64,000 bases of DNA from positions 11,334-75,333 of the IMG/VR virus record IMGVR_UViG_3300021400_000057; one strand, given 5' to 3'. Below, piece by piece: positions 1 through 64,000 of this stretch. Made by a program: the position numbers and the translations under genes. The stretch's first letter is position 1; each line of letters opens with the position of its first letter. Source of the stretch: a virus (Duplodnaviria > Caudoviricetes). The notes beneath the pieces are model-generated. The model saw nothing but the letters and a program-made list of their open reading frames with translations. It was not told the origin of the DNA and did not search any database.

Positions 1-3000
1 ACTCGCGGTCTTGAATCTGCTATGTCTCAGTGGAATCTACAGACCGAGAATACGCAGGAGCTTCTTGTTAATACGAACCGTATCCTTGATGTGTGGACGA
101 AAACAGCACATAGAGGCGCGGCTTCTGCACAAGACATCGCAGATGCTATTCAGTTAGCTGGTACTGCGGCAAATCAAGCGGGCGTATCCTTCGAGTTCTT
201 TAATGCTCTTGTTGCTACTGGTGTTCGTGCTACTGCTCGTACTGGTAATGAAATTGGTACGTCTTTGAAATCAATGATGGTTTCGATGCAGACTGAGAAA
301 GCAGAGAAAGCATTGAAACAGTGGGGTATCTCTTTGAAAGAGGTAGGCACAGACGGCGTAGAGCGCATGAGGAATTTGGAAGATGTTATCCTTGATGTGT
401 CCATGCTTCTTAAATCTACTGATAAAGATACCTCAAAGCTCTTGCTTGCCCTGTCAGGTGGTAAGTTCCAGTATTCTAAAGTATCCGCAATACTCAAAAA
501 TGGTGATGAGCTTTTGCGTATGCTTGCCGAAATCAATGACGCTAGTACGGCAGGATTCACAACTGAACAGATTAAGGTACAGTTAGATACCTTGTCTCGT
601 AAGGTAAATACCCTTAAAGATGATTTGCAGGGCTTGGCATTTAACATCGGTGGTCTTGATACTTTGAAAGGCTTTGCCACACACTTAGATAATGTCGTGG
701 TTGGTTTGTCGAAATTGTCAAAGGGTTTAGGTGGTAATTCACTTGCTGTGGTAACGTGGGCAGTAAAGATTTATGCGTTTATCCGTGCGGTTAAATATGG
801 TTACACTCAGATTCGTGTAATGATTGAAACCGCCAAGGCTCTAAAGACTGCAACACTAGCGTCGGCTACTGCTGAAACTACTGCGGCAAGCATGGTGAAA
901 TCCGCATGGGATAGGAAAATAGAAACATTAGCGGTAGCACGGTTGGCTCGTATGGGTTACACCGTAGAAGAAGCTAAGGCTATGGTGGCTAGTGCAAATG
1001 AGACGAAAGCCGAGATTGCTGAATCTGGCGCACACACAGCGAATACTGCCGCCGTTAAAACAGAAACAGCCGCTTTGCGCGAGAATACTGCGGCAAAGAC
1101 TGGTAATGCTATTGCTTCGGCTGAACAAGCCGCAGGACAAGCCGCAGGAACGATTGGTGCTATGGGCAATGCTATGGGCAAGATGGGTCGGACGGCAGGA
1201 CTTGTCAGCGGAGCACTTGCTATGTTCGGCGGCGAGATTGGCATGGTTGTTACGTTGTTGTCGATTGCTATTCCTATCATCTATACATGGTCAGCCTATA
1301 TTGGCGATGCAGAGAATGAGCTTAAACGTACTGCTGAAGCTCAGGGAGAGAGTGTTGCTAAAACAGAGCAACAGCTTGAACAAGTTGCGCGTCAAGCTGA
1401 TTTAGTCACTCGTTTAGCTAAAGCCTATAATCGTGGTGTAGATTCTTTGAAGGAATGTACTGAGGGTACGGAAGAATATAGTAAGAAGCAGAAGTTTCTC
1501 GAAGATATGAAGAAAAGCATGATTAGTATTCTTAAAGAAGAAGCTGTGCAGTTCGATGAGACTGGTCATGTTCAGCTTGATACTATCAATGAGGTAGCTG
1601 AAAAAGAAGCTGAACATTACACGGAAAAATTGAAGGAAGACAAAGAAAATATAGAGAAAGAAAAAGAAAAGACTCAGGAGTATCTCGATTCGGCTCAGGC
1701 GCGTATGGATTCTTTGAAAGCTGAAATGGAAGTTATTAAAGCCAATGGTCAAGCATGGGATTGGCTAACAAAAATGCGTAATAGTGCTATCGAAGGATTA
1801 GGTACTGGCTTAAAAGCCCTGTCTAATATCAATGTTCCTGATGTTATTACGAGAGCTATGGGGCAAAAAGGATTCTTTGATTCTGTAGGAGATGAGTTAA
1901 TTAAGATTGCAAAGGACGAGGCTCTTGGCGAGCATGGTGACCCTGACGCAATGCAAAAAGAAATTGAGAACGTCGAAGATGAAATAGCAAAGTATCGAGA
2001 CATTATTACTCAATACAATGGTAACCTTGTAACAATCGAGGAAAAACTTAATGCTAAGACACTTAATGATTTGGAGAATAATCCTTCTGACGGCGGTATC
2101 ATTGAGCCTAAAGATGATGAAGAAGGCGGTAAAGGCCGTGGTAGCGGTGGTAGTGGTTCTGGTGGTAAGTCTCGCTTGCCTTACGAATCTGATGAACTTG
2201 CGGCGGCTATTCATGAAGCGGCACAAACACAATACGCCAAGGACAATAGCTTGACCGAGCCTTTGCTCCGTGGTCTTGCTGATGTCCAGTCTGGCTTGTC
2301 GCAGGACTTTAACGACGGTGTAAGGATTGGCGCGTTTGGTGTTACCGAGGAAATGGGCAAACGGTTCGGACAAGATGTCTATACTCCGATTGGTAATGCT
2401 ATGACTGCGGTACTTGCATTGACACAGAAGATTTCTGACGCTGGCGGCGATATGGGTGCGGCTCTTAATAGCTTTACTGGTGGTAATGCTAGTGGTGTCT
2501 ATGCGGCAATGAGAACCCAACAAGATGCTTACAACTATGACGGTACTGATTATATCGGTAGTTCTGATTTTGGTGCTGATGTTATTGCGGCGGCTCGTCA
2601 ACGTCTTGGGCTTCCTTATGGTGGTTCGGATTTGTCTGATGAGTTCCAAGCTGTTTGTACTACGTTTGTTCAGCGTGCGTTAGTTGATGCAGGAGCAGAC
2701 GAAGATATTGTTCGTGGTTTAACTGCTGATGCGAATAATTGGGCGGAAAATGCTGGTGCGGCGTTCCATCCTTACGGTGATGGTTACGCTCCGAAACCCG
2801 GCGATATAGCTTTGACTGGTATTGATGAAAGTGGTCATAGTGGTCATGCCAATATAGTTGATGAAAACGGTACTGGTTATTATTCTGCTGGTGGTTCGGC
2901 AGGAGTGAGCGCACATTATGACACCCCGATTGAAACTGCCTACGAAGGCGACATTGAGGGGTATATTGATATTGCCGCATTGACTGGCAAAACGAGAGGG

Positions 3001-4659
3001 CTTGGACTTCGCTCGAAAGGTAGTAATGCACGCAAGAGTGTCTTTGATTTCCGTCGTAGTGCTTATGAACGGCTTATGTATCAGATACAGAAAGCTAAAG
3101 AGGACTATGAGGATACAGCCAAAGACATTGAGCTTGAACGTGCATTGACTGGTGATTCCTATGAACTTGCGGCGCGTGAAGAATTGAATGAGCAAGCCAA
3201 ACTCACAGCAGAGCAGAATAGCTTGAAACTACTTGAAGCAATGTATAAGGGCGTACAAAAGAGCATTGAGAATACGATTAAGAACGCCCCGGATTTGCAA
3301 GTCGCTCTTGGTCAAGAAGGAGCGAAGTGGGCTGACCTTGTGCCTGAAGAAAAGAAACAGTTGGCAAGCCTCTATAAGAACGATAATGGGGTGTTTGCCG
3401 AACTCGTCAATGAAGAAATTAAATTGCACGATGCGTTGCGTGAACAGCATAAGGTAGTGAAGGAACAAACCTTAAAGGCAAATAAGTATCTCCACATGAG
3501 TATTGAAGAAGCGGCGAAGTTTGAGATAGAGCGTTATCAGATGAAGTATGATAATTTTGAATCTAGCTTGCCAGACGACAATGATTCTTTCTACTTGAAT
3601 CATGTTAAGTCAAATCGTGCGAAGCAGGAAATGTTGAGAGGACAGATTGCCGCGCAGACAACTTGGCGCGATTATGCGTACAATCAATACGTTGATTCTG
3701 TTGCGAAAGACCAAGAGACATTGACTGAATTGCAAGGGAAAATCCAAGCTGGTCAAGAAAATCTTGCGGTTCTTAAACAGCAGGAAGAAGCTGGTAATGA
3801 TGTTGCCTACGCAATCAAACTTCAAAACCTAGAACTTGAACAAAATATTAAGTTGTTTGAGGCTATTGGAAAATTTGGTAGTAACGCAACAATGCGATTG
3901 GAAAAAGGATTCTATGATGCTGATACTGCTCTTAATAAAATGCAAAGGGATTTGGAAAAGGTCGCTAAACAAGACTTGCAGAATATCCGAAATTATGGAG
4001 CGCAGATGTTTACTGACTTGATTGTTGAAGGTAAGAGCTTTGAAGATGTATGGGATTCTTTGTGGAAAGACCTTGCAAGATATACCATCAATGCGATATT
4101 CCAAGTGAATAACTCTGGCAATATTTGGAACTCCTTGTTCAGTTGGTTTGGTGGAGGCAAAGCTACTGGTGGTGGTCTTGCGAAAGGTGGTCGTATTCCC
4201 GGCTATGCACAAGGCGGCGGCATGATTAAAGGTGCTGGTACTGGAACGTCTGATAGTATCTTGGCATATCTCGCCAATAAGGATAGGTTCGTGTATCTGT
4301 CTAACGGTGAGTATGTTATGACTGCGGAAGCTACAAAGCGGCTTGGGGTTAAAAATCTCGACGCTTTGAATGGCTATGCAGACGGCGGGGCGCTTGCTCC
4401 TACACCTTATGTTCCGACGCTCAGTAATCGAGCCACCAAGAGAGCAGGAACGCTCTCGAATAAGAATCCTAATGCTCGTATGGAACAACTCATGCAGGAG
4501 CAGACAAGTGTGATTCAAGGCATGAGTAATGGTGGTAGTGGCCAGATTGTCGTACTGAATACTAAAGCCTCGTCTGCCGACATCTTGAAGGCGATGCAGG
4601 AAAATCCTCGCCAAGTACAGGCAATTCTTGGACAACAGCGTAGAGCAGGATTCCGATAA
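1..4659 (+). CDS. Tail tape measure protein (5' truncated) with degenerate SLT-like and CHAP/NlpC-like domains
   Basis: Frame is open from base 1. N-terminal TMP-type helical region (AQDIADAIQLAGTAANQAGVSFE), long Ala-rich and coiled-coil stretches, C-terminal GYAQGGG..GTGTSDSILAY..LSNGEYVM motif typical of tape measures; precedes the tail-tip genes. Confidence 0.93.
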   Translation, partial: TRGLESAMSQWNLQTENTQELLVNTNRILDVWTKTAHRGAASAQDIADAIQLAGTAANQAGVSFEFFNALVATGVRATARTGNEIGTSLKSMMVSMQTEKAEKALKQWGISLKEVGTDGVERMRNLEDVILDVSMLLKSTDKDTSKLLLALSGGKFQYSKVSAILKNGDELLRMLAEINDASTAGFTTEQIKVQLDTLSRKVNTLKDDLQGLAFNIGGLDTLKGFATHLDNVVVGLSKLSKGLGGNSLAVVTWAVKIYAFIRAVKYGYTQIRVMIETAKALKTATLASATAETTAASMVKSAWDRKIETLAVARLARMGYTVEEAKAMVASANETKAEIAESGAHTANTAAVKTETAALRENTAAKTGNAIASAEQAAGQAAGTIGAMGNAMGKMGRTAGLVSGALAMFGGEIGMVVTLLSIAIPIIYTWSAYIGDAENELKRTAEAQGESVAKTEQQLEQVARQADLVTRLAKAYNRGVDSLKECTEGTEEYSKKQKFLEDMKKSMISILKEEAVQFDETGHVQLDTINEVAEKEAEHYTEKLKEDKENIEKEKEKTQEYLDSAQARMDSLKAEMEVIKANGQAWDWLTKMRNSAIEGLGTGLKALSNINVPDVITRAMGQKGFFDSVGDELIKIAKDEALGEHGDPDAMQKEIENVEDEIAKYRDIITQYNGNLVTIEEKLNAKTLNDLENNPSDGGIIEPKDDEEGGKGRGSGGSGSGGKSRLPYESDELAAAIHEAAQTQYAKDNSLTEPLLRGLADVQSGLSQDFNDGVRIGAFGVTEEMGKRFGQDVYTPIGNAMTAVLALTQKISDAGGDMGAALNSFTGGNASGVYAAMRTQQDAYNYDGTDYIGSSDFGADVIAAARQRLGLPYGGSDLSDEFQAVCTTFVQRALVDAGADEDIVRGLTADANNWAENAGAAFHPYGDGYAPKPGDIALTGIDESGHSGHANIVDENGTGYYSAGGSAGVSAHYDTPIETAYEGDIEGYIDIAALTGKTRGLGLRSKGSNARKSVFDFRRSAYERLMYQIQKAKEDYEDTAKDIELERALTGDSYELAAREELNEQAKLTAEQNSLKLLEAMYKGVQKSIENTIKNAPDLQVALGQEGAKWADLVPEEKKQLASLYKNDNGVFAELVNEEIKLHDALREQHKVVKEQTLKANKYLHMSIEEAAKFEIERYQMKYDNFESSLPDDNDSFYLNHVKSNRAKQEMLRGQIAAQTTWRDYAYNQYVDSVAKDQETLTELQGKIQAGQENLAVLKQQEEAGNDVAYAIKLQNLELEQNIKLFEAIGKFGSNATMRLEKGFYDADTALNKMQRDLEKVAKQDLQNIRNYGAQMFTDLIVEGKSFEDVWDSLWKDLARYTINAIFQVNNSGNIWNSLFSWFGGGKATGGGLAKGGRIPGYAQGGGMIKGAGTGTSDSILAYLANKDRFVYLSNGEYVMTAEATKRLGVKNLDALNGYADGGALAPTPYVPTLSNRATKRAGTLSNKNPNARMEQLMQEQTSVIQGMSNGGSGQIVVLNTKASSADILKAMQENPRQVQAILGQQRRAGFR

Positions 4660-4674
4660 AAAGTTTCGGAAATT

Positions 4675-4710
4675 GTGAATAAACAAAGTTGAAAAAAGTA
4701 TTATAGGTGA
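4675..4710 (+). promoter_or_regulatory. Putative late promoter, copy 1 (GTGAATAAA-N7-GAAAAAWGTATTATRGGTGA)
   Basis: Intergenic; matches 59301-59336 at 27 of 36 positions; contains TATTAT -10-like box. Confidence 0.6.
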
Positions 4711-4714
4711 GGGA

Positions 4715-4770
4715 ACAAAGTGGGTGTTGGACTGGAAACAAAGCCTAGTCCAATACCCTTCTTTGTTTTG
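4715..4770 (+). terminator. Long stem-loop with T-rich tail
   Basis: acaaagtgggtgttggactgg pairs with ctagtccaatacccttctttgt, followed by tttg. Confidence 0.5.
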
Positions 4771-4824
4771 TATAGAGGTCTTTGAATATAAAGGCTTCCA
4801 TAGAGAGCAAAGGAGGAAAAAATA

Positions 4825-5226
4825 ATGGAGGACATTAGCAGATTTGTAGGTATCCCACATCAGTTTAACGGTGACACTTTTGAGAGTTGTGATTGTATTG
4901 GTTTGTGTCGTCTCTTTTATAGAGAGCATGGATGGAAGCAGGACTTTACAGATGGCTCTCCCGTCGAACCAGATTGGCAGAAGAAAGACCCGTTCCGTTT
5001 GGCGCGGTATCTCAATAGTCACTTTACAAAGACAAAGAATGTCGATGATTTGAAGTTTGGTGATGTGGTTCTTTTCAATATCTATGATGACTTTCATCTG
5101 GGGTTGTACTTGGCTTATGGGAAGATGCTTGGTATGCAAGTCCCTGTCAAATATGGAGTAACAATGAGTACGGTGTATCGCCGTGATTGGTGGATGCCGT
5201 TCTTTGTAAGGGGGTATTTAAGATAG
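4825..5226 (+). CDS. NlpC/P60-family tail assembly protein (lambda gpK-like)
   Basis: FVGIPHQFNG..CDCIGL (catalytic Cys), GDVVLF..HLGLY (His); strong SD aaggagg; located after the TMP. Confidence 0.85.
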   Translation: MEDISRFVGIPHQFNGDTFESCDCIGLCRLFYREHGWKQDFTDGSPVEPDWQKKDPFRLARYLNSHFTKTKNVDDLKFGDVVLFNIYDDFHLGLYLAYGKMLGMQVPVKYGVTMSTVYRRDWWMPFFVRGYLR

Positions 5227-7127
5227 ATACGTTCAGCTTTGTTCCGCATAGGGACGTAAAGGTTTCATATCAATTCACCAATAACACTACCTCCTTCTTT
5301 TCGGGGGCAAAGCAAATCAATCGGCGTAGGATTCATGCCGAGAAATCATTTGCTTTTACGGTGTCTGGATTGAAAGAAGAAATGGACGCTCTGATAGCGT
5401 TTTATAACAAACAGCATGGTATGAAAAAAGAGTTTCTCTTTGTTTACGACGGCATAGAGGAACATTGTTTCTTTGCCGCGCCTATCTCTGTATCAGCTAT
5501 TCGTGAGCTTAATAAGGTTGTCGGATATGAGGCAGAAATAAAACTCGCTTGTTCATATCAGACTTCTCCGTATGAAGGTCGCGCCTTGCCTAGCGATATA
5601 TTGGACATTACGCCGAAAGATAAGGTTGAGCATAAGATTGATTGGAATACTAATGTCGTGTCTATGATATTAAATGCAAGGCAGGAAACTTATAGTGAGC
5701 CAACAGAAACATTTACTGTTCGTCTTGTTGGCACAAAAGAAAACCGTGATGAGCTTTGTAGATTGTTTAATTTACATGGGACTATGCCGTTTACATTCCG
5801 CTTTGACGGCAAGGATTATCTTGTACGTTTTCCTGACTCAATCGAGATTACTGATAAGCGGTCAATGACGCAGATAATGGGGTTTGAAAGTAGCTTTGAT
5901 TTGGAAGTTATCAAAACTCCGAATAACGGGACGTACTACCAAGCGCCAACCACAAATATTCCAGCTATTGTTGTGAAGGAAGATTTGAGTTTGCGTGATT
6001 GGTATGAAAACGGGTGCATGATTAAAGGGGTAAGCTATAAAAATAACTTGGATGCTGGCTTGGCAAAGTTACAGAACTTCTATATCACTGACTGCACTAA
6101 CGCATTTTTTGAAGCGCAGGATGTCTACGAGATTCCAGAGCTTGACACTACGAAATGCGAGTTGTTCAGTGGAATGTTCTATAAGTCTAAAGTCAATCTT
6201 GTCAAAGGGCTTGACCTTAGTAAAGCTACTGACACTAATTGTATGTTTGAAGGTTGCGAGATTGAGAGTTTGAACGCCTCGCTTAATATGCCTTTCAATC
6301 AGAACGCACAATGTATGTTCCGTGGGGCTAGGAATATTAAGTCGTTGCCAGACGTTACGATAGGTCTTGATGAAATGCCTCGTGAGCTTTTCCGTGCGGC
6401 GTATAGTTTGGCAAGCGTAAAAAGTATTACGATACCAAATGCGAAAAACTTGAACTATTTGTTTGCAGGAACAGCGATTGAACGCTTGCCAGCATTGGAC
6501 TTTCCAAAACTGGAACAAGCGGTTCTCATGTTTGGTGGTTGCAATTCTCTTAAATCAATCTCGTTTAGGAATAGCGGAGTACCTACAGATGTCTTGGGGA
6601 TGTTTTTGTATTGCTTTGCATTGACTGATGTAAGCAGATTGAATCTGACTGCTGTTGTCCCTGCGGAGTATCCGATTATGTCCAAACTTAATCCAGACAG
6701 CACAAACAACTGTTTGTACTTTGATTTGTTTATGAACAGCGGCGACGATTATTACAATATGTTTGCTGAAAATCCTTCTGACGCTCATAACTATCCGTAT
6801 ATTGGTTCTCATCCAGACGGTCAGGTTCACCTTTACGGTAGTGCTTTGAAGTCAATGACTATCATTGAGGATGCTAAAAAATCATGGCAGGAGCTATTCG
6901 ATAAGTATTATGGTGCTTTAAGTGTTGGCGGCATGATAGAAGGGGAGCGCAATAATAGCGGCGACCTTGTAGCGGAACATTATTACCATTACCACAATTC
7001 AATCGACACATTGACTATCATAGATAGCGATGGCAAAAGCCTTGTTCGATTTAAGAGTAGCGATAAATACGATGGGTACGATTGGATTGAGGATTACAGA
7101 CAATCTCATTATGGAAGTGGGGGATAA
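5223..7127 (+). CDS. Distal/minor tail protein fused to DUF285/BspA-like repeats
   Basis: Two similar N-terminal tail modules (..F.F..DG...V.F) followed by repeats such as LDLSKATDTNCMFEGCE and NAKNLNYLFAGT. The ORF track starts at TTG 5187; SD spacing favours ATA at 5223. Confidence 0.7.
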   Translation: MDTFSFVPHRDVKVSYQFTNNTTSFFSGAKQINRRRIHAEKSFAFTVSGLKEEMDALIAFYNKQHGMKKEFLFVYDGIEEHCFFAAPISVSAIRELNKVVGYEAEIKLACSYQTSPYEGRALPSDILDITPKDKVEHKIDWNTNVVSMILNARQETYSEPTETFTVRLVGTKENRDELCRLFNLHGTMPFTFRFDGKDYLVRFPDSIEITDKRSMTQIMGFESSFDLEVIKTPNNGTYYQAPTTNIPAIVVKEDLSLRDWYENGCMIKGVSYKNNLDAGLAKLQNFYITDCTNAFFEAQDVYEIPELDTTKCELFSGMFYKSKVNLVKGLDLSKATDTNCMFEGCEIESLNASLNMPFNQNAQCMFRGARNIKSLPDVTIGLDEMPRELFRAAYSLASVKSITIPNAKNLNYLFAGTAIERLPALDFPKLEQAVLMFGGCNSLKSISFRNSGVPTDVLGMFLYCFALTDVSRLNLTAVVPAEYPIMSKLNPDSTNNCLYFDLFMNSGDDYYNMFAENPSDAHNYPYIGSHPDGQVHLYGSALKSMTIIEDAKKSWQELFDKYYGALSVGGMIEGERNNSGDLVAEHYYHYHNSIDTLTIIDSDGKSLVRFKSSDKYDGYDWIEDYRQSHYGSGG

Positions 7128-7132
7128 TTCTT

Positions 7133-7927
7133 ATGACGATTCCAGTTTCATTACAACAGATGAAGGATAAGGGAGAAACCTTCTTCATCGAATTGTATGA
7201 GATTGCTTTGCGAACAGGAACAATTTACCTTGCCGCTTGCGACGAGGATATTGAGTTTAACGGGCAAACCTATATAGCCGTCCCGTTTGAGCGCGGAGAA
7301 ATCTCAAAGTCTATCGACCAAGTAACAGACCAATGCACTATCAGTATTGGTGATGTTGATGAAGATAGGCTTGCTTATATTATGAATGGCTTTGATTTTC
7401 GAGGGTGTGCGGCGGCAATTACGCGCATAGCATACCCCGATAGCCTAGAAACCAATCAAGGGTTTTATGTGTTTGGTGGATACCTTGATAACCCTGCTTA
7501 TGAGGACGGAGTGTTCTCTTGTACGATTAAGAGTTATTTCCCGAATATCCAAGCCCCTTCTCGTTCATATCAACTATCGTGCAATAGCGCGTTTGGTGAT
7601 TGCGTATGCGGTCAAAGCAAAGACAGGACAACGCTTAAAGTGACTGCCGTGCATACTGACGGCTCGTTCCGTGTAGGTAAGAGCTATGCCACTAATTACT
7701 GGAAGGACGGACTCGTATCAATCTCTGGTGAGTCTAGGCTTATCACTGGTTCTGACGATACTATAATCCGTGTCAATTATGGTTTCATACAGGACAACCT
7801 TGTTGGCAAGACTGCGGTATTGGAGCGCGGCTGTGATAAAACCTATGAGACGTGCAAGAACCGCTATAATAACCTGAAAAAATTTTCTGGCTTTCCAGCG
7901 ATTCCGTTTGAAAGTCAATACAGATAA
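7133..7927 (+). CDS. Minor tail protein, gpL/DUF2163 (BR0599)-like
   Basis: FIELYEI..YLAACDEDI.FNG..Y.A.PF; Cys motifs C....GD..C and GCDKTYETCKNRYNNLKKFSGFPAIP are characteristic of this family. Confidence 0.85.
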   Translation: MTIPVSLQQMKDKGETFFIELYEIALRTGTIYLAACDEDIEFNGQTYIAVPFERGEISKSIDQVTDQCTISIGDVDEDRLAYIMNGFDFRGCAAAITRIAYPDSLETNQGFYVFGGYLDNPAYEDGVFSCTIKSYFPNIQAPSRSYQLSCNSAFGDCVCGQSKDRTTLKVTAVHTDGSFRVGKSYATNYWKDGLVSISGESRLITGSDDTIIRVNYGFIQDNLVGKTAVLERGCDKTYETCKNRYNNLKKFSGFPAIPFESQYR

Positions 7928-7939
7928 GGGGGTGAAATC

Positions 7940-10909
7940 TTGGGTAAGGACGGTAAGAGAGGAAAGACTACTTGGAGTCTTATTGGTTTTGTTATCGGCG
8001 CGGCTTTCTTCGGTGGTGTTGCTGGCTCTGCAATCAAAGCAGGACTTATGGGCGCGTCATTGTTTGGCACAATATGGACGGCGTTAAATAAGGATAACCA
8101 AAATAGAGACAACGGCTCAGCTACGGTAGCCCGTTTCAGTCGTTCGCAAGAAACGATGACATCCAATGGTTCGATACCACTGGTGTATGGGTTAAGGCAA
8201 GTTACTGGTAACCAGACATACCACATGACCGATGCCGATGCCAACACTCTGTATAAACATATAGTATTGTGTGAAGGCGGCATCAAAGGGATTCAAGGTT
8301 TGACTGCGAGTGATTTACTTGTCCCCGGCAATGGGTTTGACAATAACGTAGTATTTACAATTCAGAATACGAAGTACGCAGATGCGAGAGTGTGGAAGGA
8401 AGGACAAACCTTAAACCTGTATTGTAACGGGAGCACAAAAAGTATCCACCTTTGCAATAAGAATGACTTTGAGACAGAGAACGATGTAGAGTATTGGGAA
8501 TGGCAAACATCAATCTCTGCCTTAATAGCGTACATTAACCGCCTACATCAAGGGTGGGAGTGCTTTCCTATTGCGACTACAAGTAAATACCCCGGCGACA
8601 TTTCTATCGCCTACGCAAAGCGTGTGTTTGACAAACACTTAGTTAAAGGTGTGTCGGTTTCGCCCGATGGCTCTCGTCATTCTGGGTATTTAGGTATCAA
8701 CATCATTGCTCCGTCTGGCAAGGCTGTTGCGTTCAAGAGTAGTGACAACGTAACTATGTATTGCATGGCGGCTGTCAAGGATGATATTCCTGCATGGAGA
8801 GAGAAACTTGCACATAGCGATGACCCAGATTCTCTTGACGAATACCATTTCATCAAGAGTGGTAGTGGGGCTTGGTTTCGTGGACACGATGCTCAACCGG
8901 GCGAGTTAATCAATGATGCGAACCGTATTGATACTCAGATTGTTTGGGTATGGCGTGAAGAAAGTTCTTCGGTTTCATGCTATAAAAACCCTGCAATGGC
9001 AACCGCTGAAACCGTAACTGGCGGTACAAAGTACACGTTCCATGATGGAGCTTTGCCAAGTAACTATACAGAGGTTGGTGCGTATCCGAACATGGCATGG
9101 ATAGAAATGACCTGCTGTGTTGCTGACGAGCTTAGTGGTAACCCGTCGATTTCTTGTGAGGTCTTTGGCAAGAAGGTATATGACACACGCACTGGTAAGA
9201 CTGAATACAGTACGAATCCTGCAATGTGTTTGCGAGATTTCTTATTGTCGCCCGTATATGGTCTTGGAAACTTCCTCGATGCAAGTGACTTGGACGAGGA
9301 TTCTTTTAAGGAAGCGGCTGACTACTGCGATGAAGTTATTGAGTTTGAAGCGTCTGACGATGTGATTTCACGGGCAAAGCGTTATGAATTGAATATCGTC
9401 ATTGATTCCCAACGTAATGCTTGGGATTGGGTTAGCGATATTCTTGCTTCGTTTGGCGCGTACATTGTCATCACGCAAGGCAAGCTCATGTTGAAGATGG
9501 AGCGCGAAGCTCCAATCATCTATTCGTTTGACGAAACAAACTGTAGTGATTTGAAGATAGCTCCTATCGAGCTAGAGCAAGTGCCGAATAGGTACGAGGT
9601 TAGCTTTGTTGACCCGTTGAATAATTGGGATGCGGTTAAAGCAATCGTGGAAGATTCCGCTGACCAGCATACGAGAGGCAAGATAATCACGAAGGACGTA
9701 CAGCTTGAAGGTGTCACTTCGCAGAACCAAGCATTGCGCTTGGCGCGGTTCTATCGTGATTATAATGCGTCGTGCGTTATCAATGTGTCATTCAAGACTG
9801 GCTATCAAGCATTGCATTTACAACCGGGCGACGTGGTGAAGCTCACTTATAAATGTTTTGCAGATTTTCCATTGCGTATCAATGAGATTCGAGAGGATGC
9901 AGAGGGCGGTTTTGAAATTACTGGTCGCCAATACAATCCAACGATTTATAATGATACGCTTGGCGCTCCGCTTAGAGCGTATAACTATGCTACGAAAGAC
10001 GTGCCGCTTGGCTCTGTTCCTAATGTCATCAACCTTGCTTTCAAGCAATTCTTCTACACAGATAGCAACGGCACGATTCATAACGAAATACAGGGAACAT
10101 GGACACCGCCACCGCAATACGATTACGTTAAGGAGTTTGCCATTTACAAGAAGTCCAACGACGGACAGTGGGTTCATTTGCTGAATACCAGCGGCACATC
10201 GTTTAAGACTAATGTAATGATTGGTGATGTTGTCCAGTTCAAAGTGTGTACTGTCAGCACGAATGATGATATGTCGAGTGGTGTTATTTCCCGTGAAATG
10301 GAAATTGACGGTATCGACCATCCGCCCGATGACGTTTCTGGGTTGGTAGCGGACTACAAGGACGGTCAATTACATATCACTTGGGATAAGAGTACCGAGC
10401 TTGATTTTAAGCAGTATATCGTGGCTGTAAACGGTTCACTTTTTACTACTACAAACACTTCCATAGATGCCCCTGCTGTCGATGGGACGAATAACATCTC
10501 TATCAAGGCAGAGGATTTCGGCGGCAATCAGTCTAATGAGGTTTCGATGAAGCTGGATTTAGACCTTGCACCAACCAATGTAATGAAGTTCAATGCTGTA
10601 TATTCTGGTAATTACGTTGTTCTGTCATGGCTTCCCTCTGATAGAGCAGAGTATTATAAGATAGGCGGCGCAACGTATAAAGAAGTGTATGGTGGGTGTA
10701 GCTTACTCATTCCAGTTACGACAACAGGAATGTACTCGTATACCATTAAGGCTGTCAACAGCTTTGGCGAAAGCGATGTATCCGAGTGTTCGGTAGTGGT
10801 TTCCTCTATCGAAGAACGAAATACCGTTACGACGGTAAATCTTTTGAGTGACCTTACTTGCGACGATGCTTGTAAGATTGAAGATGGTTCCCTAGTTTTG
10901 ATTCCATAA
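7940..10909 (+). CDS. Tail tip / central fibre protein (gpJ-like, phage-tail_3 plus FN3-like domains)
   Basis: SIPLVYGLRQVTGN, YSTNPAMCLRDFLL..YGLG, EAADYCDE, LQPGDVV, C-terminal beta-rich repeats; TTG start with SD aagggggt. Confidence 0.88.
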   Translation: MGKDGKRGKTTWSLIGFVIGAAFFGGVAGSAIKAGLMGASLFGTIWTALNKDNQNRDNGSATVARFSRSQETMTSNGSIPLVYGLRQVTGNQTYHMTDADANTLYKHIVLCEGGIKGIQGLTASDLLVPGNGFDNNVVFTIQNTKYADARVWKEGQTLNLYCNGSTKSIHLCNKNDFETENDVEYWEWQTSISALIAYINRLHQGWECFPIATTSKYPGDISIAYAKRVFDKHLVKGVSVSPDGSRHSGYLGINIIAPSGKAVAFKSSDNVTMYCMAAVKDDIPAWREKLAHSDDPDSLDEYHFIKSGSGAWFRGHDAQPGELINDANRIDTQIVWVWREESSSVSCYKNPAMATAETVTGGTKYTFHDGALPSNYTEVGAYPNMAWIEMTCCVADELSGNPSISCEVFGKKVYDTRTGKTEYSTNPAMCLRDFLLSPVYGLGNFLDASDLDEDSFKEAADYCDEVIEFEASDDVISRAKRYELNIVIDSQRNAWDWVSDILASFGAYIVITQGKLMLKMEREAPIIYSFDETNCSDLKIAPIELEQVPNRYEVSFVDPLNNWDAVKAIVEDSADQHTRGKIITKDVQLEGVTSQNQALRLARFYRDYNASCVINVSFKTGYQALHLQPGDVVKLTYKCFADFPLRINEIREDAEGGFEITGRQYNPTIYNDTLGAPLRAYNYATKDVPLGSVPNVINLAFKQFFYTDSNGTIHNEIQGTWTPPPQYDYVKEFAIYKKSNDGQWVHLLNTSGTSFKTNVMIGDVVQFKVCTVSTNDDMSSGVISREMEIDGIDHPPDDVSGLVADYKDGQLHITWDKSTELDFKQYIVAVNGSLFTTTNTSIDAPAVDGTNNISIKAEDFGGNQSNEVSMKLDLDLAPTNVMKFNAVYSGNYVVLSWLPSDRAEYYKIGGATYKEVYGGCSLLIPVTTTGMYSYTIKAVNSFGESDVSECSVVVSSIEERNTVTTVNLLSDLTCDDACKIEDGSLVLIP

Positions 10910-10927
10910 AAGAAAGGAAGATGCGAT

Positions 10928-11377
10928 ATGGCAAATTATTTGAAGGCTTACATGGGTTCTGTAACGAATGGTGCGAAGGACGGTACGGAGATTAGTTCCG
11001 AACATACCATGACGAACCCCATTTCTGTGATTCTTGATTCTGCAAAGTCGGAAACGAAGTGTGTCAAGTGTGCTGTACGTTGCGATACTGGATACAAGAC
11101 AAGTGGAGCAACGACGATTTGTTTCATGTATTGGGATGGAACTGCGTATAAAACTACTGGTGGTTCGATTGATAAGTTCAAGGTTGCAGAGGATAATGGT
11201 TACACGCAGGACAATGTTGAAAACAACGCAAGCTGGCAGGACTCCATCAGTATCAATGACGAGATTGGCGACACGAATAAGGTGTTCTGGATTAAGGTGG
11301 CAAGCGAGGAAGATGAGACTCCTGCTCAATATACTGACGTTGCATTGACTATTAAAGGCATTGTTGTGGAGGGATAA
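10928..11377 (+). CDS. Hypothetical tail-associated protein
   Basis: 149 aa, SD ggaag, between gpJ-like gene and fibre gene. Confidence 0.65.
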   Translation: MANYLKAYMGSVTNGAKDGTEISSEHTMTNPISVILDSAKSETKCVKCAVRCDTGYKTSGATTICFMYWDGTAYKTTGGSIDKFKVAEDNGYTQDNVENNASWQDSISINDEIGDTNKVFWIKVASEEDETPAQYTDVALTIKGIVVEG

Positions 11378-11380
11378 GCT

Positions 11381-14300
11381 GTGGAGCGTTCTATTGGTTC
11401 ATGGCGTTATGAAGACCCCGGCGATGGTCGGTTGCTTTCTGTTGATAAAACAGTAGCGCGTTGTAACTTTGCGTCGCGTACTGGTGTTGCGTTCTTTCAG
11501 ACACAGAGAATACCGTGCTTTAATATTCCAGAGTTGGAGTCGGCAAAAGAAGTTTGGATAAAGTTTGACGCATATTTATATCATCCAAGTGATAGTAAGA
11601 GTGCAGTAATTCGTTGTTATGATGAAACAAGCGGGCAGACTGGTCTTGCTATAAACCCATATCGTTACGTTGGTTCAAATTGTGTTAATGTTTGGGTTAA
11701 TGGTACTGCCATTAAAAATGAAAGTCGTACATTTTTTGGCTTCCATTCTATCAAAATTCATCTTGTATCAGATGCAACGAATGGTTTAATGGAAGTGTTT
11801 TTGGATAACAATACTCCGTACTTTACTTATAAAGGCAATGTAAACAATGGCAACCTATTTACTAAGCTCTATATTCAGTGCGATAGGAAGTATGTCCTTG
11901 TAAGTAATTTGATTATTGGTAGCGATGATATTGATATACATGAGCTTGTACCATACGAGGCTAAACCATATAGATATGTCAATCTTGGTACGGCAGATGG
12001 ATTGACTGTTGCTGGTACGACTGTTGAATCTACCGAATATTCAAGGACGGGTACGGCATTTTATCAGACGCAACGTGTTGGTTGTTTTGGCGTACCAATG
12101 ATGGATGAGGTATGGATTAAATTCGACCTTTATCATAAGGCAGGAACAAGTAGATTTCGTTGCTATGTAAATCCTGATAGCACTTCTGGGATTTGTCTAT
12201 CGCAAAATACATCAAGTATAATTGCTATATTTCACAACAATGTAAGTACAAGTTCTAACGTAGATTGTGTTAAAGCAAATACGATTCAAACTTATATTGT
12301 TCATATTGCTTCTGGTTATCGGAGGCGTGGAGTGTATGGGTATGTTGTCGAATATTATGTAGATGGTGTGTTGAAAAAGAGTTATACTCCTACGAATATA
12401 ATACCACCATTAGAGGGGCTATATTTACAATCGGATGACGAGAATAATTTATTTTCTAATATTGTTATTGCAAGTACAAAAGACGCTTTAGAAGATGCAC
12501 AAGTTGGGGCATTTGAATTTCATGCTGATATACAACGGACATCTGCTCGTTATTGGCGATATGAAAATGCTGGCATTATAGAAGCGTTCCCTGCTTCCGA
12601 GAATTTGTCACAGTACGGAAGGAATGTGCGTTGTAATTTTGCCTCTCGTACAGGAGTAGGTTTTTATATTACGCAAACTTTTTCTTTGCTTCCAGTCGTG
12701 CAAGAAAAAGAGTTGTGGGTAAAGTTTGATATATATGCAGGGAAAAGTTCGCGTACAGGCAATACGACTGAAAGTTATTGTATTCGTTGTTTTGATTGGG
12801 AGAACAGGACTGGTATAGTAATTAAGCCAAATAGTACGATAGAAATGTATATAAACGATAACCGAGTAACTTATTATTCTCCTCAAATCTGGGGCTTTCA
12901 TAGTATTAAACTACATTATGTCTCTAATAAAACCAATGGCTTGTTTGAGGTATATTTGGATAGCGATGATGTACGGTATTACAGCTATAAAGGTAATGTT
13001 TGTAATGGCAATGTCTTAAAGAATTTTTACTTTCAGAGCGATGATAATAGAGGAATTTTTAGTAATGTCATTATTAGTACATTTGAGCCTAGTGTAAATG
13101 AGGTTGTCCCATATAATAAAGGATTGTATTCATATACAAATAAAGGCGAAATAGATGCGTATATGACGAATGGTGTGGTTGTTGAAACGCCTACAAAATC
13201 AAGGACAGGTACAGCATTTTATCAACCAGAGTGGAAGATAGGGCTTAATCTACCAGAAATGGACGAGATGTGGGTACAGTTTGACTTGTATCATCATGGA
13301 ACTCGTTTTTGGGCAGAAGCGGCTTCGATTGGTAACAAAGAAACGATGCGTGTTACGGGTGTATGTATAAAGAAGGATACAGTTAATACCTTAATACCCG
13401 TAATAGAAGACCGTGCTTGGTCACTGTCGAAGAATATTCAAGAAGATAAGATTCAGACATATTTGCTTCATTTGGTGTCTGGTGCTAACGATGGTAAGGT
13501 AGAAGTTTGGGTAGATGATGTAAAGCAGTTTGTTGAATACCAAACAGGCTTTGTTACACCTTCATTCCAAGGATTCCTGTTCTATTCTAAGACTGACGAC
13601 AACTTGTTTTCTAATATTGCTATTTCAGATAAGCGAGAGAATTTGGCACTCGATGTGTATAATGTAGAGTATCACGCAGATATAAGTTGTGAGATTAAAT
13701 CCTCTAAACATGAAGTCGATGAACATTTTGATATTATGCGAGAGTTGATTGAGCTTACGAAAAGTCATCACTTTGATATATTACGCAATGTTCAGCAGAG
13801 CTTTGAGCAACATAGCGATATAAAACGTCGTATTGTTGGTAGCGATTACACATTAGCTCATTATGAGAATCGTGGCTATACTGATTATAGCTATGCTGTT
13901 AATATGTTGTGTCGGTCAACTTCTAGGACTGGCGTTGGCATGACGCATGATGTGTGGCAATTTCCCGGTTGGGATGCAGATGTATGCCATGTTAATTCAA
14001 ACGAGATGTGGGTAAAGATTGATGTGTTTGCATGGGATGAACGGACACTGTGTCAACCGTCTATCGAAATTAGTTTTCATACGGAAAATTCTTATTGTAA
14101 AACATCCGTGTTGCTCTGTGCTGTAAAAGGCTCTATTCGAGCAGGAGTTGAGTTATGGCGATATAAGGACGGTACTACTCCTTCTATGCAATATGATATG
14201 GATAAGTATATTGGATTCCATACTATAAAGGCTCATGTAATTACCGACAAAACAAATGGAGTCATCGAGTGTTTCCTTGATAATAGTGCCACTCCGTGCT

Positions 14301-17300
14301 GTGTGTTTCATGGCGATGTCTGTGAAGGCGAAATTATTAAGACTATCAGCGTATTTGGTAATTACTTTGTTACTATTAGTAATATGATTGTTGACGCAGT
14401 TTCAATAGACTCTGATGACGTAGTTGCTTATGACGGTAACAATGAATTTGCTTGGTCTAGTGAAGGTAGAATAGAGGATTTGAATAACAATCCTATCGTA
14501 CTTATTGACAATGGTGTTTTTACTGGTGGCGTAGCAAGCGAAAAAACAATCACGGTTGCTGGCTCAACAGTTGTGGATGCTACGAAATCGCATACTGGTG
14601 TTGCATTTTACCAAACTCAACAGGATGCTAATTGCGTGAGTATGCCAGTCGTTGACGAAATGTGGGTGCAGTTTGACTTATATCATCATGGAACAACATA
14701 CTTCTCTTGCTTCATAAGTCCAGATAGTGACGCAACCAATGGTAGTGGAGTTGGTTCTGAACCATGTCGCAACTTTGGTATTCGTCTAAAGGATGGAACA
14801 TCGGATAAGATAGAGGTAATTATTGGTAAATGGATTTTAACAACTGTCGATATTGTACCAGATACGATTCAGACATATCGTATGCACGTTATGGCTTACG
14901 CAGAGAGTGCAAGGATTAAGTTATGGATAGACGGGGAACAAGTAGCATACCGTGGAATTGACCGTGGCGTTGGTTACTTTGCAAGTCCATGTTTCTATTC
15001 TTCTAACGCTGATAACTTATTCTCAAATGTCACAGTTTCTAATAACGAAGAAGCCGTAAATTCTTTTGTCATACATCGTAGGTTTGAAGAACATTTTGAT
15101 ATTATGCGAGAGTTGATTGAGCTTACGAAAAGCCATCACTTTGATATATTACGCGATGTCCAGTATGGCTTTGAACACCACAACGATATAAAACGTCGTA
15201 TTGTTGGTAGTGATTATGCATTAACTCATTATGAGAATCGTGGTTATACTGACGAGAGTTATGCTGTAAATTTGCTGTGTCGGTCAACTTCAAGAACTTG
15301 CGTTGGGATGTCGTATTTTATATTAAATGGTATGCGGTATATCCCACTTCTTGATATGGATGTACGTCCTGCGAATACGAAGGAAATGTGGGTAAAGTTT
15401 GATGTGTTCGCATGGGACGACAGGTCATCCTATCAACCGTGGGTTGATGTCCAGTTTTACACAGAAAACTCTAATTGTATAACAACAACGTATTTCTGTG
15501 CTGTAAAAAATCCAATCAAAGCAGGAGTTCAAATAGCGCGGTATGAAGATGGTATTGACTCTGCCGCTGAGTATAGTATGGATAAGTACATCGGTTTCCA
15601 TACTGTAAAAGTCCATGTGATTGCTAGTAAGTCAACTGGCGTAATTGAATGTTTCCTTGATAACAGCATTACTCCATGTTGTGTGTTCAATGGTAGTGTT
15701 TGTGAAGGCGAGAATATTGAACTTATTAGAGTGTCTGGTCATAACGCTGTCACAATAAGCAATATAATTGCTGATACATTTGAGGTAGACACCAACGAGG
15801 TAATTGCCTCGGATGGCAGAAATAAATTCGCGTGGTCTACCGAAGGCATGGTAGAGGATTTGGACAATAATACTATCACGCTTATCAACAATGGTGTTGC
15901 TACTAGCGGTATGGTGCAGACAGGTATATTGAGAGTTGCTGGTTCGACGGTCAGTGACAATACAAAGTCACGCACTGGCGTTGGATTTTACCAAACTCAA
16001 CAGAAAATGAATTGTGTACCTATGCCAGTTGTTGATGAAATGTGGGTACAGTTTGACTTGTATCATCATGGGACGACGGATTTCTCTTGCTTCGTAAGTC
16101 CAAATAGTGATAACGCTATTGGTGTTCGTCGAAAGAGTGATGCGTCGGACAAGATAGAAATAGTTATTGGTACATCAGTTTTGACGACTATTGATATTGT
16201 GCCAGATACGATTCAAACATATCGTATGTACGTTATAGCCAATGCAGAAAGTACGAAGATTAAATTGTGGATAGACGGGGAACAAGTAGCATATCATGGG
16301 GTTAGTCGTGGTGTTGGTTACTTTACGAGTCCGTGCTTCTATTCTCCTAACTCCGATAACCTATTCTCAAATGTCATGGTTTCTAATAATGAGGAAGCAG
16401 TAAACTCTTTTGCCATACATCGTAGGTTTGAAGAACACTTCGATATAAGTAGAGAGGTTATAGACGGAGGCACTCAAAATATAATTCAAAATCATTTTGA
16501 TATAAGCCGCGAAGTAGAGTTTGTAAAGCCCCCGCATAAGCTGTGGCGTTATGAAAACCCCGGCGTTATTGACGGTGAGTGGGGTACGAGTTCTGATAAA
16601 CAGTATTGGAGTGACAGGCATTTATTTGAAATACATGGCGCTGTATCCAAGACTGGTACGGCTATCGCGCAGAAAAACCCAGACGCTTACCCTCATCTAT
16701 ACTTTAAGCTACCGGATGAAGCGAAGTATTTTGATGAATTGTGGGTAAAGTTTGACTGGTGTATTTGCGCTCACGGCGGTTATGAGTTTCCGTATCTTTG
16801 GATGAGTGGTTATGCTATTGACATAAATGGAGCTTCTAATTTAAGGAATGTATCGGAAGATGGAGAGGTACTTATAGCCCCTGATGGTAGGAGCATACCA
16901 GCGCGTGTTCCTCCTAATAATAATCCGTATGAGGACGATACTACATGGGTAGATACAACGATTCCATTTAGCGTTCATACATTGATGCTCCATTATGCCT
17001 TTGATTATACGGATGGCTTGTTTGAGGCTTATCTTGATGACGATAGTGTGCCAATATACAGTGCAAGTGGTCGTATGCGTCCGATTGATGAAGTCACTAT
17101 GGAAATAGCTGATATAGGTATTAGTAACATAGTTATCAGCAACGAGAAAGTGGACTTCAATGAAGTTATTGGACGTGTTCATATTCCTAATACAGAAGGT
17201 GTAGCAACGCACAAAACTATTGACTTGGAGAAGGAATTGACCGTTGGCATTGGTATCAGTATTGAGGGCGAAGGATATGCCATGATACGGACTGCTGGCG

Positions 17301-17644
17301 AAGATGGTCATTATACTGCATGGGAAAATTATATTCCTTGTGAACGCCTGTGCCGATACATTGATGTACGGCTTCATGTGCGTAATAAGATTACAAGCGC
17401 GACGTTGACGGTTGATAAGCGCACAGTAAGCAAAACGATTTCCAAACATTTAACGGCAGGAGATAACACTGTGGAATATGGTGAAGTGTTCTATAATATC
17501 CCTGCTGTGATTCCTACTGCTATTGGTGACGGTGTGACGGCTCACGTTATCAGTAAAGATACGGGGTCGTGTGTTATCAAAATTACTGATAATAATAATA
17601 ACGCCGTCGAGGGCGATGTAGATATTTTGATACGGGGGTGGTAA
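11381..17644 (+). CDS. Giant modular tail fibre / receptor-binding protein with about 9 beta-sandwich-like repeats
   Basis: 2087 aa; recurring module RYEN.G..SRTG..F..E.WV.FD..FH..K.H..G..E.(F/Y)LD..SN(I/V).(I/V)S; located just before the lysis genes. Confidence 0.8.
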   Translation: MERSIGSWRYEDPGDGRLLSVDKTVARCNFASRTGVAFFQTQRIPCFNIPELESAKEVWIKFDAYLYHPSDSKSAVIRCYDETSGQTGLAINPYRYVGSNCVNVWVNGTAIKNESRTFFGFHSIKIHLVSDATNGLMEVFLDNNTPYFTYKGNVNNGNLFTKLYIQCDRKYVLVSNLIIGSDDIDIHELVPYEAKPYRYVNLGTADGLTVAGTTVESTEYSRTGTAFYQTQRVGCFGVPMMDEVWIKFDLYHKAGTSRFRCYVNPDSTSGICLSQNTSSIIAIFHNNVSTSSNVDCVKANTIQTYIVHIASGYRRRGVYGYVVEYYVDGVLKKSYTPTNIIPPLEGLYLQSDDENNLFSNIVIASTKDALEDAQVGAFEFHADIQRTSARYWRYENAGIIEAFPASENLSQYGRNVRCNFASRTGVGFYITQTFSLLPVVQEKELWVKFDIYAGKSSRTGNTTESYCIRCFDWENRTGIVIKPNSTIEMYINDNRVTYYSPQIWGFHSIKLHYVSNKTNGLFEVYLDSDDVRYYSYKGNVCNGNVLKNFYFQSDDNRGIFSNVIISTFEPSVNEVVPYNKGLYSYTNKGEIDAYMTNGVVVETPTKSRTGTAFYQPEWKIGLNLPEMDEMWVQFDLYHHGTRFWAEAASIGNKETMRVTGVCIKKDTVNTLIPVIEDRAWSLSKNIQEDKIQTYLLHLVSGANDGKVEVWVDDVKQFVEYQTGFVTPSFQGFLFYSKTDDNLFSNIAISDKRENLALDVYNVEYHADISCEIKSSKHEVDEHFDIMRELIELTKSHHFDILRNVQQSFEQHSDIKRRIVGSDYTLAHYENRGYTDYSYAVNMLCRSTSRTGVGMTHDVWQFPGWDADVCHVNSNEMWVKIDVFAWDERTLCQPSIEISFHTENSYCKTSVLLCAVKGSIRAGVELWRYKDGTTPSMQYDMDKYIGFHTIKAHVITDKTNGVIECFLDNSATPCCVFHGDVCEGEIIKTISVFGNYFVTISNMIVDAVSIDSDDVVAYDGNNEFAWSSEGRIEDLNNNPIVLIDNGVFTGGVASEKTITVAGSTVVDATKSHTGVAFYQTQQDANCVSMPVVDEMWVQFDLYHHGTTYFSCFISPDSDATNGSGVGSEPCRNFGIRLKDGTSDKIEVIIGKWILTTVDIVPDTIQTYRMHVMAYAESARIKLWIDGEQVAYRGIDRGVGYFASPCFYSSNADNLFSNVTVSNNEEAVNSFVIHRRFEEHFDIMRELIELTKSHHFDILRDVQYGFEHHNDIKRRIVGSDYALTHYENRGYTDESYAVNLLCRSTSRTCVGMSYFILNGMRYIPLLDMDVRPANTKEMWVKFDVFAWDDRSSYQPWVDVQFYTENSNCITTTYFCAVKNPIKAGVQIARYEDGIDSAAEYSMDKYIGFHTVKVHVIASKSTGVIECFLDNSITPCCVFNGSVCEGENIELIRVSGHNAVTISNIIADTFEVDTNEVIASDGRNKFAWSTEGMVEDLDNNTITLINNGVATSGMVQTGILRVAGSTVSDNTKSRTGVGFYQTQQKMNCVPMPVVDEMWVQFDLYHHGTTDFSCFVSPNSDNAIGVRRKSDASDKIEIVIGTSVLTTIDIVPDTIQTYRMYVIANAESTKIKLWIDGEQVAYHGVSRGVGYFTSPCFYSPNSDNLFSNVMVSNNEEAVNSFAIHRRFEEHFDISREVIDGGTQNIIQNHFDISREVEFVKPPHKLWRYENPGVIDGEWGTSSDKQYWSDRHLFEIHGAVSKTGTAIAQKNPDAYPHLYFKLPDEAKYFDELWVKFDWCICAHGGYEFPYLWMSGYAIDINGASNLRNVSEDGEVLIAPDGRSIPARVPPNNNPYEDDTTWVDTTIPFSVHTLMLHYAFDYTDGLFEAYLDDDSVPIYSASGRMRPIDEVTMEIADIGISNIVISNEKVDFNEVIGRVHIPNTEGVATHKTIDLEKELTVGIGISIEGEGYAMIRTAGEDGHYTAWENYIPCERLCRYIDVRLHVRNKITSATLTVDKRTVSKTISKHLTAGDNTVEYGEVFYNIPAVIPTAIGDGVTAHVISKDTGSCVIKITDNNNNAVEGDVDILIRGW
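13721..16432 (+). repeat. Diverged in-frame tandem duplication (13721-15088, 1368 bp; 15089-16432, 1344 bp)
   Basis: gaacattttgatattatgcgagagttgattgagcttacgaaaag begins both copies, and the downstream sequence stays alignable. Confidence 0.9.
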
Positions 17645-17645
17645 G

Positions 17646-17891
17646 GTGAATGATGAACAGGTTATGAAACTTATGGATAAGTTGTCCGAGTTATCAGAGC
17701 GTATCGCCCGTGTCGAAACAATGCTTCGTGAACGTGCATCAGAGCTTGAAGAAATCAACTGCATCCTAAAGCAACACAATGACCGTATTGCTGTGCTGGA
17801 ACAGAACAAAGCTAGTATGCGCGAAATCATTGGCTTTATCGGCTGGGCAATAGCTATGCTGGTTGCGATTTGGAGTGTGATAGCTAAATGA
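17646..17891 (+). CDS. Holin-like protein (coiled coil plus C-terminal TM, XhlA-like)
   Basis: Heptad region then IIGFIGWAIAMLVAIWSVI; first gene of the lysis cluster. Confidence 0.6.
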   Translation: MNDEQVMKLMDKLSELSERIARVETMLRERASELEEINCILKQHNDRIAVLEQNKASMREIIGFIGWAIAMLVAIWSVIAK

Positions 17892-18211
17892 GTAGATTCA
17901 AAGAATGGGTTGTAGATTTCGGGGAATGGTCGAAAGACAATTATATGGTGTTGGTGTACGGAGCAGGAGTTGTCCTGCTCCCCTTTTTATTTGTCTTGGC
18001 TTTTTCTCTCATCTATGGCTATTGGAGCAATGGTCTTTACGGAACTCATTTTGAGTTGTCCGTTGGATTCAGTGGTGTGACTGTCCTCGCTACGGCGGCG
18101 GCTACCATTTATGGTATCGCCAATCAAGCGGCAAAGCAGTACAGCATTGATAGTGAGTTGAATAGTGAGCATGGTAAAGCGCCAACTAGGGCGGGAAAGG
18201 TTAAAGGGTGA
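17888..18211 (+). CDS. Putative holin (2 TM)
   Basis: Two hydrophobic segments and a basic C-terminus; directly upstream of the endolysin. Confidence 0.65.
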   Translation: MSRFKEWVVDFGEWSKDNYMVLVYGAGVVLLPFLFVLAFSLIYGYWSNGLYGTHFELSVGFSGVTVLATAAATIYGIANQAAKQYSIDSELNSEHGKAPTRAGKVKG

Positions 18212-18217
18212 TGTGTA

Positions 18218-18793
18218 ATGATGAAGGGTATTGATGTCAGCGAAAACAATGGTGTTGTCGATTGGGAGAAGGTTGCGGCGGCAGGGTATAAGTTTGCTAT
18301 TGTCCGTTGTTCCTATGGACAGCATGAGTGGGACGAGATGTTTGCGGCGAATGTGCAGGGTGCAAAGGAGGCTGGACTTCTTGTTGGAGCTTATCACTAT
18401 GGTTATGGGCTTTCCGTAGAGGACGCAAAGCGCGAAGCTGAGAACTGTATGTCTGCCCTTGATTATGCAGGGGTAGAGCTTGACCTTCCGTTGTTCTATG
18501 ATATGGAGGACGCAGACGGCTATAAGGCTGAACGTGGTTTTGCCTTTGACCCGCAGGAAATGACGGAAATGTGTAAGGCATTTATCGACGTTTTCAAGGG
18601 TGTTCTTGATGTCGGCGTGTATGCAAGCTACAGTTGGTTCGAGGATTACCTTGATTGGCGCGAACTGAACTGCCCCATTTGGAATGCTCAGTGGGATGAA
18701 ACTGATGACCTGAAGGGGTATATGTGGCAGTACACGGATAGTGCTGTGATTGGTGGTAAATACTTTGACGCTAACGTAATCTATGGGGAGTGA
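18218..18793 (+). CDS. Endolysin, GH25 muramidase
   Basis: KGIDVSENNG.VDW, GAYHY, LFYDME (DxE), WNAQW, MWQYTDS, FDANV. Confidence 0.93.
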   Translation: MMKGIDVSENNGVVDWEKVAAAGYKFAIVRCSYGQHEWDEMFAANVQGAKEAGLLVGAYHYGYGLSVEDAKREAENCMSALDYAGVELDLPLFYDMEDADGYKAERGFAFDPQEMTEMCKAFIDVFKGVLDVGVYASYSWFEDYLDWRELNCPIWNAQWDETDDLKGYMWQYTDSAVIGGKYFDANVIYGE

Positions 18794-19329
18794 GTGACTT
18801 GTGGAAAAATGTATCTGTGAAAATCGTCTGCTTGTCGCTGTTATTGTTGTCATGCTTGGCATTGCCGTCGCGTGGTTTTTGTTCGCAGACCACAGACCAG
18901 ACCGTGACAATATCGGTGCAGGATTTCAACAGGTTGATGACCAACTTGGCAGAGTCCGAGACGGCATTGACAGAAGCGAAGCAACAGTTGAACGACTCGA
19001 ACGAAGCATTGATGATAGCACAAGAACAGCTATCGCTGTCGGGGATGGAATCGACAGAGCTTATGAATCAGCTAGTCGAATCGAGGATGCAAGTGAAGAA
19101 GCTACAAGAGCAGTTGGCACAGCAATCGAGGGAAACAATGTTGCTCAAACAGCAGTTGAACGAAGCCTCGACAGACTTAGAGAAAGCCAATCAATTCTTG
19201 CAAAATACCAAACAGGAAGTCGAAAAGACGATTAAGGAGCATGAAAAGGTTGAGCGAAGTTTGCGAAGGCAAGTGACTGGTTGGCAGATAGCTACGGCTG
19301 TCGGTACTATTATTGGTTGTCTTTTGTAA
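18790..19329 (+). CDS. Spanin-like protein: Cys-containing signal peptide, coiled coil, C-terminal TM
   Basis: KIVCLSLLLLSCLALPSRGFCS, long heptads, ends WQIATAVGTIIGCLL; follows the endolysin; TTG 18799 is an alternative start. Confidence 0.6.
   Translation: MSDLWKNVSVKIVCLSLLLLSCLALPSRGFCSQTTDQTVTISVQDFNRLMTNLAESETALTEAKQQLNDSNEALMIAQEQLSLSGMESTELMNQLVESRMQVKKLQEQLAQQSRETMLLKQQLNEASTDLEKANQFLQNTKQEVEKTIKEHEKVERSLRRQVTGWQIATAVGTIIGCLL
18801..19235 (+). CDS. Embedded spanin-like protein: N-terminal TM plus coiled coil
   Basis: 144-aa ORF wholly inside 18790-19329 in another frame; LLVAVIVVMLGIAVAWFLF then amphipathic helix. Confidence 0.6.
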   Translation: MEKCICENRLLVAVIVVMLGIAVAWFLFADHRPDRDNIGAGFQQVDDQLGRVRDGIDRSEATVERLERSIDDSTRTAIAVGDGIDRAYESASRIEDASEEATRAVGTAIEGNNVAQTAVERSLDRLRESQSILAKYQTGSRKDD

Positions 19330-19336
19330 TTTTTGG

Positions 19337-19378
19337 TGGGGGTACATGGATTATTCTGTGTACCCCCATTATTTTTTT
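19337..19378 (+). terminator. Intrinsic terminator ending the lysis/late operon
   Basis: tgggggtaca / tgtaccccca stem plus ttattttttt. Confidence 0.8.
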
Positions 19379-19388
19379 CTCTAATTGC

Positions 19389-19417
19389 TTGACTCAAATT
19401 TGGGACTAGGTTACACT
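19389..19417 (+). promoter_or_regulatory. Sigma70-type promoter with overlapping operator (19391-19406)
   Basis: TTGACT-17 bp-TACACT; shares ttgcttgactca and gactaggtta with the 27069 promoter. Confidence 0.8.
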
Positions 19418-19464
19418 GGCACAGTAAGACGCATATTCAAATATGAGACGAAGGGGGTGACATT

Positions 19465-19707
19465 ATGAAGTACATTGGATTCAAGGTAGAGCCTATGCGT
19501 GGTGAATCTGTCATCGTCGTTAAGAAGTACAAGAACAGCGAGAAGGGCGTGCCGCTAAATCATACTTGGAAATTGCGCGACTACCTGTATCAAGGTTTTG
19601 ATGTCAATGTGGATATCACATCGTTTCCTGCTACACATCAGGAATATGTGAATTACACCCGCAGACGATTCACTCCGTATTCGAGAATCGTCAATGAGCT
19701 TCGTTAG
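19465..19707 (+). CDS. Hypothetical protein
   Basis: SD aagggggt, 80 aa, first ORF after the promoter. Confidence 0.7.
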   Translation: MKYIGFKVEPMRGESVIVVKKYKNSEKGVPLNHTWKLRDYLYQGFDVNVDITSFPATHQEYVNYTRRRFTPYSRIVNELR

Positions 19708-19859
19708 ATAAAAAAGTGAGCATTTCACAGGGGCGCTATGGGTTGTTCAAAGTAGGGGGAATGTAAACCCTTGCATTATATATGAAAATCCTGCCATGCC
19801 CTGCGTATCGAAGCGACAGCAAAGATTATGTCAAAAACAATGCAAAAGGAGGACTCTTA

Positions 19860-20084
19860 ATGACAAGGTTGTGTATCGACATTGCTTTTAATGTAAAAGC
19901 AACAGAGGTTATTGACAATGGAGTTGAAGCGGGAGATTTTGAAATCCCTCCTGCCGCCGTTGAAGAAGCGAAGAAGTTGATACGGACTATGATTACTAAC
20001 GATAATCCAGATGTTGATTGTGATGTTCAGTGTGTGGTTTATCGTTCCGAAGTTACTAAATTGAATAACGCTGATAAGGCGTAA
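19860..20084 (+). CDS. Hypothetical protein
   Basis: SD aaggagg before ATG 19860 (MTRLCIDIAF). Confidence 0.7.
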   Translation: MTRLCIDIAFNVKATEVIDNGVEAGDFEIPPAAVEEAKKLIRTMITNDNPDVDCDVQCVVYRSEVTKLNNADKA

Positions 20085-20104
20085 TTATTAAGGAGGTTTT
20101 ATTT

Positions 20105-20521
20105 ATGTTGGAAGGTTTCAAGAAAGTTGCTCCGTCGCGTGGTGTGCCGACTGTGGCTATTGTCAAGGACGGACTGGTATTTAACAAGAACGTCGCCAAG
20201 TATTTCGGTGAGCGTAACCGTGTTCTGTTCCTTGTAAATAAAGACGAGAAGAAGATTGCCCTGCAAAAGATTGACGGCAGGGATGAGCAGTCTATCACAT
20301 TCTTCCGCCGCATGAGTGGTGCGCGTTTCACCTATCGTGAGTTGATTCGACAGGTCTTGGCTCTTGGCGACTTTGACTTGGATAACTACTATTATAAGGT
20401 CAAAGGCACTGTTATCGAGGAAGAAAAGGCAATCATCTTTGACATCACGGAAGCCTTACAGAAGGATAGGATTTTCCGTCACAAGGGGTACTATGAAGAT
20501 GCAAGCGAAAGCGGCGAGTAA
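20105..20521 (+). CDS. Hypothetical protein
   Basis: SD aaggagg, 138 aa. Confidence 0.75.
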   Translation: MLEGFKKVAPSRGVPTVAIVKDGLVFNKNVAKYFGERNRVLFLVNKDEKKIALQKIDGRDEQSITFFRRMSGARFTYRELIRQVLALGDFDLDNYYYKVKGTVIEEEKAIIFDITEALQKDRIFRHKGYYEDASESGE

Positions 20522-20768
20522 TGAATCGACAATGATTAGGCGCTTTGCTCTACACGTCCAGCAATTCATTAAGGATATTGAGTGGAATGGCTACGATTGT
20601 GAGCTTGACTACGATTGGGACGAAGAACCAGAAGAAGAATATTACCCTGCCTGTCCGTCATGTGGTGGACAGACGTATCACCATGATGGGTGCAAGCTCG
20701 TAGCTTTAAGAGCAGAGGCGAACGCCGTATTGAAAAAGATGACGAAAAAGAAAGGAGCAAGGAAATGA
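20493..20768 (+). CDS. Hypothetical Zn-ribbon protein
   Basis: SD aagggg; CPSCGG..HHDGC motif. Confidence 0.55.
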   Translation: MKMQAKAASNESTMIRRFALHVQQFIKDIEWNGYDCELDYDWDEEPEEEYYPACPSCGGQTYHHDGCKLVALRAEANAVLKKMTKKKGARK

Positions 20769-20983
20769 ATGTCGTATGCTGGCAATTTACAGTTGGCATG
20801 GTTATCGGACTCGCCATTGGCGGTCTGATAGCCACCTGTATTGAGCTTATGAGGTTCAAAGATAATAAGTAGGGGTGATTGTAATGGATGGTGTTGGAGT
20901 TGGGCTGGTAATCTCTATGGTGATATTTGCCGCCGTCATTTGTCTCGCCGCTAAATTTGCCGATGTTTTCTATATGAATAACG

Positions 20984-21220
20984 GTGATAACGATGATATA
21001 TTGCGGTGACATAGAGATACAGTCTTGCCCCGTCTGCGGCAATGAAATGGAGCTTGTCGAGGAACAGGGGCTTCACGGTATCAGGTGTAATCATTGCGAT
21101 TATGAATACGGTTATTTCAAAAATAAAGGCTACATGATAGGAGCGTGGAACGCATTGGCTACGGTGTTCCCAAGAAGTGTCCACATGATAGCGAATAGTA
21201 ATATGAAAGGAGCGTTTTGA
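20984..21220 (+). CDS. Lar-like (restriction alleviation) Zn-finger protein
   Basis: CPVCG..IRCNHC..IGAWN pattern. Confidence 0.5.
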   Translation: MITMIYCGDIEIQSCPVCGNEMELVEEQGLHGIRCNHCDYEYGYFKNKGYMIGAWNALATVFPRSVHMIANSNMKGAF

Positions 21221-21223
21221 GAT

Positions 21224-21634
21224 GTGAATACGAACAAGAAAGTTTTTGACGAGGGTATTCAATTCTTATATAAGAACCTGTGTAATCATATTGTCATCCA
21301 AGCAGTCCACGACTACGTTGTGTGTGCTGTGTGTGTTTGGAAGATAAGGATAGGTGGTCAGAAATGCAAGGAGTCTGTAAGGTATTATCTTGGGGAAATG
21401 GACAGGATAAAGAAGTTTATTTTCTCTGATTGGTTCGATGTAATATGCGACGCTGACCCTGACGTTGTGTGGAAAAACACAATGATTCGCGCCGCGAAAG
21501 CCGTACAAAACCTAGAGAAACAAAAGAAAAGAAAGGAGATTCAATATGGAAGCGAAGAAGCTCGACAAGAAGAACGAGAAGATGCTGGCAAATCTGACAA
21601 CGCTCATAGGGTTGGAAGCTGTGGCCTTGCATGA
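21224..21634 (+). CDS. Hypothetical protein
   Basis: 136-aa ORF with SD in a tightly packed operon. Confidence 0.6.
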   Translation: MNTNKKVFDEGIQFLYKNLCNHIVIQAVHDYVVCAVCVWKIRIGGQKCKESVRYYLGEMDRIKKFIFSDWFDVICDADPDVVWKNTMIRAAKAVQNLEKQKKRKEIQYGSEEARQEEREDAGKSDNAHRVGSCGLA

Positions 21635-21788
21635 TTGCGTGAAACGAGGGGCAGAGTTCTCTTACAGTGGATATACTTGCGATGGTGACAAGGCGGCTAC
21701 TGTCGAGAGTATTCATCGTCAAGTAGTAACTCTCCGTGCGAGGCTTTTGGAGCTTGACAAGAAAGTTAGGAGTGTCAGCGGATGGTAA
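21546..21788 (+). CDS. Hypothetical protein
   Basis: SD aaggag, 80 aa, abuts dnaE. Confidence 0.6.
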   Translation: MEAKKLDKKNEKMLANLTTLIGLEAVALHDCVKRGAEFSYSGYTCDGDKAATVESIHRQVVTLRARLLELDKKVRSVSGW

Positions 21789-24700
21789 ATCTGCACACAC
21801 ATTCAGAGCATAGCACTGGCTTTGACGGTTACCAAACGATTCCAGAAATGGTAGGCCGTGCGAAAGAGCTTGGCTATCCCGCATTAGCATTGACTGACCA
21901 CGGGACAATGGGTGGTATTTTGGATTTCTCTGCGGAGTGCGAGAAGCAAGGTGTCAAGCCTATCTATGGCATGGAAGCGTATTTCTGCGCTAACCATACT
22001 GTCAAGGACAAAACCTTGACACACCACCTTGTCCTACTGGCAATGAATGAACAGGGCTATTACAATCTCAAAAAGATGGATTCCATTAGCTATACTGAGG
22101 ATTACTATTACTATAAGGGTCGGATTGATAGAGGTTTGTTATCTCAATATCACGAAGGTCTTATCTGTCTGTCGGCGTGCATGGCTTCCATTGTAAATAC
22201 GGCAGATGGTGAAAGCTGGTTTAGTTGGTTCAAGGATTTGTTTGGTGATAGATTCTATGCCGAGATTCAGCCATTGAACCTCATGGAACAGCAGGAGTAC
22301 AATGCCAAAGTTATCGCTTTAGCAAAGCAGTATGACGTTCCACTTGTCGTTACTACTGATGCTCACTTCGCAAGGAAAGAGGATTTGCCTTACCACAAGC
22401 TATGGGTGAGCCTTCGTGGTGGCAATGGTTACCATGATGACGAGAACTATTTATGGAGTGAAGATGAAATCAGGGATACGTTGTGGATTCCAGATGATGT
22501 CAAGGATGAGTGTATTGCCAATACTCATGCCATTGCTGAACGATGCAATGTGTCGCTGAAAATGGAAGGTAATCATTATCCGAAGTTTGAGACTGACGAT
22601 GATGAAAAGCAGATTCGCGACATTTGCCGCAAGGCATGGAAAGCTAAAGTTCCGAAGGGAAAGTACAAGGAATACGGCGAACGCTTTGAAGCTGAAATCA
22701 AGACCCTAAAGCAAGTAGGCTATCTCAACTATCTTTTGATTACTTGGGATATGCTGAATTGGTGTCACGACAATGACATTATGACTGGTTGGGGGCGTGG
22801 CTCTGTTGGTGGTAGCCTTGTAGCGTATCTTATGGGACTCCACAAGATTGACCCAATCAAGTTTGGCACGAAGTTCTTTAGGTTTGTCAATCCTTATCGG
22901 GTAAGTCCACCTGATATTGATGACGACGTATCAACGCGACATCGCGGTAAAGTAATTGATTACCTCAAAGAGAAGTATGGCAACGTGTCCAAGATTTTCA
23001 CGCTGAACAGATTGGGCGACCCGGACAAGGGCGGTATAGGAAAGTCTGCGATACAGCGTGCAGGACAGGCTTTGCAGATTGAACCGTCTGTCATTGATGA
23101 GATTACAAAGCAAGTGTACGCTTCTATTGACGATGTGCTGGCTATTGATAGCGTATTGTCAACAGAGGAACGTGAGCGCCTTGCTGATGTAGCTAAACAC
23201 TTCTATGGACGGCTTGAAAAGCGCGGTATTCATGCAAGTGCAATCCTTATCACGCCGGACGAAATCGAGAACTACTGCCCATTGGAAGGGTGTTATTCCA
23301 CCGATACTTCTACTGGTAAGCGCGTTTGGATTCGTGCCGCCGCCTATGACTGGCACAAGCTGGAAAGCGAGTTTGGGCTTTTGAAAGAGGATATTCTTGG
23401 GCTGAATACCCTTGACCTTATCAGTGATACGATTGAGGGCGTAAAAAAATCCACAGGCGAAACTGTGGACATTGAGAATATTCCTCTTGATGATGCCGAA
23501 GTTTATAAGCTGTACTCCGAAGGACACCTTGACGGCGTGTTCCAAATGGAATCTAGGGGTATGCGCGGGACAGCGAAGGAACTTGGTGTGACTTGCTTTG
23601 ATGATGTGGCGGCTCTCGTTGCGCTTTTTAGACCCGGCCCGATAGACAGCGGTATGCTTCAACAGTATATCGACGGTAAGCATGGTGCTGAAATCCAGTA
23701 TCCTTGTGAAGTCATGCAGAAGGTTACGGAAAAGACATACGGTGTTATTGTTTACCAAGAGGAAGCTATGCTGATTGCAATGCAGATGGCAGGGTATAAT
23801 CTTGGCGAGGCAGACGCTCTCCGTAAAGTCATTGGACGTAAGGAATTGACTAAAGTTGATGCCGCAGTCAAGGACTTTATTGCCGCCGCAGTAAAAAGAG
23901 GGCATACCAGAGAGGCGGCAGAAGCCGTTGGTGAGCAGTTGAAGGCGGCAGGACGCTATATTTTTAATCTCGCCCACAGCGTCGAATACGGTTTAACCTC
24001 TTACGTTACCGCTTGGTTAAAGGTTCATTACCCCGTACATTTCATGTGCGCTCTGATGAACTCAAAGGACAAGCAAGCCGATATACTTCCATACCTTGAC
24101 GAGTGTAAACGTCTTGGGATAGAGATATTGCCCCCCGATGCAAAGCGTGGTAATACGCTCTGGGAAGTCGAGGACGGCGACAAAATCCGTGTAGGGTTGA
24201 CTTATATCAGCGGCATAGGAAACAACCTAAAAACCGCCTTTACGGACGTTTGGGAAGATATTGTGGCTACCAATAACAAAAAGGTAACCATGAACCTCAT
24301 CAAAGCAGGGGCATTGGACTATCTTGGCAAGTCCCGTGGGTGGATGTTAGCCAATCTTGAAAGCACGCAGGGCTATTTGCGTCGTCGTGAACAGTGTTTG
24401 CAGAAGGTTCGAGAGAATCAAGAAGGACTGGACAACGCTACTGACGATAAAGCACGCAAGAAATATCAGCGTCAGCTTGATAGTTGGCAAGTAAAGCTCG
24501 ATGAAGTCCAGTTGCTTGAAAGTGCCGAGGAAGGTTATGACGAAATTGCTGGTGAAATCGAAGTGTTATCGTTTTCCTTTAAGTCCATGCCGAAAATCCT
24601 GACAGGCATAGCGAAGTCTGTCAACGAATTTCAAGACAAGAAGGGTAATACTATGGCTAGGATTACCTTTTCAACGCCCTACGGCAATAAGGACGGTCTT

Positions 24701-24844
24701 GTTTTTGCGTCGGCATGGAAGAAGGAGAAGTACCGCCACAGGGATAGAGGTATGGTACGTGGCATTACGATTGAACAGGGCAAGCAGTATGAGTTTATGA
24801 TAGAGAAAGGGGTGATTGTCGATGCCAGAGAACGAGACGGATAA
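21782..24844 (+). CDS. dnaE: DNA polymerase III alpha subunit (C family)
   Basis: PHP motifs HTHSEHS, LTDHG, TTDAH; GRGSVGGSLVAY; catalytic PDIDDD; GVFQMES; ALFRPGP; YIFNLAHS. Confidence 0.96.
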   Translation: MVNLHTHSEHSTGFDGYQTIPEMVGRAKELGYPALALTDHGTMGGILDFSAECEKQGVKPIYGMEAYFCANHTVKDKTLTHHLVLLAMNEQGYYNLKKMDSISYTEDYYYYKGRIDRGLLSQYHEGLICLSACMASIVNTADGESWFSWFKDLFGDRFYAEIQPLNLMEQQEYNAKVIALAKQYDVPLVVTTDAHFARKEDLPYHKLWVSLRGGNGYHDDENYLWSEDEIRDTLWIPDDVKDECIANTHAIAERCNVSLKMEGNHYPKFETDDDEKQIRDICRKAWKAKVPKGKYKEYGERFEAEIKTLKQVGYLNYLLITWDMLNWCHDNDIMTGWGRGSVGGSLVAYLMGLHKIDPIKFGTKFFRFVNPYRVSPPDIDDDVSTRHRGKVIDYLKEKYGNVSKIFTLNRLGDPDKGGIGKSAIQRAGQALQIEPSVIDEITKQVYASIDDVLAIDSVLSTEERERLADVAKHFYGRLEKRGIHASAILITPDEIENYCPLEGCYSTDTSTGKRVWIRAAAYDWHKLESEFGLLKEDILGLNTLDLISDTIEGVKKSTGETVDIENIPLDDAEVYKLYSEGHLDGVFQMESRGMRGTAKELGVTCFDDVAALVALFRPGPIDSGMLQQYIDGKHGAEIQYPCEVMQKVTEKTYGVIVYQEEAMLIAMQMAGYNLGEADALRKVIGRKELTKVDAAVKDFIAAAVKRGHTREAAEAVGEQLKAAGRYIFNLAHSVEYGLTSYVTAWLKVHYPVHFMCALMNSKDKQADILPYLDECKRLGIEILPPDAKRGNTLWEVEDGDKIRVGLTYISGIGNNLKTAFTDVWEDIVATNNKKVTMNLIKAGALDYLGKSRGWMLANLESTQGYLRRREQCLQKVRENQEGLDNATDDKARKKYQRQLDSWQVKLDEVQLLESAEEGYDEIAGEIEVLSFSFKSMPKILTGIAKSVNEFQDKKGNTMARITFSTPYGNKDGLVFASAWKKEKYRHRDRGMVRGITIEQGKQYEFMIEKGVIVDARERDG

Positions 24845-25031
24845 GGTCATGTTGACTGAAAAGGAATGTGCGAAGCGTCTTGGGCTATCATTTTGGACAT
24901 TAAGACAGATGAGGATATACGGCAACGCCCCTCATATTCGTCTTGGACAGCGCATTTACTATGTGTATGATTCCGTGGTTGCTTGGCTGTCTCAACAGGC
25001 AGTAAGCGGAAAGTGGATACGAACTTCATAA
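24822..25031 (+). CDS. xis: Excisionase / recombination directionality factor (winged HTH)
   Basis: MLTEKECAKRLGLSFWTLRQM..PHIRLGQRIYY..V..WL; adjacent to attP and convergent with the integrase. Confidence 0.8.
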   Translation: MPENETDKVMLTEKECAKRLGLSFWTLRQMRIYGNAPHIRLGQRIYYVYDSVVAWLSQQAVSGKWIRTS

Positions 25032-25059
25032 GAGCCTCATAAGAGCTTCATAAGAGCTT
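25027..25059 (+). repeat. Three tandem 11-bp repeats CATAAGAGCYT (arm-type integrase sites)
   Basis: 25027, 25038 and 25049; a fourth copy AATAAGAGCTT at 25292-25302 lies on the other side of the core. Confidence 0.8.
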
Positions 25060-25082
25060 TTGGGGCGTTTAGGCAACAAAAA

Positions 25083-25111
25083 TGGCTTCGAGGAATTACC
25101 CCCGAAGCCTT
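25083..25111 (-). terminator. Terminator hairpin downstream of the tRNA 3' half
   Basis: ggcttcg..cgaagcc stem with attttgtt on the minus strand, 12 bp past the CCA. Confidence 0.65.
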
Positions 25112-25122
25112 GATTTTACTGA

Positions 25123-25167
25123 TGGTGACCTGGGAGGGACTCGAACCCCCGACCCTTTGGTTCGTAG
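25123..25167 (-). other. attP: attP core = 3' half of tRNA-Arg(ACG)
   Basis: Minus strand CTACGAA CCAAAGGGTC GGGGGTTCGAGTCCCTC CCAGGTCACCA = anticodon loop ACG, T arm and CCA; 5' half absent; lies between xis and int. Confidence 0.9.
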
Positions 25168-25304
25168 GAATGACAAGCGTGTTTGTTACGACTATATGAT
25201 TGTTACGAACCGTTGGTTTGACTGCGTTTTGAAGCCCTTATCCTTTACGAACATTTGTGAGGATTGGTTACATTTGTAAGAGATTGAATCTAATAAGAGC
25301 TTAT

Positions 25305-26462
25305 TCATTTTTTAATGAGCATATCTTGAAGTACGTCGGCGGTCTTGTGTTCGCTTGATTGTAGTAGGTGACTGTATATAGCTTGGGTTGTCATTGTGTT
25401 GGCGTGACCTAGCTTTCCTGCAATGGTTTGTAGGTCTATTCCTGCGGCAAGTAGATACGAGGCTACCATGTGTCTAAAGGTATGCGGGGTAATCCGTCTG
25501 AATCCATGCTTCTTTGTGAACCTGTCAAGCCAAGCATTGAATTGGTCTGCGTGACCAAGCCGCCCGTCGAAAGAACCAAACACATAATCGTCCTTGATAT
25601 TCTCCGCGCCTTTCCATTCGTGACGGGTTCGGAGAATTTTTTTACGTTCCTGTGTTTCCTTTTGATATGTGGCAAGGAGCTTACATACACTGTCAGGGAT
25701 AGAGATTGTACGACCAGCGCCGCCCTTTGTGCGCGGTACGATATGATTACCTATCCCGACATTGTATTGGCACTCTTGCTCGACGGTAATGGTCTTTGCT
25801 TTAAGGTCAACGTGCTTCCATTGAAGTCCAAAGATTTCTCCGCGCCTCATGCCTGTGAAAATCGTAAGGTTAATTAAGGCTTGGTGCTTGGTATCTTCTT
25901 GACTCAATGCCTCGATGATAGCTTGGCACTCTGACGTGTCTAGGATTTCCATAGGTGCTTTGGTTTTCTTTGGCTTGTCAATGTGGGCGGCAGGGTTGTC
26001 ATTGATAAACTGCCATTGTACTGCCTTTTCAAGCATGGCATGAAGGAAAGCATAGTGCTTCTGAATCGTATTTTGCGATAGCTTTTCTTCATTAGTATTT
26101 GATAGGTGTTCAATAAATTCCATTACATGAAATGGGCGTAGTCGTTGAAGCGCGTACTGTCCCAAGTATTTATCTATGCGGCGAAATAAGTAGTTATCAT
26201 ATTGAATTGTATTTATTGTAACGTGTTTCTTTGCGTAATGCGTAATGTAGTAATCAAAGAATTGTCGTAGCGTGAGTTGTCCTTCGGTTGCGGTGGTATC
26301 TCCATGTACTTCCATCGCAAATTGCTCCCATGCCCTTTGTGCGGCACGCTGACTGGTAACATTAACTGTCCGTCCTACGTTCAGTTGTTTCCCTGTGCTG
26401 TCATATCCAAGCGATACTGTCAGCCGATATGTGCCGTCTTTTTGCTTCTTTATTTTTCGCAT
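25305..26462 (-). CDS. int: Tyrosine integrase
   Basis: N-terminal arm-binding domain (GTYRLTVSLGYD), TGMRRGEIFGLQWKHVD, HTFRH, LGHANTMTTQAIYSH; SD-supported start at 26462. Confidence 0.96.
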   Translation of the reverse strand: MRKIKKQKDGTYRLTVSLGYDSTGKQLNVGRTVNVTSQRAAQRAWEQFAMEVHGDTTATEGQLTLRQFFDYYITHYAKKHVTINTIQYDNYLFRRIDKYLGQYALQRLRPFHVMEFIEHLSNTNEEKLSQNTIQKHYAFLHAMLEKAVQWQFINDNPAAHIDKPKKTKAPMEILDTSECQAIIEALSQEDTKHQALINLTIFTGMRRGEIFGLQWKHVDLKAKTITVEQECQYNVGIGNHIVPRTKGGAGRTISIPDSVCKLLATYQKETQERKKILRTRHEWKGAENIKDDYVFGSFDGRLGHADQFNAWLDRFTKKHGFRRITPHTFRHMVASYLLAAGIDLQTIAGKLGHANTMTTQAIYSHLLQSSEHKTADVLQDMLIKK

Positions 26463-26575
26463 CGGACAGACCCCCATTGATAGAAAAGAGGCTCTATGTA
26501 TGAGCCTCTCCATAATCATTTTTGTGCGGCGTACTATATTCGGGTGGTTTTATCATCTTAACTTATTACTTTATG

Positions 26576-26989
26576 TTATGTTTTTTCTTTCACTTGAAAC
26601 CGAGTTTTTTGTTTTATACCCTTGCGTGTTAATTGAAGGTCATTACTTCTTTTCTTTGGTAGTCTCGCATCATTTGTTAGCCTTGTCACTCTACTTGTTG
26701 CTTGTATTCGCACTGGTAATTCCGACATAAGACGTTGAATTTCTAGCCTTGTTTCCACCACCTTCTTTGATTGTTCGTCAAGTTCTTCATTTTTGTCTGG
26801 TAGTTCGTGCATCATTAAGTAGTCAATAGTAACGTGATAGTAGTCTGCTAATCTCTCTACGGCGTAATACGATGGTTCACCAATCTCTGTCTCAATTCTT
26901 TGTAGGCTTGAACGGGAGATTCCAGTATCGGCTTCAACATCTCGTAGTGTCCTGTTGAATGACTCTCGCAAAGCCTTCGCTCTATTCAT
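26576..26989 (-). CDS. CI-like XRE-family repressor
   Basis: LRESFNRTLRDVEADTGISRSSLQRIE..LADYYHVTIDYL; upstream of int and divergent from the replication promoter. Confidence 0.88.
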   Translation of the reverse strand: MNRAKALRESFNRTLRDVEADTGISRSSLQRIETEIGEPSYYAVERLADYYHVTIDYLMMHELPDKNEELDEQSKKVVETRLEIQRLMSELPVRIQATSRVTRLTNDARLPKKRSNDLQLTRKGIKQKTRFQVKEKT

Positions 26990-27068
26990 TTTGTTCTCTC
27001 CTTTCCCTTGATATTCGTGGGTTTCGCGACGATTGAAAAAATTTTTTGAAAAAAATACTTCAATTTGC

Positions 27069-27097
27069 TTGACTCATTATGGAGACTAGGTTAAGAT
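27069..27097 (+). promoter_or_regulatory. Sigma70-type promoter with overlapping operator (27071-27086)
   Basis: TTGACT-17 bp-TAAGAT. Confidence 0.82.
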
Positions 27098-27196
27098 GTG
27101 TACGCTGGTCTTGGAAAACCACCCTTGTTCTCATATTATAACATGGGGTGTCAAGTACAGGACAAATAATAATATTTTTTATAGGAGGTCATGTAA

Positions 27197-27814
27197 ATGG
27201 CAAAGGTAATCAAGAAGTCTATGTCGGCAAAGTCTCTGGTCAGTCCGAAGGGTTACGCTCTTTGGGCAAAGGTCGGAAAGCGTATTGACGAATACGAGGG
27301 CAAGAAGAAGCTCGTCGTCAATATGTACTTCGATGACGAAACCGAGGCGAAGATGAAGAAACTCTGCGACAAGTATCTTGCTGACGCAAAGAAGTCCGAG
27401 GAGTTTCAGGGCAAGAACTGGCGTCCCGGCAATGACCGCTGTGGGTACGAGATTCGGAACATCAAGGTGGACGGCGAGGAAAAGGAAAAGGCGCTGTTCA
27501 AGTTCTGGACTGGTGCAACCACCACGGATGATTCTGGGAACACGCACAAGAAGATTCTGCCTATCTTCTCCGTTGAGCAGAACAAGACTATCAATCCCTA
27601 TGAGACAGAGATTGGTAACGGGTCTGAAATTCGCGTATCCTTCCGCCCCGAAGCGTACTGGACGAGCCGCGACAGCAATGGTATCTCCCTCTATCTGAAC
27701 AAGATGGTGGTTGATAAGCTGGTCACGTTCAGTAGCGACGGCTTTAGCGAGTTCGGTATCGAAGCCGACAGTAACAATGGATTCAGCGATGACGAAGAAG
27801 ATGTCCCTATCTGA
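27197..27814 (+). CDS. ssDNA-binding protein, T7 gp2.5-like
   Basis: SPKGYALWAKV, EIGNGSEIRV, GISLYLNKMVVDKLV, acidic tail FSDDEEDVPI. Confidence 0.75.
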   Translation: MAKVIKKSMSAKSLVSPKGYALWAKVGKRIDEYEGKKKLVVNMYFDDETEAKMKKLCDKYLADAKKSEEFQGKNWRPGNDRCGYEIRNIKVDGEEKEKALFKFWTGATTTDDSGNTHKKILPIFSVEQNKTINPYETEIGNGSEIRVSFRPEAYWTSRDSNGISLYLNKMVVDKLVTFSSDGFSEFGIEADSNNGFSDDEEDVPI

Positions 27815-27830
27815 TTGGCGGTGAACGACG

Positions 27831-28022
27831 TTGCATGAAGTTGATGTGATACGACTTACAGCTTGTAAGAGGCGGCTTGAAGGAATCTTGGTGCTAATTG
27901 GCAATATCGCCGATGTCAATGATTGCCCAGAATTGGAAATCGTGCATGATTCTTTGATGAATACGATTACCGAAATGAGAGCCGCATTGCGTACAAATGG
28001 CGAAGACTTGGAGCAACTGTAA
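27831..28022 (+). CDS. Hypothetical protein
   Basis: TTG start with SD, 63 aa. Confidence 0.5.
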   Translation: MHEVDVIRLTACKRRLEGILVLIGNIADVNDCPELEIVHDSLMNTITEMRAALRTNGEDLEQL

Positions 28023-28314
28023 GAAAGGCGCGTGGCTGGCAAAGGAGTTTTTCAGCAAGCGCGGCGAGAATGTGTTTGCGGGTGGTAAGCCGTCACAACA
28101 ATATTGGAGAGTCAAGAAATTCTTTGACGGACAGTCAGAGGAACATCTTGACCTTATCCATGAATACTTGGAGAGTGTGACGGCTCTCTCCCCAAGCATA
28201 AGCATGACTGATTTATTCCAGTTAGCTAAACGGTGGTCTTTCGAGAGTAAGAAAACGAAGGTTCGCGAAACTGAAACCTATGACTATCTTAAAGCATTGG
28301 AGGAAATACCATGA
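27997..28314 (+). CDS. Hypothetical protein
   Basis: 105 aa in the replication operon. Confidence 0.6.
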   Translation: MAKTWSNCKKGAWLAKEFFSKRGENVFAGGKPSQQYWRVKKFFDGQSEEHLDLIHEYLESVTALSPSISMTDLFQLAKRWSFESKKTKVRETETYDYLKALEEIP

Positions 28315-28496
28315 ACAACGAAAAGATGTGGGCAGTCTTGGACGTAATCAAGGCAACAGCTACCCTGCTTGGCGTTTGCGGTGCAATTCTTTTTTCGGTG
28401 GATGTCCTGTTTGGTACGGATTTACTTTCCATCGAAAAAGTGGTTGCATTGGCGATTCTTCTTGAATCGACTTACGCATTGCGCTTTGTAGTGTAG
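28311..28496 (+). CDS. Small 2-TM membrane protein
   Basis: Two hydrophobic segments; SD ggagg. Confidence 0.6.
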   Translation: MNNEKMWAVLDVIKATATLLGVCGAILFSVDVLFGTDLLSIEKVVALAILLESTYALRFVV

Positions 28497-28514
28497 TTTT
28501 TTTATTGCCTAAAT

Positions 28515-28530
28515 GTCCCATAATAGGGAC
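28515..28530. promoter_or_regulatory. Operator palindrome GTCCC-ATAATA-GGGAC
   Basis: Perfect 5-6-5 palindrome in an intergenic gap, followed by TAGG as at 19391 and 27071. Confidence 0.65.
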
Positions 28531-28547
28531 TAGGCACACGAAAGGAA

Positions 28548-28904
28548 GTGGTGATTATAGTTAAGGAGTTGATTCTTGCAGGGTTATTGGTAGGTTATCA
28601 TGCGATAGCCAGTGCTGAATGTGTCACGCAAGTCATGGAGATTAGCGCATACACATCAAACTATGACGAATGTGGTGATGATGAAGGAGTTACGGCAAGC
28701 GGAGAGGTAGCAATACCTTATCTGACCTGTGCCGCAGACCATTTGCCATTCGGTACGGTGGTTATTGTAGACGGGCAAGAGTGGATAGTAATGGATAGGT
28801 TTGGCGCTGGATACGAAGATAAACTAGACCTTCACATGACCACAAAAGATGAGTGCTTTGAGTTCGGTAGGCAAATTAAGGAGGTTTTAATTTGCTATGA
28901 GTAA
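28548..28904 (+). CDS. 3D-domain (MltA-like) protein with signal/TM
   Basis: MEISAYTS, GVTASG, CAADHLPFGTVV, VMDRFG, KLDLHM. Confidence 0.85.
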   Translation: MVIIVKELILAGLLVGYHAIASAECVTQVMEISAYTSNYDECGDDEGVTASGEVAIPYLTCAADHLPFGTVVIVDGQEWIVMDRFGAGYEDKLDLHMTTKDECFEFGRQIKEVLICYE

Positions 28905-29052
28905 GGACACGCTAAAAGGATACTTTGATGAAGTTGGGGGATACCACGAAGACGGTTGTGGTAACGCCCCAGACGGCGAGTTCTGTGGTGAATGTTCCAA
29001 GCTATCGTGTGCAGATTGCCCGGTTTGGAAGAAAGGTAGTGACAACAAATGA
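28897..29052 (+). CDS. Small Cys-rich protein (51 aa, below the ORF-track cutoff)
   Basis: MSKDTLKGYFDEVGGYHEDGCGNAPDGEFCGECSKLSCADCPVWKK; ATGA overlaps on both sides. Confidence 0.55.
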   Translation: MSKDTLKGYFDEVGGYHEDGCGNAPDGEFCGECSKLSCADCPVWKKGSDNK

Positions 29053-29501
29053 ATAAGTACAAAGACATTTTGAAGATTCTTGGTATCAAGTTCAACGCGC
29101 CGTATACGCTGAAGATGGCTGATACAGGACTTGTCATTGCAAAGAGCGTTGTGTTTCAGCGCGATGGAAAGATTGTCGATGAGAATAACGCTGATTGTAC
29201 GGTACAGCTTGCAGGGATTGTGCGTGGCGACATCTTGGCAATCTCGCTTTTGCCAGACGCGCCATTCCCGAATTATGGCGACGAGTATTGGTACGTCCGA
29301 ATCAAGGACGGTGGACAGAAGTTGTCTACGTTCATTGAAACCTTCGATGGATTCAATCTTGACTACGAGCATTTTATGACAGGTAATTGCTTCCGTACCA
29401 AAGAGGAAGCGGAGAAACACAAAGAGGAAATTGCACGAAAGCTCATTTCCTTCTACGAGAAACGTGGTGAATCATGCGTTAACGAGGGTGAGGCTGTATG
29501 A
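29049..29501 (+). CDS. Hypothetical protein
   Basis: 150 aa, coupled to the primase gene. Confidence 0.65.
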   Translation: MNKYKDILKILGIKFNAPYTLKMADTGLVIAKSVVFQRDGKIVDENNADCTVQLAGIVRGDILAISLLPDAPFPNYGDEYWYVRIKDGGQKLSTFIETFDGFNLDYEHFMTGNCFRTKEEAEKHKEEIARKLISFYEKRGESCVNEGEAV

Positions 29502-31498
29502 ATATCGTAGATGCCCTGCGTGGGAAAAGCCTTATTGAGTACATACCAGACCTAAAGGCTTACTCTGACGGGACATACCGATGCCCATGCCCGATTCACG
29601 AAGGACACAACGAGAGTGCGTTTGCTGTATTCCCGGACAGTAATCGGTTTTACTGCTTCGCTTGCGGTGCGTCAGGCGACATTATTCGGTTCGTCATGGA
29701 AAGGGATAAGGTTTCTTTTGATATGGCGATACAGACGCTTGCAGATGACTTCAATTTGACTATCGAAGTCGATGACAAGTACACCAGTATCAAGCAACTG
29801 TCTGACCGAAATTTATCATGGGCTAGGCAGATGCGTAGACAGACAGAGAAAGTCAAAGGTTACCTGTATGAACGTGGTTTGACTGACGAGACAATCAATA
29901 ACTATTTCATTGGGTACACAGAGAAGAAGTCGGCAATCGCAATACCGATGTTCGACCAGTACAAACGTATCGCAGGGTTCTTGTATCGGTTCTTTGAGCA
30001 GAAACCCAAGTATAAGAACAGCAAGAACGTCGATGGTTTGTTTGTAAAAGGCGAGTTCCTATTTGGGATACCGCAAGCTATCAAGCATTTGAAGGAAACT
30101 AACACGCTTATGCTTTGCGAGGGTGCATTTGATTGTATGAGTGCGGTACAGCAAGGATTATGTTGCGTAGCCTATTGCGGTATCAGCGTCACAGCAAAGC
30201 ATATTGAAGCAATTAAGAGGCTCATAGCGCCGATTAAAAACGCTAAGGTAGTGTTATGCCCGGATGCAGACGGAAAAGCCTCCAAGTTCGTTCTACGGGC
30301 GCGAGAATTATTCCGTAAGCACGCTCCAAAGGTGGTCGTAAAGGTTGCGGTTATCCCTGAAGGATACAAAGATTTCAACGATATGTTGGTGGGCGGCAAG
30401 GATATAGCCAAAGATTGCACATACGAGAATCTTGACTTGTATTGTGCAAAGCAAGTTATAGCCGAAGTAGACGATACAGAGGTTCAAGAACGTAATGCGA
30501 TAGAGTTTTGCAGGACAGTAGCTAATCCTGTCGTTAAAGCTGATATTGCAGAGTACCTCGCAAACCTTTGGAAACGCTCTACATCAATCGTCAAGGAGCT
30601 TTTGAGCGTACAGGACGATACGACAGAGGAAAAGCTAAGTCACATTCAGACGATTGACAAGGCTTATACGGCATTAGAAAGGAAACAGGTAGAGGAAACC
30701 TTTGGGATAGGCTTTCAGCACATCGACGAGACGGTGCAATTTGCACGGAAATCAGTGGTTATCTTGGGAGCGTATAGCTTCTCTGGTAAGAGCGATAATC
30801 TGATTGAATGGCTTTTGTACTGGTGCATTATCCTCAAAAAGAAATGCTTGTTCTTTTCTCTGGAAATGCCAGTCGAAGATGTGATGAAGATAATCATTGC
30901 GAAGGTCTGTCAGATTCCTAGATATACGGTGCAAACCTACATCAAGGAACATACGGATACCTACCAAATGATTATCGACAAGTTGAAAGAGTACCTCTAC
31001 ATCGTAGATGAGAACACATTGTCTCTTGACGAGATTGCGGATTACACAAGGCTTATTAAGGGGCGTGGGGTAGACATCGACATCGTTGCCGTTGATTATT
31101 TCCAGTATCTCAAACGCACACAGAGCGTCGAGGAACAGGAAAACACAGCGAAGCAAATGAAAGCTATCGCTAAATCCCTTGACGTTACGCTTGTTATGTT
31201 GAGTCAGCTTCGGAAATCCTCACAAAGCAAAGAAGCAAATGGGAAGTTCCATGAGCCGACGCAAGCTGACCTTGCAGGAGCAGGGGGTATCGGAAACAGT
31301 GGCGACTATATTTTCCTGATATGGCGACCAGCATTAAACTCGGAGCTTTCGCCTATCGACAGGGAGAAAACCAAGTACGATACGATGCTAAAAATTACGA
31401 AAGCAAGGGAAGTACGCAACGGCAATACGATATTTACATTGCGGTATGACCCTAATACGTCGCGGATTACAGAAAAGGTAGAACAGGAGGAGTCATAA
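29498..31498 (+). CDS. DNA primase-helicase fusion (CHC2 Zn finger, TOPRIM, DnaB-like)
   Basis: CPIH..FYCFACGASGD; LCEGAFD..CPDAD..KDFND; Walker A AYSFSGKS; FFSLEMP; VAVDYFQ; MLSQL; LAGAGGI. Confidence 0.93.
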   Translation: MNIVDALRGKSLIEYIPDLKAYSDGTYRCPCPIHEGHNESAFAVFPDSNRFYCFACGASGDIIRFVMERDKVSFDMAIQTLADDFNLTIEVDDKYTSIKQLSDRNLSWARQMRRQTEKVKGYLYERGLTDETINNYFIGYTEKKSAIAIPMFDQYKRIAGFLYRFFEQKPKYKNSKNVDGLFVKGEFLFGIPQAIKHLKETNTLMLCEGAFDCMSAVQQGLCCVAYCGISVTAKHIEAIKRLIAPIKNAKVVLCPDADGKASKFVLRARELFRKHAPKVVVKVAVIPEGYKDFNDMLVGGKDIAKDCTYENLDLYCAKQVIAEVDDTEVQERNAIEFCRTVANPVVKADIAEYLANLWKRSTSIVKELLSVQDDTTEEKLSHIQTIDKAYTALERKQVEETFGIGFQHIDETVQFARKSVVILGAYSFSGKSDNLIEWLLYWCIILKKKCLFFSLEMPVEDVMKIIIAKVCQIPRYTVQTYIKEHTDTYQMIIDKLKEYLYIVDENTLSLDEIADYTRLIKGRGVDIDIVAVDYFQYLKRTQSVEEQENTAKQMKAIAKSLDVTLVMLSQLRKSSQSKEANGKFHEPTQADLAGAGGIGNSGDYIFLIWRPALNSELSPIDREKTKYDTMLKITKAREVRNGNTIFTLRYDPNTSRITEKVEQEES

Positions 31499-31705
31499 GT
31501 GGACGGTCAACGAGTAGTTATTAAAATCCAACGCCCACGAGGGGTAAAGTTTTTTTCGACGGACTTGCGGAATACACAAGGAACAATCGTTGCTTCTATC
31601 AGCACTGGCGGGGCGATGATTTTGTGTGACGCAGACCATAACCCGTGGGCTTTTTCCGAAGAAGAATATGAAATTATTGACGACGAGAAAAAGGTGGTGT
31701 CGTAA
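31499..31705 (+). CDS. Hypothetical protein, tandem paralog A
   Basis: GQRVVIK..RP.G..T.G.I..GA.ILC.AD..WAF...EYE.I shared with the next ORF. Confidence 0.7.
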   Translation: MDGQRVVIKIQRPRGVKFFSTDLRNTQGTIVASISTGGAMILCDADHNPWAFSEEEYEIIDDEKKVVS

Positions 31706-31915
31706 GTGAGGAGAGGGCAACGTGTAGTTATCAAAGTTGAGAGGCCGCAAGGAGATTTTGATTTTCCGATAAACCTCAAAGACACAAAGGGCATAATTAT
31801 CCGAGAGATTTTGTCAGACACTATTGATGGCGCTCTCATTCTGTGTGAGGCTGACGATTGTATTTGGGCGTTCAAGCCGTCAGAGTACGAGGTTATAAGC
31901 GAGGAGGATAGTTAA
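31706..31915 (+). CDS. Hypothetical protein, tandem paralog B
   Basis: Same motif set as 31499-31705. Confidence 0.7.
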   Translation: MRRGQRVVIKVERPQGDFDFPINLKDTKGIIIREILSDTIDGALILCEADDCIWAFKPSEYEVISEEDS

Positions 31916-32152
31916 ATGTCATACGGTAACTTATTTCATGAACTTCGCGATAACGCTTTCGATAGTGTCTTGGATGACTATGCTGTGTGGGATAGGACAG
32001 GCGTTATCCCGGATGGAGGAGTTCTTGCTAAGATTCGGGATAATTACTGCGGACAATTTGACGTACATGGCTTAATGGTTATGGAACGACATCTTCTCAA
32101 TGAGTGTGTTATTCGTTTGCAGAGACAGTATAAACAGCAGAAAGGAGTGTAA
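31916..32152 (+). CDS. Hypothetical protein
   Basis: SD gaggagg, 78 aa. Confidence 0.65.
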   Translation: MSYGNLFHELRDNAFDSVLDDYAVWDRTGVIPDGGVLAKIRDNYCGQFDVHGLMVMERHLLNECVIRLQRQYKQQKGV

Positions 32153-32154
32153 CG

Positions 32155-33096
32155 ATGCCAGCAGTAGGTTTCAAATGCCCGAATGATATGGGCTTTGCTT
32201 ATTGGAAGAATGATTATGCAGAGCAGAAATGTAGCCATTGCCCGAATCCTTGTATGGCGCGTCCTGCATTACAGGCGGCGGCACAGCAAAGACCGTGGAA
32301 GGGGAAGCCGAGCGTGACGCAGTTGATTCAGCCAACACTTCCTACTTATCTTGCTATCGTCAAGGATTACTTCATTGAGCCGATGGGGACAATCGCTTCG
32401 ATGATTGGCACAAACAGCCACCAAGCGTTTGAAAACGCACAGCCTAACAACTGGCTTGCCGAGGTACGGCTTGAAGATGACATTACAAGTGGTCAGTTCG
32501 ATGCCTATGACACTACGACGAAAACCCTTTGGGACTGGAAATTCTTTGGAGCTTTCCGCATTGCGAAAGCTCTTGGGTATACCCCTCGATGGACGAAGAA
32601 AATCATTACGAGAGGCAAGAACAAAGGGCAGGAAAAGTGGGAACAAGTCTTTGAGTATGGCGGTGTCCGTGATATTCGAGAGATTGCGATACAGTTGAAT
32701 TACTACCGCTATCTTATGGAGAAGCAGGGGCTTGAAGTCAAGAACATCAAGGTCAATATGTTTATCCGTGGCGGTCTTGATGCAACTGCAAAGCGTTATG
32801 GACTGACACAGCCAGCCTATATCGTTCCTATCAATTTCATCAGCAAGCAATGGGTACGCAAGTACATGGTGATGAAGTACGATGCGCTTATGAGGGCGCT
32901 AGAGGAATACGAGCGTGAAGGCGTTGGCGTGCCGGACTTCATTCCAAGCTGTCTGTCCACTTGCAACAAGCGTGACAGGTGGGATAACTCCAAGACTTAT
33001 CCTGATAGGAAGTGCCGTGACTGGTGTAACGTCCATGAGTTCTGTCCATACTGGCAGGAGAATTATGGCGGTGCGGCGGGTTTCCTTGCCGATTAG
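32155..33096 (+). CDS. PD-(D/E)XK exonuclease, Cas4/AddB-like
   Basis: PSVTQL, SGQFDAYD..LWDWK, QLNYY, C-terminal C..RW..KCRDWCNVHEFCPYW plus N-terminal Cys cluster. Confidence 0.75.
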   Translation: MPAVGFKCPNDMGFAYWKNDYAEQKCSHCPNPCMARPALQAAAQQRPWKGKPSVTQLIQPTLPTYLAIVKDYFIEPMGTIASMIGTNSHQAFENAQPNNWLAEVRLEDDITSGQFDAYDTTTKTLWDWKFFGAFRIAKALGYTPRWTKKIITRGKNKGQEKWEQVFEYGGVRDIREIAIQLNYYRYLMEKQGLEVKNIKVNMFIRGGLDATAKRYGLTQPAYIVPINFISKQWVRKYMVMKYDALMRALEEYEREGVGVPDFIPSCLSTCNKRDRWDNSKTYPDRKCRDWCNVHEFCPYWQENYGGAAGFLAD

Positions 33097-33123
33097 TCTC
33101 ACATTGAGGACGGTGATGATTAA

Positions 33124-33381
33124 ATGATTGAACGTACAGATTTGACCGTTACAATCTTTGCCTTGCGCTATGCGGCAAACAGATTGTCGTATGCTCCCGG
33201 TCTTGTATGCGACTATATCATTGGTCGTATTCCACAGATGGATGAGCAACAGCGAGAGCAGATGCAAAAAGAAGTTGAAACAATCATACGTTACCATGAG
33301 TACGCCGACAACATAGCACTCATGGATTTGATGAAGTTACAGACGGCACTAAAGGAGAGTGACAAACGTGAAGGAGATTAA
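33124..33381 (+). CDS. Hypothetical protein (paralog of 33621-33872)
   Basis: FALRYA..VC.YI...IP.MD......M..EV motif. Confidence 0.65.
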   Translation: MIERTDLTVTIFALRYAANRLSYAPGLVCDYIIGRIPQMDEQQREQMQKEVETIIRYHEYADNIALMDLMKLQTALKESDKREGD

Positions 33382-33616
33382 ACGCTGTCCGTTTTGCGGC
33401 GGTACAGCAAAGTTGAGTGTGCGTGAGCGTAGTTTCAATGGATACAACGCAGATGGCACAAGGAAAAGAACACACTTCATTCAGGTCATTTGCAACAAAT
33501 GTCATGCACGGGGCGGCACATTGGCTATCAACCTTGAAAAGAGTAGGTGGTACGAAGTGCCAAGCAAAGAGGATGAGGATAAGGCAATCGACCTCTGGAA
33601 TCGAAGGGCGGTGTAG
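33359..33616 (+). CDS. Lar-family restriction alleviation protein
   Basis: IKRCPFCGGTAKL..VICNKCHARG..AIDLWNRR. Confidence 0.75.
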   Translation: MTNVKEIKRCPFCGGTAKLSVRERSFNGYNADGTRKRTHFIQVICNKCHARGGTLAINLEKSRWYEVPSKEDEDKAIDLWNRRAV

Positions 33617-33620
33617 TTCA

Positions 33621-33872
33621 GTGTCGATACCAAAAAATGAGCGTGACGTGCTTGCTTTTGCATTGCGATACGCACTTCCGCGCCGCACAGGTGTAGCCAG
33701 AACAGTGTGTGAATACATCGCACAGCAGATACCACGCATGGACGACATAGACAAACAAGATATGAAAGAGGAAGTTCATGGCTTGTTCAAGTCGTGTGCC
33801 GATGATTACGCCAGAATATGTGCTATGAATCTTTTGAAAGACTTGGAAAAATCACGAATAAAGGAGAGATAA
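33621..33872 (+). CDS. Hypothetical protein (paralog of 33124-33381)
   Basis: FALRYALPRRTGVARTVCEYIAQQIPRMD; GTG start. Confidence 0.6.
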   Translation: MSIPKNERDVLAFALRYALPRRTGVARTVCEYIAQQIPRMDDIDKQDMKEEVHGLFKSCADDYARICAMNLLKDLEKSRIKER

Positions 33873-33874
33873 AG

Positions 33875-34474
33875 ATGAATTTCAAAGTTGGCGATGATGT
33901 TTATTTTTACGACGGCAACGCAAAGACGCATGGAACTGTCGTGAATATCGAAGGGATTTTTGCGAAGGTTCGTGTGTGTTCCGCTGTCTATAAAAAGCCT
34001 ATCTTCAAGGTGATACTGATGTCCAATCTTGTGCTTAATGATAAAGCCACGAAGCCCAAGCCGACGAAGCTGGAAGAAATGATTGACCACCAAGCCGAGC
34101 AAGATGCAAAGGAACGCCGTTCCAAAGATTTGCGTGGCGGCACGGCAAAGGACGCTACGCATTATCAGAGGGCGGCAATGCAACCGATTGAGATAATGCA
34201 ACGCTTCCTGACCCGCGAGGAGTTTATCGGATTCCTGAAAGGTAACATCATCAAGTACAAAGCACGGGCGGCTTTTAAGGGAAGCAGGAAAGAGGATATG
34301 CAGAAAACCAAACAGTATGCGTACTGGTTGGCAATGGCAGAAGCAGGAGTTTCGATTGATGCCAAGCGTGATAGCGTACCCGACAACTTTCACATGAAAA
34401 CTACGTTTGACATCAGCCATAACTACTCTGATAGACAACTGATTATGGGAGGTAAATACGATGGCAATGAGTAA
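33875..34474 (+). CDS. DUF3310-domain protein
   Basis: HYQ..MQPIEIM..EEFIGFLKGNIIKY..R...KG...EDM.K..QY; SD aaggag before MNFKVGD. Confidence 0.75.
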   Translation: MNFKVGDDVYFYDGNAKTHGTVVNIEGIFAKVRVCSAVYKKPIFKVILMSNLVLNDKATKPKPTKLEEMIDHQAEQDAKERRSKDLRGGTAKDATHYQRAAMQPIEIMQRFLTREEFIGFLKGNIIKYKARAAFKGSRKEDMQKTKQYAYWLAMAEAGVSIDAKRDSVPDNFHMKTTFDISHNYSDRQLIMGGKYDGNE

Positions 34475-35066
34475 AACACGACAGATGTTCCCTGCTGGAA
34501 CATGGGTAAAGGCAAAGTATAATGGCGGTATCTTCATTGGCACTGTCAAGGTTGCTCCGCCGACTGGCGAGAATAGCAACAAACGATATGTGTACTTCAA
34601 CAAGATGTTTGACAAGCAAAGCGGTAAGTTTGAGCGAATCAGCACGCACGGAGAATGGGTGTATGTCAATAACCTCAAAGAAGTGGATGTCGAAACGGAG
34701 ACTGATAATACACTTGTCATTACAGTCAATGATACTACGCGCAAGACCACGTTGCGGGACAGTAACAATCGCAAGGTTGTAGCTCGTTGCCATCCTGATG
34801 ATAAGTTCTCTGAAAAGATTGGCGTATCCGTTGTTTTGTCTAGGTACTATGACGGCTTTGCTGATGGCGACCATATTTATTCTGTCGAAGCGAATGGACA
34901 AATCGGAGACATTGTGTACCACAAAGACAAGATGAATCCCAAACTGAAATCCGAGCTTGAAACGCGCTTGGCTCTTGGCAATGTGTTTGCCAACAGGCGC
35001 AATGCGGAGGTAGCCGCTAAAAAAATCGCAAGCGTATTCAGCGACAATGCGAGGACGTTGCCATGA
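34461..35066 (+). CDS. Hypothetical protein
   Basis: 201 aa; VVARCHPDDKFSEKIG motif common in phage proteins. Confidence 0.65.
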   Translation: MAMSKTRQMFPAGTWVKAKYNGGIFIGTVKVAPPTGENSNKRYVYFNKMFDKQSGKFERISTHGEWVYVNNLKEVDVETETDNTLVITVNDTTRKTTLRDSNNRKVVARCHPDDKFSEKIGVSVVLSRYYDGFADGDHIYSVEANGQIGDIVYHKDKMNPKLKSELETRLALGNVFANRRNAEVAAKKIASVFSDNARTLP

Positions 35067-35320
35067 GAAACGCCATGAAAGTCAGGTGGGACAGCGAGAA
35101 AGACGCTTGGCTTGTTGCGAGGCTTCACAAACAAAGCTGTATCAACTGGACTACGGTATCTGATGAGTTCCATAAAGCGTTCAATGTTTGCTATCCTGTC
35201 GGGCGGCTGATGAGGCGATGGCGCGAATTGAAGTGTCAGATAGGTTTCGACATTCAAAAGCGGAGAGGGGGTAGATGCTGTGGAATTACGCTTGACAGTT
35301 CCCATTGCTCCGAGTGTTAA
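35063..35320 (+). CDS. Small Myb/HTH-like protein
   Basis: VRWDSEKDAWL..NWTTVSDEF..RRW. Confidence 0.4.
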   Translation: MRNAMKVRWDSEKDAWLVARLHKQSCINWTTVSDEFHKAFNVCYPVGRLMRRWRELKCQIGFDIQKRRGGRCCGITLDSSHCSEC

Positions 35321-35669
35321 TGCCATGTACTTCACGACCAAATTTGGGAAACGTGTGCGTACAAAGAAGGCAAAGGAATGGTTTGAAGAAGCCGAGGCGA
35401 TTACGCGAAAGGCTATCGAAGAACAGGGCTGGAAAAAGACGGAAGGTCAGAAGGTCGTAGTCAATGTGTTGACTATGTGGGGCGATAAGAGACGGAGAGA
35501 CACTAACAATCTTTCCAAAAGCCTTGCAGATATGCTTGAACACGCAGGGGTTTACGACGATGATTTCTATGCCCTTATCAGATACATCGACTTCGGCGTT
35601 GACAAAGACAATCCGCGAATGGAAATGGTTATCAAACCGTTTACAAAAAAAGAAAGATGGAAGGGGTGA
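35280..35669 (+). CDS. rusA: RusA-like Holliday junction resolvase
   Basis: IAPSVNAMY, RRRDTNNLSKSLADML..GVYDDD. Confidence 0.88.
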   Translation: MELRLTVPIAPSVNAMYFTTKFGKRVRTKKAKEWFEEAEAITRKAIEEQGWKKTEGQKVVVNVLTMWGDKRRRDTNNLSKSLADMLEHAGVYDDDFYALIRYIDFGVDKDNPRMEMVIKPFTKKERWKG

Positions 35670-35673
35670 TAGC

Positions 35674-35919
35674 ATGAAGGAGCTTGCGGTCAATGAGTTG
35701 GCTAAATTTGCAAAGATGAGGAATACGGCTGTCAAGAAAGATGCCGATTATCACGTTGTCGATTACATGGCTGAACGTCAGCGCAAAGAAGCCCAAAGGA
35801 AAGCGAAGTACGACAACAGTGGGAAGGAATACTACGAAGCAAAAGCGCGTAGGCGTAACTTACAGGAGGCAGACGATGACGAAGAAGGAAGCGACAGCAC
35901 TGATACAAGCACTGTCTAA
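35674..35919 (+). CDS. Hypothetical protein
   Basis: SD aaggggtg before MKELAVNE. Confidence 0.55.
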   Translation: MKELAVNELAKFAKMRNTAVKKDADYHVVDYMAERQRKEAQRKAKYDNSGKEYYEAKARRRNLQEADDDEEGSDSTDTSTV

Positions 35920-36058
35920 AGCGCGTAATATTTGCGCGTCGAATATCAAGAACGATTGCGCTGGGTGTCCATTGAAATTGAGTAACGAAGAAGAAAAATA
36001 CAACTGTATGATTCGTTACGATGACCGCCCGTGTGATTGGATTCTTGCAATATATTAA
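35876..36058 (+). CDS. Small Cys-containing protein
   Basis: SD ggagg; C....C.GCPL..C motif. Confidence 0.55.
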   Translation: MTKKEATALIQALSKARNICASNIKNDCAGCPLKLSNEEEKYNCMIRYDDRPCDWILAIY

Positions 36059-36061
36059 GGA

Positions 36062-38155
36062 GTGATGCTAATGAAGGTAGAAAAGCGAGACGGCAGGATT
36101 GAGAACTACAATCCTCAAAAGGTAGCAAAGGCAGTAGCGGCGGCGGCAAATGAGGTAGACGAACCGTGTCCGTCAATCCGATTGTCCTTTGACAAAGATG
36201 TTGTAACTGTCGATGAGATTCACGACGAGGTTGAACGGCACTTGATGAAAGCTAATCCTGCGGTAGCAAAGGCTTACATTCTCTATCGCCAACATCGCAC
36301 GGATATTCGCGAAGGTAAGAGCGAACTCATGGGGAAGGTTGGTAAGCTGGTTGCAGAAATGAACCATGACAATGCCAACACTGGAAACAGTGCGGCAAGC
36401 AAGATGTATGGCATTGCAGAGGCCGCAAGCAAGACTTACTTCCTCGCGCATGAACCGAAACGTATGGCAGAGAATCACAAGAAGGGACGTATTTATCAGC
36501 ACGATTTGGGTTATCGTTCCCTTACATTCAACTGTTTTTTCAATCCTCTTGGGAAAATGCTGGAACATGGCTTTGACAACGGGGTAGGACGTATCCGTAC
36601 TCCGAAACGGATTGGAAGTGCAGTAGCTTTGGCGGCGATTATCCTGCAATCCAGTCAGAACGATATGTTTGGCGGTCAAGGCTTCCTTCACTTCGACACA
36701 GACCTTGTGCCGTATGTCAAGAAAGAGTTTGACTATCAGTGGGGGCAGATTATTAAGACGTTAGGCGCGTTCAAAGCTGATGCCTCTGACGAAGATATTG
36801 ACAAACTTGCATGGAAACGCACGGACAAGGCTGTGTTTCAAGCAATGGAAGCGTTTGTGTATAACATGAACACGATGCGGTCAAGGAGTGGAGCACAAGT
36901 AACCTTCTCGTCTGTCAACTTCGGCACGGATACGGGCGAAGAAGCGCGTATGATTTCCAAGAATCTGCTGAAAGCCTACATCGCAGGACTTGGTGACGGC
37001 GAGAATCCTATCTTCCCGAACCTCTGCTATCGAGTACAAAAAGGTGTGAACCTCAATCCGGGCGACCCGAACTTTGACCTTACGGAGCTTGCCATTGAGT
37101 GCGTCGGAAAGCGTATCCAGCCTAGATTTGTATTCGTTGATAGCCCTGCATATCCCGATAAGTGGGAAGCAGGAACGATGGGATGTAGAACGGCTATCCG
37201 TTCCAACGTCAACGGCGATGCTTCGCCCGATGCCCGTGGCAATCTTGCTTTTAACACAATCAATCTTCCATATCTTGCGCTGGAAGCGAATCGAAAAGCC
37301 GAAAAGACTGGCGAAAACAATGTGGTGACGTTCTTCCGAATCCTTGATATGGCAATATCCGATGCCATTGCAGAGCTTCGTGAACGCTACGGTATCATCA
37401 AGGAATTGAAAGTTAAAGACATTCCTTTTATTGGTCAGTGGTACATGGGGCATGAAGGTTTGACTTCAGAAGATACGATTGAGCCGATGGTGAAAAACGG
37501 GACGCTTTCGGTAGGGTTTATCGGGCTTGCGGAAACTCTTATGGTACTTCGCGGCGAACATCACGGACAGTCACAGACAGCGCAGGAGCTTGGGCTTGAA
37601 ATTGTTGGGCGTATTCGTGAGCGTACCGACAAAGCCACGAAAGATTACAGCCTAAACTTCTCGACATTCGCTACTCCTGCGGAGAGTGCTTGCTACACAC
37701 TTCTCAAAGCTATCCGCAAAGAGTTTGGCTACGTCGAGGGCGTGACGGATAAAGAGTATCTGACAAACTCTTTCCATTTGCCTGTAGGCTTTGAGTGCGA
37801 TATGAAAACAAAGATTGACATTGAAGCTCCGTATCATCTGCTCTGCAACGCAGGAGCTATCATGTACGTCGAGGCTCCTTCATCGCCCAAGTTCAATCCC
37901 GAAGGTATGTTGAAGCTGATTCAGTACATGGCTGAAAGCGGCGCTGTATATGGCGGCTTGAACTTCGAGCAATCCTTCTGCCGCGAGTGCCACTACACAG
38001 GTACTTATGGGGACACTTGCCCGAAATGCGGAAGCAAGAACGTGAGAACAGTGCGGATTGTCACAGGCTACCTTTCCGAAGTACAGCGGTTTAACCCCGG
38101 AAAGATTGCAGAATCGAGCGAAAGGTATGCTCATGCGGGAGGCGGATTGCATTGA
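36062..38155 (+). CDS. nrdD: Anaerobic (class III) ribonucleotide reductase
   Basis: ATP cone (VEKRDGRIENYNPQK), IYQHDL, GTMGCRT, GNLAFNTINLP, TPAES, CRECHY..CPKCG, RIVTGYL glycyl-radical motif. Confidence 0.96.
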   Translation: MMLMKVEKRDGRIENYNPQKVAKAVAAAANEVDEPCPSIRLSFDKDVVTVDEIHDEVERHLMKANPAVAKAYILYRQHRTDIREGKSELMGKVGKLVAEMNHDNANTGNSAASKMYGIAEAASKTYFLAHEPKRMAENHKKGRIYQHDLGYRSLTFNCFFNPLGKMLEHGFDNGVGRIRTPKRIGSAVALAAIILQSSQNDMFGGQGFLHFDTDLVPYVKKEFDYQWGQIIKTLGAFKADASDEDIDKLAWKRTDKAVFQAMEAFVYNMNTMRSRSGAQVTFSSVNFGTDTGEEARMISKNLLKAYIAGLGDGENPIFPNLCYRVQKGVNLNPGDPNFDLTELAIECVGKRIQPRFVFVDSPAYPDKWEAGTMGCRTAIRSNVNGDASPDARGNLAFNTINLPYLALEANRKAEKTGENNVVTFFRILDMAISDAIAELRERYGIIKELKVKDIPFIGQWYMGHEGLTSEDTIEPMVKNGTLSVGFIGLAETLMVLRGEHHGQSQTAQELGLEIVGRIRERTDKATKDYSLNFSTFATPAESACYTLLKAIRKEFGYVEGVTDKEYLTNSFHLPVGFECDMKTKIDIEAPYHLLCNAGAIMYVEAPSSPKFNPEGMLKLIQYMAESGAVYGGLNFEQSFCRECHYTGTYGDTCPKCGSKNVRTVRIVTGYLSEVQRFNPGKIAESSERYAHAGGGLH

Positions 38156-38613
38156 GAATAGCAGGGTTTCGGGAAACGTCACTCTTTGACGGCAAAGGAA
38201 TTAACTTTGTTATCTTCTTTCAAGGCTGTGAACACCATTGCGAGGGCTGTCAGAACCCTCAAACATGGGACAAGAATGGTGGAGTATCCGTCAGCTTGAA
38301 AGGTATCAAGAAGATTATTGAACCGTATATCGGATTCATTGACGGAATTACCTTTTCAGGTGGTGACCCTGTATTGCAGATTGGTGATGTGCTTGACTTG
38401 GCTTGGTGGGCTAAGTCAAAGCACCTTACCACAACGCTTTACACAGGCTATACGCTTGACGAATTACAGAAACGATACATTGACCTTACCCCTTTTGATT
38501 TTATTATCGACGGACGCTACGAAAAATCCAAGCACTCTGTTGATACGCCGTTCAGAGGGTCGGAGAATCAGTCGATGTATTGCTATGAGAATCACAAGTG
38601 GGTAGCAATATGA
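38152..38613 (+). CDS. nrdG: Class III RNR activase (radical SAM)
   Basis: GCEHHCEGCQN, ITFSGGDP, FRGSENQ. Confidence 0.95.
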   Translation: MRIAGFRETSLFDGKGINFVIFFQGCEHHCEGCQNPQTWDKNGGVSVSLKGIKKIIEPYIGFIDGITFSGGDPVLQIGDVLDLAWWAKSKHLTTTLYTGYTLDELQKRYIDLTPFDFIIDGRYEKSKHSVDTPFRGSENQSMYCYENHKWVAI

Positions 38614-38810
38614 AAGGCGAAAGGATTACTGATGAAGCCGCATTGAAGGCGGCATTTACTCTAAAAAAATACTGCGACCAGCATGGTTATAGAGAATGTA
38701 AGGGGTGCTATTTCCATGACAACGACTTCTTTTGCAGGGTCAACTGTATGCCGTATAGCTACAACCTTACTGATTGCACTGACGAAGAAATATTAAAGGA
38801 GGAATTGTAA
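38610..38810 (+). CDS. Small Cys-rich hypothetical protein
   Basis: YCDQH..CKGCYF..C; start at ATG 38610. Confidence 0.55.
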   Translation: MKGERITDEAALKAAFTLKKYCDQHGYRECKGCYFHDNDFFCRVNCMPYSYNLTDCTDEEILKEEL

Positions 38811-39118
38811 TGGCAACGCTATATTTTGCCATGTATTATCCAACGCCTACGCAGAGGATTATCCTTATGAAGCGAGAGGCTGATTTGATTGACGGCACTA
38901 TTTACAAGTTCTCTCATGTTAGCGGGCTTCGCTCCCGCATTATGGCTGACGAGGTTGATACTTGTATCGGCAATGATTGTGCAGTATCCACAAATCCAAA
39001 TCAAGCCGTTCGACTTTTGCGTGGACAGTTCAACCGCAGGGCGGCAAAGCTGGAACGCAAGGCAGAACGGCTCCGATGTGCGGCAACTCTGATTGCAGAT
39101 TGGGAGGAAGATGTATGA
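38810..39118 (+). CDS. Hypothetical protein
   Basis: SD aaggagg, 102 aa. Confidence 0.6.
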   Translation: MATLYFAMYYPTPTQRIILMKREADLIDGTIYKFSHVSGLRSRIMADEVDTCIGNDCAVSTNPNQAVRLLRGQFNRRAAKLERKAERLRCAATLIADWEEDV

Positions 39119-39273
39119 AAACATATTGGGTTACATACAGTTACAAGGGTATTACGGCAGTCACAGCGCCTTCGCAGGACGACGCGATTGAGAAGCTCCT
39201 AGAAACAAAGGATGACGATGATTGTTTGAGTATCCATATTGACGATGTTGAGGAAGCATACGAGGAGGATTAA
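39115..39273 (+). CDS. Hypothetical protein
   Basis: SD ggagg, MKTYWVTYS. Confidence 0.55.
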   Translation: MKTYWVTYSYKGITAVTAPSQDDAIEKLLETKDDDDCLSIHIDDVEEAYEED

Positions 39274-39274
39274 G

Positions 39275-39481
39275 ATGGATAAGTATGAAGTTTTGCAGGA
39301 ACGCCCTAAGAAGACGTTTCGTATTGCGTTTTCGGGGACAGCATATATTACTGCTCATTGTGAGCTTGAAGCGAAAGCAATTCTTCAAGGTATTACCTTT
39401 AACGAAATTCCTTTCCGTGCGATTGACTCTATTCGAGAGCTTGACGAGGATGAGGAAACGCCATCTTATGCAGTATCTTAA
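39275..39481 (+). CDS. Hypothetical protein
   Basis: SD gaggagg, MDKYEVLQ. Confidence 0.55.
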   Translation: MDKYEVLQERPKKTFRIAFSGTAYITAHCELEAKAILQGITFNEIPFRAIDSIRELDEDEETPSYAVS

Positions 39482-39569
39482 AAAACAATGCAATTCAGAG
39501 AGGCAAGGGGCGTCACATTTTGTTACCCCCTTGTCCCACATATCAGACTAGACGCAAGGAGGAACAACG

Positions 39570-40172
39570 ATGAAGATTTTTAACGAGCAAGTACATGGGG
39601 TCGATACCGCATTAGCGAGAGCAGGGTATCCACTCATGGCAGAAATCCCTAATATCGGTGAATTGTTGAGGGAATTTCACCCGCTATATCTGCGAGGCAA
39701 GCGGCTTGGCAATTCCCCCATTGCCCACGGCGATGACAAATTCCTTCGCATGATTACGGTGGATTTCGATGTAACCGCCCCTCGATATTGGTGGCAGGAG
39801 TTCGATACCTACCATTACACCGTCAAGATGAGTCAAAGCACGATGCACAGGTTGGTAAAGATGGACATAAAGAACATGGTAAATCCCTATGTTCTTCCCG
39901 ATGTAGTCAGGATTGTGGAGAATCTTGCAGACGCATACAGGGTTCATCCTACCGAAGAAAACTTTCTGAAACTCAAATCCAATCTCCCGGAGGGGATGGA
40001 ATTGACGGCTGGAATTACCACAAACTACGCACAGTTGAAAACTATGTACTATCAGCGGCGTAATCATCGCCTTCCCGAATGGAAAGTCTTTTGCAGTTGG
40101 ATAACCACGCTTCCGTTTACCAAAGACTTCGGGGTGGTTGACAATGGAAACATGAAAGGAGAGAACGCATAA
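39570..40172 (+). CDS. Divergent ThyX-like flavin-dependent thymidylate synthase fold protein
   Basis: [50 protein letters not shown]; located between nrdG and dUTPase. Confidence 0.6.
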
Positions 40173-40768
40173 TGAGCAAAGCATTTAATACAGGTGATAC
40201 GGTTGAGGTTATAAGCGGTGGCACGGATTATCCGAAAGGATTCCGTGGGATTGTCACAGATTACGATGAGTCAAATGGGCGGCGGCAATACGCTCTCAAT
40301 CATGGCTTTTGGATTAACGAGGACGCTCTGGAATTGTGCAAGAGCGACCACCCTGTTATCAAAGTGAAGTACCACGACAAGGCTTGTTGCCTCGAACAGC
40401 ACGGCGACTGGATTGACCTGAAAAGCCGAGTGGATATTACGTTCATGCAAAACGGTTTCTTCCTGATTCCTCTCGGTGTGTCCATTGAATTGCCACAAGG
40501 CTACGAAGCACACGTCCTGCCTCGTTCCTCTACCTTCAAACGCTATGGAATTATCATGGCAAACAGTATGGGTATCATTGACCATGATTACTGCGGAGAT
40601 AATGACGAGTGGATGTTCCCAGCCTACTCCCTTGAAGGTGGTCAGATTAAGAAAGGCGACAGAATTGCACAGTTCCGCATCGTACCGACAATGGGAAAAG
40701 TAAATCTTATGGCGGTACAGAGACTTGGCAATGAGAATCGCGGTGGATTGGGGAGTACGGGCGTATGA
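40172..40768 (+). CDS. dut: Trimeric dUTPase with a short N-terminal extra domain
   Basis: [39 protein letters not shown]. Confidence 0.92.
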
Positions 40769-41055
40769 TTTTGTCATTACTGGTTGACTTTAACGACAAA
40801 GGAAGCCTGTACTCAATGACAGTTGAAACCGCGAATAAGACCAGATTATTCAAGACCCTGCATAAATATTCAAACGACGTTCGATTTATCGAGGAAAAGG
40901 AAGAACGTGGCGCGAAAGATAAAGGCGAAAGGGTTTTGTCAGACGGCTCTATTGTTCTGCGGTGTAAATACTTTGGCGACAAGGTTTCCTCTGTGTATGC
41001 CTTTGGCAAATCTCCGGGAAAGATGAATGTCCTGAAAATGGGAGTGGTCGTATGA
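40765..41055 (+). CDS. Hypothetical protein
   Basis: 96 aa with ATGA overlaps. Confidence 0.55.
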
Positions 41056-41558
41056 AAGACAAGTTGGCAGAGTTCATAGATGACTATAACTGTGGGCGTG
41101 TCACTGTCGAGGATACTTTCAGACGGCTCGATTTTGAACGGTGGAAAGAGGACAAAGCGCCACTCCCGCAGGATTATATTGAATTACCACGCGACCCGCT
41201 GGATATTGTACTGGAAAAAGAGCGTGTAAGCACGCTCATCGAAACGATTAAGTGGCTAAAACAGAACATATCCGACGAGCTTTGGCGGATTTTCTGTATG
41301 GTTGCAAGGGGATATACCCAAGAGAGGATAGCGAAAGCCCTGAATATATCGCAACCTACCGTAAGTCGTAGGCTACAAACCCTACGGGCTTTGACGGAAG
41401 GGAACCTCCACGAATTATTGTACCGTATAGAGAAGCAATATACCGCAGTTCATCCACGGCAATCAGTACAGAAACACGACGACGAGGACATGAGCCACGT
41501 CAACGGTGAAGTCCGTACTGAAAAGATTGTCGGCTGGAAAAAGTCAGACGCTAGATGA
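41052..41558 (+). CDS. Sigma70 region-4-like HTH protein (candidate late activator / sigma factor)
   Basis: IFCMVARGYTQERIAKALNISQPTVSRRL; last gene of the early operon. Confidence 0.7.
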   Translation: MKDKLAEFIDDYNCGRVTVEDTFRRLDFERWKEDKAPLPQDYIELPRDPLDIVLEKERVSTLIETIKWLKQNISDELWRIFCMVARGYTQERIAKALNISQPTVSRRLQTLRALTEGNLHELLYRIEKQYTAVHPRQSVQKHDDEDMSHVNGEVRTEKIVGWKKSDAR

Positions 41559-41658
41559 AAACCCATATATGATTTTCTTCCTGCTTGTGTGCCAGACTAG
41601 CAGAAAGGGGTCAAGGAGCGTCGAATAGTACCTCGTGCACAAGTTTATATGCGTAAAT

Positions 41659-41715
41659 AAAAAAAGACCGTGAAGCACCCTCTTTGGAAGTTTGAGGATA
41701 CTTCACGGTTTTTTC
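41659..41715. terminator. Bidirectional terminator between convergent operons
   Basis: A-run, accgtgaag / cttcacggt stem, T-run. Confidence 0.8.
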
Positions 41716-41782
41716 TGCGTTATTACAGGAGCTTTAAGCTGTCAAGTTATCCTACTTGATAGATAGGAATTAAAGACAAAAT

Positions 41783-41831
41783 AAATCCACGAACTATCCT
41801 CAAATTGCAAACGAGGGTGGTTCGTGGGTTT
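41783..41831. terminator. Second long hairpin in the convergence gap
   Basis: aaatccacgaactatcctc / gagggtggttcgtgggttt. Confidence 0.55.
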
Positions 41832-42025
41832 GTTTTTATTTATAGCTCTTTATCTGACGAAGGGCGTATCGAATAGCTAGTATCGTTGGCACATGATACT
41901 AGCATATATCAATTCACTAGATACGAACATACCTCCTTTTTTCAGTAGTGTTTTTCAGTAAGCAACATAAGCAATACGAATAAAACTATCATGGTGACGA
42001 GCATGATAAACCTCTCCTTGCGGTA

Positions 42026-42214
42026 TCACCCGCCTGTTACTTCATGCTCATTATACCACTCCTTAAATTTTGTTGTAAAGATTTCCATATCCGCAGGAGC
42101 TTTTATCGCCGCAATAGCACGCTCGATTTTCACCATTGCCTCAAAATCATCGAGTGCATTTGCTCCGACATAGCTCATTTCCAGATATTCCAGTACGTCA
42201 TCCATTTGTGTCAT
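42026..42214 (-). CDS. Hypothetical protein
   Basis: SD aaggagg, 62 aa. Confidence 0.6.
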   Translation of the reverse strand: MTQMDDVLEYLEMSYVGANALDDFEAMVKIERAIAAIKAPADMEIFTTKFKEWYNEHEVTGG

Positions 42215-42220
42215 ACCTCC

Positions 42221-43009
42221 TTATCCATACACAGCGGCAAGCGTATTCTTCACCGTCCCTTCTCCGAAATTCAAATACTTCATCGTGGTTGTGATAGTTT
42301 TATGTCGTAAGCATTGCTGAATATCCTCGATAGGCACACCCGCTTTCTTCAATGTGTTTGCAAAGAACCGTCTGAAAGAATGGCAATGGAAATCCAAACC
42401 ATTCATAGTACACTCGTTCTGAATGAACCTCTGAATATCCCGAATCCCAAGAGGCTTCCCGCCCTCTGTCAAAAACAAGACATCAGAGAGGCCACTTCCT
42501 GCCGTTTTCTGACGCACCTTGATATAAGACTGCAAGGCATCACGCACTCTCCCGTGAACGAGGGGGATAACAGCGTCCTGCTTACCTTTTGTGTGCCGAA
42601 TTAGGATTGCATCGTCGGAAACGTCCTGCATTTTGATGGACGCAATCTCACCTACACGCAATCCATTGTAACACATTAGCGCGAATATCGCTTTGTCCCT
42701 CGGCTTCGACAAGCCTTTCCACAAAAGCTCTACGTTTGCAGGGGTAGGGCATGGTTCTACCTTTTCCTCTGCCCGATAGCCCTTGATAACTCGCGTAATG
42801 TCACGGTCATTTACGCCGTACCATTCAAGCGCAGAACGAAAAACTTGCAGATACAATCGCTTTGTAGTATCTGCAAGTCCACTGGAAATTACGTTGATAG
42901 CTTCTTGGCGTGTCCCTTCTGGGAAGAAGCCAAGCGCACGCTGATAAGTCTTAAACGTGTTTACTGATTTCGTCTGCCTGATTTCTTCCAGAAAATCCGT
43001 GTAGTTCAT
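42221..43009 (-). CDS. Second tyrosine recombinase (Xer/Cre-like, no arm-binding domain)
   Basis: Complete catalytic set: GLRVGE (R), HTKG (K), HSFRR (H..R), LRHK (H), TTMKY (Y); 262 aa. Confidence 0.92.
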   Translation of the reverse strand: MNYTDFLEEIRQTKSVNTFKTYQRALGFFPEGTRQEAINVISSGLADTTKRLYLQVFRSALEWYGVNDRDITRVIKGYRAEEKVEPCPTPANVELLWKGLSKPRDKAIFALMCYNGLRVGEIASIKMQDVSDDAILIRHTKGKQDAVIPLVHGRVRDALQSYIKVRQKTAGSGLSDVLFLTEGGKPLGIRDIQRFIQNECTMNGLDFHCHSFRRFFANTLKKAGVPIEDIQQCLRHKTITTTMKYLNFGEGTVKNTLAAVYG

Positions 43010-43182
43010 TATTGTGTCTCCCTTCTAAACTCATCCTCAAAGCGTTTGATTGCGTCCTCTTTCGTTTCCCCTTTATAAACTATGATGGGGACATATCGCC
43101 TCAGTTTCCCGACCGGGGTATCCTCGACGAAATTATGAAGAATCACATCAAAGTCCTTGTCAGTACGGCAATCACAAATCAT
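43009..43182 (-). CDS. Hypothetical protein
   Basis: SD aaggaggt before MICDCRTD. Confidence 0.6.
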   Translation of the reverse strand: MICDCRTDKDFDVILHNFVEDTPVGKLRRYVPIIVYKGETKEDAIKRFEDEFRRETQ

Positions 43183-43373
43183 TTCCGTACCTCCTTTTCC
43201 TCCTTTATTGCCTCGTCTAAAACTGTATTGAAGCATCCGCACTGCATATCAGTGTCCATGTGGCAATGGTCGCTCACACCACAACACCGCGAACAATATG
43301 CACTTATAAAACCACACAACGCGGCTTTTGCCTCCGCCTCTGTCAGTTCGTCAATCCGTTCCTTTATGTCCAT
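43179..43373 (-). CDS. Leader-sharing cassette ORF 4
   Basis: MDIKERIDELTEAEAKAAL followed by a Cys-rich payload. Confidence 0.8.
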   Translation of the reverse strand: MDIKERIDELTEAEAKAALCGFISAYCSRCCGVSDHCHMDTDMQCGCFNTVLDEAIKEEKEVRK

Positions 43374-43554
43374 GTTGTGCCTCCTTTAGTGCATCATCTA
43401 AAATGTAGCTCATGTGCACATTTATTTCGCGCTCATACTGTAATTCGTTTTCAAACGGTGTAGCGAGGTTTTCTGCGTTATTTTCAAGCAAATAATACAG
43501 CGCGGCTTTCGCCTCCGCCTCGGTTAATTCGTTAATTCGCGTTTTTATATCCAT
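43351..43554 (-). CDS. Leader-sharing cassette ORF 3
   Basis: MDIKTRINELTEAEAKAAL..LDDALKEAQHGHKGTD. Confidence 0.8.
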   Translation of the reverse strand: MDIKTRINELTEAEAKAALYYLLENNAENLATPFENELQYEREINVHMSYILDDALKEAQHGHKGTD

Positions 43555-43711
43555 CTGAAATCTCCTTTCCGTCTTCCGTATACCATGTATTTGAGCCGTT
43601 CATATAGTTATATACTCGACAATCATGCCTTTTGGCATAATCCAATGCCCGCGCTCTTGCGGCTTTAGCCTCTGCTTCGCTCAGTTCGTCAATCCGTTCC
43701 TTTATGTCCAT
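43532..43711 (-). CDS. Leader-sharing cassette ORF 2 (59 aa, not in the ORF track)
   Basis: Hand translation: MDIKERIDELSEAEAKAARARALDYAKRHDCRVYNYMNGSNTWYTEDGKEISDGYKNAN; SD aaggagg. Confidence 0.8.
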   Translation of the reverse strand: MDIKERIDELSEAEAKAARARALDYAKRHDCRVYNYMNGSNTWYTEDGKEISDGYKNAN

Positions 43712-43925
43712 GTTGTGCCTCCTTTAGTGCATCGTCAAGCAACATATTTGCACAATTCCACGGTGTCGTACACTTATCTATTGTCCCATCCGGAAGTATC
43801 TCAGAATGCCGACAGTCACCACAGTGTATGTTTTCGTACATTGTTTTAATGCACTGTTCCAGCGCGGCTTTCGCCTCCGACTCGCTCAGCGCGTCGATTT
43901 TCGCTTTTATGTCGTCCATCGTCAA
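43689..43925 (-). CDS. Leader-sharing cassette ORF 1
   Basis: MDDIKAKIDALSESEAKAAL..LDDALKEAQHGHKGTD. Confidence 0.8.
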   Translation of the reverse strand: MTMDDIKAKIDALSESEAKAALEQCIKTMYENIHCGDCRHSEILPDGTIDKCTTPWNCANMLLDDALKEAQHGHKGTD

Positions 43926-44170
43926 TCAGTCCTCCATGTTCTATTTTGCCCTTGATTGATTAACCACCCACTTACATTAGCGCCGACACCAACAGGTAGT
44001 TTTTCTTTCGGAATTAACTCCTTCGCAAATGTTAAGGCACTTTCAAGCCTATCATTTCGCGCCCTCAACCGTTGAATCTCTCTGTCTTGATACTGTAATT
44101 TCTCCTTCAACGATGAGAGTTCTCCATACTCTATTTTAACTTTTCCCATCGTCAGCCCTCCAATTTCCAC
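43922..44170 (-). CDS. Hypothetical coiled-coil protein
   Basis: 82-aa ORF in a packed operon. Confidence 0.55.
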   Translation of the reverse strand: MEIGGLTMGKVKIEYGELSSLKEKLQYQDREIQRLRARNDRLESALTFAKELIPKEKLPVGVGANVSGWLINQGQNRTWRTD

Positions 44171-44189
44171 TTAATTCGTTGCTTCACTC

Positions 44190-44387
44190 TTATATCCACA
44201 TCGGCGGATGCTTACCGACACACCTTTCACACACGCAAAAAAATCTATATTTTTTATGATGCGTGCGTGCTTCCGCACGTTCTCCCGTATATTCGTAATC
44301 ATAAAACCCACGCCTCGCTGGAACTGTTACGCCACAGTATTTGCAAGTACCGCTATAGCGATTTCTATGACGTTCGTTGCGCTTCAT
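44190..44387 (-). CDS. Small Zn-finger protein
   Basis: CKYCG..CVCERC. Confidence 0.5.
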   Translation of the reverse strand: MKRNERHRNRYSGTCKYCGVTVPARRGFYDYEYTGERAEARTHHKKYRFFCVCERCVGKHPPMWI

Positions 44388-44388
44388 T

Positions 44389-44649
44389 TTATACCTCCTT
44401 CGTCAACCATTCATGACCCTCCTCACTACCTTCCACGAAGTTATCTTCCTTCCACCGCCTTATCTGTGTGTAAACCCTTTCATTATTCCACTCCGCAATA
44501 GCTCGTTCCGCCAGAGACGGCGGAATGGAAACATGAGTATTGCATTGCGTACACCGTACATCATATACTTCTTGCCCGTCCCGTGTTGTATAGTGTGATA
44601 GTTTTGCTTCGGCTCCGCAATGACATCGCCTAATTTTTTCCATTGTCAA
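44389..44649 (-). CDS. Lar-like protein
   Basis: IRRCHCGAEAKL..VRCTQC..AIAEWN. Confidence 0.6.
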   Translation of the reverse strand: MTMEKIRRCHCGAEAKLSHYTTRDGQEVYDVRCTQCNTHVSIPPSLAERAIAEWNNERVYTQIRRWKEDNFVEGSEEGHEWLTKEV

Positions 44650-44824
44650 TCACCCTCATCCACTTATCTGTCGCTTCTTTTTTTGTATCTCCAAGCGGCC
44701 CTCTTGCACAACAATCATTGCAATAAACATAGAATTGCCCATACTCGCCGGGGTCAGTGCTATTCACGATTTCAACATTCTTGCTTTTGCAAAATAGGCA
44801 CACACTAAGTTTCTTCATTGTCAT
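44630..44824 (-). CDS. Lar-like protein
   Basis: CLFCKSKNV..YVYCNDCCARGP..EATDKW. Confidence 0.65.
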   Translation of the reverse strand: MTMKKLSVCLFCKSKNVEIVNSTDPGEYGQFYVYCNDCCARGPLGDTKKEATDKWMRVIDNGKN

Positions 44825-45429
44825 ACCCCCTGTTCCATTTTGTAAGTCTTTCCCTTTTTCTTTCCTTCGCCTTTCTTAAACTCCTGAATCCACACCACCT
44901 TTCCACTCTTATACCTACGGTAATGTCCTCGTACTGTGAAGATTCCTTTCGGGCTTGCATGATGACCGCCCAAAGAAGGTCGTATCACTCTCCTTTTCAA
45001 GATGTATGTCACTCTGTCTTTACTGTAAACCTTATCACGTTTTTTGGTTTTCGTTTCTTGCTGGACTTGCCGAGGCTCTGCTTTGACTAACTCTGGCTTC
45101 TCGTACACCATGTACGCCATGAGAGCGCAATAACAAGTAAGAATATCGTTAAAGCTATCCCTCGCTAATACTGTATCCCCCTTTCGTTTGATAAGCATAC
45201 CGTCATACCTAATCTCGAACACTACTTTGCAGATTTTTTGATAGCCCTTATGGGCGTAAAGCGTCAGCCACCTTCCTTCTCGAATCCCTTTAATGCGTAA
45301 ATCGAAATAGACAAAGGCTATCTCCACAGCTTTCAACGGCATCGGCATCGTGTGTATCAATGGTTTGTTTTCTTTCGCCCAATCAAATAACGCTTTTACG
45401 TCGTCCTGCGTCAATAGCACTTTGTCCAT
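44821..45429 (-). CDS. Conserved phage hypothetical protein
   Basis: C-terminal HASPKGIFTVRGHYRRYKSGKVVWIQEFKKG motif. Confidence 0.7.
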   Translation of the reverse strand: MDKVLLTQDDVKALFDWAKENKPLIHTMPMPLKAVEIAFVYFDLRIKGIREGRWLTLYAHKGYQKICKVVFEIRYDGMLIKRKGDTVLARDSFNDILTCYCALMAYMVYEKPELVKAEPRQVQQETKTKKRDKVYSKDRVTYILKRRVIRPSLGGHHASPKGIFTVRGHYRRYKSGKVVWIQEFKKGEGKKKGKTYKMEQGV

Positions 45430-45442
45430 TCCTTATCACTCC

Positions 45443-45796
45443 TTATTTGCCTTTATATTCATCGACCATTGCCGCGACAAAAACTTCCAATAATTCTTTT
45501 ACCACATTATCGCTTTGCCCTCTGAGCATTATGCCCATTGCAGACCCCAATGCGATAGTGGTGTCAAGCAAGTGCATCTTCCCATCAAGTCCAACTGTAA
45601 CTTCATCATTCTTCAGTGTGATTTCGATTTTTCCATCGTTCATGTGTGCTTTCTCCTCCTTTTCCAGACGTTCCTTTTCCTCTTTGCATTTCGGGCATTC
45701 CTTCGGAATCTTTTGGCTATCAGCTACATAGCCACACTTCTCGCATTTCACCACAAGCTGTCCACCATTGTCAGCAACTACCCATTTCGTATCCAT
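45443..45796 (-). CDS. Hypothetical protein with rubredoxin-like CxxC..CPxC
   Basis: KCEKCGY..PKECPKC. Confidence 0.6.
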   Translation of the reverse strand: MDTKWVVADNGGQLVVKCEKCGYVADSQKIPKECPKCKEEKERLEKEEKAHMNDGKIEITLKNDEVTVGLDGKMHLLDTTIALGSAMGIMLRGQSDNVVKELLEVFVAAMVDEYKGK

Positions 45797-46036
45797 TTAC
45801 ATCGCTCCCTTCTGTTTTTCCAGTTCTTCAATGCGTGCAATCAAAAGCTCTACTGCATCATCGCGTAGATACACAATGCCATACCGTAACTCACTGGCTA
45901 TTTCAACATCTTCTCTGGTCTGACACTTATGCTCTCGTAAATACTCGTCACTTAACGCTCGCTCATTTGAGACATTATCAAATGCCTTGATTACATCTTT
46001 GTATGTCACTACATTTCCCCCTCTTTCTTCAAGCAA
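45797..46036 (-). CDS. Hypothetical protein
   Basis: 79-aa ORF in a packed operon. Confidence 0.5.
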   Translation of the reverse strand: MLEERGGNVVTYKDVIKAFDNVSNERALSDEYLREHKCQTREDVEIASELRYGIVYLRDDAVELLIARIEELEKQKGAM

Positions 46037-46311
46037 TCTGTAAGCGGCTTCCTACCATGTAAGCCACGACCTTCCTCGTATTGCTTTAAGGTTCTCTTGG
46101 CTTCTTGGTGCGCTCGAATCAACGCTTGCCCGTGCCGCCCATCGCTAAGAACTCTCTCCATACTTTCAACGTCGCGGGTAAGGTATCCCCACCGTTCGTA
46201 CTGGTCTAACGATAGTCCGAAATGATGGGCTTCGTGCTTCCTTGCTTCAGCCTTTTTCCCATATTCTGCTCCGCAAATTTCACAACGATAAATTGTTTTC
46301 ACTGGCATCAC
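46009..46311 (-). CDS. C2H2-like Zn-finger protein
   Basis: YRCEICGAEY..ARKHEAHH. Confidence 0.6.
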   Translation of the reverse strand: MMPVKTIYRCEICGAEYGKKAEARKHEAHHFGLSLDQYERWGYLTRDVESMERVLSDGRHGQALIRAHQEAKRTLKQYEEGRGLHGRKPLTDCLKKEGEM

Positions 46312-46319
46312 CCCCTCTC

Positions 46320-46772
46320 TTATCTCCGAATCACACCGCCGAAAGTAGGACGCAAACCTACGCTTCCATACTCTGAAAATGCTGGCTCGGTCTTGTTGAT
46401 GCTGTATGCAAACTGTGTGAAGTACACAGAATCATCCTTGTTCAATGCCCACTCGCTTTTGTCTGGCTCAACAAACAGGATAGTCAGCAATTCCATATCA
46501 TCGAAGTAGCTACGAATTAAGTGATACGGCAGATTTCCCGTTTTCTTTGCCCAATCATCGACCAGTTTCTTGTCATCATCTTCAAGCCAATACAACGCTC
46601 CCATGTGTTCGGATACATTTAACACTCCTTTCTTGAAATCCCTTACCACATTCGGGTGGAGTTTCCACCAACCCATACGCCTGATTGCTTCTTCCTTCAT
46701 TTGCTCCATTGTTGCTTTTGCCATTGTCATTTCCTCCTTCTCATGAATAGTAAAAGCTAATATCAAATTCAA
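46320..46772 (-). CDS. Hypothetical protein
   Basis: SD aaggagg before the internal MTMAKATM; true start is probably downstream of 46772. Confidence 0.7.
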   Translation of the reverse strand: MNLILAFTIHEKEEMTMAKATMEQMKEEAIRRMGWWKLHPNVVRDFKKGVLNVSEHMGALYWLEDDDKKLVDDWAKKTGNLPYHLIRSYFDDMELLTILFVEPDKSEWALNKDDSVYFTQFAYSINKTEPAFSEYGSVGLRPTFGGVIRR

Positions 46773-47214
46773 TCTTCATACCTTTTGGCAAAGTCTCCTT
46801 ACCATCTATAAACTCCATCAAAGCGCATTTATTACATCTGCACCGCACATCACCATGATTGTCGGGATACCAACCATTCACAGGCACGTCGTCGGAGCAT
46901 GATGTCCTGCCATGCTTAAATAATTTCAGTACAACTTCCCGATTTTTTCGGAGAAAGGCAATGAAGTCTAATTGTTCTTGGTATGCCAAATCCTCTGCTT
47001 CTTTCTTCAACTTGTTAGCCTCGGCTATATCTGCCGCAATACTATCTTCAAAAGCCTTTTGCTTTTCTGCGATAGATTGTAGTAACGTCGCTCTTTTTTC
47101 CTCCATTTCCTCAATGGTACGATTGCCTTTCTTTGACATCGTCGCTTCCCTCCTTACCTTGTCCATAACAACATCAACGCAAACATCGTCATCATAATTA
47201 ACAACATAAGCCAT
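46741..47214 (-). CDS. Hypothetical protein
   Basis: Coiled coil plus CRCNKC; probable start at MSKKG. Confidence 0.6.
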   Translation of the reverse strand: MAYVVNYDDDVCVDVVMDKVRREATMSKKGNRTIEEMEEKRATLLQSIAEKQKAFEDSIAADIAEANKLKKEAEDLAYQEQLDFIAFLRKNREVVLKLFKHGRTSCSDDVPVNGWYPDNHGDVRCRCNKCALMEFIDGKETLPKGMKIEFDISFYYS

Positions 47215-47220
47215 ACCCCC

Positions 47221-47490
47221 TTAAAACGTCGGCGCTTTTGCCAAAATCTTCAATGTCTGACTGTAATCAAATTTTGCTTCGTCCATAATAAGCGCCAATG
47301 CTACTGCCTTATCCTGTGCTCTATATTCATCACCCCCATGAATAACATAAGCCGCCGTGAGAACGTCGGCGGCTCTGTATAGCTTGTCTTTCCGATAGCG
47401 GTTTTGTTTTTCCCAAAACAGCTTCAATCGCTTGATATACTCTTGTGCCATAGGCAATATCATGTTGAACAGTTCTCGTGTTACCGTCAT
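47221..47490 (-). CDS. Hypothetical protein
   Basis: SD gaaggtga before MTVTRELF. Confidence 0.55.
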   Translation of the reverse strand: MTVTRELFNMILPMAQEYIKRLKLFWEKQNRYRKDKLYRAADVLTAAYVIHGGDEYRAQDKAVALALIMDEAKFDYSQTLKILAKAPTF

Positions 47491-47804
47491 GACTTCACCT
47501 TCTTGACAAGAAGGTAGCAGTAGTCTACCTTCCAGCCGTCCTTGCCGCCCTTTTCGTCCCGCATATAGCGTTCCAATCGGACGTTGCAATCCGACTTATC
47601 AATCGACGTGCCGAAGATTGAGTAGCCGCCCATATTCGGCTTATATGCTTTGTTGTTGCTGGAAACGTAGTAGCTACGGGCTTCCAGTGAATATTCTTGA
47701 TTCCACGAATCAGGCGTGAATACAATCACGCCCTCAATATGTTTCCCATTTTTCTCGCTTTCCTGAAAGAGCTTTTTCATTTCCTGATATGTCATCTTTT
47801 TCAT
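47487..47804 (-). CDS. Hypothetical protein
   Basis: SD gaggagg, 105 aa. Confidence 0.7.
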   Translation of the reverse strand: MKKMTYQEMKKLFQESEKNGKHIEGVIVFTPDSWNQEYSLEARSYYVSSNNKAYKPNMGGYSIFGTSIDKSDCNVRLERYMRDEKGGKDGWKVDYCYLLVKKVKS

Positions 47805-47807
47805 GCG

Positions 47808-48014
47808 TTATTCCTCCTCGTCATCTACTGAAATACCCATGTCAAGGAACAGGATTTTTTGACAGATTTCACTTGCTTTCCTACGCAAATCTATCTTGCT
47901 TTCTTCGCGTCGCGCATCTTTCGCGCTACGGGCTTCATCAGCAAATACCTTTTCCAGTTTTCTGATAGCGTCGTATGCTTGATTGCACAAATCCAATTTG
48001 TCATCACAAGTCAT
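47808..48014 (-). CDS. Hypothetical protein
   Basis: SD ggaggg, 68 aa. Confidence 0.6.
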   Translation of the reverse strand: MTCDDKLDLCNQAYDAIRKLEKVFADEARSAKDARREESKIDLRRKASEICQKILFLDMGISVDDEEE

Positions 48015-48352
48015 GCTTGTTCCCTCCTTTTCTTTGCTTCCCTTTCCATAAGGACATTGTGGATTACGTTATTCACTTGCTCGAAACGCTGTATAGCGCG
48101 ATAAAGATTTTCAAACTTTTCCACCTTGTCAATAACGATTTCGGATATAAACCCGTTCCTTTCGTAATGGAAAAACTGAACACGATACTCGTTCATATTC
48201 GTGTCTGCATTGATGAAAACTACTAATGCACTATTGGTACTTTCGGGCGAATCCGCATAAGAGTAACGCTCGGCAAAGAAAATCGTGCGCGTAATCCCAT
48301 GCGTTTCTTCAAGTTCTTCAAAGTAATCGTTGTAGATTTTCATGCTTAACAT
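48011..48352 (-). CDS. Hypothetical protein
   Basis: SD aaggagg, 113 aa. Confidence 0.65.
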   Translation of the reverse strand: MLSMKIYNDYFEELEETHGITRTIFFAERYSYADSPESTNSALVVFINADTNMNEYRVQFFHYERNGFISEIVIDKVEKFENLYRAIQRFEQVNNVIHNVLMEREAKKRREQA

Positions 48353-48687
48353 TCTCCTCCTTTCTCGTCTATTTCATCGGTCACATAATCAAAGATTACG
48401 TTCCCGCTTGCGGTGTAATGATACTCGCAGTATGCGAAACGCTTGGGAACATCGACCTTTCGCTCCCAAATTTTCCCATCAACTTCCTTGCGCTCTGTTT
48501 TCATGTATGACTCGTAATTCGTGAAGCCCCAAGCGGAGCCGCTATTTGTTGCGGTTTTGCCTAAGATTGTTGTGCCATCAGGCAACACCATTTCACCTTG
48601 GTATTTCGGGTTTCCGTAGTAGGAACACCCGCATGATTTTACATGACGGAAGTAAACATGGTTTACCTTGATGCGTTTGCTTGCCAT
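48346..48687 (-). CDS. Hypothetical protein
   Basis: SD aaggagg, 113 aa. Confidence 0.65.
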   Translation of the reverse strand: MASKRIKVNHVYFRHVKSCGCSYYGNPKYQGEMVLPDGTTILGKTATNSGSAWGFTNYESYMKTERKEVDGKIWERKVDVPKRFAYCEYHYTASGNVIFDYVTDEIDEKGGEC

Positions 48688-48704
48688 TACCTATGCCTCC
48701 TTCA

Positions 48705-48887
48705 TCAGATAAACGCTTGCCAGTCTTGAACCGGGTCAGCGTTTTCGCAATGCTGTTTAATCATATCCTCGATATTCCCATGCTCCCCGTAATTCATAGC
48801 CATGAGGAGTAGCACATCGTACCATTTCTTTTGTTTGTACTTCGCCAGTATTGCGTTCTTCCATGCCTCGCGCTCTGTTACTGCCAT
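48705..48887 (-). CDS. Hypothetical protein
   Basis: 60 aa with SD. Confidence 0.55.
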   Translation of the reverse strand: MAVTEREAWKNAILAKYKQKKWYDVLLLMAMNYGEHGNIEDMIKQHCENADPVQDWQAFI

Positions 48888-48888
48888 A

Positions 48889-49194
48889 TCACTTCAACTC
48901 CTTCGCACCTTCGCGCTTCATAATCCTGACATTCTCCTTGTATTCTGCTTTGCTCTCATACACGTCTATATATTCCCACCACCTATCTCCATACTTGGTT
49001 TCCCTCATGTGTACTTCCTCTTTCGGCGGCATGACTGCCCTTACCACTTCCAATAGCTTGTAATACAAGCCTCCTTTCTCGTCTTCTCGGACGTACACCT
49101 TGTAATAATCACGCTTTCTTGACCGATTTACCGCCCCTCTATGCGAAGGGCGGCGTGCTGGTATCGTTGGTTGTGACTGCGGCTGTGACTGCAA
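48889..49194 (-). CDS. Hypothetical protein
   Basis: SD aaggag, 101 aa. Confidence 0.6.
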   Translation of the reverse strand: MQSQPQSQPTIPARRPSHRGAVNRSRKRDYYKVYVREDEKGGLYYKLLEVVRAVMPPKEEVHMRETKYGDRWWEYIDVYESKAEYKENVRIMKREGAKELK

Positions 49195-49244
49195 TGGAAT
49201 CTACTCCTTTCGTCCAATCAAAAAGCCGCCCGATTTTCAGGCGG

Positions 49245-49514
49245 CTATACTTCCGTATCCTCGATTCCTCCCGTCCACAATTCCCCAAGCTCCGAGGCTT
49301 TCTTCCATGACGTGAGAATCGTTTTGGGATTGTAATGCGGCTTATTCAGGCAGATATTCACATACTTCATTTCGCTTCGCTTCTTTGCGGCATCGTAAAT
49401 CTGCTTTGCCATTTTCCGTGAGTTACATTCAACGACGTACTTGTTTGTCTTTCCTTCTGCCTGACCCCATCCGCTCATGAATGTGTCAGTCATTGTTACC
49501 CAATATTTTGCCAT
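49245..49514 (-). CDS. Hypothetical protein
   Basis: SD aaggagg, 89 aa. Confidence 0.7.
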   Translation of the reverse strand: MAKYWVTMTDTFMSGWGQAEGKTNKYVVECNSRKMAKQIYDAAKKRSEMKYVNICLNKPHYNPKTILTSWKKASELGELWTGGIEDTEV

Positions 49515-49677
49515 TTATGTTATCCCTCCTTACGTTTTTGTGCGTCGAATTCTTGTCTCATATCGTCCCAAGTTTTTCGGACTGGACAAGTCTCGCAAGT
49601 GTCCTCTGAACGATAATTGCAATCGCCGCAAACAATATCAACGGCATCGTCAAACTTTCTAAACCCATCATTCGTAA

Positions 49678-49965
49678 TCATGCTGTCGCCTCCTCAAAAT
49701 GCTTGTCATATTCCACCAGCGAATCCAAGTATGTTTCCGCTGTTTGTCCCAAATATTTCAAAAGGCTTCGGCTGTCGCGGCTGTCATGTTGTTCGTCATA
49801 CTTTGCCATAAGCCGTGATACTACGCATACCAGAAGGAAGCTGTGCCCTTCGTAGATTATCCACTTGCCTTGCACCTTGATTTTCCTGTTTCCAAAAGCG
49901 TACATCTGAACCACTCCTTCTCCTTTATCCCAACCGTTTACGACTTGCGGCGCTCTTACCATCAC
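49678..49965 (-). CDS. Hypothetical protein
   Basis: ORF in operon; start uncertain. Confidence 0.5.
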   Translation of the reverse strand: MMVRAPQVVNGWDKGEGVVQMYAFGNRKIKVQGKWIIYEGHSFLLVCVVSRLMAKYDEQHDSRDSRSLLKYLGQTAETYLDSLVEYDKHFEEATA

Positions 49966-50572
49966 GGTATCCCATCTGACTTGCCATGTAGGACGCTCCC
50001 GTGTTTACCTTATACGAAATATGCTTCTTGGAAAGTTTCGGGAATTTTGCAGATACCGCATTGTCAACATCTTCGGGAACTACCAGTGCCAATGCCCTGC
50101 ACTGTTCGCCCATTTCCTCTTTGATTGCCTGAATATACCTGATTGCATACGCACCCTCTACCTTCTGGGAATGTCCGTACCTCGCCATTGCCGCCTGCCT
50201 TGCAGAGCGCACCCCTTCCGCAATCAGCTTCGCGAACATCCGCCACAATCCTATGGCGTTCTTCCTGTCCGAATCCCGCCCGAAAAACATGACGGAAGCA
50301 CGGCGATGATTGCCAGTCGTCCGTACCACACGGCAACAAGTGTTATCTGCAATGACTTTCGCAAGGGACAACTGCCAGTTTCGCGTAACGTCAACGCTCT
50401 CGTTGTCTACATCCTCGGTTTTCTCCCGCAATTCCACGGCTTCTACATGGTACTTTGCCATAAGGCGTTGTGCCAGCTTCGCCGCCGCGATTGCTTCCTG
50501 TTCGGAAGCCCCGTTTTCAACCGTTTTCGACAACAATGCCGCGATTTTGTCCATGATTTTCGAGTTTGCCAT
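49925..50572 (-). CDS. DUF2786-domain protein
   Basis: IMDKIAALLSKTVENGASEQEAIAAAKLAQRLMAKY. Confidence 0.8.
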   Translation of the reverse strand: MANSKIMDKIAALLSKTVENGASEQEAIAAAKLAQRLMAKYHVEAVELREKTEDVDNESVDVTRNWQLSLAKVIADNTCCRVVRTTGNHRRASVMFFGRDSDRKNAIGLWRMFAKLIAEGVRSARQAAMARYGHSQKVEGAYAIRYIQAIKEEMGEQCRALALVVPEDVDNAVSAKFPKLSKKHISYKVNTGASYMASQMGYRDGKSAASRKRLG

Positions 50573-50594
50573 AGTAATTCCACCTTTCATTTCT

Positions 50595-50882
50595 TCACTG
50601 GTTATCCAATGCTTCCGTCATAACTTTTGCGGCTTTTGCTTCCCACTGATTTCTTCCGTCTGTCATCCCCTCTCTGTCGTTTATTACAAGCTGGCGGAGC
50701 CAGTCGATAAACAAATCCGTCATCCATGCTTGGAGCGTCCTGTGTTCCAGTGTCATCAGGGCGCAGAAATTCTGCGGTTTGTATCCTGCGTTGACATAAT
50801 CCGACAGGGCTTTTACTGCCGCCCTTGCACGCTCGTCCTTTCGTGCATCTCTGTAATCCTTCTCTGTCAAAATCTTCGGCAT
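50595..50882 (-). CDS. Hypothetical protein
   Basis: SD aagggg, 95 aa. Confidence 0.65.
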   Translation of the reverse strand: MPKILTEKDYRDARKDERARAAVKALSDYVNAGYKPQNFCALMTLEHRTLQAWMTDLFIDWLRQLVINDREGMTDGRNQWEAKAAKVMTEALDNQ

Positions 50883-50894
50883 CGTGATTCCCCC

Positions 50895-51107
50895 TTATCT
50901 CATTAACCAGCGAAGCTCCTCGTCAATCTGACGGGAGTATTCCTCAATCCAGCTTTGCGGGGATTCTTCCCAATGCGTGCTGGAAAGCCCGATAAAATCA
51001 ACAACGACGTTTCCTTTGTCAATCCATTCGAGCGTGCTGTTCTCGTAATTGTAGCGGAAGCACCGTTTCCCATAGCGTCGCACTCTCGAATATTGCTTTT
51101 CAGCCAT
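50895..51107 (-). CDS. Hypothetical protein
   Basis: SD ggaggga, 70 aa. Confidence 0.65.
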   Translation of the reverse strand: MAEKQYSRVRRYGKRCFRYNYENSTLEWIDKGNVVVDFIGLSSTHWEESPQSWIEEYSRQIDEELRWLMR

Positions 51108-51119
51108 TGCTCTCCCTCC

Positions 51120-51197
51120 CTATCCTGCTATACCTGCGAAGTGTACGACCAAACCAATCAGCGTCAGTGACCAAATCACACCGATTAGCGTGTTCAT
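51120..51197 (-). CDS. 25-aa membrane peptide
   Basis: MNTLIGVIWSLTLIGLVVHFAGIAG with SD aaggagg. Confidence 0.55.
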   Translation of the reverse strand: MNTLIGVIWSLTLIGLVVHFAGIAG

Positions 51198-51517
51198 TAT
51201 CCTGCCTCCTTTCTCAATTCCCCGAAGGATTCCAACTCGTCGTGGTAATCCCCGCTTTCGTCCGTAAACTCCACGGGAAGTTGCAACCATATCACATCTT
51301 CCGAATAGCAAGCGTTATCGACAACCACATCAGCCCCGACTTCCTGCTTAATAGCCTTGATAACCTTTGACGCTTCCGGATTGTCAGGCAAATCCAAAAC
51401 CAAATCCGTGCGATAAACGTCGTTTACCCACGAATCATAGCCACGTCCCCATACGTCATAGCTATAAAATCTCCATTTCGCCATTTGCAATCGCTCCTCT
51501 CTTATTTTTTTACCCAT
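51197..51517 (-). CDS. Hypothetical protein
   Basis: Probable start at MAKWRFY. Confidence 0.6.
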   Translation of the reverse strand: MGKKIREERLQMAKWRFYSYDVWGRGYDSWVNDVYRTDLVLDLPDNPEASKVIKAIKQEVGADVVVDNACYSEDVIWLQLPVEFTDESGDYHDELESFGELRKEAG

Positions 51518-51987
51518 CGCGTTTCCATTTTGACGAATCCATGTTTTCGCAGAAACTCCTCACCAAAAAGATTGCAGGATTTCGGATTGTTTATCAGATA
51601 CTCAATATATATGTTACGTACATCTTCAAGTTTTTCTATCGCGTCGGCGCAGAATTGCCAGTAATACTGAACCGTAACCATCGGCGTATCCTCGTGCCTA
51701 TGCCACTCTTTACACCCGCTACAAAACCAAATTTCCTCGTCGAAATATACGGGAATGTCCCGCACACCCTCTACGTCAAAGCCATTCAAAGCCTCTCGCA
51801 CTTTTTCGTACATTGACCAATCGCCATCAATAATGATAGATTCAGCGCCGTCAACCATTACCGTGTTGACGCTTGGTTTGGTCATACATTTCGTTGGTAT
51901 CGCTAGTATAGCGTTCCTGATTTCAGGTTTCATTCTTTCACGTCCTTTCGTTTTGCCAAAACAAAAGGGCGACTTCACGTCGCCCAT
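51502..51987 (-). CDS. Hypothetical protein
   Basis: Probable start at MKPEIR; FCSGC motif. Confidence 0.6.
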   Translation of the reverse strand: MGDVKSPFCFGKTKGRERMKPEIRNAILAIPTKCMTKPSVNTVMVDGAESIIIDGDWSMYEKVREALNGFDVEGVRDIPVYFDEEIWFCSGCKEWHRHEDTPMVTVQYYWQFCADAIEKLEDVRNIYIEYLINNPKSCNLFGEEFLRKHGFVKMETRWVKK

Positions 51988-52043
51988 GCCAGTCTCCTTG
52001 TGTAATTACCCCCCTTTCGTCATGGATTCTCTGACATTCCGCC

Positions 52044-53135
52044 TCATTTCTTGACGGTATCTTCGTCCTCCTTTCCCGTTTCGTTCGGAGTTTCCAAGTT
52101 TTCTTTGTCATCGCAATCATACAAGCCCATGATTTCTTCATCGTAAAGCTCCTGAATTACAGCGTCTCCGTACTGTCTACGCCATTCTTCCAGTTCATCA
52201 ATTTCCATAATCTCACAAAGTTCGTCATACATTTGACGATATTTTGGCGGTACTGGCTGAAGTTCGTCAGAACTCATGCCGAGTCTTGCTTGTTCCGTAG
52301 CAGTCAATGTGCTATCATATCCTCCCCAACCATCACCATAATATCCTCCGTAGTAATCGTAGGATTTTCGCGGATAATTCCATAGGGATTTGTAATTCTC
52401 GTTGAGTTTCGTCCAGACGTGCACTTTTTCGATATACTCATACCTCGGAAAATCTTTGCTTGCAGTATCCGCAACCATTTCCTTAACCTTCTCAATCGTT
52501 GCGGATAAGTGCTTCCTGTTTATGTATTCGTGCTGAGTATGGGCGTAGTAATATCCGCTTGACAGATTGACGGCGGCTACTCCCATATCAGGAGCAATGA
52601 AGGAAATATCGCTGAAGCTCCCGTATTCTGTGCGAAAGCCCTTTGATGTTACATAATCCTCAAAGTCTTTGTTGTCGCAGTCGTAATACACCGCATCTTT
52701 CGAGCCTTTGCGGTCAATCTCAATAATCATTTTGAGTTTGTCCAGTGCTTTCGGAAGCCTCCCCTGTGCATACCAACCGCAAAATTCCTCAGCACCATGA
52801 CCGCCAATCTCCTCGTCACAGGTGAACAAGAGCCACGGTTTTTTCCCGATTTTCGCGGATTCGTACACGGAAAGCAGGGCATATACCCCGCACCTGTCAT
52901 CGCCTCCAATACCCTGCGGAGACATCACGATATTTCCGTCTGCGGATTCGCAGATAACCTTCACCGCCTCTTTATGAACGGTATCAAGATGGGCAACCAA
53001 CATCACGGGCAGATTTCCATTAACCAGCACAAACTTTTTCTTCTTGTATGCGGCTACGTTGCCCTTGAAATGCTTGCGTAAAAGAGCCATCAAACCTTTT
53101 TGTGTCAGCGTCACCAAATATTCGAGCTTAAACAT
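52044..53135 (-). CDS. M28/M20-like Zn-dependent peptidase
   Basis: LVAHLDTVH, GIGGDDRCG, TCDEEIGG, EIDRKG, SFSDIS, NLSSGYYYAHT. Confidence 0.85.
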   Translation of the reverse strand: MFKLEYLVTLTQKGLMALLRKHFKGNVAAYKKKKFVLVNGNLPVMLVAHLDTVHKEAVKVICESADGNIVMSPQGIGGDDRCGVYALLSVYESAKIGKKPWLLFTCDEEIGGHGAEEFCGWYAQGRLPKALDKLKMIIEIDRKGSKDAVYYDCDNKDFEDYVTSKGFRTEYGSFSDISFIAPDMGVAAVNLSSGYYYAHTQHEYINRKHLSATIEKVKEMVADTASKDFPRYEYIEKVHVWTKLNENYKSLWNYPRKSYDYYGGYYGDGWGGYDSTLTATEQARLGMSSDELQPVPPKYRQMYDELCEIMEIDELEEWRRQYGDAVIQELYDEEIMGLYDCDDKENLETPNETGKEDEDTVKK

Positions 53136-53252
53136 AATATCGACCTCCTATTTTGCGTTTGTCGTGTCGTGATTCGTGATTATTCTTGGGAATTTCAAGA
53201 CTTGCCCGTGATTATTTCACAAGCAAGCCTTGACTTTCCACGTTTCTTGCCA

Positions 53253-55388
53253 TCAGCAAGCCTTTTCGCTATTAGCGAACAACCCCGTATTCTCGAAACA
53301 AGCCTTGCAGTATCCGCCTTCCCGCATTTCCTTGCGGCTGAAGTATTCCCCGCATTCGGCGCATTCCAGATACCCGAAGTCAAGGCATTTTCCGCAAACC
53401 TTCGTAACCTCGCCAGTTTCGCTGTTCGTGTATGCGATGTAGGCGCAATTCTCTGGAACAAACGTCCCGCAATCGTCGCATTGCGTGTAGTTTTCCGTGC
53501 AATCGTCGCAGATTATCATGGGATTCCCGTCAGAATCAGTCGCATCGTGCAACGATTCCTTGTCTACAAGCCTTCCGCAATCGTCGCATTCCTCGAAGTA
53601 ATTGTAGGCGCACTCATCGCAAATCGTGACTTCGTAGCCATCACGAATAGCCTCTCTGGTATTCTCGATATGCACCCATTCACCGCATTTGTCACATTCG
53701 ACGTAATTACCGCTTTCGTTAAGGCAATCGTCGCAGACATGGACGGTATGCCCATAGTTATCCGTGACTTCTACCATATCGTTACGGCGATATACCTCGC
53801 CGCATTCCGCGCATTCTTCGTATTCCTCGTCATAGCAACCGTCGCAGACATAATCGCCAATACTATCGACCCACCGCATATCGTCGCAATGATGGTATTC
53901 TCCGCATTCAGCGCATTCCCTGTAGTAATCGCGGCGGCATTCGTAGCACACATCTACCTCGTCGCCATAACTATCGTAAACGTGATATGCGTCGTCTTCG
54001 TCAATCCACTCACCGCACTCAGCGCACTGAATCATGCCCTCATGGTTGCAATCATCGCAGAACGGTTCGTCGTTGTCGCGATTTTCGTCGCCACAAGCCC
54101 AGCACAATCCGTATGTTCCAATGCTGAAATTATGCCAATTATCGGCTTTATCCTTACGGATTGCCACAACCGCATGGAAATCCCGATAGGGCCAGTCAGG
54201 GTATCCCGGAAATCCACGTCCCGTGTCAAGACATACATTTTCGTCGTTGTCGTAATACTTGAAGGAACGCCACAAATTCGGCTGTCCCTCAATTTCGGCG
54301 ATAATGCTCTCTGCCATTGCCCGAATTGGCTTGTTTTCGAGCTGTTCTCCCCGCGTTCCGCCGTAATCGTCATCGTCAAGCGCGTTGCACTTATACAAAC
54401 GACTCTGAAGGAGCAACCCGTTGTCTACTTCGTACATAAACAACTGCCGCTTAGTTTTTCGCGTATTCCGCTTAAAGTGGTCGGAAAAATTGCCGCAATT
54501 ATAGGCAATCATCGTCACGCCGTCCCGTGCATATCCCGACGTTCCTGCCCGATAACTGCAACCACCGTCAATGCTGTGGCAGGAAGTCATGAACCGATTT
54601 GCCTTCGACGCTCCCTGCGGATTGCTCATTGTCATAAATGCCGCAGGATTTACGCTGAAAAGCATATCGAACGCGGGTTTATCCGCATATTCGTCGCAGA
54701 TTTTTGCGAAAATCTGGTTGAACTCGCGGTTATGGTCGTCAGCCACGCCGACTGAATTCAAGAATTGCCGAGTGATTTTCGACATTTTCCGTCCAGCGTG
54801 GTAGGCGTGCGGAGCAACCCGATTCAGGGCTTCTAGTGCTCTTTCCTTGCACGCCTCCGCCGTTTCTTCCGTCATGGAGAACCACTGACGGGCAAGGTCG
54901 ATGTCCGTCGCGTAATCGCTCTTACCCTCGTGCAATGCCGCCCTAATCGCAGGCTCTACAAGGTGGCACAGCATATTATTCACGGCGTTAAGGTTAGGGC
55001 AACACCCCAGCGGCGCCGATTTTACCATTACGCCATCCAGAATTTCGTCCCATGCAGGGTGACGGCGTAATGCTTCGCGCAATTCCGCTTTTTCGCCATA
55101 CACGGAATCGTGCGCCAGATTGCGAACGAAATCCCTTGAAATCCTGTCAAGGTCGTCGTTTGTCCCGTATTCCTGCGCGTCCTGATAATCGTTCAGGGCC
55201 TCGCTAATCTGCATTTCGAGGAACTTGCACTTTGCGTCGTCCCGCTTTTTGCGGATAGGAGCAACGTAATCCTCGGAAAGCCCCAAAATTTCCGCCTCGC
55301 GAACATTCTCGGAAAACGCCAAGAGCCTCAGCGCTTCCTCACGCATTTCCTTACCCATTCCTGCCAGCATTTTCTTCAACATTGTCAA
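53253..55388 (-). CDS. Unknown enzyme-like domain followed by 16 CxxC motifs (8 putative Zn ribbons)
   Basis: 711 aa; FMTSCHS..YRAG..YARD..RQLF..QSRLY core; CxxC motifs counted by eye in the C-terminal third. Confidence 0.8.
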   Translation of the reverse strand: MTMLKKMLAGMGKEMREEALRLLAFSENVREAEILGLSEDYVAPIRKKRDDAKCKFLEMQISEALNDYQDAQEYGTNDDLDRISRDFVRNLAHDSVYGEKAELREALRRHPAWDEILDGVMVKSAPLGCCPNLNAVNNMLCHLVEPAIRAALHEGKSDYATDIDLARQWFSMTEETAEACKERALEALNRVAPHAYHAGRKMSKITRQFLNSVGVADDHNREFNQIFAKICDEYADKPAFDMLFSVNPAAFMTMSNPQGASKANRFMTSCHSIDGGCSYRAGTSGYARDGVTMIAYNCGNFSDHFKRNTRKTKRQLFMYEVDNGLLLQSRLYKCNALDDDDYGGTRGEQLENKPIRAMAESIIAEIEGQPNLWRSFKYYDNDENVCLDTGRGFPGYPDWPYRDFHAVVAIRKDKADNWHNFSIGTYGLCWACGDENRDNDEPFCDDCNHEGMIQCAECGEWIDEDDAYHVYDSYGDEVDVCYECRRDYYRECAECGEYHHCDDMRWVDSIGDYVCDGCYDEEYEECAECGEVYRRNDMVEVTDNYGHTVHVCDDCLNESGNYVECDKCGEWVHIENTREAIRDGYEVTICDECAYNYFEECDDCGRLVDKESLHDATDSDGNPMIICDDCTENYTQCDDCGTFVPENCAYIAYTNSETGEVTKVCGKCLDFGYLECAECGEYFSRKEMREGGYCKACFENTGLFANSEKAC

Positions 55389-55431
55389 TTCCTCCTATAT
55401 GTTTTGTAATATATGCCATGTATGGTGCGCT

Positions 55432-55447
55432 ATCCCGAATATGAGAC
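55432..55447. promoter_or_regulatory. Operator-like site ATCCC-GAATAT-GAGAC
   Basis: Intergenic, upstream of the 53253-55388 gene; part of a repeat shared with 55875. Confidence 0.55.
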
Positions 55448-55477
55448 AACACGCCATACGAAAAGCCTCAATTTTCC

Positions 55478-55840
55478 TTACGCCGCCCGAAGTTTCGCGG
55501 CTTTTACCATATCCTTCTTGAAGTATGCAAACGCGCTTTTCAGCACATCCGCATGAAGGCGGAGCAAACTGACGGAGCTTGCATACTTCCACTCTACCCC
55601 GAAAAGCTCCGCCGTCTCGTCCTGCCGGTTATACTTCTTGGAGCGCAAGACATACTCAAACCAGTCTTTCGCGCCACCCAAGACCGTTTCTTCCGTCAAT
55701 TCTTGCGCCGGATTTTTGGCATACTGCTCCGCCCACATCGGACGATACTTTGCCAGAGCAATCTTCCATGCTTTCCCGTGCTTGATTTTGCTGACTTCCT
55801 CGACGGTCAGCATCCTGATAGGGCTTTCCTTTTTTGCCAT
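55478..55840 (-). CDS. Hypothetical protein
   Basis: SD aagggga before MAKKESPIR. Confidence 0.7.
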   Translation of the reverse strand: MAKKESPIRMLTVEEVSKIKHGKAWKIALAKYRPMWAEQYAKNPAQELTEETVLGGAKDWFEYVLRSKKYNRQDETAELFGVEWKYASSVSLLRLHADVLKSAFAYFKKDMVKAAKLRAA

Positions 55841-55874
55841 AGTTTTCTCCCCTTCCTGCCAAATATGGCGCGTC

Positions 55875-55890
55875 GTCTCGTATATGAGAC
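55875..55890. promoter_or_regulatory. Operator palindrome GTCTC-GTATAT-GAGAC
   Basis: Perfect 5-6-5 palindrome, intergenic. Confidence 0.65.
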
Positions 55891-55911
55891 AACACGCCAC
55901 ACGTTCACAAG

Positions 55912-56013
55912 TTACCAACGAATCCCGCCCTTTTTGGCGCGTTCCAGCGCCGAGAACATACGGTTTACCACGATATAGAACACCACTCCAAAGATGATTC
56001 CCGCGACTGTCAT
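55912..56013 (-). CDS. 33-aa membrane peptide
   Basis: MTVAGIIFGVVFYIVVNRMFSALERAKKGGIRW; TAATG overlap with the upstream gene; SD aaggtgg. Confidence 0.55.
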   Translation of the reverse strand: MTVAGIIFGVVFYIVVNRMFSALERAKKGGIRW

Positions 56014-56588
56014 TACGCCACCTTCTTAGCCACATAGAGCTTCCACAGAGCGCTATTGCGCTCCTTCTTCGTCGCAAGATTGGCTACCTCGTCAGCGTGC
56101 TCGGCCTTGAAGTTAAGCCACTCATCCCGCGAAGGACGCTCGACCTGTTCCTGCACGTTCCCTGCGGCAGTCTGCTCCGCCGCGTAAATCTTCCAGAGCG
56201 CCTTGTTGCGTTCCTTCTGCGTCGCAAGATTCGCTACCTCGTCGGCGTGTTCCTTCTTGAACGCAAGCCAGACCTCCTTCGCGGGGAAGGGCACGCGCAC
56301 GCGCTTTCCCTGCGTGTCGGACTTCTTGGACGTGGACTTCTTGGACGTGGACTTCTTGGACGTGGACTTCTTGGACGTGGACTTCTTGGACGTGGACTTC
56401 GACTTCTCCTGCGTAGGAGCGGACGTGTTCTGCTGTGCTTTGAGTTCCGCGATGACAGCGTTTTGCGCGGCGATGGTCGCGGCCATTTGCGCGAACATAT
56501 CACGCATTTCAGTTGCAAGCCCCGTCACCGTCAGGCGTGGAGTTTTCTCCTGCATAGTCTTCTCTTGCTTCGTGTTCTTCTTTGCCAT
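56013..56588 (-). CDS. Basic protein with STSKK repeats and a duplicated C-terminal helical domain
   Basis: KSTSKK tandem; WL.FK.EHADEVANLAT.KERN.ALWK.Y twice; SD aggggg. Confidence 0.85.
   Translation of the reverse strand: MAKKNTKQEKTMQEKTPRLTVTGLATEMRDMFAQMAATIAAQNAVIAELKAQQNTSAPTQEKSKSTSKKSTSKKSTSKKSTSKKSTSKKSDTQGKRVRVPFPAKEVWLAFKKEHADEVANLATQKERNKALWKIYAAEQTAAGNVQEQVERPSRDEWLNFKAEHADEVANLATKKERNSALWKLYVAKKVA
56319..56400. repeat. 15-bp tandem repeat ggacttcttggacgt x5.5
   Basis: Perfect copies read directly from the sequence. Confidence 0.95.
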
Positions 56589-58408
56589 TGATAATACCCC
56601 CTAATATAGTGTGTGATAATACGGCTAGTCTGCTTGGGCAGACTGTTAAGGGCGCGAAGGATAAACCTTCCCGCCCTTCGTCAGACAGTCCAAGCGTCGG
56701 TCGTCAACGCAGTCTAGTCGAGCAAACTAGACGTGCCGCTATGGGATACGCCATGCACGCGGGGGACACTTGTCCCTATGCGATACTTCACAAGCCACTC
56801 CTAGCGAACAAATAGTTTCCGCCCACCATTGACCTATACACCGTCAGACCTTGCGCGGGTTACGCGCACGCCCGCCTTGTGTGGATTCACGGAAAGCAGT
56901 CTTTCCTGTCGCTATTCGTGCATAACGACACTTTTTCTATATGTATTCGGTCATCCCATGACAGGAAACACGCCCCCATATATACAGGGCTTTTGTTTTT
57001 AGAGTGGTTCCCCGCGCATTATTGCCCGTCTGATTGCCAGTCAGATAATACGCCCACTTATAACGACTACACTTTAGCCACACTTTTTCCTACACGTCGC
57101 CTATGATACGTCGATTCGTCGCCTACGTCGCCTACACTTGCTACTTGTATCTGCCTATAGCACAAGCCCTGCTTATACTACACGCTATCCGTCCATGAGT
57201 TTACACCGTCACGGAATCACGCCGCCTAGTCTGGTAGTAGTTTGTAGACAGTTTGCCATATAGACTGGAAACGCATAGTTTCCATTCTCATGTGGTTCTG
57301 GTATAGTCTTGTCAGGGTACAACAGGGACATGGTGTCCCGCAGTACACGAAACCGCTACGGATTGCGCGTCGTCGGCGATATTGCGCGCCTATTCCTATG
57401 GGGTTACCATCGGAAAGACTGCCTTTCACTTTGCGCGGGCTTGCGTTGCATTGTTGCGCGTCGTCGCTTTGCTATCCGTCAGGCAGTGTCAAAAGGCACC
57501 ATGTAGCGGGAAAATCCGCGATATTTACGGAGAAAGCGGGCTTTTGCGCTTGCGTTGCGTTGCCTTGCGCGTCCGTGTTGCGTTTGCAAGTGTCGCTTTT
57601 TTGCGCTTGCTGAAAACGGGTTACGCTTTCGGCTCCGTATGTGGTTTTCAGTGTGCCGCGCCGTTTTCACGGCGTCGAGGTGGTTTCAGGCTTTGCCTTG
57701 CGGCGTTGTCCTTTCCGAGCCTCTGCCCCCCTTATACGACGTCGCCTTGCAAAATCCTCTTTTTGGGTTTTGTCCCTTATGTGACGCGGCCTGACGGGCT
57801 TCAGACTAAAGACCCAAAAGCGTTACTCCCTTACAGCACCAACGAAGGTTGGGAAAAATCGGCAGGTAGACGTTGTGACAGTAAGGCAAACTATGATTTC
57901 AGCGAAAGTCATTATCAATTATATGGAAATACAAAGTGAAAAACGTACCGCCGAAAGCCTTGTGGCAGTAAGGAAAGCAAAAATACATTCAGTGATAGCA
58001 AGTGTTTTCAGCGTGTAAAGCCATATAACCCTTGCGGGAGTAAGAGGGGATTTTTTTTAATGTGGTTTATAGCCATACAGTGAAACGGAGTGAAAACGCA
58101 TGAAAACCATATATATCAATGGATAGAAGACACTTTGGTATTGAAAACTCAATAATGACGCGGTTTTCAGGCGTTTTTTACATGGAGAAAACAGGCAAGC
58201 GAAACAAGGGAAGGCGAAGGAAAGGAAAACAAAAAAGCACCGCAACGCAAGCAAGACAAGGGCTGACGGGCTTTTGATGAAAGATAATACCATGATAGGT
58301 AGACGATAGAAAGAAACGAAAAGGAAACGAATGAAAAAGCGTTGCAGGCCGCGTCAGCAAAGGGAAAGAGAAGGCTTTGACGTTGTGACAGTGAAAGGAA
58401 TGTAAAAC

Positions 58409-58517
58409 GCCGCAAGCGTTGGGGGAGTAAGGCGGAAAGGGATTTTTAATATTGATTGTATAGCATAATGCAACAATGAGAAAATGCCGCAAGCGTTGGG
58501 GGAGTAAGGCGGAAAGG
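58409..58517 (+). repeat. Identical 32-bp direct repeats (58409-58440, 58486-58517)
   Basis: gccgcaagcgttgggggagtaaggcggaaagg twice, 45 bp apart. Confidence 0.92.
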
Positions 58518-58804
58518 CATTGTGTTTTTGTTGAGATTGCAAAAGGGAAACAAGGGTTAAATTTTGCATGGCTTCCATACCCACGATTTGCAAGGGCTAC
58601 AGCGTTTTCATACCATTGCAAGCCGCATTAAAAAAGGGAAGTAAAAATCAGCAATGCGTCGCTGACCAGTGATAGCAACGAATAGAGGGCACATAGACGA
58701 TGCGACGATAGCAAGCAAGCAAGCAATGAAAACGCTTTGCAAGCCAAGCAGGACAACGAATGGAAAGCGATGAAAGCCTTGTAAGCCAAGCGGGACAAGG
58801 GCTG

Positions 58805-58832
58805 ACGGCGTATAATGTATATTATGCGACGT
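58805..58832. other. dif/loxP-like 28-bp recombination site
   Basis: ACGGCGTATAA-TGTATA-TTATGCGACGT; 11-6-11 layout, arms 9/11 inverted. Confidence 0.65.
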
Positions 58833-59300
58833 TACCAGACAAGGCAAGGCAATGGGTGGTATCTGTCAGCCTTTTCGGGCTTCGGTGGAATGGGACGTGG
58901 GGGGCATAGTCCACGCACACCGTAACCACCATGTAAAAACTATCGCATCACCATAAATACTACATCACTATCTCATCGCTCTTTCATCGTTACCCTATCG
59001 TCACTCCATCGGTTGACAATCAATCGTGAATCAGTAAATATTTATGTTATAGTATTGTATTATTTATGATAACATTATTAAACTCTCTAGGAAGCCCGTA
59101 GAGCGATTTTTATTTCATATATGATAAAACCATCACACCGATTATAAAAAAAGCTCCTAGACCCTTTTTTGGAAGTCTGGGAGGATTCTATTTCATATAT
59201 GGGACACCGTTTTCTGCTTGGGTGCTATTTGTATATCCTTAAAAAACATTAGTATTTTTATAATAGACTTAAAAATTTTTTTAATTTTTTTTTCAAAAAC

Positions 59301-59336
59301 GTGAATAAAATTTCTCGAAAAATGTATTATGGGTGA
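59301..59336 (+). promoter_or_regulatory. Putative late promoter, copy 2
   Basis: Same motif as 4675-4710; A/T-tract upstream; precedes the packaging operon. Confidence 0.6.
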
Positions 59337-59427
59337 ACGTACCTTTTCAAAGGTCTACCAATGAAACCCTACCGGGGGAAATTGGTGGAGCAGTTATTCG
59401 CCTCCCTTTGGGCGGAGCTACGTTCAT
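59333..59427 (+). ncRNA. Candidate multi-stem structured RNA / leader
   Basis: GTGAACGTA/TACGTTCAT closing stem encloses three hairpins. Confidence 0.4.
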
Positions 59428-59603
59428 CATAGTCGTAGTCGTGCTCGAACATAACCATACCAAACTTCCACCTGATATGGATGTATCGGAGCGAAGCGAC
59501 GATGATTGCAACCGAAGGGCGCAATCAATATGAGTAGGCTAAGAAGAACCTTAGTTCAAAAGTTTGTTTGCGAATGACGGCACTAAAGATGTGCTTATGG
59601 GGG

Positions 59604-59900
59604 GTAGGGGGGCTAGAAGTATATCTATAGATAACTAAAGATAACTAAAGATAACCTTAATAATAATAAGGTTCATCACTGATACTACTCTTGTTTATCA
59701 AGGTATATCATAGTATAACCTTACTTATCTAGGTATTCTATTCCTGTATATCAAGGTAACTCTATAGATACCCTTGTTAATTCAAGGTTCTTCTAGTACC
59801 TATAGTTCTATTAAAGATACTCACTTCGTTCGTATCTTACTTACTTCGTAAGTATTTCATATCAAGGTACTTATAGTAATAACTAAGGAGTTAGCTTAGA
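59604..59900. repeat. AT-rich short-repeat tract (gataactaaa x3; ATCAAGGT family)
   Basis: Repeats read directly; stop codons frequent on both strands. Confidence 0.75.
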
Positions 59901-60162
59901 AATCCGATAGAAGTACACCGTTATCTATGATTATCATTGTTATACCATTAACACCTATGCGGCGTATTTCTGTGGGCTTTCTAAGCCCAGACCTCCTTTT
60001 ATCTTTTGTCATCGAAAAACTTTCCCGTGAAGTTCTCTATTTGCGGCGGTAGAGTTTAGAAGCGGGACGCGCAATCTCACCCTTCGGGGTTCATATATTT
60101 TATCTGGCATACTCCTTCTGTGGGTATGCCTTTTCAATCTCAACGAAAGGATAAGGAGTTTC

Positions 60163-60819
60163 ATGGCTGGTAGAAAGAGAGCGACAAGACGGGTAGCTCC
60201 AAACCCAAAAGGCGGTAAGCTGGAACGCACAAAGCCAAGAGCGTTTCATCAAAACCTTGTAGAGCGTTATGGTATCGGCGGAATCATTAGAGAGCTTCGA
60301 TACAAAGGGACGAGCTACCGAGACATTGCTGATTATGTTAATAAGAACAAACTCATACCAAACGATTATAAGATTGGTTATGGAGCTATCGCCCGATGGT
60401 GTTCGCAGAATGACTTGGGCGGCGATATGGCTGAGGAGTCAGACCGTAAGGCAGTTAATGTCTATCGACGGAACTGTGAGCTTCTTGGGCTTATCAATAC
60501 GGCTATCGACGTTGTATCCGTGCAACTCGATGAAATGAACAAGAATGTTCGCGACGGAACGGTAAAGGTACAAGACCTTAAAGATTTGGTTATGGCTCTT
60601 GATAAACTTGCGTTGCGTCAGCAGTCACTCACACAAGAGATTGGGCAAATCCAAGAGAAGATTTATAAATATGAAACCATTGGTCGGGCAATGCAAATCA
60701 TTCGTGATATTGTCAGAGCAAGGGTTGACCAAGAAACCTATCAAGAAATCATGGAGTCCTTCGGGGAGAACCCAACATTGGTTGAGGCTATCCGCGAGAT
60801 TGCTCCATCAAATGTTTAA
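60163..60819 (+). CDS. Probable terminase small subunit
   Basis: Basic N-terminus, HTH-like segment (SYRDIADYVN), helical C-terminus; upstream of terL; SD aaggag. Confidence 0.55.
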   Translation: MAGRKRATRRVAPNPKGGKLERTKPRAFHQNLVERYGIGGIIRELRYKGTSYRDIADYVNKNKLIPNDYKIGYGAIARWCSQNDLGGDMAEESDRKAVNVYRRNCELLGLINTAIDVVSVQLDEMNKNVRDGTVKVQDLKDLVMALDKLALRQQSLTQEIGQIQEKIYKYETIGRAMQIIRDIVRARVDQETYQEIMESFGENPTLVEAIREIAPSNV

Positions 60820-60822
60820 GGA

Positions 60823-61128
60823 GTGATACAGATGATTAACAAGAAAGACCCCGTGCGACTCAATGGCATTGTCATGGAAACTGGCACTGGTACGTTTGCG
60901 GTTACTGTGTCTGAGTTCTACGTTGACGGTGCGTGGCACAAGTTGAAAGAGGATAAGGTGCTGAATTTCAATATCGGCGAGGATGACTACGACGATGCAC
61001 TGACTTCGTTGGAGCTTGCGTATGTCAAGAAAGTTGCCGATAAGGAAAGCAAGAATACGGCGCTGTCCTCTGATGATATTGCGATTGCTCAGAGTATCAG
61101 CAAAAAGTTGGGAGGGGCTGACGTTTAA
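60823..61128 (+). CDS. Hypothetical protein
   Basis: SD aaggag; about 100 aa. Confidence 0.65.
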   Translation: MIQMINKKDPVRLNGIVMETGTGTFAVTVSEFYVDGAWHKLKEDKVLNFNIGEDDYDDALTSLELAYVKKVADKESKNTALSSDDIAIAQSISKKLGGADV

Positions 61129-61256
61129 TGTCTATGGCAGAAAGAGACAGACATTTGCAACACGCTAAGAAACGCCACAACAATAAACGTGCAGTCCGGG
61201 ACAAGCACGGAGAAAAAGAAGCGAGAAAGGAAACGTCCAAGTATAGAGACAGGTGA
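61128..61256 (+). CDS. 42-aa highly charged peptide (not in the ORF track)
   Basis: MSMAERDRHLQHAKKRHNNKRAVRDKHGEKEARKETSKYRDR; TAATG overlap; SD ggagggg. Confidence 0.5.
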   Translation: MSMAERDRHLQHAKKRHNNKRAVRDKHGEKEARKETSKYRDR

Positions 61257-61266
61257 GGGGTAAGCT

Positions 61267-62943
61267 ATGTCAGACGATGTAATGAAAGAAATATTTGGAG
61301 GCAGATTAAGGCGCACTGGCACTGATGCCTCAATGAAAGATAAATGCGCTACTGACTTCAAAGCGTTCTGCGAGTATTACCTAAAAGATTCCTTTCCTTC
61401 TCCGTGGAGTTCTACTTTTCACGACTGGCTGATTCATAAACTTGAAGACGTTACCTTGCAGATGAGTAAGGAAGAAACAAGGAACGTCGTAGCCGCGCCG
61501 CGAGGTCACGCAAAGAGTACGCTGGTATCCTTTGCGTATCCTCTGTGGTGTATTTGCTACAACTATAAGAAGTTCATTCTTATCATTTCGGCAACGGGGG
61601 CAGTTGCTAAAGAGTTCCTTTTGAACATTCGCACTGAGCTTGAATTTAACGAGCTTATCCGAGAGGACTTTGGGGAGCTTAAAGATGATAGTGGACTTTG
61701 GAATAATTCAGAGGTTCTTACAAAAAATAAAGTGTTCCTTACATCTAAAGGTGCAGGAACACAGATTCGAGGTTTGAACTTCAACCACACCCGCCCAGAC
61801 CTTGTGATTGTTGATGACTTAGAGACAGCAGAATCCGTTGCCTCGCCTACACAAAACGCAGACCTGCACAAATGGTTCAACTCTGACCTGATGCCAGTAG
61901 GAGCGCCGACTTGCGCGTTCTTCGTGATTGGCACGGTGCTTTCGTATTCTTCCTTGCTGTACTGTATGCTTACCAAGAGCGAATACAGTTCATGGAATAG
62001 AAAGCTATTCAAGGCGATTATTACTTTCTCTGATTCTCCGAAGTGGGAAAAGTGGAAACAGATAATCACTGACCTATCAAGGGGCGACCATGCTTATAGT
62101 GATAGCGTTGCGTACTACAACAAACACAAGAAAGAAATGCTCGAAGGTACAGAGGTACTCTGGAAAGACCAGCGCCCCAATATGTACCGTTACTTGATGG
62201 AGAAGTACATTGCAAATGCGGAAGGTTTTGCAAGCGAGTATCAGAACGACCCGCAGACAGAGGAAACGAGAATATTCAAAGTCGAGTGGTTGGAAGGTTG
62301 TATCTATAATGAACACCCGCCAATCAAGGAGGTCAGTATTGCGATTGACCCTGCCGTTAGTTCAAAGCGGCACAATGACTACTCTGCTATCATTGCAATC
62401 GCACGGTGTACTGACAATTACTTCTATGTTCTCGATGCTGATGTGGAGAAGCGTCCTCCCGACAAACTGATTGACGATTGCCGGGATATGATTAGAAGGT
62501 ACTACTCCTACAATCCGAAGGTTTCCTGCGAAACCAATCAGATGCAAGCGTTTTTCTCTAGTACCCTGCAAGCCGATATGATTGCGAATGGAATCTACAT
62601 TGATTGGAATGAAGTGTTCCATTCGACAGGTCAGAGCAAGGCAGGGCGTATTGAGTCGCTTGTGCCGAGGATTCGGCAAGGTCACATTAAATTCAAACAC
62701 TCTATGCGAGTGTTGATAGACCAATTCAAGAATTACCCCAAAGGACACGACGATGCCATTGACGCATTAGAAATGGCATTGAAGCCTTTGCTTGATACGT
62801 CGATAGCAAAGTTTAGCTTTGGTTCTATCGGGGAGAAGGGAGGGAACATCCACGGGAACATTAAATACGATAAAGCGTTTACTGGCGTTTTCGGACGTAC
62901 CTACAATGAATTTGCTTCCAACGCAACGGTATGGATGGATTAA
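61267..62943 (+). CDS. terL: Terminase large subunit
   Basis: Walker A APRGHAKST, Walker B LVIVDDLE, FFVIGT, nuclease IAIDPA..DYSAI, GHDDAIDA. Confidence 0.95.
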   Translation: MSDDVMKEIFGGRLRRTGTDASMKDKCATDFKAFCEYYLKDSFPSPWSSTFHDWLIHKLEDVTLQMSKEETRNVVAAPRGHAKSTLVSFAYPLWCICYNYKKFILIISATGAVAKEFLLNIRTELEFNELIREDFGELKDDSGLWNNSEVLTKNKVFLTSKGAGTQIRGLNFNHTRPDLVIVDDLETAESVASPTQNADLHKWFNSDLMPVGAPTCAFFVIGTVLSYSSLLYCMLTKSEYSSWNRKLFKAIITFSDSPKWEKWKQIITDLSRGDHAYSDSVAYYNKHKKEMLEGTEVLWKDQRPNMYRYLMEKYIANAEGFASEYQNDPQTEETRIFKVEWLEGCIYNEHPPIKEVSIAIDPAVSSKRHNDYSAIIAIARCTDNYFYVLDADVEKRPPDKLIDDCRDMIRRYYSYNPKVSCETNQMQAFFSSTLQADMIANGIYIDWNEVFHSTGQSKAGRIESLVPRIRQGHIKFKHSMRVLIDQFKNYPKGHDDAIDALEMALKPLLDTSIAKFSFGSIGEKGGNIHGNIKYDKAFTGVFGRTYNEFASNATVWMD

Positions 62944-64000
62944 CCGAAATGCAAGTGATAGCCAGAAGTCAGTTCTTCCAAAGAATCCGACAGTCAATCA
63001 GTTGAGGCGGTTTTCTCGCGACCCGATTGTACGCAGGGCGATTACGGTTGTGCAGGATGCTATTGCGAGACAGCCTTATACGTTCGAGGTTATCAATAGT
63101 AACGCCAAGATGAAAAGGCAAATCCAAGCTCTTACAAACTGCATTGAGCACCCGAACCTCATTGATGGACGTAAGAGCTTTACAAAGAAACTTCTCGACG
63201 ATGCTCTTGTCCTTGATGCGATGTGTGCCGAGGTAGCGGTAAGCTCCGACCCGACGCACCCTGTTTACTTCTATCCAGTTGACGGTTCGTCTATTCAGAT
63301 GGTTGTACCTTACGATTACACGAACCCAAACTCTGCGAGGTATATGCAGTATCAAGACGGTGGGCAGAAGTTTTACAGCGCGAATGACATTGCATATCTG
63401 CAACGGCAATACTTCACCTATCAGCCCTATGGTTTGTCCCCGGTCATGGTGGCATACCAGTATATCAAGTTCTACCTTGATGGGTGCGAACAGGCGAATG
63501 ACAGGGCGACCAATGCTACGGCGGAGTTCTTGATTTCGCTTGGCGAAGGTGTCACGCAAGAGCAACGCAGGGAGTTCACTGATTACATGGTAAATGAGAT
63601 TGAGGGCACTGGTCATGTTCCTGTCGTTGCAGGGAGTGGTCACGTTGATACAAGGCAGATTAAGGCTATTAACAAAGATGGCCTTTACATTGAATGGCTC
63701 GACAAGCTCACGAAAATCATTGGCGTTGCTTTTGGCATCCCGCCTGAAAAGTTGGGCTTGGTCATTACTAATGACCGTTCTACTGGTGAAGACCAAGAGA
63801 ACGCGATGGTACAGGAACTTATCAAGCCTTACGAAGATATGCTTGATGACCTGTATAACAACTGGCTTATCCCGAAAGCAGGGCTTGGCGGGTTAATTAA
63901 GTTTAGGTTTATCCATGAGGAATCCGAGCGTATGAAAGATGATAAGTCGAAACGCTTGACCGAGGAATATCGCAGAGGTTGTATCACTGAAAACGAGTTC
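62852..64000 (+). CDS. Portal protein (3' truncated)
   Basis: Open frame to the window end: LRRFSRDPIVRRAI, IEHPN, YFYPVDGSSI, YGLSPV; start ACG 62852 (strong SD) or ATG 62906. Confidence 0.88.

Follow-up and report, generated by a model that had tools for sequence, protein, structure and literature searches.

The locus examined here raises the question of what function is served by a short palindrome resembling a dif site in the long non-coding region of a temperate phage genome, and whether it is the target of a second tyrosine recombinase that the same phage encodes in addition to its integrase. The window, meaning the whole stretch of 64,000 nucleotides that was analysed, corresponds to positions 11334-75333 of a 75,333-bp virus record, which is itself a circular permutation cut within the portal gene. 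An earlier note on this DNA had proposed that the palindrome and the second recombinase constitute a phage-borne Cre/lox-like system.

Genome setting of the site

The phage belongs to a group of temperate rumen phages of about 75 kb each, all of which possess an extra small Xer-like recombinase. No similar DNA was found among isolate phages, and searches with the large terminase (TerL) and with the recombinase recovered no close isolate relative. The window is organized in four gene blocks, the first of which comprises the tail genes, the lysis region and a lysogeny module with these two genes:

25305..26519, minus strand: integrase of 404 aa with a SAM-like N-terminal domain, the presumed integration enzyme (family and domain searches)
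26576..26989: cI-like HTH gene adjoining the 404-aa integrase

A rightward replication and nucleotide module occupies 27-41.5 kb and includes primase-helicase, RusA and NrdD-like/NrdG genes. Its final gene is sigma-r4/HTH-like: a sigma-70 region 4/HTH protein of 168 aa (41052-41558), also present in the relatives L002, L005 and L006, closes this rightward early operon and is a candidate late-gene activator. The NrdD-like gene of the window (36062-38155, 697 aa) is homologous to an NRDD-annotated gene of L002, a 73-kb relative. The L002 homolog (L002:17830-20795) reaches 1052 aa and carries LAGLIDADG/Hom_end matches, which suggests that an intein or homing endonuclease has been inserted there; the 697-aa gene of the window has no such insertion. 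The leftward operon that extends over 42.2-56.6 kb consists mainly of genes of no known function, and the 262-aa recombinase comes last in it. Between this operon and the rightward packaging operon lies the region that holds the palindrome:

56589..60162, no strand: non-coding region of 3.6 kb holding the site, between divergent operons (ORF lists and synteny)
60163..60819, plus strand: first gene of the packaging operon (orf218), 218 aa, a possible small terminase without family match; the site lies 1358 bp upstream
61267..62943, plus strand: large terminase; the site ends 2.4 kb upstream

Equivalents of this gap, 3-4.5 kb in length, occupy the same position in L004, L002, L006 and G263-G267, and a gene-less stretch of such size that is shared in position by a whole group is unusual for a tailed phage. 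On the plus strand the left half of the gap is pyrimidine-rich and the right half purine-rich, GCAAG/CAAGG-type repeats are abundant, and Rfam gave no match within 56400-60400. Near its left border, at about 56371, a tandem 15-nt repeat (TTGGACGTGGACTTC twice in relatives) falls within a 191-aa ORF (56013-56588). Two independent metagenomic contigs, those of the relatives L115 and L117, both stop at this point; a physical genome end there was considered and rejected in favour of an assembly break, since the position is a tandem repeat inside an ORF.

The packaging operon is ordered as the 218-aa ORF, two small ORFs, TerL and portal. The nearest phage matches of TerL are the Mu-like transposable phages BalMu-1, Mushu and D3112 (31-34% identity); despite this Mu-like TerL, the region seen encodes an integrase and not a transposase. 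Head and tail genes of the relatives give SPbeta-type YonD/YomU matches. A protein 87% identical to the 218-aa ORF (P0028) is encoded on a 1.7-kb contig labelled by NCBI as a Paludibacteraceae MAG, a label that is probably a binning error because the prophage relatives are from Selenomonadaceae.

A unique palindrome with a dif core

58805..58832, no strand: 28-bp imperfect palindrome of 11-6-11 geometry (A-type), ACGGCGTATAA-TGTATA-TTATGCGACGT
58794..58808, plus strand: 15-nt direct repeat GACAAGGGCTGACGG (repeat family D2) that abuts the left arm; second copy at 58255-58269

The palindrome that had been pointed out at this position is borne out by the sequence: its inverted arms are identical at 9/11 positions, and a search of both strands of the 75,333-bp genome found one copy. 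A dif site has been defined by 11-bp inverted arms around a 6-bp spacer (PMC2958812), and the phage site shows this geometry together with the inner ATAA/TTAT of a Xer-type core. The central 15 nt coincide exactly with the core of E. coli K12 dif (dif taken from PMC2731167), as had been stated, and 19 nt (GCGTATAATGTATATTATG) form part of the dif of Idiomarina loihiensis (table in PMC2731167). The suggested likeness to loxP holds over 12 nt (CGTATAATGTAT) that are common to the canonical loxP 34-mer. The absence of the asymmetric bacterial XerD arm (TTATGTTAAAT type) could likewise be verified, the right arm TTATGCGACGT agreeing with the E. coli XerD arm at only 7/11 positions and having CGACGT in place of the outer TTAAAT.

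Within the 64-kb window, the 15-nt dif core is expected by chance 0.14 times at up to two mismatches; the observed match is exact, an event expected about 1e-4 times per window. The genome contains 20 palindromes of 11-6-11 geometry with at least 9/11 pairing, where simulated genomes give about 10.7, and the identity of the site to the whole E. coli dif (20/28) is closely followed by that of the next-best 28-mer of the genome (19/28). The significance of the site therefore derives from the exact core match and from its conservation in relatives, as palindromy and the 20/28 identity are unremarkable by themselves.

The 15-nt direct repeat beside the left arm belongs to the GCAAG/CAAGG-rich, purine-skewed flank and is not conserved in L115 or L117; it is a possible accessory sequence. 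A reading of the TATAAT in the left arm as a promoter was rejected, there being no properly spaced -35 element and no sigma-70 promoter predicted by the scan. A scan of IMG/VR for the arm pattern returned only two matches, both within a 435-aa ORF of an unrelated phage, and these were dismissed as chance. No joints or recombination junctions at the site were found in public assemblies, which is a weak test given that these hold assembled contigs only.

Constraint on the site in close relatives

The gap was reached in four close relatives; two further contigs were too short to extend to the site. L115 is a 74.8-kb contig with about 96-97% DNA identity to the window, and the same genome encodes a copy of the recombinase (P0054); L117 and L118 show about 86-88% DNA identity; and L004 is related through a recombinase 82% and a TerL 88% identical to those of the window. 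Conservation of the site in relatives that retain the recombinase gene was seen in all four:

L115:2543: GAGACGCATAA-TGTATA-TTATGCGACGT
L117:2439 and L118:223: GCGGCGTATAA-TGTATA-TTATACGACGT
L004:5679: AGCGCGTACAA-TAATAA-TTATATGACGT

Comparison of L004 with the window reveals the site as an island amid barely alignable DNA, with 17/22 arm positions kept and only 2/6 spacer positions. The right arm is almost invariant among the close relatives, L117 and L118 differing at one base, the Y/R position, and the outer left arm varies, even in the otherwise 97%-identical L115. The single inner mismatch of the window copy (T on the left, G on the right) has been turned symmetric in two different ways, as C/G in L115 and as T/A in L117. 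Such constraint is what a core site should show.

Positional homologs in distant relatives

An arm-based scan did not find the A-type sequence in relatives whose TerL is 58-64% identical. These distant relatives preserve the synteny of the region, with leftward genes for the recombinase, a peptidase and a 711-aa protein, a gap of 3-4.5 kb, and rightward orf218 and terL. Their gap contains a different 11-6-11 palindrome (B-type) whose arms end in GCTTTA/TAAAGC. The motif CTTTA-N6-TAAAG occurs in exactly one copy in each of G263, G265, G266 and G267 and in none of the reversed controls, for an estimated chance expectation of about 0.07 matches per genome; it was also found in L002, L039 and L080. 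Neither palindrome type was detected in G264, the most divergent of the five distant genomes. In G263, G265, G266 and G267 the distance from the B-type palindrome to the orf218 homolog downstream is 0.8-1.6 kb; it is larger in L002, where the gap holding the palindrome includes an IS605-type insertion with a TnpB gene (OrfB_IS605/Cas12f-like) at 5606-6724.

The ATAA/TTAT signature of Xer sites is missing from the B-type arms, which retain the 11-6-11 geometry. Their spacers are variable and asymmetric (TAACCA, TACACA, TGGCTA, TGGCCG), and their flanks are unalignable. The inner arm sequence is invariant across clade-B phages whose proteins share only 50-70% identity. Between G263 and G267, whose recombinases are 97% identical, conservation is confined to the inner 6-7 bp of each arm, and the outer arms, the spacer and about 40 bp on either side differ. 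The proteins of these two genomes are 97-99% identical, their DNA is 95-100% identical from about 50 bp to the right of the palindrome, and a block of about 550 bp just to its left has been replaced (G263 9742-10288 against G267, re-oriented loci L159/L162). The surroundings of the palindrome are a local mosaic hotspot. A clean mosaic junction exactly at the site was rejected, given that the site falls inside a variable patch of about 100 bp.

It follows that the window site is one form of a cis-element shared throughout the phage group, with a dif-like sequence confined to clade A. As the distant positional homologs are not dif-like, the resemblance of the window copy to dif and loxP may be partly fortuitous.

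A compact XerA-like recombinase

42221..43009, minus strand: XerA-like tyrosine recombinase of 262 aa, last in the leftward operon, candidate enzyme of the site

The other half of the earlier proposal, a second stand-alone recombinase of 262 aa with a full catalytic set and no arm domain, is confirmed by a Pfam match (Phage_integrase, PF00589; 2e-25; residues 102-247), by 13 homologs and by a structural model. Residues R118, K141/K143, H210, R213, H236 and Y245 are invariant across the 13 homologs and provide the catalytic R-K-H-R-H/W-Y set of the tyrosine recombinase superfamily. The AF2 model (pLDDT 84) predicts a helical N-terminal domain (residues 1-100) and a catalytic domain without an arm-binding domain, the 'simple' Xer/Cre-type architecture made up of core-binding and catalytic domains only.

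The closest known proteins are of the XerA type. A PDB sequence search matched XerA (4a8e) at 8e-27 over nearly the full length, and also 5hxy; in Foldseek the top matches of the model were XerA, with the lambda Int core and Cre also recovered, and XerH appeared among both sequence and fold matches. The best NCBIfam family is XerA_Arch (NF040815; 117.4 bits, E 8e-34), at a score below the 220-bit cut-off. The scores against the XerC and XerD equivalogs TIGR02224 and TIGR02225 were 83.5 and 72.7 bits, short of cut-offs of 335 and 330, and the XerS model gave 56 bits against a cut-off of 267. Acting without a partner, XerA has been demonstrated to recombine a near-palindromic 28-bp dif in vitro (PMC2958812), with cleavage at the spacer borders (PMC3646895).

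Homologs of the phage recombinase at 73-89% identity are found on metagenomic contigs. Each of five related genomes encodes exactly one small recombinase and also a larger tyrosine recombinase, the integrase, which in provirus G263 is placed at the provirus end; no serine recombinase was found in these five genomes.

Sequences closer to the gene were also considered as substrates. Two 11-6-11 palindromes lie downstream of it, at 41737-41764 (9/11) and 41876-41903 (10/11); both were rejected, as they fail the conservation test by falling within a segment of about 190 bp not found in the close relative L003/L004, and no palindrome near the recombinase gene is common to the relatives. Repeats of 53-78 bp at 43.3-43.9 kb were discarded as the shared N-terminal ends of paralogous small genes.

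A single-enzyme module as the favoured explanation

The site is present, unique and under selection, has positional homologs across the group and co-occurs with a conserved XerA-like recombinase. The explanation favoured here, with a rough probability of 40%, is that the phage's own 262-aa XerA-like recombinase acts on the palindrome as its core recombination site, the two forming a single-enzyme Xer/dif (Cre/lox-like) module. We infer both that the recombinase binds and recombines the site and what the reaction is used for. The Xer/dif-type module would be distinct from the integrase/attP module. The inverted arms CGYATAA/TTATRCG would be occupied by two recombinase monomers, and cleavage would take place at the borders of the asymmetric spacer. 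Recombination between two directly repeated copies of the site, which would exist only in a dimeric, concatemeric or terminally redundant genome, would then yield monomeric circles, and these would serve the resolution of replication dimers or the circularisation of incoming DNA. The presence of a single copy per genome fits recombination between genome copies and not inversion or excision, and the change of the arms with the phage lineage points to a phage-encoded binder.

The link between enzyme and site is one of co-occurrence only and is confounded with phylogeny. The trees of the recombinase, TerL and orf218 are concordant, so that shared ancestry accounts for the agreement of site type with recombinase clade; for the same reason a test of covariation beyond phylogeny is uninformative, and the site types track orf218 or any other phage protein equally well. 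The distance from recombinase gene to site is about 16 kb (15.8 kb) in the window phage, 7-10 kb in G263, G265 and G266, and about 1 kb only in L002. The Cre/lox-like system of the earlier note is supported in part: a constrained unique site and a second XerA-like recombinase speak for it, and the 16 kb between gene and site and the distant homologs that are not dif-like speak against it. More ambitious, and rather doubtful, is the extension of this reading to a whole phage lineage that would carry its own complete single-enzyme Xer/dif module in a 3-4.5-kb 'genome-processing' region alongside the integrase, monomerising or circularising phage genomes in a bacterial family that appears to lack canonical XerCD. 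Arms and enzyme would have co-diverged into two specificity types or more (CGYATAA and GCTTTA arms), supplying a natural series of small, mutually orthogonal recombinase/site pairs.

Alternative explanations

Another phage DNA-binding protein or an RNA hairpin would suit the observations nearly as well as the recombinase does. The better placed of these alternatives, which is nevertheless considered somewhat unlikely, is that the palindrome binds another dimeric protein of the phage, such as a regulator of the divergent operons, the small terminase or a protein of replication or partition. Strict conservation is limited to the inner 6-7 bp of each arm and the half-site centres are 12-13 bp apart, as in an operator for a helix-turn-helix protein; the strictly conserved B-type core of about 18 bp deduced from G263 and G267 would also suit an ordinary dimeric protein of this class. 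The location of the site between divergent operons is suggestive as well, a conserved TTGACA promoter-like element at 59013 following about 180 bp downstream and a late-promoter motif about 470 bp downstream, but the site is an isolated single copy with no predicted promoter adjoining it. For a role in packaging, the flanking GCAAG/CAAGG-type repeats could be accessory sites like those of cos/pac regions, and the orf218 clades split as the site types do. However, TerL is Mu-like (BalMu-1, Mushu; about 34% identity). Phages with a Mu-like TerL package by the headful, for which reason a symmetric cos nicking site is not expected. A replication protein is made less attractive by the position of the replication module (primase-helicase, RusA, NrdD/G) elsewhere, at 27-41 kb. 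Another binder would also leave unexplained the exact identity over 15-19 nt to genuine dif sites.

It is improbable that the element acts at the RNA level, as a hairpin for processing or protein binding in a long leader transcribed rightwards, and not as duplex DNA. Every version of the palindrome folds into a hairpin on the plus strand. The fold energy is -11.6 kcal/mol on the plus strand against -4.6 kcal/mol on the minus strand, and of the five plus-strand versions from the window and its relatives, four have z values between -2.1 and -3.4. The varying arm position would read U.G, C-G or U-A on the plus strand, 4/5 transition-type mismatches would be G.U on that strand, and purines prevail in the right half of the gap, as they would in a region transcribed to the right. 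Any DNA palindrome would fold in this way, however, and the wobble count falls short of statistical significance. The stems are short and rich in A and U, the L004 version folds weakly (-5.8 kcal/mol, z -1.5), and Rfam has no match to the region. Across the clade-B phages, moreover, the inner arm sequence itself is invariant and not the pairing alone.

A third explanation, with little probability left to it, makes the site a substrate of a host recombinase, either XerCD or a single Xer, for multimer resolution of the cer/psi kind or for IMEX-like integration at the host dif. The left arm and spacer are indistinguishable from a proteobacterial dif, both arms resemble the XerC arm, and IMEX and GGI sites likewise retain the XerC side with a degenerate XerD side (PMC5357621). 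The host itself is likely to belong to the Selenomonadaceae: in a search of 185,579 species genomes, only Mitsuokella multacida and Anaerovibrio slackiae yielded homologs of the recombinase (43-45% identical), the prophage of Anaerovibrio shows synteny with the window phage, and the sequencing runs containing the phage DNA are ruminant gut metagenomes. A recombinase homolog is present in 3/262 Selenomonadaceae genomes. In this family the evidence argues against a host Xer, since the three genomes with related prophages (G001, G002, G250) contain no XerC or XerD above the curated cut-offs and the arms change with the phage lineage, B-type arms not being Xer-like at all. The complete M. multacida genome (G001) has no XerC/XerD at E<=1e-30, and its best XerD-like match is the prophage's own small recombinase. 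Across 151 Selenomonadaceae genomes, site-like sequences were no commoner than in reversed controls and the matches were ordinary promoters. A candidate host dif at 51.9% of the M. multacida chromosome, obtained with Firmicutes-type XerD-arm patterns, was rejected because it lacks conservation within the family and matches to the patterns occur at control rates.

Evidence from relatives speaks against integration through the site. An IMEX attP is split at the prophage ends, but the B-type palindrome, the positional homolog of the site, is intact and internal in two integrated relatives, prophage L006 (on a 171-kb Anaerovibrio contig) and provirus G263, the latter with its integrase at the provirus end. 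The palindrome is for this reason not an attachment site, and the phage encodes an integrase of its own.

Finally, a chance AT-rich palindrome merely resembling dif is very improbable: about 10 such 11-6-11 palindromes are expected per genome (20 observed) and the 20/28 dif identity hardly exceeds the next-best 19/28, but the exact 15-nt core match, the conservation in L004, L115, L117 and L118, and the single-copy positional homologs in 4/5 distant genomes, with none in controls, effectively refute this reading.

Implications

If the pairing of recombinase and palindrome holds, the group would combine a Xer/dif system carried by the phage itself with a classical integrase, joining the known class of phage- and plasmid-borne resolution and circularisation systems in an unusual host setting. 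It would also indicate in what way dimers or terminally redundant ends are dealt with by an integrating phage whose likely hosts seem to lack XerCD. In addition, the compact 262-aa recombinases with their short, naturally diversified targets may serve as orthogonal tools for genome engineering. Should the pairing be false, there would still be a cis-element, strictly conserved and present once per genome, in a non-coding region of unusual length throughout a group of rumen Selenomonadaceae phages.

Comparison with known systems

The protelomerase/tel systems of the N15 TelN type share with the phage a palindromic target, an enzyme related to tyrosine recombinases and a temperate lifestyle. Protelomerases are about twice as long as the 262-aa recombinase. 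This reading was rejected on account of the size and family of the enzyme, the absence of any protelomerase among the listed sequence and fold matches, and the fact that the phage integrates; hairpin ends are moreover impossible because the spacers (TGTATA, TAACCA) are not self-complementary.

Bacterial XerCD/dif sites of gamma- and beta-proteobacterial type have the same 11-6-11 geometry, and the XerC-type arm, the TGTATA spacer and the first five nucleotides of the XerD arm are identical in the phage site, whose degenerate XerD side is also reminiscent of IMEX attP sites (PMC5357621). Unlike the sites of XerCD/dif, cer/psi and IMEX, the phage site lacks the XerD outer arm, is intact in related prophages and has non-Xer-like arms in its distant relatives. 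XerH/difH and XerS/difSL offer examples of one Xer-type enzyme acting on a partly palindromic site (PMC5357621). In contrast with the 262-aa phage enzyme, XerH and XerS measure about 350-360 aa, are chromosomal and FtsK-linked, and are genetically linked to their sites.

Like the proposed phage module, the P1 Cre/loxP system relies on a single phage-encoded tyrosine recombinase that has no arm-binding domain, and its target is an inverted repeat, present once, with an asymmetric spacer; the role proposed for the phage module, circularisation or dimer resolution, is the same. The loxP site adjoins cre, and the P1 prophage is a plasmid. The phage gene, on the other hand, is 16 kb from the site, an integrase is also present, the phage integrates and its enzyme is nearer to Xer. 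The site also differs from the 13-8-13 loxP in being best read as 11-6-11, a 13-8-13 reading giving only 9/13 paired positions.

The remaining comparison is with archaeal XerA/dif (Pyrococcus abyssi; PDB 4a8e, 5hxy). The proposed phage system differs from it in belonging to a bacterial phage and not to an archaeal chromosome, in a site that is away from a replication terminus, and in an NCBIfam score under the cut-off. Like XerA/dif, it would consist of a compact single recombinase of about 260-290 aa, with core-binding and catalytic domains, and of a 28-bp near-palindromic 11-6-11 site that does not adjoin the gene.
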